Of a stretch of 64,000 bases of DNA, positions 1-64,000 are shown in pieces (position 1 is the first letter of the stretch; the number at the start of each line of letters is the position of its first letter). The notes under the pieces are model-generated. The model saw only the letters and a program-made list of their open reading frames with translations, was not told the origin of the DNA and did not search any database. The stretch is from Sarea resinae (lineage: Eukaryota): contig JAPEUD010000004.1 of NCBI GenBank assembly GCA_026026165.1, positions 372,001 to 436,000 on the forward strand, read 5' to 3'. A program made the position numbers and the translations under genes.

Positions 1-90
1 GGTGTTACGCAGCAATGGCAGGGCGAAGAAATCACCGAAGAGGATCTGATGGAGAGACTCGAGCCCTACATGCGCCCTGAGCTCAAGTGA
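1..90 (+). CDS. 3' end of a protein-coding gene running in from the left edge, product unknown
   Basis: Frame 1 is open with coding-like codons, GVTQQWQGEEITEEDLMERLEPYMRPELK, ending at TGA 88-90 and followed by AT-richer UTR-like sequence. Confidence 0.55.
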   Translation, partial: GVTQQWQGEEITEEDLMERLEPYMRPELK

Positions 91-1165
91 GCGTGGAGAT
101 ATAGTTCCAAAGGCGGGATGTGGTTGCAAGCAATGATTGATTGAATGCCGGGATGAAATTGGGTCTATAGTCTCATTGCATTGAAATTGGAGTATTTGAT
201 TTTTGAAATGAGACTGCCACTTCCTGCTTGCCCCTGTAACTCAACTCTTGGTCTGCGGTGAATCCGATGTTGTTTGAAGGTTTCCTTTTGCTAGAGGTCC
301 TTGATTTCGTAAGCCCAATCTCTTCTGGCCCTCTCCAACGAACGGGCAGGTGGCTCTTCAATCTAGACTCGTCGCCACTCTAACTCCCTATGCCTTATCA
401 AGCCGCTGTGGTGCCAGTGAGGCCTCTTCCACCCTAAAAGCGGAGTCTGAAACAAGTAGCAGCGAATGGGGATATTGACTGCAGTGTTCCCTTTGATACA
501 GGGTATTGAGATGGGGGAGCAAAGGCTACAGTATCAAGATAGACGGTAGAAGGCTATGGCAGTAAGGGGTCAAACATCCCACATAGCGATGCTGCTCCAC
601 TAGGACTCAGCGTTCAGTGTACGTACAAACTCAGTGCCTACTAGCAATGATCATCAGTATCAACTCGCATCGCCATATAGGCACCGGTGACGCGCGGTGT
701 TGATATTGATAGCTTAGTCATTCGTGGCAACCCGACCTCCTCTACCATCAGATATCCAGGAGGAGGCCTGGCATTACACCTATGCGTATATTATCTGATT
801 CTTCTCTTACTGTAGTAGTAAAGTGGTCGATGAGTCAGATCCTCTACGGAGCGGAATCTATCCTCTAGTCGGCTAGTATCATACGTCTTACATCGCCTTA
901 TGGTGAGATGACGTCGAAAATGGATCGAATTGGATAGGACTCTACTGCGTCGTATGCCTTTTCATTCTGTTTGAGCTGAAAGGAAGAAAACCATAACAAC
1001 TGCTACCGTACGATGCGTACCTCACCATCGACGCCATTTAAATCTGTAGCAAGCAAATCTACACACTCGACTCCTTTTTGAAGCAATCTCTCATTGACCC
1101 TTAGTACCTTATCTTCCCCAACTCTGAATACCTTAGCCCTAGCCTTCTCCGCGCCCGATTTCCGA

Positions 1166-1639
1166 ATGGCAGACCTCAAGCCGCCCTTCGATCCGGCGAC
1201 CGCGCACCGCAAAGTCAAAGCCGCGCAGGTCCTCTGGAACACGCGCGACCCCGCTCGCATCGCCGCCGCCTACACGCCGGACTGCGTCTGGCGCAACCGA
1301 TCGACGTTCCTGCAGGGACATGCCGAGATCATTGATTTCCTGACCCGGAAATTCGCACGGGAGCAGGGCTATCGTTTGCAGAAGAAACTGTTCGCCGCCG
1401 ACGGGGCGAAGATTGCCGTCGAGTTCTGGTACGAGTTCATGGATGCGGAGGATGGCGGGGTGTGGAAGAGGTGCTATGGCATTGAGCATTGGACGTTTGA
1501 TGAGCGGGGGAAGATGGAGAGGAGGGTCATGAGTGGCAATGATCTGCCGGTTGCGGGCGGCGAGCCGGGCAGGTGGTTTACAGATGAGAAGGGCGGCGTG
1601 GAGGCCGAGGTCGAGGTGGGGGATTGGCAGGGCTTGTGA
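1166..1639 (+). CDS. DUF1348 family protein (NTF2/SnoaL-like fold), intronless
   Basis: ATG at 1166 (MADLKPPF). Family motifs: KVKAAQxxWNTRDP, AYTPDCVWRNR, FLTRKFAREQGYRL, IAVEFWYE, RCYGIEHWTF. Confidence 0.88.
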   Translation: MADLKPPFDPATAHRKVKAAQVLWNTRDPARIAAAYTPDCVWRNRSTFLQGHAEIIDFLTRKFAREQGYRLQKKLFAADGAKIAVEFWYEFMDAEDGGVWKRCYGIEHWTFDERGKMERRVMSGNDLPVAGGEPGRWFTDEKGGVEAEVEVGDWQGL

Positions 1640-3542
1640 ATCTGTGCTGAGCATGACATATTTGATAGGCTTTGAGCATACTAAGTTTCTGACGTGATTC
1701 AATACTACGAATGTTCCATGAACGGTTGCTCGACAAGATGAAATGGAGCGTCTTGCAAGAACAGGACGGAGACATTATTGAGTAAGGTAGGTAGGTACTA
1801 AAGCTAAGGTGGGTAGGTGGCGGGGTCCAGACTCTGACAGCTGGAAGCTGGAGCTACCTTACTCTGTACGAAGCGAGTACGAACCCTCCTGATCGAACCG
1901 AACAAAGGCACCTTGGCTTAGAAGAGAGAGTGTCTTGCTGTTCCTGTTGCAGTCTCGAATTGTTTTCGACTATGCGATCAGAATAGACCTCCCTTGAAGT
2001 TGAATAGCAAAAACGAAGTGGAGCTACAGGCCCTGTGGCATTCCATCTGGCACGGTAAGACATCAGGAAGGGAACTTGGAGGCGCCTACAGTACGAACGA
2101 CGGACGCAGTATGGTGGCGCCATCCTGTCTCTGACTGTCGAGACGGTCCAGTAGGAGGGTGAGGACTCAGAGCCAAGACGGAGCCGGCAGTAGTGGAGGC
2201 TTACCATGAGTACGGAGTACGAATTACTCTCGAGTGAGACCGAGTGGCCTGGTGGCCTCGTTGGATCTCCTGCTGACGGACCGAGCACCCTGAGGTTTTC
2301 TGCACCGCATACGCCTCTCGTTCAGCATTTCCTGGCTGTGGATGCTCGTTGATCTGCTTCACTCTCGTACGTGCATCTCTCTGTTCTTGCTCTTCTCTCC
2401 CGAGCCTGTCGACGAAGCACTCTGCTTCCCCTACGGTAACCTTCCCTGAGGTAAGTCGACGAGCTTCAGGTTAGTACTAATGGAAATCACTTAGCGGATG
2501 AGATCCCGACCGGACTAGATGCGTTGCCAATACCTTACCATCGGTACTTCCGCCATGCGCTGTTGTCGTGTCGCCGGGCAGGTACCGCGATACGGGCAGC
2601 TAGACCGAGAGGGCAACTGGACCTGGCCAGGACGCCAAAGCTAGCATCGGCCCGTTGCCTCGTTCGGTCCTGGACGGGCGATTGACGACTGATGGCGGGC
2701 ATACACCGTACACAGTACTCTACGCTCATCCATCCCGTCTCTTGCTGTTTCCCATCAATGCCGTGACGTGAATGTCTGTAGATGGTAGTGGACGTGGTCT
2801 TCCTCTGCGTCGATTTTGGCATCGCAAAGGTCATGGTCAACACCTATTTCTCTGATACAGTATCTCCCCATCGCGCCCTAGAGGTATCGGCTTCTTATTG
2901 TCGGCTTGCTACTATTCTTATTCCTTCGTCGCCTGTAACCTACCTACATCATCCATCGCCAGTGTTCCCCTCTACCTTTCCCTCTGCCTTGTTTGATGAC
3001 CCGCGACGTGTACTTGGTACTTCCCTCTTCCCACTTCCAATCCCGCTTCACTTCCGTCTCTGGCTCACTTAGAGATTCTTGGACCTGGACCACGCCGGGC
3101 CAAGCCGCGACTGTCGACGCTTCACGCCCTTCTTGTTTTCGGTTCCTCTTTGCATCATTCTTTCACATCTTTTGCTGAGTCTGTCCATTCGATGCCGTAG
3201 ACCATGTGTCTTCCACTCGCTCCATCCGGCCTTCCTTGTCATCTCATGGTGAGCGGTCAGACTTGTTGTCACCTGGCCTAGAACATTTCGCGATTGGGTG
3301 TACGGGCGACGACCCAGAGGCCAACGCTTTGGCGCTCCTGTCACCGTCATCGATTTCCTATCGCCTCCAGAGCAAGGCCAGTGCTCGAGACAGCTGAAGG
3401 AGAGCTGCCCCAAATTCTCGCCAGTGCTCCGGGAGTGTTCTTTCGTGTAAGAGGAGGTCAGAACTGGTTCACCTCAAATATCGTGTCGCCCGTCCCTTGA
3501 GGCAGGACGAAGATTCAGGCTCGGCAAGCTTCGAATCACTGG

Positions 3543-6500
3543 ATGCCAATCGCACCCATCATGGCTCGAAAGACACCGTTCTGGTCTTGGTCGGTATGCG
3601 TCCTGCTACTGTCGATCTCCTCACTGTTCCATGTGGTGGTGGCAGAAAAGGAACAAACACAATGGATTCAGTCTACAAACAGCGCCGGCGAAACAGTATA
3701 CCTCAAGAATACACGAAAACCTTCGCTGTACACTCAGAACTTTGGAGACTGTCTGGGAAGCAGCGTGGTGAATGTCACTCGGTTCGATGCAGCATACTAC
3801 AAGGATAATATGACGGTGCTGTTCCATTTGCAAGGCAATACCCAAGTTCGGAACGAGTCCTTGATGAGTCCGTTTGATCCATTTCATCACTTTGTCAGGC
3901 TGTCATGCTGATATGATTGGCAGTGTACATTGGCGTTTACGCATATGGCGAGAGTCGATTTGATCTCACATTCAATCCGTGCAGTGCCAACATCGCAAGG
4001 TATTGCCTACTGTTCACACATTTCTTACGACAGAATGTACAGGCTGACCGGTGCTAAACCAGTCTCTGTCCTATGAACCGCAGCGTTCCCATCGAAGCAA
4101 ATGGCATCATCCCAGTCGCTCAGTCTGATGTTGCTGGGATTCCAGGTCAGTCGTTGGTGAAAGGTGTAGCCTGGCATATGAGCTAATAGTCTTAGCAATT
4201 GCGCTCACCATTCCTGACTTTGAGGGAGAGGCTATTCTACGGATCTTCGCCAACTCTACCCAATCCGAGATTGGATGTTATTCGGCCCTGGTGACCAACG
4301 GAGCTACGTTCTCGCATCCATCTGCTGTAGGAACAAGTATCGGAGTCTTCGTCCTCATCGCTGTCCTGGCTTCGTTCGCAACCGCCATCTACGGAGATAA
4401 TGTGCCAACGATGAGGACTCATTATGCACATTCCTTGTCTGTTTTCGTCATATTCTCCGTGCTTCAGCATATCTTCTTTACCGGAGCGCTCTCCATGAAT
4501 TGGCCTAGTGTATTGACAGCGTGGTGGAGCAACTTTGCGTGGGCTGGCGGCATGATATACAGTCGCTCGATGCAAAATTCGATCAATCACTTGATAGGGT
4601 CAAATTCCGGTAACACGACTTCAGTCGGAGCCGCCAGCTCCGGAAGTAACAACCCTTCCCTTGGAGGCGGCTACAACCTCCATCAAATTTACCAAAGATC
4701 TGTCCTTAACGTCTTTCGTCGGGACATCAGATTTGATCTTCATGATATCCTCAAGTCCAACCGGATGGAGCACGCCATAGCCAAGAGAGACCTCGCAAAC
4801 GTCACAGAAGGCTATAGGTGGTACGGATATCCAGTCAAGCCAGGGCTTCCGCTACCCGGTAATTACTCGGGCTTTGCCGGAACACTGTCGCCAGAGGGCA
4901 TACCTGCCTCTAATGCTTTCATGACCGGCTTTCTCTGGTACCTCATTCTGGTCGTGTGTGTCGCAGCCGCTGTGATTGCTTTCAAATGGTTTCTCGAAGG
5001 ACTCGGCGCCATGAAAGCCATCAAGAATGATAGGCTAGCCTTTTTTAGGGCCCACTGGCTACGATACACCCTGGCCACTGTCCTCCGAACGATGTTCATT
5101 GGATTTTTCATGATCATTCTCCTTGCTCTGTTCCAATTTACGTACCAGGGATCCGGTGGCGTGACCGCGATAGCAGCTATTATCTTCATTCTCATGTTTG
5201 CTGGAACCTTCTCCTTAGCTGCCTATGCTTGCTACTATCGAATCCGTACCGGACGATTGTACCTCGAACATGATCGGATGTACTTCGAGAGGGCAAAGAT
5301 ACTCAAATTTCTGCCGTGGTACAAGATTACATTGGAGAGCCAAAAAGACGAGAAGTTTGAAGAGAAGGACTTTGCTGGATCGCTTCCTTTGAAGAGAATC
5401 TCTTATGTCTATGTGGATGCTCACCGGCCTACGGTTCACGAAGATATTGACTATATCACCAAATTCGGCTGGCTCGCAGCACGGTTCAGGCGGACACGGT
5501 GGTGGACATTTGCACTCTGGCTGGTTTACGAGTTTGTCAGGGCTTGCTTCTATGGAGGAGCGGCTGGACATCCGATGGTCCAAGTGTTTGGAATACTCGT
5601 TGTAGAAATCATCGCCCTGGCCGTCATATTTGCTCTGAAACCGTTCGAGGGTGCACGACTCAATGCCCTGATGGTCTACCTGCTCGGCTTCAGCAAAGTG
5701 GCGAGCGTAGCGTTATCGGCCGCGTTCGACGCGAGATTTAATTTGGGCCGCATCATCACGACTGTTCTTGGGATTGTCATTATCGTCATTCAAGGCATAC
5801 TGACTATCGTCATGCTAATCGCCATAGTGGTCGGCGTTATCTCCACGTACTTGTCTATTACTCGAAATCGGGAAGAATTCAAACCACGAAGCTGGACACC
5901 CTTACGAGAAAAATACCTTCGCCATCTCGACAAAACCGCCGTAGATTTGCCGCCACCTCCTCCTCCGTTACCAGAGGAGCCAAAAGAGCCTTATTTCAGC
6001 GTGACGACTGTCCGTCGATACCCCAAAATCGAAGACGAGGATATTGAAGGGTTCCCTCCTGCCGAAGTGGGAAGCGCCGTTGCCCTGGTTCAGCCACCAG
6101 CTATGTCTCGACACAACGTTCGCATGAGCAGAGCCAACAGTACGCAGAGTCGTGTGTCATACACGTCGTTGCCATATGGAGCACGAGCGCACCGAGCAAG
6201 CTGGAGCTCGAGTAACTTCAACAGCTGGCATGAGAATGGACAACAGCGGTTTGATTCCGTGAGATTTAGCAGTGCCGGGAACTCGGTGCAGCAGCCGTTG
6301 ATGTCAAGAAGCGCGGATGATGACGCCACGGATGGTCGACCGGGGCCATCAGTATTGAGGCCTCAGTCGCGGGTCGAGGTCTTGAGGGATCAGTCGCGTG
6401 TCGAGGCATCGTCATCGGCCGGAAGGGGTAGCAGGTTCTCGGAGCATCTAGTTTCTCCCTCGGCAGCTTCTGAGGGGTGTTCGGGTTCTGGCATAACGGC

Positions 6501-6669
6501 TTTGATTCCGGAAGAGTCCTCGGCAAATACAGAAGCTGAAGCTCAGTCTACAGGGAACGTGGAGATGAAGGCTCCTCAGGCCGTGAAGGAGACTTCGGAC
6601 GAACAGAATGCGGCAGAGGCTGACTCTAGCACTAATCCTCAGCGAGAGAGCGACAGACCGATTGTCTAG
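3543..6669 (+). CDS. TRP-like ion channel / flavin carrier (FLC/Pkd2 family) with N-terminal ML-like domain
   Basis: Exons 3543(or 3561)-3867, 3924-3999, 4063-4145 and 4196-6669 join in frame through GT-AG introns. Signal peptide, then an ML-like domain (VYAYGESRFDLTFNPC, SLCP, IPDFEG), LQHIFFTGALSMNWP..WWSNFAW, multiple TM helices, and a low-complexity C-terminal tail. Confidence 0.9.
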
Positions 6670-7729
6670 AGACTAAGCCTTCAGCGGCGACCAAGTAGAG
6701 CCCGGTTTCTCTACCAACTCTAGGTTGGGGACTGAACGATAACGCCAGCGACGAAAGTCACGATACATAGTTTTTCCTTGTTCGTATTGCATCTATGGCA
6801 TTTGCATCTGCATCGGCTAGGTTAGGAAGGCGGGAGTTTTGGGAACCGACCATCATTGGCCGTGCTTTCATATTTTCGTGTATATCTTTTTTTTTCTTCT
6901 TTTCCGCAGGCGTCGGTGCATGTCAGGGGCTGGAGAAGTCGAGACAGGAGACGACGAAGCGGTATGAGGGTCGGAGAATGGAACAGACAATCGTCATATC
7001 TCCTCTACGTCTACATCCAATCTCCTTCTGTTGATCGCATGGATGGTGCTCGGGTGCTGGGTGCTTGGGCTGAAGCGTGAACTTTTATGGGTGGTCGAAT
7101 AATCTTAGATTTCGCTTGCTCGCATGTTGCGGCCGCCGACGAGGCAAACACTCTCACAACCCTGGTCATATAGCGCGTCCTGCTGTGGTGTGAAAGCAAT
7201 TCCAGAACTGATGGCTCTTTGGTTTGTGATGAGAATCTGCGTTGTATGGTTCATATGCACGTCTGTTCGATCAATCTTCTCCCCCCTTGTTTCCCCCTCG
7301 GTCGGCGTAATGTGGACGTTTCACCCTTTCTTTGCCAAAATGGCCCGCGTGTGGAGCAACGGGGACACAACAACACTAGCTATTCACATCACACTCCACT
7401 CCAAGCAGAGAGGGGCTTTCGCTGCATATACCTTACCTTGGAGTAGTCCCTAGTCCTCGGTCCTCCCACCTAGATTAGATCACATTAGAATATCTCCATC
7501 TACCTATCTATCTACCTACCTATCTATCTAGCAGGTCGTCCTTCCTTCCTCGATTTCGATGGCCCCCGAGGAAATGTCTGTCCATGTTGTGTGTATCAAA
7601 GAACACAACACAGAAGCATACTACTTGGGATTCTCCCTAATCCCTCCTGGTTTGGGTGTCTCCTCCTTGTCCTTGTCTCTGATTCATCCTCCTTTCCCTG
7701 TTCCTTTTCCTTTTCCTTTTCTTCTTCTT

Positions 7730-8500
7730 CTCTCTCTCTCTCTCTCTCTCTCTTAGTTCTCTCTTCTCTTAGTTTTTACTTTTCTCTTAGTTTTTACTTT
7801 TCTCTCTTTTTACATTCTCTCTTGCTTTTATGTATAGATTTTCAGGTTCCTAGACGAAGTTGACTCTGTAAATATAAGGGTCTGTTTCTTCTCTAGATAT
7901 ATAGGTTATAGAGAGAGAAGAGAGTAAGAGAGAGAGAAGAGAATAACTATAAGGAGCACTATACTACGTTACACTACACTATATATGAAACAAATAGTTC
8001 TACCTTCCTACCTACCTACCTTAAGCACCCAAGGTACCTACTCCAGAGTACTAGAGTAGATAACACACTAGAGTTAGATAGTACGTCTTTTCTCCTTCTT
8101 AGATATATATAGAGAATATAGGTTCCCTTGTTTACCTGTTAGTTAGTTGGTAGACCTTGTTATAATAATAATGATAATCGTGACAAGGATCAGACCTCAT
8201 CATCAATGTTAATATCTGATGTTAATATTTCCGTTTACATTGAATTGTTGCTGGTGTCTTTTGCTTTATAGGCTGTGGCTACAACCGGTGGGCTAGACTA
8301 CTAACTACTCTATATACCTAGCTAGAACTACTATAGGTCTGTAACTAGGTAGAGAGTGTGTCCCTCACGACTTAGTGATAGAGGAGAGAGTGTGAAGGGG
8401 AGCATGGAGTGTGTATTTAAACTGTTGCTTGTACGGTTTTCGTTTTTTTTGAAGGTGGCCGGCTTACTCTAGAGTACTGTAGTCTACTCTAGGTCTGTGA
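7730..8500. repeat. AT-rich, TpA-rich low-complexity tract with a RIP-like signature
   Basis: Abundant TAG/CTA/TATA and few CpA/TpG, plus (CT)n and purine runs. No recognisable transposon ORF. Confidence 0.5.
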
Positions 8501-8989
8501 TTGTGTTGCCTCGATTGAGTGATACGAGTTTCGATAACACAAGAGGAAGAAAGAGTAAGAGAGCGCTCGCTGTCAGCCAGCTAGCCAGCTGCCTACCTTA
8601 CCTTAGCTTACCTACAGAGCCAAAAAAAGCCCAGCAGACACCTACCTTACCTACCCAAGGTCCCTTAGGTATGCAAGACGACGTGAGGACGTCGAGCAAA
8701 CAAAAACACCAAACACCAAACACCAAAGACTGAAACCCCTCAGTCAACCGAGCCAGCCAGCCAGCCAGCCAGCATCGAGGGCGGAGAAGAAAAAGCAGCA
8801 GCAGCGGCGGCGGCGGCGGCGGCGCTCGCTCGGAGAGAGAGACAGACAAAGATGAAACCGACGCGGGCGTAAAGGAGCGCTATTCCAAACATGCGGCCGG
8901 CGACGGCGACGTCTCGAACATGTACTATGTATGTGCGCGGTAGAGTATGAAGTAGAGAGAGATCGTTTGGAATGGAAGGAAGGGGAGGC

Positions 8990-9015
8990 GGGGGGGGGGG
9001 GGGGGGGGGGGGGGG
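8990..9015 (+). repeat. Poly-G homopolymer (26 G)
   Basis: Read directly from the sequence. Confidence 0.9.
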
Positions 9016-9172
9016 CAATCAGGCCAATGATAACGTGGTCATCACCGCAGGGATCAGCGCGCTGGTAAGGTGACGTCAAGAGGCGCGCGCGAGCGAGAGC
9101 GAGAGCGAAAGCGAAAGCGAAAGGCCAGGAGAGAGACAGGGAGAGGGGAGAGAGGAAGAGGGTCCGCCCAAA

Positions 9173-9230
9173 GAAGAAGAAGAAGAAGAAGAAGAAGAAG
9201 AAGAAGAAGAAGAAGAAGAAGAAGAAGAAG
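9173..9230 (+). repeat. (GAA)n microsatellite, about 19 units
   Basis: Read directly from the sequence. Confidence 0.9.
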
Positions 9231-12200
9231 ATAATTGCGGCCCGCTACAGTACCTTACATTGTACCAAAGGTACGACACTACGAGTACGCAGTTGGGAGA
9301 AAAGGGAAAGAAAAGAGAATGGGAGATGGGCTGCGTGCGGCTCGCCAGGGAACCAGAGCCTCCACCGTGCAGAAAATCATCCGATCCACCAGGATCATCC
9401 ACTCTAGTGATCGACACCTCGCCGACGCCGACGACGATGATGCTCCTCTCTCTCTCTCTCTCTCTCTCTCTGTCTTGAGACGGGCAAGGCAGGCAGCCTG
9501 GCCCGGGGGCCTGGGCACTTGCTTTTTTGGCAAAGTATATCGTGCCCGGACGGGGCGGCCTTGGCCGGATGCGGACGACGTGCTCGCGCACTTGGCCCGA
9601 ACCGGCCACGCTCGACGGAGATTGGGGCATCTTCTTTCATGCGTCTGGGCGACGCCATGCCGTCGACGACGAGCGAGCGATCATCGTCCAACGGTGAAAG
9701 CCGTCGGTCGGGATGTGGGTGGGTGTGGGGCAGGAGGAGGAACGAGGGCGGTGCTGGTGCGGTTTTCCTTCGGCACCGAAAGGGGGGGGAGGGACGGGGG
9801 GGTGATTTGGTTACGGAATTTCAAGACGGTTGGCCGGAGTTGGTGGGTAGGTAGGTGGGTTGGTGGGTGAATCTGGCAGGCAGGCAGGCAGGCAGGCAGG
9901 CTCGCTGGCCGGCCACTTAGGCCGGATGATCTGCAACAGGAAAACACAGAATCACCAATAGCAGGCGCGCACACGCGAGATGGACAGCCACGATCGATGG
10001 TCTGCCGTCAGGGTAGCGCCTGAAATGATGAGCGGACAGGGAATCAGGGGTCCAGGGGGGTTCAAAGAAGGGGAGGGGGCCGAGGGGGCAAGGGGTGCCA
10101 GTGCCCACGGAAATTGGGGAGCCAACAAGCGCTGCCTTCGTTCACTCGCGTTAGGTTAGTTGATCCCACGCCGGCCACCAACGCCAGATACAAGATACCT
10201 ACTACGAGTAGCAGCAGATGCTGTCCTCGATCCCTTTCTAGAGAAAGCGAAGAATGGCCTGATTCCACGAAAATAGGAAAGTCGCTAAACAGGGGCCCAG
10301 CGGCGGGTCGGCCACGTTACGGACACGCCCACCGATCATCGTTGGAGATCGGCATCCAACCCCCAGGTCAGCGCCAGTGCAAAGGTACCGCTCGCGCCGC
10401 AAAGCCGAGCGACGGTACCTACAGGGAAGATACGTGCGCAAGCCGACCAAGGCCATGACACGCTGGATTATATACTGCTACGTGATTGACATGATATACA
10501 GTGATGGATGGATGGATGTGTGTATGTGTGTGTGTGTGTGTGTGTGCGCGCGCAGTCATTCCGTATCCATCGTACGTACAAAGTCCCGCCCATCAGAGCG
10601 CCAGGGCCTCTCCACGCATTACCTATTGGTATGTATGTGGCATCTCTCGTCGCTCGGACTCACTTCGTGCAAATTTTCGACTTTCTTGCCTCACACCTCA
10701 CACCCTCCACTCTCTGCCTCCCTGTCCCGATCGGGGCTGACTCCGGCAGCGTCGTGGATGCCGAGGTCTACCGTCTGCTACGGAGAGATTTCATCCTTCG
10801 ACGTGTGGAGGGGCAGGGGGGAGAAACACGGCGCCGTCGTAGTCGTAGATGGTGGATGCGCCAGCGGGCATCCGACACTCGATTCAGCTCGTCTGAGGGG
10901 ACCACAGGGACCACACCTCATTCGATAAAGCTTCTAGGTCCCCAGCCCAAGTGACTGCAATAATGATGATCTGCAGTTGTCGTCCCACGATGATGCACTG
11001 TGTCGACCGCCAGCCGCTACGCCCCTGATCCCTGCGGGAAATCCCTGAAGCATTGATCGGGTCGTCTCCCGCCTCCATCATCATGTACTCGGTATCATGT
11101 GGAATGGGTGAAGTGGACGAGATACGACAGGACCACAGCAACAGCAGCAGCAACACCGTGTACAGATACGGAGGACCCTCAAACATCGCCAACCGCACGC
11201 AATCGCCTTCCGTATGCAAAGTTCCCAGAACCTTGGTAGCTGCGACGATTGGCGGCTGGCGAGTTTGCAGAGGGTCTCTGCGCAGATTAACCAGGCGGGT
11301 GCTGCCATCGACTCGACAGCATGATCTTTCCGAACTCCGTGGAACCCTAAGCCCAGCACTGTCGGACTCGACTCGACTCGAGTCACGCCCGACTGTCAAT
11401 AACGAGTGACGCCGGCTCGCCCACATCACCGGGAAAGCGGTGTAACACTGCCCAGAACGGCTTCCTGCATACAGATGTACCATGTCTATTTGACCCATTG
11501 GTAAGCCGCGGTCGACATGTCCTCCCCGCTAGGGTAACGAAGAAGAGGATTGGCGATGTGATGAATGAGAATGATGGAGCTTCCAGACTCCCCAGTGCAG
11601 TGCAAAGTGCACGCACTGAACCTCTTTTGCCTGTACATTGACGGTGTGAGAATCATGGAGTAGAGCTCATCCCATGGACATCATCATCCAGAGCAGAGAC
11701 GGTAGTGAAGATTCCAGACGTCGGTACCTATCGCTGGTCCTGCCTCTCTCAGCGAGGATCGATCGACTCCTTTGAGTTTCATGATCTTGAACGTTACCAT
11801 GTCGCGACGCTGCTGATCCTCTGAGGCAAGGCGTTGTGTAGGGGCCGAGTACTACCTACCTTACCCAGAGTACTCTACCTCAAGCATCCATGATCGCATC
11901 GGAAGTGGTACGAAAAGGGCAACCAGTTGACTACCAGTGGCGCGGCACTTCCACCGAAGCACGAGAGTGTCTGCCGATCACAGCTGGAGGCATCCATGAC
12001 GATCTCCCACCACAATGGGTTCCTCTACCCCGAGCAGCTTCGATTTGGCGACATGAGCTACTTCAGTAGGCAGTACTCGAGTACGGTACGTGCTAAGGAA
12101 ATGCAATGCATGTGGGGGCGAGGCACGGGGGGGATCAGGGCATGGACGGTACATGTACCGTCCTGTACGAGTAGAAGAGGAAATCCTCTGCGGCGCACGA

Positions 12201-15200
12201 TTCCTCATGCATCTCGCGTATGACTCGGATTGCAGATCGCAGCACCGAAACCGATTACGTTCGCAAGCCCCCTTTGTGGATCTCACAACCTACGGAGTAG
12301 AGTAGAGCCACGACGGGAGGCTTTCTCGAGTTGTGTGCTCTAGCCAGGGAGTATCCAGTAGTCTGAACAGGTCAGGATGTCACCAACACGAGTGTCAGGC
12401 CTCCTGTCACGAGCAGAAAGACAGACTTCTTCTGATCACGGCCAGGGTCCCCGTCGTCACCTTGCAACGATGCTCGATGGCTTTCCCGTCTCGCCCCCTG
12501 AGGTCAGATCATTCGAGACACACTCCAGACGAACAAGAAGCCGGACAGTAATCTGCGTACTCATGCTCAGCTAATATCGATGGCTCGGATTCGGCCTCGC
12601 GTCTAGTCATCATCGCTCTTCATCACTGCCGTCGTGTTCGATTGAACGCTTGATTGACGATCGACCACGGTGACCTGGCAGTGGAGGGAATGGGAGAATC
12701 GCAAGGATGATCCTAGTGCTGGGCAGCGAACTGTCGCATGGCGGCCCCCAGGCGAAGGAGCAAGCCCTTCAGTCTTAAGCCCCTCGATCATGTACGAGGA
12801 GGGTACGAAGTCCATCGTACATCGTACGGAGAGAGTATCACCGCACATGGTTGCTGACCTGACGGAGGACCGGCCATGTCGCAACATGAGGTATCTCGTA
12901 TGGCACTCAGGGATTTCCCTCTTAGCCGCAGGCAATGATCGGCGACAGCCTTTGTGGACCAGGGGGCCCGACGATAGTAGAGGTATTCCGTAGTAATCAC
13001 GGACATCCATCCATGATGCGTTTGATCGCTTAGAGTCTGCAGCAAGGCAGCAGCGGGTCGCCGACGGGCGGGCTGCAAGGACGATGCGGGCAGCATGCCG
13101 CATGCGAGCGCTGCTTTTCTTTTCTTCTCTTTTCCACCAAACCTTACTCCGGAAGCCATCACAGCAATACCCCGTAGTCGCCTACTATGCAAGTCGGAGG
13201 TGCTACGTACATCGTCATAGGAGATCTATTAGCTTCCCACCAACGGCAACCGCAAGGGCTACGGACGCCACGCCAGACACCATGATCTGGCTTGACAGCA
13301 GCAGCACTCGACCTGGGATCAGTTTATGCATAACATGGGGCGGTCAGGATGAGAATGGGCGTCATGGAGTGGCCAGCAGTGTTGGAATGGCTGAATGGAC
13401 CTACCGGAGTAGACAGATGATTACCTGGTCATGTTCTCGGTGTCGATATGTCGAGATGGTTTCGAGGGACCGCTGATGGAGCAGTACGGAGTAGTTGGGA
13501 ATGCTCTTAGACCAAGGACGCCTATTCGCCGTCAAAAGGCTTGACTGCGCAAGGTACGAAGATACCTAGGTACGGTTGTTGTACGGCATTGGCGGGCACC
13601 ATGTCACGACTCGAGTCATGAAGGTCGAAGTTGGCCGTCGTTCAGACGGGGAGGTCGAGTAATTTCAGGCAGATCCGTCAGGCACGACTCCGTAATGAGG
13701 GTCATCCGCGCCATGCCGACGCAGCTTGATGGTCACTATCGAGGATCTCTGGATGAATTGCCGGGCTGATCATCATGCCGCTGCTAGGGCCGTGGACTAG
13801 GCCCCAAGTGTCATGTCGTCCATATCTTATATGTCCGATCCAGCAAATCCACACAACCTGGGACGAGTGTGCGCAGGACGAAGTATGTGCCACGACAATA
13901 ATACCAGACGGACACTCTATGATAATATGATCCCGAGGAGGTCAAAGCTGACGTCCTGTACGAAGTACGAGTCCTCCCTATTCCCCCCTCCCTACATAGT
14001 GCTCCCTTCTTCCTAGCCCGCCCAGGTGCCAACAGTCCGAAGACAGTAGCAATCGATCTTGCCATGACATTCCCGAGGCTTTCTCTCGGCATCTGCGAGA
14101 CTGCTCTGGCTCGCTCGCTCGCTTGCTGCCGACGCCAGTCTCTGCTGGTCCGGATCGGGAACGATGACGAGACGGTGCTCTTGCGATTTGACCTTCTCTT
14201 ACTCACCAACTACTAATCCTCAGCTAATCGAGCATCCTATGCCACTGGTACCACTTGCACGTGTGCCCAGTGTGCCCAGACCCGGCCTTGGTCCGTATGT
14301 GCCCCGAACCAAAGTCAAGCCATCTTAGAACAAGATGATATCTGGTCCTCCGAGTCTTGCACGGTGGCAGAGGACTCGTAGTTGTAGTACTTCAGGTCGG
14401 TTCGTCGACACCGTGAGTGCATGTCCGGCCTACGGTGTACGCCGTATTCGTACTTGGGAGTATGGCTTCAACTCCAGTGACTGCCAGTCCACCTGGGCGA
14501 TGGGCGATGGGTGACGATCCATCCAGGCCTTGCCAATCCCAAATGTTCGGGATCTGTTGCGTGGTCGATCAGGACCGTCCTCGACTGCCCGATCCACCGA
14601 CTCCCGGACTCCTGACTCCTGACTCCCTCCTCCCTCCTCCTCCTCCCTCCTCCTCCCTGACGCCGGAGCGAGCGTGGGACGGACCCTTCATCCTAACGTC
14701 TTAGCCCTAACCTAGCGTAACAACAGGGAAAGTCACTGCGGAGTGATCGTCCGTATTCGTGCCCTCGCGAAGGGCAAGTCGCCGTCGCCCCCAATAATCT
14801 CCTGGCTGAATAATAACGACCAGGTCGAAACCCTGGCCGCATCTCTCGCCCAGAGGGGAAGGCGGGCTCCACAAACTGCTAAGTGCTGCTGCTCTCTTGC
14901 CTCCAACGTCCGACCTGCGTGTTTCGGGCTCTGATCCCTACGCGCATCGCTTGGCCGGACGGGCCAATCGTGCTCGATTCCCGAACTCCGCTTATCATCA
15001 TTTGCCGTGCCCCAATATGGTCGTGGTCTTGCCTTGCCTGTGCGAGACTGCCCCTCTCATGTTCCCGGTCGCCTTGTGGCCTTCGGTCCCGAGGTCGAGA
15101 GAGCCTGGACGCCATGGGCGCCATGGGCGCCATCGTCCTCGCTCGGCTGGGAAAGGACCCTGACCTGCTCCGGCCGCTGCTCCTGCTGCTGCTCCTGCTG

Positions 15201-15974
15201 CTGCTCCTGCTGCTGCTCCTGCACGCCTCATTCCCCAGTGCCCCGAGTGAGGTGAGCGGCCCCGGGGGCAGAGTCCGAGATCTGCAGAGCGTCCAGGGAG
15301 GGATCGTTTGGTCCCTGTCGTCTATCCGGCATCTTCCCACGGACAGCATCATCAATCCCCCCCCCTCCCCCCCAACCCACATACGGAGTACATACTCATC
15401 GTACTGACACTACAGAGTACTTGCTCGTGCTAGTCCTGCTGCACTACCGTTGCGGCGGATTGGAAGGGACTGCTTCCCTCTTTGGTATCAGATACTAGGG
15501 ATCCGTCCTCTGAACTACGGCCGTCATCGTCGAGCGAGCAGCAAACGGTTCGCTCATACCGTGGCGACTAGGTTTGAGGACCGGGGACTGCGGCCGTTCG
15601 ACCCACCGGCGTTGGTGACAGCTCAAAGAGGAGGGCCTCCTACCCTGGGTCGACCTCGACGCCATCTCGAACCTAAGTACACCACTACCGCGGCCGTTGC
15701 GTGGAGGGGTATCGGTCTCAATAAATACGACGGTCCCCAGAATCGCGAGACGCATACACATGTCCGCAAATACGCCATCCCGCATGATCATATTTGACCA
15801 CGTTTCTGCTCATCTGTTTCATCGCGCCTTGGGTTTTGCATTACCCTCGTCGTCCCCATCATCATCATCTTGAATGCTCTCCTCCGCCCGATATACGCTT
15901 TTGCCTTTCTCATCTCTCTCCCTCTCCAACAGGCTGTAACATCCGAGGACCTCTTTTCAAGCTCTCGCGGCGAA

Positions 15975-17172
15975 ATGAACCTCTCGAGCCTGGTAGATAG
16001 TGGCCCGAGTCAATCAGCACATCAGCCGCCCAGGCCATACGGACTATCGGCAAGCCAGTCGCGAGCGCATCAGCCTCAATATTCCATGGCTTCAGTATAT
16101 TCTTCGAATCCGTACGCGGGCTCGCAGCCCGCGAGCTACATGAGCACCCGTCCACCTCAGCCGCCGCCCTCTCCACCCGTCGAGGACACGAGCAAATGCT
16201 CTCTCCCTTCGATAGCGAGTCTGCTCGGGATTGTAGACAACGGGGCCACGGGCGCCAAAAAAGGTTCGAAAGAGACCTGCCAAAGAATTTCCAGATCCGG
16301 CAGCTGACTTGAAGGTAGAAGAACAGGTTCAAGCCGTGCCAGGCCACCGTCCTCCAGAACCGCAACATTCGAGTCATGTCTCGCAGCAATCGCAGCCATA
16401 CGCCACGCACCAAACCGTCGTGAGCAACCCTAGGGTACATTTACCGCCAAGTCCTCCATTACATCTGGACTCTGGTTTTGACAACGCCAATCAGTCTCCC
16501 TCGGCCACTTCGACACACTCGAATGCGTCAGCACCCGGCTATTACTTTGCCCCAGCCATCAACAACGTCGAGCCGCACAGCCAGCGCCAAATGGCAGCCT
16601 CTTCCATCCCTTCGAAAAGACATTCACATCCGTCACATATGTCGTCGCATCCACCGCCGCCATCAACATCCCCATATTACGCCTCGTCATATACGTCTTC
16701 CCCGGGCCAACAAGTATCCTCGGCAGCAGATTCTTACCTCTCCCCAATGGACACGCCACCGAACCTTCACTCTTCCTCAATATACTACCAGCGTCCTCTG
16801 CCAGCCACTTTCCCTCCGGCCCAAGTCCCGGTTTCCATCACGCCATCTACCACCCCTGGCTCGGCCACTTCGGTCGCGGCCAATGGCGCCAACCCCTGGC
16901 AACATCATCACTATATTTCCCCTTCGTCACAAGCTGCCTTCCCGCAGAGCCAAGACCGCTACATCTGCCAGACGTGCAACAAAGCATTTTCGAGGCCGAG
17001 TTCGCTACGCATACATAGTCATAGCCATACAGGGGAAAAACCGTTCAAGTGTCCCCATCACGGCTGTGGCAAGGCATTTAGTGTCCGGAGCAATATGAAA
17101 AGGCATGAGAGGGGATGTCATACTGGCGGTCATGGTGGCGGCGGTGGGGGAAGCAGTCCGGGGTCCGTCTGA
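15975..17172 (+). CDS. mtfA: C2H2 zinc-finger transcription factor, MtfA-like (development and secondary metabolism regulator)
   Basis: Exon 1 is 15975-16263 (MNLSSLV...PPSPP...[10 protein letters not shown]). Intron 16264-16318. Exon 2 is 16319-17172 and carries WQHHHY and two fingers, [55 protein letters not shown], matching Aspergillus MtfA as recalled. Confidence 0.85.
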
Positions 17173-18118
17173 GACTTGCATTGAATTCAGCGATCTAATG
17201 CGGGTTTTTTCTCTCGTTGATATCCTCTTATGTTTTTCATTCGTTTCTCGCTGTTCTTGCAGATGATGATACCACTGGCGGCGACGGCGGCGGCGTCAAT
17301 GAGGCAGCCGGACATTTTTCTCACTTTATCGTTTGCGCTGGCTTGGCTGGCTTAGCTTGGCTTGGTGCTGGGAATGGGGAAAGGCGAAAGGGGAAAGGAA
17401 AGGAATAGGAAGGAAAGAAAGGGAGGCAGGCGTTGTTGGGTGTTTTCTTCGGGTGGTGATATTGTTCTTTCACCCCAATGGTGTGTCTGTTTGTGCATAC
17501 TACCTAGTCAGAGAGAGAGAAAGAGGACACGAGTGAAGGCATTGTATATATATATATATATATCGGACCAAGCAAGACCTCAATCAGAAAGACCATTTCT
17601 GTGTATGCTCTGGTACACAGTCACTCGATGAGCTAGTCATCAATCAATCAATCAACCATCTTCGAAACATTACTCTATGAGCCAAAAATTACATTGGTTG
17701 ATTACTACATACTACAGACGATTTACTTACTCTGCAAAAAGGCTAGTGCGTGAATGAGTGAATGAGTGAATGAGTGAATGCATGAAAACATGTCAACAGC
17801 ATGGCACGGTGCCGACTCGCCCCTACAACAAGTAAACAAGTAAAATAGAAAAACGAAACCCCCCCTATCTACTGCATACTATATCTGCTCATAGTCGAGT
17901 GTTGGACCCGTCTCCACATACTAGCTGTTTGAAAACCCCCCTCCCCCGCCGCCGCTGTCTAGGTGAGTCCACGTCAGAGTCTGATTCTGTGTCTAGGTGT
18001 GTTGGTGTCGGTGGTTAAGGCCAAGGCAGAGACGGAGGTAGAGGTAGAGGTAGAGGTAGAGGTAGACGTAGACGTAGAGGCTGAGGATTTCCCTTTTAGT
18101 TTCAAGGGTTTTCTCCAG

Positions 18119-18158
<40 letters not shown>

Positions 18159-18325
18159 TTCTCTTTTTCTTTTTCTCTCCTTCTAAAGTCGATGGCTTTG
18201 AGGACAGGATGGTACGTACAAATCATCAAAATTCTTTTGGAGAATGTTTCGGGGCAAGAAAGGGCAGGTGAGAGGGGGGGAGGCAAGATGGGAGAACCGG
18301 AAAACCAGAGAACCGGCAAGCGGGA

Positions 18326-18383
18326 GGGGAAGGGAAGGAAAGGGAAGGGAAGGGAAGGGAAGGGAAGGGAAGGGAAGGGAAGG
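18326..18383 (+). repeat. (GGGAA)n pentanucleotide repeat
   Basis: Read directly from the sequence, in the spacer between the convergent mtfA and Wbp11 genes. Confidence 0.85.
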
Positions 18384-18857
18384 GCGGAGAGGGCACTAGG
18401 GGGGCACCGACGCGGGCTAGGAGAGGAGAAGAGAGGAGAAGAGAGGAGAAGGAGGAGGAGGGGGGTGGTTCTGTTGGTTGATGGATATATCATATCACAT
18501 GCTTCACCGGATTTGGCTTGATGGAGTCATCATTGCGAAAAGCTGGTCCCTGCCTCCCTTTTTTCCCCTTTTCCCCCCACGAGGGGAGAGAGATATATCT
18601 CTTTATCTGTCCTCTGTGTGTCTATGAAATACCCGATGAACAAGAACACCAGAAAGAGAAAGAGGAAACTCCGGATATGCGATCACCGTGACCATGAAGC
18701 GTGAAACCTGACGACAAGGGATAGGAGGGTCCCAGGCACAGACAGACAGACAGAGACACGTCGTATCGTACCATCCTAGTCCTACATACGGCTCTGGTGA
18801 CCTTTGTTCGGGGAGGCGTTCGGATATCGACGGAATCGGTTTGAATGCGTCTGGGAC

Positions 18858-20039
18858 TCAGAGGTCCTCGTCTTCGACCTCCTCGATCTGCACGCTCCGT
18901 AGCTCGCGCTCGAATGCAGCTTGCTCTTCTTCCAGGCTTCGGGGGTTTTGGCTGCTGGTGCTAGTGGTGTCGACGGGTGGTGCGGCAATGATGGCGGATG
19001 GAGTCGGAGCAGAATCGTGGGGACTGGGATTGCTAGCAGCGGCAGCAGCAGCCGCGGCTGAAGGAGAGGAAGAAGCAGTCCGATCGATATCGACACCACC
19101 ACCACCATATCCCTCCTTCTCCAACCTTTCCATCTCTTCAGGCTCCAACAACCGCCCCTCCCCTTTCTTCTGGCCTAGCTTCCTCGCTACAACGGCCGGC
19201 ACGAATTTGCTCACGGCCTCCTTGCGCAGATCGCGCACGACGGGCTTGGCCTCATAGACGGTCTGCGCGACGGGCACCGGTTTGGGCGGTAAGACGTGCG
19301 GCGTGTCGCGATGATGAGGCCCGCCACGGCCTTCTCGGCCCTCGCCCAGGGGCGTGAGATTCGCATTCGCGTTCTGGGCATGCGCGGCGCCGCGCCGGGG
19401 TTGTGGCGGCAGGGGCGGCGGCGTATCGCGCGGCATGGGGATCCGGCGGACGTCCTCGTCGGTTTCGCTTCCGCTGCTTGCGCCGTCTTCGTCGTCTCTC
19501 CTCCGCCGCTTTCCCAGTGCCGATCCACCCCTTCCCCTTCCCTCTCGTCCTCCGCGCTGCTGACCGCCGCCGCCGCCGCCGCCGCCGCCGCCTCGACCGC
19601 CACTGAATTGCGGCGCCTTCTCGCCCAGCGCCTCCCTTGCTTTCCTCACAGCGCGAACATCCCGCTCTAATTCCTCGAGAACCTGCTTGTCGCGCGTGGA
19701 AAGCGGTACACCTGACGCCTCGGCGGCGCGGAGGTCGTCGATCTGGCGCTGAAGCCGCTCGGGGTTGCGGCGGGCGAGTTTTTCATTCCGTCGGCTCTGG
19801 GCCTCGGCTTTGCCTGGTAATTTGTGAGAAGAGGAAAACAGAAGGCCAGATGGATATGAGAGCCGGGATTTAGATAGTGAGGGAGAGGCGGGGTGGTAGA
19901 ATGGAGCGCTGTGATTGATCGTGGGACATCGAAGAGGACGAGGCGCATGCGGGATCATTCACGTACCTTTCTTGAGCGCTTTCTGCTTCTCGAGCTTGCG
20001 CTGCGCTTGCGCTGGATTGACGGACCGTTCTTTGACCAT
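18858..20039 (-). CDS. wbp11: WW-domain-binding protein 11 family splicing factor (Wbp11/Saf1-like)
   Basis: Exon 1 is 20039-19967 (MVKERSVNPAQAQRKLEKQKALKK). Intron 19966-19814 (GTACGT..CAG). Exon 2 reads GKAEAQSRRNEKLARRNPERLQRQI, IPMPRDTPPP, YEAKPVVRDLRKEAVSKFVPAVV. Confidence 0.88.
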
Positions 20040-20300
20040 GGCAGCGGCTGGGTCCTATGCGCCGTCGACGAAACGATCGTTTTCGTGGTTGGGAGTGGTG
20101 GTTTTGGGATGTGAAGCGCGGCGTCGTGAATAAGGATCGATGAAGAGGTCCGTCGGTACGAAGTACCTTACCCCAGTCTCTCGCCTTTTCGACTAGTCCA
20201 GATCTACGGCGCAGTAGGCTACATCTAGCTCAGACATGACTACAGTGATTATTTACACCCCCGTCGAGCTGATCAACAAACCACCAGCTCAACCTCATGG
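20040..20300. promoter_or_regulatory. Short bidirectional promoter region between wbp11 and the La-module gene
   Basis: The two start codons are head-to-head about 260 bp apart. The interval contains GTACGAAGTAC at 20156-20166. Confidence 0.55.
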
Positions 20301-21845
20301 ATGATGTTTACTCCTCGCGCCGTCCTACAGCGCCAACGCCGGCCGGAAAATGCACAGGCTTCTGATCTCCCTCCGAAAAAAAGACGGCGACTAAGTCAGG
20401 AGCTGGAGGTAGATACTACCAATACTACGCCTGCGACAGCTCCCACTTCTGATAGCATCACTTCGCTATCAAGACTAACAGACACAAACAGCCCGCTCGG
20501 AAAAGTAAGCCAGAAGAAAAGCGAGAAGGTCACGAACGAAGAAGAAATTGAGAAGGGAGAGGACAATGGACAAACCACTTTGAATAAAATAGAAGCAGAA
20601 CTCCAGAACAAAGAGACAGTCCATCTCCAGCAACTCATCCACGGCCTCGAGCTCATATTCTCGGACTGGAGCCACGCCGATCCCTCATCGCGCCAGTGGC
20701 TCGAGAACCGAGAAAGAGACATCGATCACGATGGGGGCGGATGTATGTGCCCTCTTCCATCTTGAGCTGTCGATTTCACATCTATCATCGCTATCACTTC
20801 CCCAATGCAACGTTTACGAAGTCGAAGATTTCCAGCGTTGATCACTTGTTCCTATTTTGGTGACTATTGAACCCGTGAAAACCGATCCCATAATCTGTCC
20901 AGCTCATCCCTCACCCGATTCCATACCCTTTCTTCCATCTCTCCGGTCCTCCATCTGACATTCCTGTCTCCACAGACATCCACCTCTCGCCCTTGACGTC
21001 CCATCCCATCTTCTCGCGTACCAAACCACCAGTCACACAATCAAGGCTCCAAAAAGCACTTCAGCAGATTCCCGGCTCTCAGATCCTTGAAGTGAGTCGC
21101 ACGAAGCCGACGTTGACCATCCTTGCCCCCCTGTCCACACTCGGGGCTTTTTCAGCCCTAGGGGTGAACAGCCTCGTGTGTCAATTTAGTAGTCAAAAAG
21201 CATAGATAGATATAACAGACTGATGGAAAACGCTTCTCTCTCTTCCAGCTCAGCAAAGAGGGCCACCACGTCCGTCGAAAAAGCCCACCGGATCCCCCAT
21301 CCCAAAAGCAAACGCAAATCCAACCCGGACAGCAAGTTACGAGCACTCCCACCTCTACCAAAAAGACCAACGAAGCCAACGTCTGGGACGATCAGACGGT
21401 CTACATCGTTAGTCTCGACACTCCTGAACCTCGTCATGTCATGCAATCACTAATCCCAGCCCCCCAAAAGGAACCACACATCCATCACCTGACGCTCAAC
21501 CCGCCCCAACTCTTGCACCACCTCCAGAGTCACTCCCGTCTCCCATCCTCGCTGTATCCGGTCCAAGCCGTCAGATCGTCACAGGCCACTTTTGCTTTTC
21601 TGGTCTTCTCTGCCCCGGTGGACGAGGCTCTCGTTGCCGAGAGTCGACATTGGCCAAGCGATTGGATCATCTTGACCAAGTAGGTCTAACTTGTTGAGCC
21701 TTGAGAAGGTCGTAACTGATGACGGCCATGGAAAAATAGAGCCGAGCATACTCGTCGTACGTTAGAATACAGGGACCTACTTTCTCGGTCGTTTGCCTCA
21801 TCGCCAAATCCACCGTCTTCACCATCTTCAGCGGTGCGAGAATGA
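20301..21845 (+). CDS. La-related RNA-binding protein (divergent La motif plus RRM), LARP7/Pof8-like
   Basis: Five exons join in frame with canonical splice sites: 20301-20742, 20976-21091, 21249-21407, 21471-21679 and 21740-21845. NLS-like PPKKRRR. La-motif pattern LELIFSD..WL..DGGGYIHLSPL..LQKAL..LELSKEGHHVRRK. RRM start WDDQTVYIEP, then FAFLVFS, and terminal helix WIILTKAEHTRRTLEY. Confidence 0.75.
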
Positions 21846-22387
21846 GTGCGGAAGGGGTCTGATCACCAGGACTATTGACAAGACATAAGACCTGCATAGC
21901 CGGATGGCGTATTAGACGATGGTATTGAGAACTCATCCTTTGCGACAAAAAAGTGCCGGGCCCACAGGAGTTTGATGAATTCAGTATCGCTCCTGGGATG
22001 GACCGGCTTTCAGAGGTGCAATATGGTTTCCTTGCAATTATTCCGGCTTTGTAGGGCCCGGATCATAGCCTCCAAGTGAAATGTAGGCAGCACATCAGAG
22101 TTCACACATGTAATGAAAATGGTCTTGCCAATGAAACTTCCTGATGAAAGTCGATTGATTAATCGCTAGCAAACAGAGGTCAAGGTGTACATAAAAAAGC
22201 CAGGATCGCCCATCGACCGTGATACCCGTCAGTCATAAACCCATTGAAAACTCATCGCATAAACCCTAGCATCCATCGTGTCTCGGCTGTCCACACTGAA
22301 GCTCTGTGTTGTCCATTGAGCATCAATACGGCACGTTGTCATCACACAATAAAGGTAGGAAAAATGCATGCTGTGACCTTGCATGAT

Positions 22388-22954
22388 TTACTGCTTGCCT
22401 GTTGAGGAAGGTTAGAGCTTGTCCGTAAGCATTTTGGAAAAATGTGACTTACCAGAGAAACCGAGGGTATCGGCCGCGGAGCCTGCAGCACCAGAGACGG
22501 TGTCTTGAGCGGACTCGAGGTAGCTCTTGGAGTTGTCCTGAGCAGAGTCGGCATTGGAGCGGGTAGAGTCGCCGAGCTTCTGGGAGGTGGACTTCGAATC
22601 GTCTGCCGTGCCAATGGTTAGCTTTGTAAACAGATGATGGCAAAGCACCTTCGAAGAGAAGATACTCGGATGTGGAATGAAAATGCTTGGAACGTACCAG
22701 GCTGAACGGAGCCAGCGACCTTGTCACCGAGACCAGAAACGGATTCCTTGGTTTGGTCGAAAGTGGACTTCTGAGAGTCGGGGGTGACCTTCTCCTTGGC
22801 TTGCTCGCCGAAACCCTTGCGTCTACACGATATGAATAGTCAGTACGGGAAATGTGGGCACAGTGAGGCCGATCGAGCAAGGTAAAAATAAAGGTGAGAT
22901 GAGGTAGGGTGGGGTCAAGCGGACAGATGGAAGAGCATACCCTGCGTCAGTCAT
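22388..22954 (-). CDS. hsp12: Heat shock protein 9/12 (hydrophilin)
   Basis: Four exons, 22954-22941, 22822-22698, 22602-22453 and 22398-22388, give MTDAGRKGFGEQAKEKVTPDSQKSTFDQTKESVSGLGDKVAGSVQPDDSKSTSQKLGD...GKQ*. Confidence 0.92.
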
Positions 22955-25900
22955 GGTGATTGATTGGTAAAGAAGTTGGATCTTTTGAGGTTGAGAGATG
23001 GATTCGATTTCTGATGATGATTGAAGACGAAAGTTGTGGATGTCTGTGAAGGTGGATGATAGTTGTAAGAGAGAAGAGACGGCGTGTGGGCGGAACGTGG
23101 TTTTATACTGTTCGAGGACCCCACGTTTGGCATGAATGGACAGTGTACGCGTTGGCAGGGGAGAAGGTAGCACGCAGTCAAGTCGATAGATGACGAAGGC
23201 TCTTTCCGTCGCAGGTGAAGTGTGTCAGGGCGGGCAGTGACTGCAAGCGGTTGGCAGGATTGGGGAAGTCACGTAGGACCAAAAGCTGGACGAGGGCCAA
23301 GGGAGACATGAAAACAAACAGCGGAGGTACTACTTTGGGTACGCAGTATGCCAACCTTGGGAAGACGCCATGATGGAAGTTGGACGTTTCACCTACTAGG
23401 TAGGTAGCTAGTGCATTCCACTCGGGCAGGCGTGGTCGAGGACTGCCCTGCGGTATGAAGCTTGATCCCTCATCCATCAATGGATGTTCGCCCCAGAGTG
23501 GAGGGTGCAGTACTATGTATGACATGCTTGAGGCCAAGGAAGTCGAGCCCATGATTGCATGTGATGTCTGTCCCTGGCAGCCACAACCCTTGGGCAGCGA
23601 GGGAGATCGCCTTCAAGCGTCCTGGTCCCAAGGTGGCCAAGGGGCCCATCTGCTCATCTCATTCGACCGGGCTTGCTGGGTCTAGACGACCATAGCTTTA
23701 CATACTATGGTAGTAGTATGGTGGCCTGGATGCCATTGTCACTTTCCCCCATTCTCTCGCCATGGCCAATCCGTAGGGTCCCACCTAGGTCCTACCTACC
23801 TAGGACCTAGGTATGACCCCTCCAATCCGAGGGTCTGAGGGCGTCGTAGCTATTGCCCCGCTTCCTTAGGCCCCCGCGCGAAGGGACTGATCTGGAGCAA
23901 CTATCAACGTCATCCTGCGCACCTCCGCCGTCATGCATGTGCCACAGGTGGCTTGAGCCGGGTGAAGATTGGCTCCGAGGTACGTTCCGTCATCAGGAGC
24001 CCAGGACCCATTTGAACTTCGTCCAGGCCAAGTTTCGGAAAGGCGACGCGGCCAATCAATGCCGGTAGAAGCTGGAGCCTGCCTCGACTTGAATGGGAGT
24101 CCGTTTCGATCACGTACGAGACGCCAGAACGTCATCTGCCATCCATCATTGTCGAATCACATGACTCCTCGCCTATCCACCTCGATTGACGCCCGAGAAG
24201 ACAGACGTCACGAGTGCCAGGACGGCGATAAATGCACTGGATCACTCGGTCATAATCCTTGCTCTGATGCAATTGTCCGGATGAGGGCGATGTACAGTCC
24301 TTTTACAGACCATATGCGCTTGTTGCAGCGACCTGATGGTGGTGGATCATCGTCGACATGTCCAAGAGATGTCGTAACCATCCTGCGGGCATCACCGCGT
24401 GTGAGTGCCAAGGTCAGAGACCGGAATGAAAGAAAGGTCCTTGGACGCCATGGCAACTTCCGACGAACTTGTGGCGTTGAGAACAAATTGAACGATTAAA
24501 TGTTTCTGTTTGGAGTAATCTTTGAATTGCTACTTGTATAATCGCTATTTAACATCTGGCCGGGCTAAATTTCCACTTCATCCATGTGGAGAATTGCTAT
24601 TTCGAAGTTTGACTCTCGTACACCATCTGCTTCGTACATCAGAGCTGAGGAGTTTGGAGCGCCTTCGTATCATCAGTTCGATAGACCAATTTCATCTAGG
24701 ATTACATCAGACATGGGTAGAATCTGATGGCCATGATTAAAGGTCCGGCCTGGGAAAGCAGCGGCAGCTGAGTCCAGCTGTCACAAACTAAATTTTCAAA
24801 AGTGGCGTTGAGGCTAAGTTGACCATAGGTGAATGCGCTTAAGGTAAGTCATGCCTCGCTTTGAAGCCCGTCCGCGCTGTAGTTCCGCTCGCAATGTTTA
24901 CCTTCAGCCAGAGTCGACGACTGGCGCAACTCATCATTAGACGTCTATGCCAAAGCTCCTTATCCCAGTAAGCGTTCTAGACCGCCTGCTATGACCCATG
25001 TCCATAGAGACCCTTCTTTAGGGAAGACTGCTTGCATTTTTCTCAGAAGACCATGAAACTTCACGTGAATCAAAAATAGTGGCTAGGTCTTGCTTAGAAA
25101 ATGGATTAGGTACAGCACAAGGCAGCCAAGGGTCCAACGACCCATTTCGCCAGTGGACCAGTCTTAGCCAAATGAACAGTTCACTGGCCCTGTATAAAGC
25201 TTGCAGACCCATAACGTAGCCCTTGCGAATTGGTAGCATTGGTGCATCATAGGGTCATCCAGGGGGTGAGATGTCGTAACTCACGACCTTGTGGCTGATA
25301 GCATCGTTCTCTTTCCCTGACAGTTTGGGACGAACAGCAGTCGAACGTGATCCCTGAGATTAGTGGCCAGAAGATTCATGCCAGATCGATCTCGTGACGA
25401 TCATGATAGGGTTTGCTCTGACAGATCTGTCGATGGTCCGAACGGTCCAAACAGTCGATCCAGGATCCTTGGACCGGACAAATGGACTGTATAGACTAGG
25501 ACGTTTGGGCTGTTTGCGTCGATGGGCGGATGGACTATCAACAGCACTGCTTGCTCATCTCCTGTTATCGACAACGGCATCTGAGATCTAGCACGCATTG
25601 TAAGTGAATTTCATGTATAGAGGCTATATGACATTCGTTCCCGTCAAAACTTGAGAAGCGAAGAAGCAAAAGAGCATGGCATCGGTGCTGAGTGTAATTG
25701 CTGAGCAAAATGAAAATTGATAGGGATAAAAGCCATTGTTTGCTTTATGATCTGTTTTCTTCTGAAGCCGCACCTCCACTCGTATAAGATACCTAATCCG
25801 ACTTTCCAGTCCTGACTTATCGCTGTGGAAAGATATGATCATTCCCTGCAGAACCTGGCGGGAGAGGGGAATAGGGAGTGATACTGGTAATCAGGCGGAG

Positions 25901-28900
25901 CGACGGCTTTGGAGCAAAGCATTCAGGAGCCATATCTGAAGGTTTGATTGGTGCTGCCAAGACTCCACCACAGCCTTTTGATCGCTTTGCAAATCTTCGA
26001 GAACAACTCTAGGTAGGGTAATTGACGGACCACGGTAGTCGGAGAGCCTTCTTTGTAGAGCAAGCCGGAGCTGCTCAAATCTTTCTGTTCATGGGCAAAG
26101 TTGAAGACAGTATAGACCAAATGATCTGCACAGACAGCTTAGAAAGCGTGGGATGCCACCGAAAGGAGCTTCCAGCCCCAGGGCCAGTTGCTCGGCGGGC
26201 GGTGAAGCTTGCAGTCACTCGGGTCTCCCAACATAGGTGTTAGTTGCGGTGGGTTTCGAGCCGTACAATCGAGGCGGTCAGAGACACGCGAAGAGAGCGA
26301 GCGTACAAGCAGTGAAGAATAACAAAGCCCTTCTATTAGTGCGATTGGCGTTGTTGTAAAATTGAAACACTCTTATTACTCGTGACTGGGAAATGCCAAA
26401 ATTCAAGGTCTTCAACGCTTTTTCAAGTCTTTCCTACCGAAAATCTTCAAACCAGAAACGCAACCCAATTGCAATAATGGACATTGAGAGGTGGTTCCTC
26501 TGATCTAAGTGGGCCAAGAGTAAGACCCAAACTTCATTGAGATGCATCGAAGGCGTGTTTTCTCGAACGAGACTAAGACCGTTGCTGCCAACCCTTTTTA
26601 AAGAACCACCTACTATGTAGTACCAGCGCTCCAACATCAAAGAGACGGAAAATGAGCGTCCATCTGGCACTCGGAATCTTTCCGAAGTTCATGGTTCACG
26701 AGCACGACTGAATGGAGGAATGGGCGGAACTCGACGCTGTCAGCATTATCGTATAGCCAACCAATCGCAACATAGAGATCCTCAGACTGAAGGAAGGATC
26801 GGAACGTGATCCGGTCCGTAACCGTTGCATGCGGTGGCTTCTCGCTTGGCGGTTGCGCCGAGACGATTCAAAGTAACATTGTCGGAGGTTCAGCATTGAG
26901 GAGCCCCTGTTCATCCGGACAGTTGTTGAGTTGTATGACTGCGCCGCAAGCGCAATGATGCAAGCTCCATCACACTCGCAGAGCGTTGGATGTGATTGGA
27001 AGATGGTGGCAGAATCTGCAGAGCATCCACCGCAGGATTTATTCGAAATATCATACGCCTCAATGATGGGTTCTAGCCCAACGGAAGGACGAAAGAGGAG
27101 AAAATAAGAGAACTAGACTAAGATCAACTGGCTATCCCCAAGCGATGGCCGACGATCAATTGACGGCCCAATGATAGCAATACTTCGTCCAGTACGAAGT
27201 ACGCACGAAGTACATATCTCTTACTCGATACACGAGCGCACGAGCGCGAGGACGGGTTTGGTAGGTAGTTCGCCCCAGCCAAGGCGACAAGGACAAATAG
27301 GGCAGTACTGTGGTATGTAAGCATTCGACTCGAATACGTCCGTAAGGCCGAAGAGAGATCTCCAATTAGTGGAAAATAATCCCTCCAGAAAACGTGCGCA
27401 GAAAGTAAAAAGAGTTATCGGCCCATCTGCTGATTACCTTAGAACTGAAGGGGCATAGATTTGATATCTCAATTGACCGTTTGACAATTAGTTTTCGACT
27501 TAGCAAGGTAGATAGCTCCAGCGTAGAGTGCTCTTTACCTTAGGCCGGACTTCGTGCCTTCTGATCGCGGATGTCAGGGTTGAGGCTAAGGCCACCCGAA
27601 CGTGGCTGGTGGGGAGAGCTGGAGACCTCCAGCTTTCTATCGGAGGCCGACAAGCCCGGCTGCTAGATGTAACCTACGATGTACGAAGTACTTTATAGGT
27701 ATTCTCCGTATCTTCTTTCCTTCCCTTACTGTTATTGGTAGCGATAGTAGCGATACGATTGACTCTTGTGCTGCCGGCTTGGCTAGATATACTTCAGGGT
27801 ACCTACTCGTAGTACTCCGGAGCAGACAGGTCAGCATCGACAGCCAAGAAGATAGAGTAGGATCACGATCCGAACCTGAAGGCGTATACTAGCACTCTAC
27901 TACGAGGTAGGTAGTCGATGGAGGTAAACGGCATTGGGGATCGTCCTCGCATGGCGAAGCCGTCATTACCCGTCTGTTCGCCGTCCGCTCGCCGTCCAGT
28001 TGCAGAAGCAAGGCCAGAGAGCATCAGGCGCCAGGTGAACTACCTCCACGAGAGGTACCTGACCTAAGTTTACCGTATGGAATGGCTGGTTGTCCATCAA
28101 CTGCACAGTCTGGCGGACTGTCCCTCTCGTGTTGTTTCCGACTCCCTAGCTGGAGAGGAAGGTACCGTGCTGGTCAGTTGGAGATAGATGACCTTTCCGT
28201 GGCTTCACCTGAGACGATGCGCACTATCTTAAGCCCTCCCACGTTGTTGCGGGCATTCCGTCTGCAGAGCACGGCCTCTCCCTCTCGCTTCCATCAACCG
28301 GGAATCGACCTTCACCTGGTTCTGCAGCTCTGCAAGGTACGCGGATACGCGGTACGCCCTTTCACCGCGGCTGCGCACATCGCTTGAAGTACCTCACAGT
28401 CCCCTTGGTGTCTTACCAGCATACCTTACGCAGTAGAGGCCGAGGACCTTCGCGCCAGGTACCTTGGGTAAGGTGCGCACCATTCACGTTGGCTCTTGGC
28501 ATCCATTTCATTCCGGCACAACGAACACATTCATCACAGTTCAACATCGGGTTTGAAATTGCAAAAGGCATTAATATAGAGCTCATCACGCATACTACGT
28601 AATCGCATGGATATGTTGTACGTATCTCGATCTGACATGGTGAGCCAGATTGCGGATGTCCCCTCGTCAAGCAGGATGTCAAGCTTTGACAAGGTGCTCT
28701 CCTTTCTGCGAGACAGGCTTGCGCAGTGACATTCACAATGGGTAGAGATCACCGATTGATTACTAGTCGCGACGGCGTATGTACTACGTAGTACACAGTA
28801 CAGCGCTTCCATCGTATCTCATCGATGATACCATCTCTTGATATCTACCTCCTTGGCGTCAGCTACCTTCAACACCGCCGACGCCATTCCTTGTGTCTTG

Positions 28901-31750
28901 GGACCTCGTGCGGTGCCTCTTAGCTGTATCATGACCTTGTTTACCTTTTACCCTCTTGGAATCCGCCGAAATAGAACAGCAAGACAGGTAGCCCCCCGGT
29001 GCGGGCTCTGAGGCCGACCGGGAGAATGGTGCTAGGATCAGTTGCGGCAGCCCCCTACAATTTGGATATTCTTGAGTACTGATGTACTGCGTATGGGTAT
29101 GCATACCTCTTGCGGCAGGAGAGGCCAGGCCCGATGACGGAGTTGAATGGATAGCATGAATAGGCGCGCATGCTATTGATCTGTGTGGGGAACGCTTTCC
29201 TGCATTTCGAAATGAAGACTGGAAGGAAAAGAATCCTCCTGTGCGGCAAAGACAGTAAGACAACTTCGATCGTCCTTGGGTTTCATCGAGATGTGCCGGG
29301 AGTGGGAGTACGTACTCGCTACCTGACTCGGAGATATGAAAATCATCACGGAGATCTCTCTTCTAAGCGGTCCTTCGCCGAATCACTGCAGTACTGAGAT
29401 CGAGACGCTACAGCCTAGGTTGAGACTGCGAAGACTGGAGACAGATGGAGGAAGACTAGGCGGAGTTACTCTCCCCGGTTCCCCTCGATCGCGGCTATGG
29501 TGATCGAAAATGGAGGAACGTTCAGAGACTGGATCAGACTTGATTTACTCAGCATGACCAAAGCAACAACAGGCATCAGAGCTCGCTTGGCAAAACTCAC
29601 TACTGCCCCTCGATCCCCTTCGGTCGCTTCTTAGCCGCCTTTTGTGGAGGACTATCGACGCTATCGGCGCTATCGACACAGGGCCGAGCTGCTAAAAGTA
29701 CTACGTACAGGCTCAGGAGCTAAACCCCGGGGCTAGTCTTACCGTAGACTCGATCCCTTTTCGGAAACACTCCGTATCCAGAGCATGGATAGGTGCGCGG
29801 AATGGATACCTCACCTTACCCTCCTCCGCTGCTTCGATCATGACCTTTCGACCATGTAAGCCGCAAGACAATCGTCTGTTGAGCGAGTTGGCCTGTGAGG
29901 GAGGTAGCCAAAAGCAAAGGCACACCTTGATCACAGGCACAATCAACTGACTACAGACTACTGGCCACTAAGTTGGAACTGACCTTCTATGTTACGTTAC
30001 TGCGGCGTTACTTGGCTCTCCCTCGCACGTCTGTCTGCTCGTAGTAGCTCTAGCACGATGGTACTGGCGGGTGGGTACCGATTGAACAAGCCTGTCAGCG
30101 TGTCTGCCTGCTTCTCAAGGACTAGTCAATCAAACATCCACTGGATGATTACATACATGCACTCGGAGTACACGAGCAGACAATAATTTTGGGGGCTACG
30201 GGTACCGTTCCAGGATACTCCAGTACTAGGTAAGTTGGTCGTCTCCTCAGAATCCCAAGGAACTGGGACTGCTATGCGGGCTCTTATCTACTAAACCAAT
30301 CTATGGCGTGGCGGACAAAGCCTGGGGACATGGGCCCTGGTTAAAGGAGCTCCAGCATGTAGTAGCGACAGAGGTCCCTCCTCCAATCTTACCCGGAAGC
30401 ACGAGGGCACCCATCGAAGCAGAGCCCGACCTTCGTCATCAGGGCCAATTGGAGATCATAGGCGTCGCCCCAATGCAGCAACGTCACGGCGCGGCGTTCG
30501 TACCAACTGTCAGGCCCGAGGGGCCTATTCAGACACGAGTACTCCGGAGTAGATCGATCGAATGACTTTGCCTTTGCCCGTGCCCCGAGTGGTTGTGGAC
30601 AGAGGGCCTGGAGAGCTCTCTTCTCCTTGCCTCTCCTCAGAGCAGCCCCGCGGCAAAGTCAAATCGATGCTCCTGCTGTAGGCTGCGGCGTCTAGGTGAT
30701 GCGGGCGCTGTGCTTCGCACATGTCGACGATGCGATGGGCCGGACTCTCTAAATCCTACCTAACGACGGGCAAGACAGGAACTATTTGCGGGCAGAAACG
30801 TGGTTGGGCGCAATGGACACTATACAGAAACGCTTTTCCATCTTCTCCGTACCTTGACATTTTTCTGCTGGAGCCCCGTCTCCGAATAGACCGAGGGGAC
30901 TGACTCCATCACGCACGAGCGCTAGTAGGGGCCCCAAGAGCCAGCGACAGGGAATCGCAAAATCGACCAGGACACTTAGCCAAAGAGAAGCCGGGGCTAG
31001 CACCAATCCTAATCGCGCGAAGGAGTCGAACCTCAATGTTGGTCCATGGCTGCGAATCCTCCCTCATCAGTCATCGCCACTGATATGTCGCGAGACAAGA
31101 TCTCTGTAATGTCACCTTTTGTTAAACTAATGGTTGTCTTGTCAGGCAAGGATTGCTTAATCCTCATGGCTTCCCGGGATCTTGGTTTTCGCGATTGAGA
31201 TCTTCCAGTTCCTTTTGACCTTGCATTCTCCACCTTCTGCAATTTCCATGTCTCTTTTCGTAACAGTCTCTTCCTTCTCTTCCTTCTCTGGACACGGCGG
31301 TCTTTCAACGTCCGACCTCCTCCAATATCTGACATGAAGAGCGAGCTCTCCAGGTAGATATATAGCTCTGGATATACGCCCAGTTCGGCGCAGCGATTGG
31401 CCCCTCATCGCCGAGTTCATCGGTGTACTCGTCATTCTAATCTAGCCAGTTTGACCACTTTCCAGTCTACTCGCTTCCTCATTGGTAAACATTCACAAGC
31501 CGGCTTGACAGTAAACATCGTTCCTGCAATAGCATTCAACCTCTGCGCAAAGAGCTTCTGGAGTTGGGATTTTCATTGCCTGGATGATTTCCTTTCCTTC
31601 AGGATAGGACAGTGTCATAGTGCGCGTGCTATTGGACGACTTGGTTTAATGCTGTGGATAAATACTCTCGAGTTGAGTGCTCAGAGTGGGGTCAATTCAA
31701 ACCCACCGATCTTCTTCCAGAAGCCCCATCAAACGGGTCTTTCGACGGGT

Positions 31751-33153
31751 ATGTCCTACGATCCTTTCTCTCGGCCTTCTTCCGTACGCGTCACGGAAGC
31801 GCTGGCGCCGCCTCGACGTAGCAGTCACGTTGAGTCTCCACGGACTTCCAAACAAACTATGAAACCTTCGACACAGCCTCAGCGGCGGAGAAGGTCATCC
31901 AAGAACACATCGCCAGCCATTCATCGATCAGCCTCGTCACCGAATGTACGAAACCTAAGTGGCGTCGATGTCTCGGGGATGTCCGCTGCAGAGAAAAGAC
32001 GAAACAAGTTGGGATATCATCGAACATCCGTTGCTTGTGGTATGTTGCAAGTCATCGAGGGACATTCGATTAATTGGACTCAATACTTATTTGGAAGCAG
32101 GTCACTGTCGAAGACGAAAGATCAGATGCTTACTAGCACCGGACGATGCACAAGGTAGATGTTCAAATTGCATCCGGCTAAAAAAGGAGTGCAATTTCTT
32201 CCCCGTGGATCAGTCGCCACAGACCGAGCAACGCGCCGGGACGACATCAAAGACAGGTGAAACTTCAAGGGATATCTCAGCATCGTCCTCATCGTCACCT
32301 GCTTTAGCACCCGTGCAATATACTGACGGTACTGATAATTTCGAACAATATCCCCCTCTGTCGTTCCTTGAGCGAGACGAGTTTACTGAGCTGAATCGGC
32401 CTCGCGGTATTCCAGGTACGTCTTCAAAGACACTGGAGTTGCTCTGGAAAATGGAAATCTGATATTTTGTCAACAGCAATTCCACATCCTCTCGGGTTTG
32501 GTCAAGCGATAGAGCAGTCTCGTCCTATGGGTGACTCACCCCTGTCGCAGGGAACTCGAACGCCTACCAGTGGGAAACCATTCCTTGAGGACCCTTCAAA
32601 TTCTTATTGGAGGTTGACGGATTCATCCCCTACCACTACGGGTTATCCTATGTTTTCCTACGCCTCATCAGCTGCTCCAAGCTTTCCACAGTCTGACGGT
32701 GCTATCGAATTTACGCGCCAGTCGACCAGCGATGGCGGATGGCCGGCTTACACGAGGTCTATGTCTTTCGGGCGTGCCGACGGGGTGTCGAACTATTACG
32801 GGGCGCCTCAACCTCGGCAGGGCTATCAACGCCCGATTTCGCCAGACCTCTACCCGCCTTCCTTAAATACAAGCCATACCTCCTCAATGGACTCTATGTC
32901 CGAAGCAAGCTCAGCACCATTGTCAGCACCAGCTGGAAGCCAGCACGGCCTACATAACTTAGGATACACCAACGGCTGGGGTGGGATTGGCGGCCCTTCA
33001 CCCGGAACGGTGGTTGGGAAGGGAACTGATGGTTCTACTCCCTGGTACGGCGAACCAACACAACTGACACAGGTGGAAGAGGAAACAAGATCTCAATTCC
33101 CTGGAGGTGGACCTTCAATATACTATTCGGGCGAAAACTATCGTCCCGAATGA
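31751..33153 (+). CDS. Zn(II)2Cys6 binuclear cluster transcription factor without an evident middle homology region
   Basis: Exons 31751-32039, 32101-32415 and 32477-33153. Motif KRRNKLGYHRTSVACGHCRRRKIRC..CSNCIRLKKEC. The start is uncertain because the ATG overlaps a possible GTATGT donor at 31749. Confidence 0.85.
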
Positions 33154-36100
33154 CAGCGTCGCTTAGACCAAACCGATAAACCGATCGGATTGCATACACG
33201 ATTGTGATCCTGCCGTGGCTACGGGATGGGCTTACAGCATAACAAACGTGACAAGCCACATCTGTCGTGTAAATGTTCGATGGTATCTCAGTGGATGGCT
33301 CTCATGGACCAGGCGTGTGGAGTTCGATTTGCTAACCCCAGCATGCCCGTCACTCCGTCTTCTCCTACAAAGCTTGACATCCCGAGAGATACCGGATCGG
33401 CTGTCTGTCAGCAAGACCGAACTTGGTTGAACAATATGCACTGGAAATCCCTCCCCTGAAGACCTATGAGATTCTTCTTCGGCCGATCTTGTCTAGGTCG
33501 GCCCTCGAGTTATCTTATCCATCACTATCCATCCGCGCTTTTTCTGTCGACAGTTATTGGCCGGCCGCGTTATGTCGTCATCTCACATCAATGTGAAGAC
33601 ACTGGAAATTTCCATTGTCCTCGGGTTATTCCGATACCTATACGGGCAGCATTCAAATCAATTCATCGAGCGAGTGTCGATGTCTATTAGCCCGCTACGG
33701 GACTTCATGCCCATTCGAAGTCGGAGGAGTCTCCACCGTGGTCGAATCCAACCATCCTACGATCTATTGACACCTTGGCGCTACGAATTGAAAGGAGGTG
33801 GGAAGTCTCGAGCGAAGACAGCGCTTTGAAGGCTTCAACCTCCCTCGGCTCGCCGGCTTTGTACATATAGCTCGAGCTACTACGATAAACAATCTCAGGG
33901 TACATCATGGCGCATGACTACTCCCAAGTATAAGGCTCAACGCAAGCTATGCTGCATTTGATGAGCCGCTGCATATTCCAATACCACCAAGCTAGAATCA
34001 AGCTGTAAAGCGAGCAACTGTATTTGGCTAGAAACTACGATCTCAACCAACTTCTTTTGACATGGGACAAATTACCATGTCTGAGCCTGCTGGAAAAGTA
34101 CAGAGATAATCTGGGCAGGCTGGTACTTCGGGTTCCGTCAGGCTCCTAGCAGCCGATGAATTTCAGCGCTTTGGATTGAGCTCTAGGCATGTGCTACAAT
34201 AGCTTGGGCGATTTGATCACCTTGTTATTCACCTGATTACCTTGTTGTTCGGTGAACAATAGCAAGCGCACTTCGAACAATAAGCCATACCAGCGCCGAT
34301 ACCTTTGTGTCTGAGAGTAATCTGGGCTGAATACCTCCACTGGATCAGAAGCCGCTCAAATGTGTCTGCAAGGTCATGGGAATGAAGGTACTCTGTGGAA
34401 TCCATCGATCCGTCGGCTTGCTGAGGACGGTCAATTATGCCAAAGTCCAATGAACGCTGCTGTTATGGATTGTGAGGCACATTCAAAAGCTATATTATCC
34501 TGCAGAGCTTTTGAGATCCTAATAACGTTTCGGAATATCGATGATAGCGAATTCTTTGGAAGGGCCGTGCTCCCAGGGTGCCGGGTGACCGTCCATTTCC
34601 ATAATGCATCTTGCATTTTCTCCGGATCTAAGTGCCACCATGGTTGGGAAATCGTCGGCTAGAAAGCATCCATAGATGTGAAGCCATTATGCTACGAGTA
34701 TGTAACATGAGAACGGAAAAGGACCATTGCACACCGATGATAAGCCAACACAACCTTTTATCTATGTAGACGTATCAATTAACGCAACTTGAATCTGTCT
34801 GAACCCGGTAACACGACGATTGGCGAGGAAATGACGGGTGCGGTCTACAGTAGGGTAGGTAGACACCTTATGGTCGTAATTCTTCGATTAATACCCCGGA
34901 TGTGAATCTGAGTTACCCTAAGGTAGCCTATCTTGCGCAAACGACAGCCATGCAGCGATGATAACATCTTAGCGTCCGGCGTGCGCTGATAACGAAAGGC
35001 CTGATGAGTCCATCACAACGAGTGATGATGAATGATTGCGAGCTGGAGAAAGGAAGATAGCCCCGGGGTCTTGTGTCATGTTCCCAGATGAGGGAGTTAT
35101 CTGAATAGAGCTTAGTTTCTCAGTGAACGACACATGATTGACGACAATTTGGGTGTTATCTAAGCAGCTGCATATCTCCATATCTTTCCGTGGCGGTGTG
35201 TTCCAGCGATATCACGAAGATCTCTTGCTATCTCCTCCGCGCAGCGAATAATTGCCCTGCCCGTATCTTTCGTGCAATATTTTCCTTTCTTATCGCCAAG
35301 TAACCGGCATCTCTGGTGCCACAGATGCTATAAAGAAAGCCTGGGCCTCCGCAAATATTATTTTGCATCGGCCTACATAAAGATGGCCTCTTGCTCTTCT
35401 TCGGGACCAGGGCTCTCGTCTCATCGAAGGGCTTAGTCCGTACCTTAAGCAAGCAGACCGGCGAAATGGACTCTCGCGCCCTGGGCTATGAGAACACCTA
35501 CATAATCGACGGCATCCCGATGGACCTTCTGGCGCCCTCGTGCTTATTTTGACACTGTTCAATAATATCATTCTACATGCATCACGGAAGCAGGCACACC
35601 TGAAGTCAGCGGCAGCAGTGATTTTAGCGGGCAGTGCAACCACCTGACCTCGATGGCCTTCGACGACGGCAATCACGGAACACGTCACGACCTACTCGGC
35701 ACTCTCGACGGTCCAGCGGAAGACGAAGATCGAAACATGGACGAAGCCATCATCTCCTTATTATTGACTGCGTGAAGCACGGCGGATTTGGCTAGACCAA
35801 GGATGGCAGCTGGATGGGAAGGTAGCCTTTTCTCGGCTCTTTGGTTGGACAATAATCATTTGTCTCCAGCCTCTACTCTCCCCCACGCGACAGGCTTCAC
35901 TCATCAGGCCATGAGGACACCGGCAAGTTGCTTGGGGTATTGGAAATTATTATCCATCCATTGGCAATACGATCATTCTCGTCCGTTCTTCATCCCACGA
36001 GGATCCTTGTATCGTCGTGTGTCCATGCCGTCCCACTCCATACGCGGCGGCCGTACGCATAATTACGTCCGTTTCCTAGGTCAAGAGTGGAAGAAGGTAT

Positions 36101-39100
36101 GTATGTACCTCGAGGACGCCAGCGGCAGGTGCACTCGACAAACGCACTGCACGCGACAAGCCTACTACAATGGTCTTCGTACCTATGTACTAGATAATTC
36201 ATGCCCCAGACATGGTTGATAATCTCGAGTGGTTTCGTTGGACTTTCTCATCTCCGATCGGGGTTGAACACTGTCTTTCGCGATGCAGAATCAATAAGGA
36301 CGCAGGGATTAGCAGAGGATAGGGAGGGTCGCTGGATCACCTTTCGTCAACTTGGGCACTCTGCAGCTCCACCCTCTGCAAGCCGTGTGGGGGTTTGCGC
36401 CAGGGTATTGGTGAGCAGAGCAAGATCGGCAGTTCGTGGGCAGAAGGCGACGGATGCGACGCGACGCCTCTCCAACGTCGCGGTCTTTTCGTCCTCCAGC
36501 GAGACTACGAAGGATGATGATGTCCGGCATTTCGATCATGGTGGCTCGTCGAGATTGCTCCGGAGCGCATGCAAAGAGCGGTGGTACTGACCCCAGGTCT
36601 GCCGGACACATTGCCGCAATTATTCTGGATCGCGCAGTCGATACGACGAAGGAAAGCAGAGCAGAGCCGAAGCAAAGCACATTCTAAGGTGGACTTCATA
36701 AATTGGTCGAAGCGCAAGGCCCCCACTTCGTGCCTTTCGGAGAGCCGTGTGGCTGCACGCCATGAGCAAAGGTTCGCGTCCAGACTCTCTTAAACCTTGG
36801 TTTGCCGTATGCGTTCCAAGTACGGATCAAGGTAGATTGACCGGTGATTGGCTGAATGGCGCTAGGCCGCCTGCTTCAAGCTCGTCCATCTACGGAGTAC
36901 TCTCCAGTGTTCCCTGTGCAAAGTACTTCGTACAGAGCACTACCTCGTAGCTGCGAGGCGAAGCGCTGTACAGATACAGCACGCGGCAGTCACTCTACTT
37001 CGAATCGGGATCGAAGTGTACTTACCTAGTACCTAGCTTGACGTGTCTTACTCGAGGTACCTTGGCTATGGGAACTCCCTTACTACCACGACGCCCGTCT
37101 TCTCCTCTCTACTCTCCTCGGTGTAGTCGCCCATCTATGCTATTAACAGGCTCGATGAAGATTCAGGACTGCAGAGCCGGACGAGTCAGAAGGCCTTTTT
37201 CATGCAGGGACGATGTCAAGGCCCATTGTCCCCCTATCACGCTACTGTCACTCCAGACACCTAGGTACCTTGGCCGACGAGTCCCCTTCTCGTCTCCATC
37301 ACCGACCGGCCGTGGCGTCGTGGAGGCTGCCCCGCAGCTGCCCCAGGGAATGATTCCCTTAGGAGATCTACAAATCGCCTCGCGTGGCTCACCCAAACGG
37401 GCATTGCGTCCGTCAATCTTCCAAGATGTCCTGGATCTTCTCCTCGACGTCGTCCATTGTCGCCCCTACCAGGTACTCCGTACCCCTCCGGAGTTCCGCC
37501 TATACCGCAACCTGGCTGTAGCCGGCTATTGTTCAATCGCCTTCTAGAAGAGAGTTGCCTTTGCGACGCACACTACCGAACAGTACTTCGTCGCCGGCGC
37601 TACTAGGATTTGGCCGACCAAGCGGCCGCAGCTTGATCCATCATTCAGTGATGGGATGGAAGATGACCTGCAGTTGATTTGAGAAAAGACGTCTTCTGTT
37701 TGGTTGATCGCTGTCTGCACATACTATGTAGGTGGGTCGTGCCCAGAACCTACCTATTGTTGAGTGTGCTCTGCATCCCACGCCGAGTCCGCATCCGAGT
37801 CCGTACCAAGCGCGAAATCTACATACCTACACATTTCAATGCTTACTTTGTAGGAGGGTGTGTGAACCGGGATTCTGGCCGTTCGCTATTACAGGACTTC
37901 AGACTTGCGACCCTATTTATGCCTACCATCACAATGTAGCGCATTGTCATCAGTAGGCTATGGTGAACGTATATTTCTTCGTATAGCTGAGGAACCAGGA
38001 GCATTGAATATCGGAATTGTAAACGGACCGATCGATGTTGAGGTGTTTGTTGATCGCAATCACATGGCGCCGAACTCGGGAGTATGGCGACCCTGAAAGG
38101 GCCTTTTAGGTTGCTCTCCTAGCGTACCTTACACTTTTCCACCGACTTGTTCGAGAAGCTCCACCTCGCTAATCGATGGCGCCGGCCATTCGTAATGCGC
38201 CTTCAACGACTCGCTTTTGCGTTAAGGTACTTTACCCGGCACATGCGGCTCTCAAAGGGGAGCTATCTAAATCTGTCATGGTCTGTCCCCGCCAACGATC
38301 GGATGCAGCAGCGCTGGCGTCTGCTAAGGTAGGCAGTAGTAACTTGGCCAAGTGAATGATTCGGGTGACTGCTATGGCCGCGCTTCGGGACAAATAGGAA
38401 GGGTTTTGATATGCGACGTTCGAGTTCGACATGCGGATGCATGAGACAACATCCGTCGTAGTCTGGCAGACCGCAATAGCTATATACTAGTAGACGGTTT
38501 TTGGACCAGGTCATTCCTGGTAAACTAGGACTAAAGCTGATTATGGGTTTGGGAGAGTTCGGATGAGAGTCGCGATGGCGACGGACGATACGTACGCTGT
38601 TAGAAGCAGCATCCAGTCTCACTCAAGATGAATGAGCGCCCGTAGCTCCATCAGCAGGAGCAGGGCTGCAGTTGGCGCGAGGGGGGTACTCTGCACAACA
38701 GTCACGTTCAACGGTCGTCTCCGCAGTGGCCCAGCCTCAGAGAGGACTCCGCAAAATCGTCTAGATTTTCTGCTATGAGCAACCTCTTCTGCAAGCTAGA
38801 TCGAGAGTTTGGAGACAGTGGTCGGGCAAGACAAGCGCAACGAAACGGCAACGTGACATCAGCCACCGGTCGCGTCGATCGGGACTGACTTCTCGAGGCT
38901 ACCCGTGAACGGGGCATTTCATAGCAAGCCGGAGTACTACTACGAGAGGTACGAATACGCTACAGTTTCACCTGGACTAGATGATTGTGCTCGAGGAAAC
39001 CCTGCATAACTTCGAGAAGACGGATGCATTGATGCTAATTGAATCCTACCCCAAAGACTGCCGTCATATCCTCAGCAACCTGCTGGTGGCGAAGTTTTGG

Positions 39101-41541
39101 TGTACCCCTCCCACGAGAGATCGATTGCGATCATCGATCTTCATTTCTGACGAGATGGCCAGCCCAGGTCGAGCAGGTGGGTACACTCCTGAAGTCAAGT
39201 ACTTCGTACATCGTACATACATATCGACTACCTTATGGTAGCGGGTGTGTCGCGCAGGAGGTGGGGTGCGTGGTTGTCGTTGTGCTCGAGAGTGTGGTGA
39301 TTTCAGCTGTCGACAGCCCTGACGCTGACTTGGGACTGCCTGATCTTGCTCGTGCTCCCTGCTTGCCACAGACTGTTGGCGTCGGATTAACCAGGGCTAC
39401 CTCGACCTGCTTGGCGTGACTCCTCACCAATAGAGTATGTAGTACTCTACAGCTGAGCAACCGGAGCCGGGTCATTGAGAAGGTGGAGGGGTCCCTACTA
39501 GGTACCTAAGGTACCTATCCTGCGCTAGCTCTATCCGTCTGTACCTACGGTAGGTACTAGGTAGGCTACCTTACCCAGGTACCTACCTTACCTAGATACC
39601 TCAGCTTAGCCGTGGTACATTCCTAGCCACCTTACCTTGCCTACCAGCAGCCAAGTGCCTTCCAGTTGTGTTGTCTGTCTTTAAACAATGACGTTGGAGT
39701 GCTCGAAAATATATGTCGAAACAGCGCCGAAGTAAGTTGGTCGCCTCGAGGTCTGACAAGATTGGATGCACGATGAGATCCTGCCGCGACCAAAAGAAGT
39801 GCTTTCTGAAGGTCAAAGTCGAATTGGTGTCAACATTCAACTTGGAATATCATGGATACCTCACCCGTGATTGAGGTCGAGGTAAGGACAATGCATGATG
39901 TACATATCAAGATGGATCCAATCATATGGGATTACTTCGTGGCCCGAGCCTTCCAGGTCGAGTTCTGTCTGGCCCTGGAGGTCCACCGAAATCACGGCTG
40001 CCGGTGTGAAGACAGTGGAGAGTGAAGACGCAGTGGGCCTGACCAGAACTCTCTTCGATGAAAGGGCTGACGAGAGAGTCTACGAATCGGCAAAGTGGCT
40101 GGTACCCCGCATTCCATGCTTCTTTACTTGGTCGAGAAGGCCGAGATCTATGGGGACGAGGGTACCGCCAGAGCAGATCGGAGGTATCTGCTTCGACCAT
40201 TGACTCGACTCATTCCCTTCTTTGACTCGCGCGCGCCGTTGACCTGCAGCCAAACAGCTAGCAGCAGCGGCGGCGGCAGCAAGCATCATCAATGCTGGTC
40301 GCCCGGGCTCTCTCTCTCTCTCTCTCTCTCTACTGTCCGCACCTCAGGTTGGACTTCTGCGGCCTCTTACCCGTTGCCCCCCACCGGAGAGTAGAGGGTC
40401 CAAGGACTCGATCATGGGCCATGCGACGGGCTTGGATCCCATACAAGCATGCCCGTATTTAGCATGCCGAGCAGGTATCCCTATAAAGCCAGTAGAGTAC
40501 TACTATGTATGTATGTCCTGCTCCTGGTCAGAACAGTACTATGTAGAAGTCATCTAGATGTCGATGTATTCATCCCACCCCACCATCCATCCATGTGCAT
40601 CTCATCCCGCGACTGACCCGGCCGGCCAGAGAGGGACGTACGGAGTCAGTGTCGTACTTTGTACGTACAGTGCCCCGACGGTGTCCTGGGAGTACCTCGC
40701 CGCGTATCGACTCTACTCGAGGCACCAAGTACGGATACTTCGCACTCGACCCTCAGCTACGCGACGCTACTCCTCGCATACCTTGCAAGCTCCTGACGGT
40801 GCTCGTGCAGTTCAATGGATGGAAGAGAGGAAACGAAGCTAAAAGGTCGCAAGATTCGCAAGTGGCCCCAAGACCCAAGGACTTTTGGACAAGGTCCGCG
40901 TCGGTTCGGCATGGATCAATCATCCAGCTAACGTGCCTTAGTACCTTAGCTATTCATGAGCAGGCCGGCCCGCCATCGTTTGAGTCGTCGCTGACCATTG
41001 AGCGGCCACTGGAGCATGAGCATGTCCTGCCCGCGCCGCAGTGCGACCCCCATCGCGAGGGATGGTCGAGTACCATGTACGCAGCAGTCCTTAGCATCCA
41101 AGCCGACACAGTAGCTCGTGGTTCCTGGTACCAAGGGGTACGAGTAGTGGTGATGGTCGCAGTGGTAGCAGCAGTAGCAGCAGTCGCAGCAGTCGCAGCA
41201 TCAGTACGGGGAGCCCTGAGCCATAGCCTCCCGTATGTAGTGGTACTGCGGACGCCGCTGCCGGTACCTTCTCCGCCGCAGATGGGCGGGGGGGGCATCC
41301 ATCTGGATGGCTTACCTCACACTATGTGCACGACTCTTCTAAGAGACACTGACCGACCAGACAAACCGCCAGCCCGCCCGCCAGCCAGCCAGCCAGCCAG
41401 ATCGGACCGCGAGAAGAGGCACACCAAGGTCGAAAAGAAAAAGCATTGTGTCGAGGAGACGCAGGCCTTACTCCTCATCCCCTCATCACGACCACGCCAG
41501 GCCCCAGCTCTCAACCGTAGCGATCAGCGTCAGCCGGAATC

Positions 41542-44505
41542 ATGTCGGGGGCGCAATATGGAGAGCGTGGGGGTGACATGCGCACCTCCACACTCTCGGA
41601 CGAATTTGAGGCCACGAGCATTGAGGATCGTGCAACCTCTCAGCACATCAATACATCATCTCCTTCTCCACATCGTCGTCGCTTCCCAGCACGGCCGTTC
41701 GATTCTTCTTCGCAGAGCCCGACTTCGACGAGAGCAATTCCGTCGAGGAGAGACACCCCCGAAGGCAAACTGGATTCGTCGCTCGAGGAGAACGCCGCTC
41801 GCAAAGAGCTTCTGCGCGAAGCCTTCTTCCCGGATTGGAAAGATGACGCATCGAGCGCCGATCTCAACAGCCCGGATGAGATGCAGAAGAAGGATCCTCT
41901 GGGGACCCAGATATGGAAGCTCTACACCAAGACGAAGACACAGCTCCCCAACCAGGAACGCATGGAGAACCTGACGTGGCGAATGATGGCCATGAACCTG
42001 AGAAAGCGCAAACAGCTTGAGCAAGAACGGTGCGCCTGGCACAATCCAAGAAGGCATCAAGCATGACTGACTGAAATTTCACGAGCAGGGTATCTCGACC
42101 CTCTCTTACATCGCATCCCCGACCCAGCGGGATCGCCCAACTACGAAAATCGATCGATCAGGAAGCGTCTCAAGCAGACCCTATGAACCTAGATGACTTC
42201 ATCGTCCCAGCATCTATCGGGTCGCCTTCTGGTATCTCACCCTCACCCCCCGCCGACAACATCTCCACTTCCACGAATGCAGTTGCATCCGCGATTCCTA
42301 TCAAGACGAAGAAGGATTCACACCCCGCGCAACCGGCGCAGATTCCACCCGCTTCAGCACCCTATCCGCCCCACAACCGGCAAAGGGATGGTGAATTTGG
42401 TTATGTCCAGCGTCATGTTCGAAAGACGAGTATTGACGAAAGGAGGGTGAGTTTGGTCGAATGTGAATTGGCGGTCCATCTGACAAGTCTAGGCTCGAAA
42501 ACGGCCGGCCAACTTTTCGCCTCAAGTTCCCCCAGTCAACAGTATCATGATACCCAACGACCCCGAAGCTGAAGCTGCACTCAGCAATTATTCCCTCGAT
42601 CAACCTCAATCCGCTCCTTTTCCTCACCATGCCAACGGCCATCCTCAAATTCCTTTCAACCTCGACACGTTTCACATGGATAATGATCCCATCATGACCT
42701 CCGCCGGCTCGTTCCAGCCAAACTTTACCTTTTCTCCTCACGATTCCCCTCTTGTGGCGCATGGACCCTTTTCCAACATGTACAGTAACATGGGATCCTC
42801 TATTAATTCCGCAGACTACTACTCCCCTCCCGGTTCTGCATACCCCTCCACCGCGTCCACTCCTCAGCCCGGTTACGACGGTAACGATGTCTACTTTGAT
42901 CAAAGCTCGATCGAGGTGAGACGGCAACGCCAAGTGCCACCATATGGACCTGCCAACCGTCCTCCCAATTCTTCGAATTCGTCGCAGCCACAGTATATCT
43001 ATAATCCGAATAATGAATCTATATTTAGTGCCGTCAGCCGAGCTGGCCCATCCCCAAGCTATCCTTCTCCTGGGTTTTCGATGCAGCAGCATGTCAATCC
43101 TTCTCAGGTGCTGCAACCGGATTACTCGGCCCGATCTCCGGGAGTGCACATGGCCCGTAACGAGAACATGTTTACCTTTGGTGGAGATTCCGATAATGAA
43201 GACGAAGAGGGCGCCGCTTTTGCAGACCGAACGATGATGATGCAACCGGAGTATTCCCCTATGGATGACCCGGCTCTGGACGTGTCTGCAGGACTGCAGT
43301 GGGACAATGGCTTATCCGGACAATTCAGCGCGATGACCGCCCGATACCCAGGGGGGCCGCCTCGAAAGCAAGTCACCATAGGTGGCGCCGAGATGGTGTC
43401 ATCACCGCAGGATTGGAGCCAGGGCGGAAGCTTGGGACGTGGTATTGGGTCCGCAAGTTCTGTCAGTGATATCCGCAACCGAGGAAATGACTCTCGCAGG
43501 CAAAAGATTCCTCGGACTAGTTCTACACCGAATGCCACCCAGCTTGCCCGGCAGCAGATGAACAATCAAGGCATACAATCTTCCCCGAGTTCACCCCCTG
43601 AATCTGGTTTCAGCTCCGCTGTCCCCTCTCGCCCCGGTAGCCCTGGTGGCGGCAAGGGTGGTGGTGAGCAGAACGGTGTTCCAACGACGTGCACGAACTG
43701 TTTTACTCAGACTACCCCTCTGTGGCGCCGCAATCCAGAAGGTCACCCCCTATGCAACGCATGCGGCCTCTTCTTGAAGCTTCATGGCGTTGTACGACCG
43801 CTTTCGCTCAAAACAGACGTCATCAAAAAGCGGAATCGAGGCAGCGGCAACAGCGTGCCTGTTGGCGCCGCCTCTACTCGTGCATCCAAAAAGGCTTCCC
43901 GCAAGAACTCTGTTCAGCAAACGCCCGTCACTACTCCCACGTCGGGTAAAGCCAACAGCGTCAATGATTCTGAATCGCCGCAGTCGACTCATGGATCCCT
44001 CAACGAGAGCTCGACGGCCGGTAATGCCCGGACTAGCTGTACGCCTACCACGTCGGCGTCCAAATCAGGCGTCATACCCATCGCGGCCGCCCCACCCCGA
44101 CCTACTGCCGCTGCAGCCGGGTCAGCACCAGGGCCTTCGTCCAGTATGGGGTCTGCTCGGACCACCGCTGTCAACGTAGCGCCCAAGCGCCAGCGCCGCC
44201 ATTCGAAAGCTGGCCAGCAGCAGGCTGGAGGCGACACGGAAATGGGCGATGCCGACGACGTGTCCGGGAGGTCTTTGGCATCGAGAGACGCACCTCCGAT
44301 CGCGGCACCCTCTGCAGCGTCGGTTTCGGCGACCATGTTGACGAGCACTCTTCCTCCAGCGAGTGCGAACATACCGGCGCCGGGTCACATGATGAGTGCA
44401 GGGATGGGCACGGGTATGGGGCCAGGGTTGACAACGGCGGTCGGCGGGGGTGTTGGAGGTGGGGCTGGACCGCAGGAGTGGGAGTGGCTGACTATGAGTT
44501 TGTAG
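41542..44505 (+). CDS. areA: GATA-type global nitrogen regulator AreA/NIT2
   Basis: Exons 41542-42029, 42089-42446 and 42493-44505. Motifs [52 protein letters not shown] finger [50 protein letters not shown], and C-terminal EWEWLTMSL. Confidence 0.97.
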
Positions 44506-45559
44506 GGCGTTCTGTCTGGGTTCTGCTTTCGGGCCTTTGCTTCTTCGCCTGATTGCGTTGTTTTGGATACGAGATACGTATGGGCCACACATGCGGAGAT
44601 AGATATGTTGTGTTTATTTGTGCTATGCTCTTGTTCTTCTGGTACGAAAGACGGGTGTTTTTCTGTTTGCTCATGAGGTGGACAAAGACGCGGTGTTATT
44701 CTTTTTTTTAAATTCCTTGCTCTTTTGGTCTTTTGTTTCCGTGTTAGCCTGGCCGCCTTTTTTACTTTTGACTTTTATTTCTTGGTCTTTTGAGCGAGCG
44801 GTACAGATGATCGAGGTCCTCCAAGGGGATATGGATGAGTTCCCTACGTTACTTGTTGGCTGAGGCTCGAGTGGGTATGCTATGGTCGGATAGGATCGGA
44901 TAGGATAGGATGAGATAGGAATCATTGATCTAGGATGATATAGGATAGGCTAGGCTAGGATTAGGATACCCCTCCACTAATGGATGCGCGTTTTTGAAAC
45001 GCCGAAACGCCGTAACAAAACAAGTCGCTGGGCTTTTTTCGGTGGTGGTGTTGTTGTTGCGATACTGTTGTTGTGATACTGTTTTTGTCGTCGTCGTCGT
45101 TGTCTATGTCCTCTAGACGTCCATACTCTATACTCCCTCTCCTTCTCCTTGTCCTCTCCTCTCCCCTTCCTTGAGGTTCCCCCTTGAGAAAAGCAGATTG
45201 ATTGCTTGCTCTATGATCTCTTCTCATCTATCTATCCAGCCAGCCAGCCAGCCAGCCATCCATCCATCCATCCACTCTATCCATCCTTATCCAGCTCTGC
45301 TGTGTTTTCTTATTAGGTCCGATAGATAGGAAGGAAGGAAACAAGGAAACAAGGAAGGAAGGTAGAAAGGAAGAAAGTTGTGGTTGGGTTCGTTGGTCGT
45401 TTGGGGGTGGGGTGGGGTGGTTTAGGTAGAGGGTGGTTAGGGGGTTAGGTAGGTAGGTTTAGGTCTTGGATGGTGAATCTCTGTCTACCTACCTACCTAC
45501 CTACACGCCTACCTACCTACCTACTCTACATACATATCTACCTACTAGCTCTACTTACT

Positions 45560-46100
45560 CTGCCCTCTAAATCGATAAATTCAAATCAACTCTGTCTTCT
45601 AGAAATAAGACTACTTATACAGGAAGGAAAGAAAAGCTATAAGATAGATATATACATATAATTTTAGAGATATCAAAGAGGTTTAAGCGGCTTTAGTTAG
45701 TAGATTAGGGGTTAGGGATTAGAGAGTAGAGGACAGAGGTAAGAGGTTAGAATTTAAGGGCTTTAATATACTAGTTGCTTTTAGTAGTAGAGAAGTGTAG
45801 TAGGTAAAGTAGGTAGAGAGAGTTAGAGCAGTATATCTAGAGCAGGAGTAGAAGAAAGAGTAAGAGTAATAGTAGAAGTAAGAGTAGGAGTAGGAGTATA
45901 GAAGTAAGAGTAAGGATATTAATAGTATTACAGAAAATAAGCTCTTAAAACCACTAATACTTAGACATACTAGACTAGAGAAAAGACGCCTAGTCCCTCT
46001 CTTTATTAAAAAATGAACAGAAAGAAACAGAACTAAACTAAATAGACAGACAGATAATAGAACAGGCTCATAATCCGACAATCTAATAATCTAACAAGAG
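45560..46100. repeat. AT-rich RIP-like relic
   Basis: Sharp GC drop, TpA excess (TAG/TAA/CTA), CpA depletion and a purine-rich + strand. No identifiable element. Confidence 0.55.
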
Positions 46101-46231
46101 ATAGTCGTTTGGTCGGGCCGATGGATGATTTTTTGTCCGTGTAAAGGTATGTGTTAGATAGGACTAGATAGGAGGGGGGACAGGGCAGGACACGGCAGGG
46201 CAGACGTTCTGAGAGGTCTTTCTCTAGTATA

Positions 46232-46297
46232 ATGGTGCGGCGTTCTAGATGGTGTGGCGTACTAGATGGTGTGGCGTACTAGATGGTGTGGCGTACT
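46232..46297 (+). repeat. 17-bp tandem repeat, about 4 copies of ATGGTGTGGCGTACTAG, followed by (GATT)n
   Basis: Read directly from the sequence. The first copy has two mismatches. Confidence 0.85.
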
Positions 46298-46300
46298 GGC

Positions 46301-46333
<33 letters not shown>

Positions 46334-47366
46334 GGATTCAAACTTCTATCTCAGCCGAAAGCCATATTTGACAGAAGTCGGTCTCAAGGATGATTTGATT
46401 TGAGGATCCCTGGCCGCTGGTCCGTGTGGGGTAGGCCGTGTGTATTCGGACTCCAGAGGTAGTGAGAGCCCTGGAGGGTCTGGGGGATCTGGAGGGTATG
46501 CATGGTAGGGTAGGGTAAGTGAGGGAGGAGAGGGGAGGGAAGGGAAAGGGGCCGTTCATTATGTGTTCTGCCTTGAGCATGCCGGTGAAGTCAAAGAAGC
46601 GAAGCGAAGAGAAGACAAGACGTAGAAAGAATGGGGATATATATTCGTCTATGGTCGTTCTATCTCTCTCAGTGTCTCTCTCCCTGTCTCTCCCCATGCC
46701 CGCCACCAACTTTCTCCTCCTCACTCATGTTCTCGTCGCTTCCCGCTCCTATCTCGCCCTTGGTCTCCTATGCCTGTTCATGTGCCTCATACGTTGTATC
46801 TCATTTAGTTGCTTCACCCCGAGTGCGCCCCATCGTTGTCGCAGTCGTAATCGCTGTCAATGCCGGTGTATGCTGTGTCGATGCCCCAGTCACATTGGCC
46901 GTGTCCATCTCAAACCTCTTCCCCGCTCTCCCTTCGCCATCTTTCATTCGTCTCTCTCCGCCCAAGGTCGAGGCCGTCGGGTCTCAGCATGCTTAGCTCC
47001 GGTCCTTGCTAACCTCTAAGAGAGAAGACGATATCGGGTTCCGCCGCTTATTGACCATGACGTCGATTCATTCGCCTCGTAAGCTGACAACCACAAGAAA
47101 GATCCAGCTTCTTTCTGCTCCAGCCAGGAGCAGATATATCTCATGCCAGCTCACACCCCCCAAGAATAGCCACTTACACCACCACAAGGGCAGCGCAGGT
47201 CAGACGAACCGTTCCAGAGAGCAACCAACCGGCCTAGACCCTAATTCGCACCCAATAACCGACCCGCCTCTCTCAAAAAGCGCCAACGCCACCCAGAAGG
47301 AAGGGAAAACGACAAAGAGACATCAAAAGAGGTAACAATGAGCCAGCTGACCGAGATGAAGAATCA

Positions 47367-47927
47367 TCAAAACCCCCGCTCCGTTTCTCGTGCCTCCTGT
47401 GCCTCTCGCGCTTCCTTTTCCTTTTCCTTCTCAGCCGCCGTGGCGGCAGTGCCGGCCCCAGATCCAGCAACCACCTCTTCACCCAATACTTTACTGGCGG
47501 CCATGAACCTGTATGAAATACCAAACGCATTAGCCGATATCTCTCAAACGCAGCCATGGCCGCCCCGTGTTCATGTCCTCACTATACCCTCCGATACAAA
47601 GCCTGCTCCGACGGACCCGGCAGCACGCCCTCCTACCTCGAGCCTACAGAAAATGAGAGAAACGAGAGAAGAGGAGACAACATACAAGCCCCCACTCCAT
47701 CCACCCAAGCCCCGAATGAACTCGGCCTGCACCGCCGTCATACGCAGCAGATTCTCCGTATCCGCCAGGTTCGCTTGCAACTGTGCCAATTGCGCGTGCA
47801 GGTGGCTCAGATGTCGTGGTTTCTGCGACATGGGTGCGCTTGACAGACGCTGTGTGTGGGCGGTGTTGCTGGTGGTGGTGGTGGTATTATTTGTTTGATG
47901 GGGATGGGAGGACGAGGGACGGTGCAT
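47367..47927 (-). CDS. hsk3: DASH/Dam1 kinetochore complex subunit Hsk3
   Basis: Exon 1 is 47927-47686 (a downstream in-frame ATG at MSQKPR is an alternative start). Intron 47685-47509. Exon 2 is 47508-47367. Motif RHLSHLHAQLAQLQANLADTENLLRMTAVQAEFIRGLG..LFMAASKVLGEE. Confidence 0.88.
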
Positions 47928-49095
47928 GGTCGCGATTCGGGCACGGGGTTGCTTTGTGAGACTCGGTGGTGGTGAGAGATAATGGGTGAGATAGAGCCCG
48001 GATCGCAAGCGTACGATGTCGAGGGTTGCTTCGTGATACCAAGATGCCGAGTCCGCGACGCCGGATCTAGCAGCAAGACGTTTGGAGGGGTCCGCTCTGT
48101 AGAGAAGACTGGGGATCGTTTGCGCTCGGCGACTGCCGCTGTCAGGCGGGCTGAGGTAAACATCAATCGCTTACGCCGCAGAGAGACGCGAAGACGCGAC
48201 TCGCTTGCAGCACGTGCATTGGTGGCCCCTCAGCCTCAGCCTCAGCCTCAGCCCCTCGTCTTGCGAGTCGAGATATCAGTCGATGATAAGACTGTCACGG
48301 GAGTCACTGACAGACGTCGACATCAACAATGCATCCGCACACCTAGTACACACCCCAATGTACAGATGAGATCAGATTATCAGACTACAACATCCTATCA
48401 CATCCAATCCCATCGCAACATCAAACTCTCCAAGCGCATGCCTTTCATTCAGCCGACCTTTTCAGTATTAAGTTCCGACTTTCTTTTAGAGGAAGCCACG
48501 TAGATGATACACGGAGCAGCAGAGGCTTACAACAGAGACTTAGATGCCGACTGCCTAATATGCCACGGGATGGGAGGGGATGCGTAGGAATGCAGGACGG
48601 ATGAGAAAAGAGAAAAGAGAAAAAAAACCAGCGCTGACTCCGTGTGAAGAGAGATTCTTTGGGACCATATCCGCAATGGAGAAGGCGTGTGTGCGTATGT
48701 ACTGAGAAAAACAGGAAAGAAAGGAATGAAAATTGTAAACGAGTGTGTTGAGGACCATTACCGCACAGCCAATCTATCCGTCGTTATCAAGGCGTCCGCT
48801 ATTAGCCCTGTGTCCATGGTGCCCCGAGGCACCCCCACCGTCATTGTAAAAACCGATGATGAACCAATTGAAGCAGACAAGTGTATATGCAAGGTGGGGA
48901 AGATGGAAGTGAAAAAGAAGGGGAAAGAAGAGAGGATGCATGTAGCAGTTGCTGAAGACAACTGAAATGAAAACAAACCCAGCCATCAAGTGGACCAGAT
49001 GCAGTCCGAAGTTGATACACCGTACGGCAGTCACTCGAGAAAAGAGAAACTATGCACCCCCCGTCCATCGACATGACCCAAGATCGATCGCTCGA

Positions 49096-51781
49096 TTACC
49101 GGACACCGACTGGTGGTCGAGGTCCGAGGCTGCTCGCACTGCTGTGAGCAGAGTTTTCGGAATCGACATTCGCACTGGCTCCACTATCACCACTCCCCGC
49201 GCTAGCGCTCGCACTTCCCGTCAGACTTCGCACGTTTGGATTTGGAGCGCTTTTGGGTGGGTATAAGGTGCTCACCCCAGCATGTTGTTCGACCTGCTCC
49301 GGAGCCACCGCATTGCCTTGGCCGGGAGGATATCGCGGAACAGGCTGCCGCACTCCTCCCGGAGGAGACGGGCGTCCATTTACAGGCGGCCCGTTAGGAC
49401 CCATATAGCCATTTGGCCCATTCGGCGGCGATGGCCTACCGGCCATTCTCGGGCCCGGACCTGGGCCATATGGATTTCCCGGAGACTGGCTGGTTCGACG
49501 CGACATAGCAGGCATTGGATATGCACCATTCATGCCCGCTAGGCCGCCGCCCTGCTGAAGCTCGTCAAGACGAGCCGCCGTTAGTGAATTTGCCCGAGAT
49601 CCCTCGCCCAGTGTCTTCCGATCAACATTCGCATATCGATTGTCCGCGAAACCCATCAGTGGGTTGTCGAGGATGGAATCGTGAAGACCCGGGATATCCT
49701 GCATCATTCTTGTGCTTGCTCTATTTCGATTCATGCCGGCTCTGGGAGCGCCGAACTGGCTCTGGCGCATGCCTTGAGAATTATACTCGGGATTCTTGCG
49801 TAGTTGGCTCGCGCTTGGGGCTTTCCGAGTGCGCCTAGACGTAACGCTCATCATATCAATATTATCGGGGTTGACTTGAGGCATCGGCGGGCCTCTAGCG
49901 GCCATAGGGTCGAAGAAGTCATCGTCATCATCATCATCGTCAAAGCCGCCTGCATGGGAAGCTGGGGCTCTCCTCGGTCCACGTCGCATGGCGAACTCTT
50001 GCTCTCGCAGCTGAAGCTCCTTTTGCCGCAACATTAGTTCCCTCTCTCTCAACCCGACATCATTGCCGGAAGGCGGAGGAGGCCCCTCTCCATAGCCACC
50101 AAAGGATGGGTCCGACGTGATTGCTTCAGGGATATTGTCATACAGAACAAGATGACTGAACTCTTCAAGATCGCTAGTCTCCATAGATGGCGACATTTGA
50201 TTTCCCGGGTGTGCCGGGTGCGGGGGCCCTCGGGGAGGATAACCGTTGCCGTTCATCTGCCGAGGCGGATAGCCATTCGGTGGAGGCGGGCCCCGTCTCA
50301 TAGGTGGAGGTGGTCCCATTCCAGATGGCGCTCTGCCGCCGCGCATGCCGTTCCTCATTGGACCTGGACCCATTGAGGGACCCATCATTGAGCCGTTCGT
50401 TGCTGGCCTTGGTGGCGCAGAGGATAAGCGTGGGGGAGCCACAATGGGTGAAATAGGAAGAGATGGCGGTGACCGACGAGTCTGGTTGACTACGTTGAAA
50501 TTGTGAAGAAGGGCATACAGCGTCTCAATCCGGGGAACCGGAACCCCAGTCTCCTGCGCAAGCTTGATCGGTGAGCCAAGGTAGGTTTCCACTTCCATTG
50601 GCCGCTTCGCTGAGAAATCCTGGTACATGGTGCTGTTCGTCTCTGCCGGACCCGTCATTGTCTCGAGCGTCTTCTCTTTGAAATCCGAAGGGAAAGCACA
50701 GCCCTGGGCAGTGGCGAGCTGCAGTAATTCGTCGATAACGCCTGATATCATTGACCGTACGCCAACTTTCTCGAGAAGCTCGGCATGTGATGGGGTCTCG
50801 AATAGAACGCTTGCGGGATGGAAGGCAATTGGCCTAGATGAAATTAGTGACCGGATGTGAAAAGCTTGGGCGTACTCCTTACCCAACCATGCGTTCGTAT
50901 TGCTGCTGTCTGATGTTATCTGACACTTTGCAATCGACTTGCCCGGAGCTGAGCGTCATGCAAAGAGCTTCGGCCATATCCGACTGGATCGTCGCTGGAA
51001 TGCCGGGATTTTTGTTCGCTGGGCCCACCCATACTCCCGTAGAGCCTCGATGTTCGAACTCGCTGGGGCCGAGCTGGCTTATCTCTGCTCCAGACACTAG
51101 CGATAGAACCACGTTTGTTGGAAACCTTTGTTCGAGATGCGACTCAATGCCGAGCGTATGCGTGGTGTTGAGAAGGATGCAGGTGTGCTGGGGGGTAACG
51201 ACAGACTCAATGACAGCCGCAAGGTCGTAGACGTCAGGGAGCGCCTTCACGCAGAGCAAAACGTAGTCAAAAGGGCCTTGCTTTCCCGTTGAGGCCTCTT
51301 CCGGTGATCGAACGACTACGAGAGAAACATTAATATCGCGAGCCAAGAACATCTTGTAGGACTCCAAGGCTTACCCGCACGCGGCTTGAACCGTTCGTTG
51401 CCAAATAGCTTGGACCTATGAAAGCGTCAATTCCATGACAGGATCTGCCCATCCACGCTGGCTACATACTTGAACGATATTCCGTATTGTGCGACGGCAT
51501 CGAATCCAGATTTCCATACGAGGGTGACATCACAAGCATTCGTAGCCTGTAGCCTCCAGGAAAGGAACGCCGAGACAGCATTACCGCCAACTACACAGGC
51601 ACTTGTTAGGTCTTTCATCCTCGCGATTGGAAGTAAGAGGTTTGCTCGTGGAAATTTCCTTCCGTCGTCGAAGACGTCTGCGTGCAGATCCGGGAAAAGT
51701 GGAGTACATGGACCGGAACGTGAAACAAGGGAATATTGACTGACCTGATAGAATCCTCAACCGAGGAGCAGCTGGAGCCAT
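49096..51781 (-). CDS. svl3: Svl3/Pam1-family protein (ketopantoate-reductase-like N-terminal domains, Pro/Gly-rich tail)
   Basis: Exons 51781-51745, 51590-51470, 51415-51375, 51315-50883 and 50833-49096. Motifs LRILSVGGNAVSAFLSWRLQ, FDYVLLCVKA, CILLNTT, STMYQDF..PMEVETYLGSPI, PRIETLYALL. Confidence 0.82.
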
Positions 51782-54700
51782 TGTTTGGTAGAAAACCTCG
51801 ACGCCTTAGCAATCAACAGCGAATCCTGCCGTACGATATCGAGGACGAATTGTCCCTTCAGCCCTCGTACTCCCGTTTCCTTCGGGACCTCTGCGTGTCT
51901 GAAGCAGGGCCACCCACTGTTCTCCGAAGGCGACCCTTTGAGGGTGCTCCCGAACGGTCGACGGTTATTATATTATAGTCTTGATGACTCTGATGAATGC
52001 CGAAAGCGAGTGTCGTGATACCGATGAAACGTCAAATCCCATGAACGATGACAAGCTGATGAACGAGAGAATGATTGATGGTGCGTGAGGGATCTCCGCA
52101 AGGAAAGCGAGTGTTTGACTTTCTCTCGGAAATCCTAAGCCAGGCTCAATCCGGAAATGGCGACCGTCAGCTTCGAGATCTACACGTCGTATGTGAGAGA
52201 TCTCTCGAGGGGAATCGTGCAAGACGAATGATGAAAAAACGAAAAGCGAATGTATGCGACGAGAAACACGACGGCCGGTTGTGGTTGAGGCTCGCGCGGG
52301 AGTGAGGATGAGTGTTCGATTCAGCAGAAGGCAGTCGAGGATTTCTGCGACAGGTAGGTTGGAGAGACCGGATGGGGCGAGGGAGGGGGGTGGGCTGGGA
52401 AGAGAGAGAGAGAGAGAGTGTACGAAAGTAGTGTGTGGCCAGGGGACGCGGAGGGCTGGCGGAAGGTACGAATGCTGGAGTATCGGTTGTCGTCGTCGTC
52501 GTACCTCGTAGTGATCGTAGTGGTCGTAGTGCGTGGATAACAGCGGTGCCAGGTGTGCAAGAGAGAACTACGACGGACACTAGAGTAAGGTAGCGAAGGG
52601 CGAGAAGGGGAAACCTGCCAGCTAAGGGAAGAGGGAAGGGGGGAAAAGGTGCTTGAACGGGACGCGAGTGCTGATAGCCCTAGGCGATTAGGATTTCCGA
52701 TCACACCCACGCGTCCACTTTCCAATAATAATAACAGCCGAACGGGAGGTATAAGGTATAATGAGAGTGCCTCCCCTCTACTGCGCAGTATACGGTACTC
52801 CAGACTTCCACGGAGGACTAACGGTAATCGTGCAGGACGGTAAGGTAAGTGCGATATTGACAGTCAGGGCCCGCGTGTCAATGATGTGCTTCGAACCGTC
52901 AATGATAGGAGGACTTGACGGTCACTTGAGAGACACCAAGCAGCTCGCTCTTTGGATCGTCTGTTGAGAAGAAGCAGAAAGAAGACGGTGAAGATGCCTG
53001 CTCTTGCCTGCTTAGCTGCTCGATTGGTACGCGGCACAGTTCATAGCTACCTATCCATGAACGGGACGCAATATTGGGGATCAGGGCTCATCAGGGCTCC
53101 TAGAAAACAACAGTACTCGACGAGTATCCGTGCATCTGCTGGTACTTTGTACTTCGTACTTGGTACATGGAGTATGGGAGTTCTGGGGTTTGAAGAGGGG
53201 AGAGGGGAGAGGGGGACGGGCAAGATGGTGATTGACGTTCCTATCGGCCCACGCAGGCATGTACGAAGTACTTCGACTGTGTATCTCGGGACGAGGGTAC
53301 TTCAATCACGGTTGCAAAGATATTGGCAGCGCAGTATGCCCAGGGGCAGGACGGAGTAGCCGGTCGATCAAAATAGACGCTCTATCTAAGCGTACCGAAG
53401 AGGATATACAAGCTAATGTAATGTGCCGCACGAGCACGGAGCGATGAGACTGCACGACCGACACCACCACGATGGGATCATCGAGACCACCACGCGAGCT
53501 TGATCGGACTGGGTGAAGTTGCCACCATGGCCAGAGCTACGTTAGCTCTCGTCCGGAGAAGAACAACAACACTATCTACCTGATCCAGTCCGGCCAGGCC
53601 TCTTCTTCTGAGGGGACTCTTGATGGAAGTGTAAGAGGAAAAGATGATGGAAGCCAAGGCAAGGTACCTCAGGTCCGGTCGGGTACCTACCTAAACTACT
53701 CGTACCTAGAGTGAGGTGAGGTAAGGCACAGAGGACTTCGTACCTAGGTCCGATACGGAATAGGAGACGCTTGTTCCAGGTTCTTCCCTTAGCGACGGCG
53801 ATACAGCGAGACCAGCGTACCCAGGCCCCTCTCGGCTTGCCCTGGAGCCTTCTGTGTCGTCCCACAAGAGGGAAAGTGTCCAATATCCCGCAGATTAAGG
53901 GCCTTAGACGGAGCCAAGAGCGAACGAGCGATCACCGCTCCGGAGGGCGATGGCGGTACTTGCACCCAAGTACCCAGACTACAGCTGCCCTAAATCTTCG
54001 GCTCCGAGTAGACAGGTGTCTTACACAGTACCTTTTTGTACGCTCCTACTCAGTACATATTTAGTAGGCACTTTGTACTGAAGTAGTTGTCTGTCTGTCT
54101 GTCTGCCTGTCTGCCTGTCTGTCACTACCTACTTACTACTACGACGAACCTTTGCCTTCTCGGTTCTTTATTTTCGTTCGGTCTAAATCTGGGACGCGTG
54201 CCCCTGGAGCCCTGGGGATGTGCAGATATCGCCTCTTTATTATTAGTGCGGGCGCCACATCTGACCACTGAGTTTCGGGCAAGCCTTTTCTCCTTTCCTT
54301 TGACTCCGTACGTGAGAGAGCCTCCATTGTACTATGTACGTAGGATATCCAGAACCTTATCCCGCTCGTGCTCTGATATGGCAATTGTTGTGCGCATAGA
54401 ATGAATGCTTGATCTGCTTCGATCCAATCCTACTGCTGTAGCTCGACCTCCCCTGGTGTATGGTACCTAGCCTTGTGCGAATTCACTTAAATTACTTGCT
54501 TCGATGAACAGCTTTATCGCGTTCAATGCTTACTTCCTGGTGCCTGACAAGATACAGATGGACCAACCATCAGATGGCGACATGCTCCCCTCCTTACCAG
54601 CATCATCACCAATCCATCACCGCTCATCCATGCCTCTTCCAAGAAAACTTGGCACAGAAAATCAATAAGACCGACCGAGGATTATTGGACGGCTAAGCTG

Positions 54701-56754
54701 TTGACTTTTCATGGATGCCAGCATGGCAATTTAGAGCATTTAATTTCGCCGATCCGATTTTAGTCGGAGTCTTGACCTGTAGCGGCCAAGATCGCCCCTG
54801 ATGCTGACTAAGCCTTCCTTGCAAGCGTCGTCTGGTCTAACGTTAGACCTCCGTGCCAGCGACATGGGGGACGGGAGAAAAGCGCACGACGCCTTTTGGG
54901 AATGTCTGCCTGTCCGCCCGCTCTGCCTTAGTTTCCTTCCTCTGAGCCTGTGTTTGCCTGGAACCTTCCCGGTGTGCGGGTGCTCCCCGCGAGACAGCAC
55001 AAGACGGCGAAAAGCATAAGGGTACAATACCCGTCTGGAATTTAGTTTTCTCTTTTTTTTTTTTTTTTGGCTCGAAGCTAACAGCGCGCGCTGCCTCTCA
55101 TGCCCGATAAAGAAATTCATCACCATCCCCATCCCCATCACCGTCACTGATCTACAGAACGAAGCGTTCCTGCACTTCTCGAGTGATTCTTCTCAGGTAC
55201 ACACGACAGCCCCTATCAGTTCAGACCGGTAAGGTGCGGGTAAGCTCAGGCTCGAACTGTGGCTTGATTTGGAAAACGGTACTTAAAACAACCTTACCCC
55301 TATCTCGGGACCTTGCGGCACCGCGCGCAGAGCACAAAGCCGGAGCTCATTTAGAGAATGATCCCGTAGATCCGTACGGTCGCTAGCTGATGCCAGCACA
55401 GCAGGAGAAGAAATCTTGTGATTCTTCTTCCAGGCAGGGAACGATGCCGTAAAGTTAGTCGCTTGTTGCCCATGAATGAATGCCACGAGCCGCTCGCTCG
55501 CGACTCACAACGCGCCCCGGCGGGCGGCCCCCCTCCCCCCAATGATCTCGCGCTCGACTAGGGTAGGGCCAAATTAGAGAGGCACCTCGGGTCAGCAACA
55601 AAGAGTACCATTTACCCCTAAGCCCGGGGCTGTCGGGTCCGCGTTGGAGACTTTCGCACACCATACCGTAAACACCGTAGCCGCCCCTTTCTTTCCCATG
55701 CTCTCTTGTCGGTCCTTCGAACACAGATCGCCGACCATACCAGGTGGGACATGCGTTTGGCCCCGGACGAGGAAAAGAAGCACGGGCTGTAGTTGGTCCG
55801 GCCATCTCGGCCGATGAGGGTCCGTCTGAAATAGTTAGTCGAAGGATCGGCAATTGGGCTTTGGTTTTTTTGAGCGGGTGGTTTGTGGATAGAGTAGACG
55901 TCGGGTAGGACAAGGTAAGGTAAGATGGCCAGGTCGGGGAATTGGAGAGCAGGTGATAATTTCGCTAAGATAAGCAAAGGCCGGTAGGTAGCCAGATGAA
56001 GGACTGTGGTTGAAGTTGAAGTGATATTCATTGATGGTGATCTCTGAGGATACGCACCTAGGGAAAGGAAACTTGAAGCACTTTCGTGCGTCACTACTAC
56101 GTAGTTAGCTCTGGGGATTGTTATCTCATCTACTTTACCTACTAAAGTACCGATCATTCACCTCATCTCATCTCACCTCATCTCACCTCATCTCACCTCA
56201 CCTCACTATTCATTAGCATTATCATAGTCCATAGATACCTGCCTTAGGCATCTACGCTGTAACATCATGATCTTCACCACCATCATCACGCCAAGCGCCA
56301 AGCGCCTGACACTCTTATCTGATATTCCTCTCCTTAGATCTGACGACAAACAGAGGCCGGAAAGGGCCTTCCAACATTTTTCTAGAGTTACAACTTAGGT
56401 TGACAGTAAAGGCAGCACGACAAAGGAGCATGGCAAGACAAAATAATCAAAAGGCACGGCATCATCAGCTGCAACACAGCTCCGCACTACATTTCCGAAT
56501 GCCTGAGCATCAGTAGCATTCCATTGCATTCAATTCCATTGCATTGCATTGCGTCACCTACAAGCCAGCCAAACAGGAAGAACACTGCTTTTCGCAAACA
56601 GTAAAAAAAATCGGATTTTCCCACGTCCCTAATCCGATCAAGAAAAAAAAGAGGAAAGAGAAAACCAGAGAAGATAGTAGAGAAAGCCCATATAATCCAG
56701 ATATTCTTGCCACTCAGCCCAAGCCGAGCCTTAGCTCCGAATGAGAACCGTTTT

Positions 56755-58794
56755 CTAGTTTGCCATGTACGTGCTAGAGTCGATGCCACCTTCGGGAAAC
56801 TCTCTGTAGGCGTTGTAAGTACGGATCCAAAGACCAGCGGGAGGGAAACTCAGTAACGTACGGAAGGGCAACTTCAAATCTCTTTTCAATGGACTTCAGA
56901 ACCTCTTCGTCTTGCTCGCTACTCACGAAGGAGATGCTGAGACCCTTGGTGCCGAAACGGCCAGCACGACCAACACGATGCAGATAGGAGTCCGCATCAC
57001 CGGGAAGATCGTAGTTGATGGCAAGGTTGATGCGTTCGATATCGATACCACGACCGAAGACGTCAGTAGCGACGCAAATACGCTTGTTGAATTCTTTGAA
57101 TTCCTTGTACCGTTTGATACTGCACGACTATCAGCCATCGCTTTGCGGAAGTATGGATGCTTAGTTGCCTACCGTTCTTCCTGGCTGACACCGGAATGCA
57201 CAGCAATGCTGGGGAAATTACACTCGCGGAGTAGCTTGTCCAATTCGGTAGCACGCATAGTACTCTTAACGAATATGATAACCTGGTTGAACTCAAGGCT
57301 GTCAAGGAGATCATTCAACTTGCGGTTCTTCTCTCCTTCGGCGAGCTTGATGTAGTACTGCTGAAGACCATGAAGGGTGAGCTTCGTCTCGTCGTCGACA
57401 TAGATTTCAAGAGGGTTCTGCATGAACTTCTTGCAAATTGGCCGGATCTCCTGCGACAACGTGGCGCTGAACATCATGACCTGCTTAGTCGAGGGCGTAG
57501 AACGGAAAATCTCCTGGACATCGCGGCGCATATCTTCCATAGGTCAGTCTGGGCCGACTACTTTGAAGTAGGACATCCTCTGAATAGTTCAAGCTTACCA
57601 ATCTGATCTAACATTTTATCGCACTCATCCAGGACGAAAGTTTTGATATTCCCCAGACGAAGACGCTTATCCCGAACGAGGGCGCAGAGTCTGCCGGGAG
57701 TTGCGACAATTATATGCGGGTGGGTGTCCTTGTTCGAAAGGATCTCAATGTCCTTCTGCATCGGAGTACCACCGTAGAAGACTGCCGTCTTGACATCCGG
57801 AAGATATTTGCTAAACCGGGCATATTCGTTCTTGATTTGATAAGCCAGTTCACGAGTGTGGCACATGACCAGAACAGAGGTCTCGCCCGGGACGGGGTCG
57901 ATTTGCTGTAGTGTTGTGAGGACAAACACGGCAGTCTTACCCAGACCGGACTTGGCCTGGCAGAGAACATCGGTACCGAGAATGGCTTGAGGGATGCACA
58001 CTTGCTGTACTGTAGGGATGAACGGGTTCGGAAGTTAGATTTGCTTCGTTCCAAGAAATTGCAGAATGACGAGCTTCGGGCGACACGTCCGTCCATCTCG
58101 CGCTAATGAGCATTCGAACAACAAAAACCGAACAGCAACGACCAGGCACTCCGATGCGCAACAATATCGTAAAGCAGGAGAAAAGCCGAAACAACGACTC
58201 CAACAACGCATATTTCGCGACAACCGAGCGACTGCGTCGCAGGTGGCGTGGGAAGTCTCTTGCTACAACCACGACAAACAGCGGAATCTTATCAATATGA
58301 CGTGGAGTCGTATAGAAGAAGCCAGTGACTCGACACGAGTATGGAAGTGCTGTCTGCTGCCGACGCTATCTGCAGCCGAAATACAGTATAGATGGGGCCC
58401 CCCGAGAGACTTCCTCCTGCGACCAGCGAGCTCGGTATCGACGCCTCTTCCTCTTTTAACGCGGCTCATTGCGGAGATGGACGGACGATGGTAGAAGGAT
58501 AGAGTGGATGAAAGCTTGGGGGAAAACTTATGACTGACCCTCCGATGGATGCTCGAATCCGCAGTCGGTGATAGCGCGGAGAAGTTCCGGCTTCAGCAAG
58601 AAGTCGCGAAAGCCCGTCGAGTGGATGCCGACATAACTACCCTTCTTATCTGCGCTTCCGCCAGATACCGTCAGATCGCCCTTCTTGGCCGCATCACCGT
58701 TGGTGGCCGCTGCAGCGGTGGTTGATGCTGCCGCGTCGGTCGTTGGCAGCTCCTCGTCCGAGTAGTCGATGAGATCCTCCTCTCCGTGAGACAT
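56755..58794 (-). CDS. sub2: ATP-dependent RNA helicase SUB2/UAP56 (TREX, splicing and mRNA export)
   Basis: Exons 58794-58539, 58009-57599, 57533-57173, 57119-56862 and 56803-56755. Motifs [64 protein letters not shown]. Confidence 0.97.
58086..58487 (-). ncRNA. Putative structured intronic RNA element in SUB2 intron 1
   Basis: Nested complementary segments: 58086-58099/58474-58487 (14 bp perfect), 58101-58111/58464-58473, 58223-58229/58430-58436, 58236-58243/58416-58423 and 58251-58260/58405-58414. Confidence 0.65.
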
Positions 58795-59576
58795 TGTGAT
58801 GGCTTAGAAGTTATATGTGGTTAGGATGCGTTGAGGATGAATGAGTTGGATGGCCGGGCGAAAACCGATATTGTCGCGGTTTCGTATTGATGGACTTGGC
58901 CTTGCTTGATGACAGATTATTGAGGGAACGGTTGAGTCGGACAATAGAGAGCCAAAGCCAATGGAGATTCTCGAGACCTTTCCGGATGTGAAGGTAGAAA
59001 GGAAGAGGAAGCGTTCTTGATGGGCAGTGGTGAGTAGGTTTGAAGACGCGAGATGGAGGTTGAAGCTTGATGAAAGAAGATGGAAGTAGAAGACGATTGA
59101 GAGAAAGCGCAGGAAAGATGACAGATGATTGGGAGGGAAGGGCGACGCGAGCATAGAAGTAGAGGGACTTTGCGATTTACGGAAAGTCTATCGTCAATAA
59201 AGTATTGAGTACCTGCTGTCGTTCAACCATGAATGCGGCTGAGTCGAATCGATCTAGACCGAAAGCGGACTGACAATCCAATTCTACATTGTTCTACTAG
59301 AAACCGTATTGCTGATACCGATAGATTACATAAGCCAGCACTGCTCTACAAAGACGTGGAACCTGGTGTCGGTGGAGCTGAGTTCGGCATCATCTGTGAT
59401 CGCTTTTCGAGGCTTCTGCACCGAGCCGCTGCGCCTTGATGTTTGTTTGATACTTCCAATGAAAATATACATTGAATTACTCCTCAAGTCTGAAGAACTG
59501 TACCGAGTGTTCCGAATCAATTCGATAAAAAATTGTTCCGATAGAGCTCATCCACCAGCCCTGATCGTTGATCACC

Positions 59577-60370
59577 TCACTGAAACCTGTCTGTCGCGGG
59601 CCCGACGCCTCCTATGCCAGAGGTATCCGCCAACGACTCTTTTAACTTCTCCATCTCCTTCACCAATTCCGCCTGATCATCACATTTCTGCAAACTTTCG
59701 AAGTCAATCATCAACGTCTTGCCGTTGCGAACTAGAAAATTGTGCTTGTTGACGTCCCCGTGCTTGAAACCAAGGCTATGCAGCTTCGACAGCGCTGCCT
59801 GGCATAGATCGAGGTCCTCCACCCCCGCATGCCGAGCGTCGGTGATCCTCTCGAGAATGAAGCCAATGGCTCGACCTTCCTCGAGGATGTGGCCGAGAAA
59901 TCTTGGAGGTGCTTGTACGCTGTCGTCTCGTCCTCGTACCAGGGGATTTGCCATCCGAAACGTGCGAATTTGAGGATGACGCTCGAATCGCCGAAGTGGT
60001 TGGGGCAAGTCGCCTCGTAGAGCCTGCCTTCGATCTTCTGTCCAATGGAGAGGTCAAGGTACTCGATTCGTAGCGGATGCCAAAGGCTCTGTATGCAAGG
60101 AAGGTCGACTTTGGAAGCGGATGCAAAGTAAGCTTCGCCGTTGTTCTTTTCATCCTTCGAGATCGTGGCAACGTTCCATTCTCCCGAAGGTAAAGGAGGG
60201 ATTAATGTCGGGAAGATTGGTCCAGAGCCCATGTCGTCATCATCGTAGATACCAGGGTCAATTTTAATGTATTTAATCGACTTGCCATTGACAAGGACGC
60301 GAAAGTCACTGACAGTGTTAGAATCTATCGACGCCTGCAGCAGCTGGACCTCTTGTCTTGTCGCTGACAT
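59577..60370 (-). pseudogene. Protein-kinase-like (APH/ePK-like fold) gene broken by a frameshift
   Basis: The N-terminal half starts at ATG 60370 and reads VILKFARF..YEDETTAYK. The C-terminal half is in another frame and reads PRFLGH..GFILERI..LHSLGFKHGDVNKHNFLV..LMIDFE. The switch is at about 59905-59915 with no room for an intron. Confidence 0.7.
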
Positions 60371-60925
60371 GTTTGTTGCGCTTTGAGAAATGCTCAATCG
60401 TGATGAAATTGGGGGGTATATACACGGCGTAGTCAAGGAACGGGTATAAAACTGAAGACAGAGAGCACGAGCAAGAAATTGACTGTAAGTGGAGATTGTA
60501 AAAGGATCCGCTAATAAGTGCGTGACAATTAAGGTGATATCCTTGACGAGATCTGGCTGATTGAAGGCATTGAAAGCAGAAGCGTGTGCTAGACTCCTTC
60601 GCCTTTGCATCTAAGCGCCGATCTAAGCGCCGAGTGTTGTAGTGCTAATCTTCTACGCAGTAGAGAGGCTCGACGAAAGATGAGCGAGACCCTTGTCCAG
60701 GCACCTCTATATTGCTACAAAAATCCGGCAATCATGTCGTTAGCGAGAGGACATGACACTTCTATAACTAAAATTCGTGCGAAAGACGTCTATTGTATTC
60801 GTTCATTCATCTGCCTGCAGGAGAATGAATACGCGTGAATGAGAAGATAGAATTACAATTAAAAACCGAAAAGTACATCTCTTTGTCAAGATATCTATTT
60901 GACTTGAGAAACATCTCGAACATCC

Positions 60926-63020
60926 TTAGAACCTCGCCTTCTTGGAAGCTAGTGTCCTTGCCCCGTTGATCTCGGTGCCCAGGTCGAGTACTCTGCGTTT
61001 GCGACTAGGTTCTGGTGACTGAGAAGATGGAGAGGCAGTTGCAATCGATCTGGGACTCTCGACAAGGACTGCAGATGGCGAGTTTGGCCCGCTGCCGACG
61101 CGTGTCTTTCCTGGAATGTAGCGACCGGTTGGTGGTCTTTGAAAGGTCTCAATGATTGGAGGCCGCTTAACGTTTGAAGGAGGAGGTCGCTCAACGTTTG
61201 ATGGAAGAGGCCACTTAACGCTTGAAGGAGGAGGCTTCTCAATGTTTGAAGGAGGGTGCATAGTACTATGATGATCTGTCGACTCAGTCAGTCAGGTATC
61301 AAGTATCAACAGCGAGTAGGTGAGGTTACCAGTGACTGCCGGGCTTGCGACCATCCTAGCTTGAGGTACCGGCCCCTGTTCAGTCTCAAGAGCTGGCGGC
61401 TGGTGGGCACCAGATAATTCCCTCTTAGGCCGAGCAGGGCGACGAGGTGGGCTTTCAGCACCCTCTGACGCTGCACAGTAGCCAGTTGGCTCACGGGTAC
61501 GATGAGGAGTCGTCCGAGCGGAAGTCCTATTCGAACTTGCGACCGCGGCGTTCTCAGAGGACCCTTTGTCTGAGGCCTTTCCGGCGAGGCTGAGTGGACT
61601 AGGCTTTGGTCGATCTTTATCGATCGCGTCAATGAAGTTCCAGGCATCCCTCCAAACTTTTGCGTTCAACCTCAGATCTATGTTATCCTTTCGTAAAGCG
61701 TCGCGAGATTGGCGTATATCCTTAAGCATCTGCTGCTTGGTCCGACTCTCCTGATACAAAGCGATCAACACAGCGACACAAACCACCTCCACAGGAGCGA
61801 ACTTCTTCGCATGGTCCCATCCACGATCCTCGAAAGCCATGGGATCCTGCTCGACTAGCTGAGAGAATGTGGTAAACACGTCGCGGTACAGACGCTTCGT
61901 GTTGTCATTGAGCGCATCCTTATTTTCGATGAACTTCCTAATGGATGGTGCAGAGGCCTTGAGGGAAGGGACCTTGTTTTGCATATCTGCCTTCAAAGCC
62001 TCATAGATCTGGGAGAAGCATGCTAGTATGATACGAAATTCTGCCGATCGCTTCCGCTCAATAAGACCCATAACAGAAGGGAAGTCGAGCTCATAAATCC
62101 GAGCAAATGATTGCCAGGGTCCTGTCGTGGCTCGCATCATTTCTGCTGTGTTCAGTGCCATACCCTTCTGAACTCTAGCGAATAGGTCCTCTTCTTGTTC
62201 GTGAGTGAGCTTTTCATACTCATAACAGACTATTCTTTTGTTCCGGAATGCAGCTTTGATAGTCTCAGGGAGTATTCTTCGGCTTGAGTGCCTACTGCCT
62301 GCCGCATCGATTCCTTCTTGGTAAAACCTACCCAATGTCGGTCAATCATATCTCAAAGATCAAAAGCCAAAGTGAAAAAACCAACCATTTGCGATCCCAT
62401 TTATCTTTAACAGGGATGTTTCCATTCATGAATTCGCGAATAGATGTGAGACGCTGCTTTCCATCTACACATATACGCTTTCGGCGCTTCACGCCATCAA
62501 TCACCGGAAATTGAATATTGAAAATGATGGGAGGTACGTAAAAATCCTCTGAATGCCATGAGTGCTGCTTTCGACCAAAGGTTTTGTAAGACTAACCAAG
62601 AAGCGAACTGATGAGCCCAGACATTCTTTCTTCTGACCAGACAACTCCACGCTGGTAGTTAGGGTTTAACTCGACCCAGGGCGAGTTGAGGATGTCTAGA
62701 AGAGCAAAACCAGTTAGAGATACGATCTCGAGATCGAGCGCCTGAGGCCAACGGAAGAGAAGATATACCAATAATGTCTTTGATTGAGAAATTCCAATTC
62801 GTCGGTTCTCCCAGCGGCTTCTTAGTAACAAATTCATTGGTTCTCTCTTCATCCTCACTCTCATCATCGGATTCGTCATAAAGATCATCCTCCTCTTCTC
62901 GGGCCTCCTTCTTGACTCGGACACCCTCATCAAGCAAAGGCGATGAAGGCGAGTCTGAATTGTCGTGGGTATCTCGATCACTAGTAAGACTAGCAGCACC
63001 TTCAAGAACCAAATCAGCGT
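60926..63020 (-). CDS. DUF262-domain protein (GmrSD N-terminal / ParB-Srx fold), 5' end uncertain
   Basis: Exons ~63020-62769, 62695-62597, 62548-62386, 62327-61330 and 61275-60926 join in frame. Motifs LNPNYQRGVVW..LISSLLEDFYVPPIIF, CVDGKQRLTSIREF, EDLFARVQKGMALNTAE. A possible mini-exon at ATG 63211-63196 is phase-compatible but has a weak GTTTTT donor. Confidence 0.8.
61158..61256 (-). repeat. 24-bp coding tandem repeat x4 (PPPSNV[KE]R-like) in the last exon of the DUF262 gene
   Basis: HPPSNIEK PPPSSVKW PLPSNVER PPPSNVKR. Confidence 0.8.
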
Positions 63021-63229
63021 CTAGGCCCTTGCCAATGCGAGAATGAATAGAAGGTATGCATTTAGATGCACTCAGAAGAAAACTACAGCCGGAAAAGGGA
63101 TCTGGCGATAGAGAACGACTAGAGTCTTGCGAGTCGCGACAAAGCAAATGAGGGTAAACAAGTGTCGAGCCACTTCTCAACTCAACACCAAAAACCTGTC
63201 GAGGCAGCCATAGCAGAAAGCGCGACTGT

Positions 63230-64000
63230 CTGTGATCTGGAGATCTAAACAGTTTTTAGGGATTATAAGTGTTCAAGGGGCTCAAGGCTTAAAAGGCGTA
63301 GGAGAGTTGTCGCGATTGATCTGGTCAAGTCGCGACAACTAACAGAGAGAGCGTGAGCAACAGTAATAAAATCTACAACTTACCTGCTGTCCTTAGAGTC
63401 TGTGCCATTCTTAGCTAGATAGCCAGGCGATAGAAAGAGACTCTGCAAAAGAGTGTAGAAGTCCTTAAGAAGGTAAGATAGAAGCTCTAAAGAGTGGTAC
63501 ACACAAAGAAAAACAGGTAAATCTTAAGGAATTTTAAAAAGACAGGTCTGTACTCTTTATCTACCTACCTCCTAGGTAGGCACCTTATTCACATTAGGGC
63601 TAGGTGCTAGGTTAGAGCTAGGTAGGTTAGTAGAAAGAGAAAGAAATTAAGAGAAACTACTTACCTAGTAGAGATCTAGGTTTAAAAGCAAGGTACCTAC
63701 CTAAGGTACCTAGTTCTCTATAAAGGTTCTTAGAGAAGTAGTCTGATTTATAATGTAGTGAATTCTTAGCTAAGTATTAAAGAGGCAAAGGCTAAAACTC
63801 TAGTAGATTACTTACCTTAGGTAAGGTACCTACTTTAGGTACTATCCTCTACCTAAGGCTCTTAGAAGCCTTCTTCTTAAATACTTACCTTCTTTTAAAA
63901 GAGTAATACTAAGAGTAGCTTTTCTTACACAGGCTAATCTTCTTAAAGGTATAGTAGTAAGAAGGAAAGTACTCTTCTAAATAAGAAGAGGACACGTGAA
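63230..64000. repeat. RIP-like AT-rich repeat-derived DNA continuing off the right edge
   Basis: GC falls progressively, with dense TAG/TAA/CTA and TACCTA/TAGGTA words, CpA/TpG depletion, and no ORF of 60 aa or more. Confidence 0.65.

Follow-up and report, generated by a model that had tools for sequence, protein, structure and literature searches.

The window analysed here, a 64,000-nt stretch of the Sarea resinae genome (contig JAPEUD010000004.1), carries a SUB2/UAP56 gene on the minus strand at positions 56755-58794 (Table 1). The spliced model of five exons encodes an intact Sub2 protein of 444 residues. The product of exon 2 matched yeast Sub2 with an E-value of 1e-65, and structures of human DDX39B were matched as well. 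Judged by the summed tblastn score against about 50 named references, the protein is nearest to those of Sclerophora, Peltigera, Geoglossum and Xylona, which puts the host among the filamentous ascomycetes, close to lichen-forming groups. The initial annotation had counted four further introns in the SUB2 region besides the long first one; we found three, all short, and the joints of the last two are supported by contigs of one metatranscriptome. Among the 15 joints listed of 21 from metatranscriptome run X1 (contigs, share 0.17), none was a clean intron-1 joint, and part of intron 1 was covered at a depth of 2-3, to which DNA and other species may contribute, so that retention cannot be read from it. 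The intron-1 acceptor is a tandem TACAG-TACAG (58005-58012), in which splicing to the second AG, 5 nt further, would change the reading frame. The upstream neighbour (59577-60610, minus strand) reads as two overlapping frames, pointing to a small intron or a frameshift, and its second part contains HGDxN, which we take to be a kinase-like motif. Scans for tRNAs and bacterial promoters were empty or at chance level.

Table 1. SUB2 of S. resinae and the elements of its first intron (window coordinates).
Feature	Position	Strand	Remarks
SUB2 coding exon 1	58539..58794	-	85 codons and one base; protein end HPSE
SUB2 exons 2-5	57599-58009, 57173-57533, 56862-57119, 56755-56803	-	
SUB2 short introns	57534-57598, 57120-57172, 56804-56861	-	65, 53, 58 nt
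SUB2 intron 1	58010..58538	-	529 nt, phase 1, GTCAGT...TACAG
Donor GTCAGT, weak	58533..58538	-	GTYAGT in 83/83 listed loci with the P1 5' arm
In-frame TAA	58528..58530	-	codon 4 on read-through into the intron
5' spacer, pyrimidine-rich	58488..58527	-	mostly unpaired in the intron fold; length conserved
P1 5' arm	58474..58487	-	invariant core 58486-58476
P1 extension, 5' strand	58464..58473	-	pairs with 58101-58111 across bulges; partly conserved
Inner helix, 5' strand	58430..58440	-	pairs with 58218-58229; this genome only
P2 5' strand	58416..58423	-	pairs with 58236-58243; kept, with two-sided changes, in six relatives
P3 5' strand	58405..58414	-	pairs with 58251-58260; related helix in 15/44 listed introns
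Hairpin, UNCG loop and bulged C	58366..58391	-	in 11/44 listed introns; probability ~0.35 in own fold
P3 3' strand	58251..58260	-	
P2 3' strand	58236..58243	-	
Inner helix, 3' strand	58218..58229	-	
P1 extension, 3' strand	58101..58111	-	
P1 3' arm	58086..58099	-	invariant core 58097-58087
Branch motif CTAAC	58034..58038	-	predicted branch A 58035; 50 nt after P1
Acceptor CAG	58010..58012	-	

The length of intron 1 and its branch site (CTAAC at 58038-58034) are as first proposed, and the complementary blocks named in the initial annotation all lie where it placed them: the arms of the outer helix P1 (58086/58474), its extension (58101/58464) and the inner pairs (58223/58430, 58236/58416 and 58251/58405). 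All of these helices appear in the minimum free energy fold of the intron, with pair probabilities of 0.98-1.00. The longest stem found in 150 dinucleotide shuffles measured 11 bp and none of them (0/150) reached 12 bp, compared with the perfect 14-bp stem of the intron; likewise, a tiling of the window into 120 segments of 529 nt, which splits intron 1, gave no stem above 12 bp. The proposed large multi-helix fold holds for these particular helices, the 14-bp stem of which exceeds chance, but not for the intron as a whole, whose stability is marginal (z -1.45; 6/100 shuffles as good). The mean z over 22 of the 44 listed orthologous introns described below was -1.5. Because the whole intron is only marginally more stable than its shuffles, we place the signal in particular helices and not in global folding. 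One further block, ACCGAGC/GCTCGGT, is present in S. resinae but absent from the consensus fold of six aligned relatives. With P1 formed, the looped intron measures 127 nt, close to the roughly 130 nt first estimated and still more than twice the usual 53 nt. Rfam scans by E-value, run on window positions 55000-61000 and, with Rfam 15, on 12 orthologous loci, yielded neither a TPP riboswitch nor any other real match.

Orthologues were collected with a pattern for the exon 1-intron junction, which returned at least 118 metagenome stretches; the full intron was obtained in 77 of the 119 listed loci, the window included. We kept 56 introns of at least 380 nt with a GTYAGT donor, 50 of them distinct, and removal of six near-duplicates left 44 non-redundant introns. 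The 21 left out comprised L018, L047 and 19 introns of 39-259 nt; those proteins of the 19 that could be put on the tree fell outside the filamentous clades. The pattern excluded proteins with a valine before DCGF, such as those of Tuber, Pyronema, Orbilia and Yarrowia. Since the donor had been used in the filter, the comparison was repeated without it on 114 listed loci (redundant) with an intron of at least 140 nt: 83 carried the P1 5' arm, all with GTYAGT, seven had GTYAGT without an arm match, and the arm occurred in none of the 24 loci with other donors. In the listed filamentous-ascomycete orthologues intron 1 is 408-706 nt long with an unalignable interior, and the other SUB2 introns of the same loci span 46-90 nt (median 53, none above 90; 72 called). 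The named proteins nearest to the P1-bearing loci belong to Leotiomycetes, Dothideomycetes (Aureobasidium, Myriangium, Zopfia), Eurotiomycetes and Lecanoromycetes; one P1-bearing clade without a named neighbour is presumably Sordariomycete-like, and a further one sits on a long branch apart from these classes.

P1 is an 11-bp long-range helix, GUCCGUCCAUC/GAUGGACGGAC, nearly invariant across the listed filamentous-ascomycete introns. With each arm anchored by sequence alone, both arms were found at no more than two mismatches in 39 of the 44 listed introns, an anchoring on the consensus that favours conserved cases. Across these 39 introns 427 of 429 cells are paired, with G-U pairs and compensatory changes among them. 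The 20 deviating cells comprise 13 one-sided and 5 two-sided changes that keep the pair and 2 that break it; both breaks, and two kept cells as well, belong to L006 and L057, in which the helix ends early. Counted by eye, about 11 independent pair-keeping single changes stand against the 2 breaks (p 0.011 if half of all changes keep the pair), and one position reads U-A, U-G and C-G within a single clade. The outer helix is thus kept with pair-keeping changes across several fungal classes, and the conserved unit consists of this 11-bp helix and the donor region, not of the whole multi-helix fold. As for the five introns in which P1 was missed, four fold a divergent helix at the same place and the fifth is the yeast-like L010. 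The arm starts at a median of 52 nt after the donor and the helix ends at a median of 72 nt before the acceptor, while the enclosed sequence varies from 195 to 544 nt; the predicted effective distance from donor to branch site with P1 formed has a median of 102 nt. P1 almost certainly has a selected function. It is a real, conserved cis-acting RNA element of a known general kind, a long-range intronic zipper associated with unproductive splicing. Six loci (L007, L019, L064, L075, L039 and L051) show short simple-sequence expansions, either tetranucleotide units that lengthen both P1 arms or ATC units that fill the 5' spacer.

The inner elements of intron 1 are conserved at the level of clades, and the interior is not conserved across classes. 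P2 and P3 are kept in the window and six relatives, with 4 of 35 pairs changed on both sides; their covariation score was reached by 1 of 500 shuffles, the structure being derived from the same alignment. P2 changes freely among close relatives, and a P3-like helix occurs in 15 of the 44 listed introns. The hairpin with the UNCG loop and a bulged C, a pattern devised post hoc, was found in 11 of the 44 against 0.38 in shuffles and recurs in several classes, with 4 of its 6 pairs changing on both sides among members picked for pairing. A model of this hairpin detected six further loci at E <=0.001 among 41, with every match within intron 1 and two nearly identical to a training sequence, and nothing new among another 30 loci. 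In the window intron the hairpin competes with another helix and is about 0.35 probable. No interior motif of 7-9 nt shared across the introns stood out, and a C-box (RTGATGA) was present in only 4 of the 44 listed introns; with no Rfam match either, the intron does not look like the host of a box C/D snoRNA.

The donor GTYAGT is found at 83/83 arm-bearing loci compared with 2/69 well-placed control introns of SUB2; on the tree, its position +3 changed between C and T on at least six occasions without ever becoming a purine. Three codons in the last stretch of exon 1 (58539..58557, minus strand), TTC (Phe), CAT (His) and GAG (Glu), are fixed in 66/66 distinct listed P1 loci against 1/20 others, a comparison that is weakened by kinship and differing codon use; elsewhere in these genes His is mostly CAC (133 to 38). 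Read-through into the intron reaches a stop by codon 4 in 64/66 P1 loci versus 5/35 cases of the phase-matched intron 2, either as TAG from GTTAG, a donor that in this phase gives a stop automatically, or as a codon-4 stop after GTCAG. The early in-frame stop predicted for S. resinae is indeed codon 4, a TAA. In frame, a stop precedes P1 in 66/66 loci, compared with 5 and 20 of 66 for the other two frames, but the intron-2 control also has an in-frame stop within 50 nt in 27/35. Donor type against codon-4 stop gave 17/19 versus 17/47, a link that is not significant once kinship is taken into account (three independent pairs, p 1), a number of pairs that leaves the test little power. Early intronic stops are described as a general fungal trend (PMC4991832), which, like the intron-2 stops and the automatic stop of GTTAGT, counts against the feedback model proposed below.

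The P1 loop holds 34 donor-like sites where 50 are expected and 2 branch-plus-AG sites where 21 are expected, and the window intron has no internal donor as good as the true one. Because these internal sites are depleted, retention is likelier than use of an alternative site or a poison exon, and a poison exon or internal acceptor was rejected for the scarcity of branch-plus-AG sites. A decoy acceptor about 25 nt into the intron was rejected, its AG missing in several loci. Judged from these sequence features, intron 1 is probably under regulated unproductive splicing. The autoregulation first suggested for SUB2 survives two of its own refuting conditions, the outer helix being conserved in orthologous introns and the arms not being a dispersed element, and the conserved weak donor and the early stop lend some support to its splicing part. 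The precedent then invoked, yeast YRA1, fits a decay by NMD less well: its pre-mRNA is reported to evade NMD and to be removed through Edc3 (PMC2864733).

Several other pairings were tried around the donor. A hairpin across the exon-intron junction (exon GAYTG with donor positions +3 to +7) was predicted in 35/43 short-window folds and was no stabler than in synonymous redraws (mean -10.28 vs -10.26 kcal/mol; 22/43 better); it is absent from the full-context fold of the window gene. Swapping of a P1 arm to the donor or the exon end beat synonymous redraws in 32/38 and 26/38 cases, respectively, and was no better than shuffled arms for either partner (mean p 0.53 and 0.25); donor-arm pairing exceeded 0.3 in only 2/38 truncated folds. 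Masking of the donor by the C-rich spacer was no better than with shuffled spacers (12/38).

P1 resembles described elements in several respects without being any of them. One is the alpha-alpha' pairing of the Neurospora crassa NCU01977 TPP riboswitch, which likewise lies in a long intron between coding exons of filamentous fungi, brings the splice sites together and changes in ways that keep pairing; its alpha element, located about 50 nt downstream of the donor, forms a pairing that spans about 530 nt and promotes removal of the full intron (PMC3597705). The SUB2 intron, unlike NCU01977, has no TPP aptamer in the Rfam scans, both of its arms are fixed and no competing fold was found; the NCU01977 loop is described as holding alternative donors (PMC3597705), while the SUB2 loop is depleted of donors. 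In the yeast RPL7B zipper, too, a stem draws donor and branch point together in an intron that has a non-consensus splice signal, and it is a proposed target of negative feedback (PMC12311795). There, the branch point is weak and the conserved part is a competing protein-binding fold, whereas in SUB2 the donor is weak and the zipper itself is conserved. A conserved helix in a DEAD-box helicase gene is also known from the plant DEAD motif (DRH1/RH46), a proposed sensor whose opening leads to a non-coding RNA (bioRxiv 10.64898/2026.01.23.701338). As described, that motif is a local hairpin of about 20 bp hiding an alternative acceptor, for which sensing was shown, and its host belongs to another helicase subfamily and kingdom than SUB2/UAP56; P1 is long-range and a proposed sensor only. 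Hidden splice sites at P1 are a poor counterpart: the GTCCGT with which the 5' arm starts is very weak and not universal, and several clades lack an AG ahead of the 3' arm.

On these analogies we tentatively favour a model, with a little less than even confidence, in which the P1 zipper lets a weak intron be spliced, and its opening, probably by Sub2, leads to retention and decay in a negative feedback. Comparison indicates that P1 forms and keeps a distance of about 50 nt to both the donor and the branch site, with the enclosed part free to vary. The zipper would bring the weak donor near the branch site and render a long intron spliceable in a gene whose introns usually measure about 53 nt; we infer this splicing-promoting role because P1 is like the NCU01977 alpha helix and the RPL7B zipper. 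The unproductive outcome would be retention of the whole intron, with translation stopping within four codons and the helicase core lost. In the least secure step, Sub2, helped by partners such as Tho1, would act as the switch: high Sub2 activity would open or clamp the 11-15 bp helix on its own nascent RNA, splicing would fall and less Sub2 would be made, the frozen exon end and fixed arm sequence providing the site that gives the feedback its specificity. Two things make Sub2 the proposed opener: P1 is like the plant DEAD motif, and yeast Sub2 can unwind tailed duplexes of 13 bp, an activity that Tho1 stimulates (PMC12809590); the plant paper cites a 10-15 bp unwinding limit (bioRxiv 10.64898/2026.01.23.701338). 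By this analogy Sub2 may be the sensor, a role to which we give just under an even chance. A wider reading is more speculative, with perhaps one chance in three or so: a helicase-sensing switch conserved among filamentous ascomycetes, in which a sequence-specific long-range helix would let Sub2/UAP56 gauge how active it is and limit the splicing of its own intron 1. In Arabidopsis the total UAP56 transcript level is held when one gene is lost, in line with the favoured model, whereas the absence of alternative splicing in the UAP56 region tested there and the harmlessness of overexpression count against it (PMC3608606). P1 also ends a much longer nested rod, which a non-processive helicase might fail to open, and unwinding alone does not account for the fixed P1 arm sequence.

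In a rival explanation a sequence-reading protein, either an export adaptor (Yra1 or Tho1, for instance) or a splicing repressor, binds the frozen exon end, P1 or the UNCG hairpin and causes retention, which would tie Sub2 to the level of its partners and not to its own helicase activity. The arm sequence and three synonymous codons are fixed beyond the needs of pairing, while P2 changes freely, and CHTOP, an adaptor of human TREX, binds the exon and an intronic stem-loop of its own RNA with retention as the result (PMC5175361). Both CHTOP and YRA1, of the same TREX pathway, are export factors whose own intron limits their level, as proposed for SUB2 (PMC5175361, PMC2864733), and CHTOP has, as in SUB2, a stop at the 5' end of the intron and elements in both exon and intron (PMC5175361). 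They are, however, RNA-binding adaptors where Sub2 is a helicase, and among the three, as described, the long-range zipper is found in SUB2 only. Against the protein-reader explanation, CAUC, a motif that exon end and arm have in common, shows no clear enrichment in the spacer (34 vs 27.5, sd 3.5); we regard this explanation as rather unlikely, though the strongest competitor. A somewhat less likely alternative is that P1 is constitutive and merely offsets the length of an intron that is long for reasons of timing or expression enhancement, without feedback. Any long intron that is to be spliced efficiently would require fixed spacing and a depletion of internal splice signals, but the weak donor in every sampled lineage, the frozen exon codons and the fixed arm sequence would then lack an explanation.

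RNase III is known to cleave intronic stems in yeasts, and the rod might be the substrate of such a nuclease or might close an excised intronic non-coding RNA. Long nested helices, the clade-conserved inner elements and the stable rods of two yeast-like orthologues (z -6.5 and -6.8) would suit this proposal, which we hold to be improbable: neither the window region nor the 12 orthologous loci gave an Rfam match, the C-box is confined to the few introns mentioned, the interior is not conserved between classes, and the early stop points to translation of a retained RNA. It is very unlikely that P1 hides an alternative donor, the GTCCGT at the start of the 5' arm, whose exposure on opening would add about 52 nt with an early stop, the plant DEAD motif in mirror image. 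The arm does begin with GTCCGT in 56/66 listed loci and a stop always precedes it; yet GTCCGT scores above only 1 of 69 control donors, 6/66 loci have no GT there (2 of these 6 from shifted anchoring), and no contig spliced in this way was seen among the loci without an acceptor call. Finally, an origin of the arms as a decayed inverted repeat, a MITE or chance folding, for which the weak whole-intron z-score could be cited, is refuted by the conservation data and has a negligible probability, given that the element is single-copy in the genome, that the P1 arm 11-mer occurs at background frequency (42 occurrences vs 42 for the control) with a close inverted pair only at SUB2, and that P1 keeps the same place and sequence across several classes.

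The SUB2 element is apparently undescribed so far: the openly readable literature searched in full text contained no description of it and none of feedback on the Sub2/UAP56 level. It is absent from a text-term search and the table of 17 RNAs of Gao et al. 2021 (PMC8216456), whose supplement might list rejected candidates. For the orthologous human genes DDX39B/DDX39A, regulated intron retention linked to premature stops has been reported, as described there without RNA structure or feedback (PMC4737145). P1 would add a structured-RNA family that is found neither in Rfam 15 nor, as far as these are accessible, in the motif lists of two fungal screens, probably because 200-550 nt of unalignable sequence separate its two short arms; this separation suggests that further long-range elements await discovery in the long introns of fungi. 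Sub2/UAP56 belongs to the core factors of splicing and export and is the central mRNA-packaging ATPase; with 11 conserved base pairs, constant spacing, a weak donor and an early stop, the element offers a compact handle, open to direct tests, in model fungi. The helicase-feedback role, drawn from analogy, is an attractive proposal; if true, a helicase-sensing P1 would give Sub2 a natural RNA to unwind in vivo, one defined by its sequence.

Outside the filamentous clades, two yeast-like orthologues, L010 (1250-1802, 553 nt) and L047 (1123-1802, 680 nt), have a long intron at the same position with unrelated sequence. Both introns lack the P1 sequence and are far stabler than shuffles (z-scores as given above); L010 retains a GTTAGT donor with its immediate stop and has an outer helix near both intron ends. 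A third yeast-like orthologue carries an intron of only 79 nt at this position. The structured long introns of the first two suggest an older design whose sequence has since been replaced. Scans of viral and prokaryote collections gave one contig with a short intron at the SUB2 intron-1 position and otherwise nothing. This contig, L126 of a bacterial bin, is an AT-rich eukaryotic UAP56 gene with short introns and probably represents contamination of the bin; its intron is a sign that the intron-1 position is old. Among the orthologues, seven long-branch SUB2 copies (L014, L029, L046, L062, L072, L079 and L024) keep the long intron, GTYAGT and P1 and are possibly divergent paralogues under the same control; in the L014 group a methionine lies close before the conserved core, and the copies have a divergent N-terminal stretch.

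The P1 arms were also paired with this genome's U1, U2 and the 5' part of U6, giving only bulged duplexes of -10 to -12 kcal/mol, values that come without a chance control. Only the 5' part of U6 was matched because the gene is apparently split by introns: the U6 snRNA gene (L125:1501-1750; G000:C72 from 136273) appears to contain at least two, probably three, short spliceosomal introns with GT...AG ends and branch motifs. U6 introns are known in fungi. The main U1 gene lies on C75, and a second U1-like match, weaker at 39.9 bits, was found at G000:C71:147221-147358 (L123).
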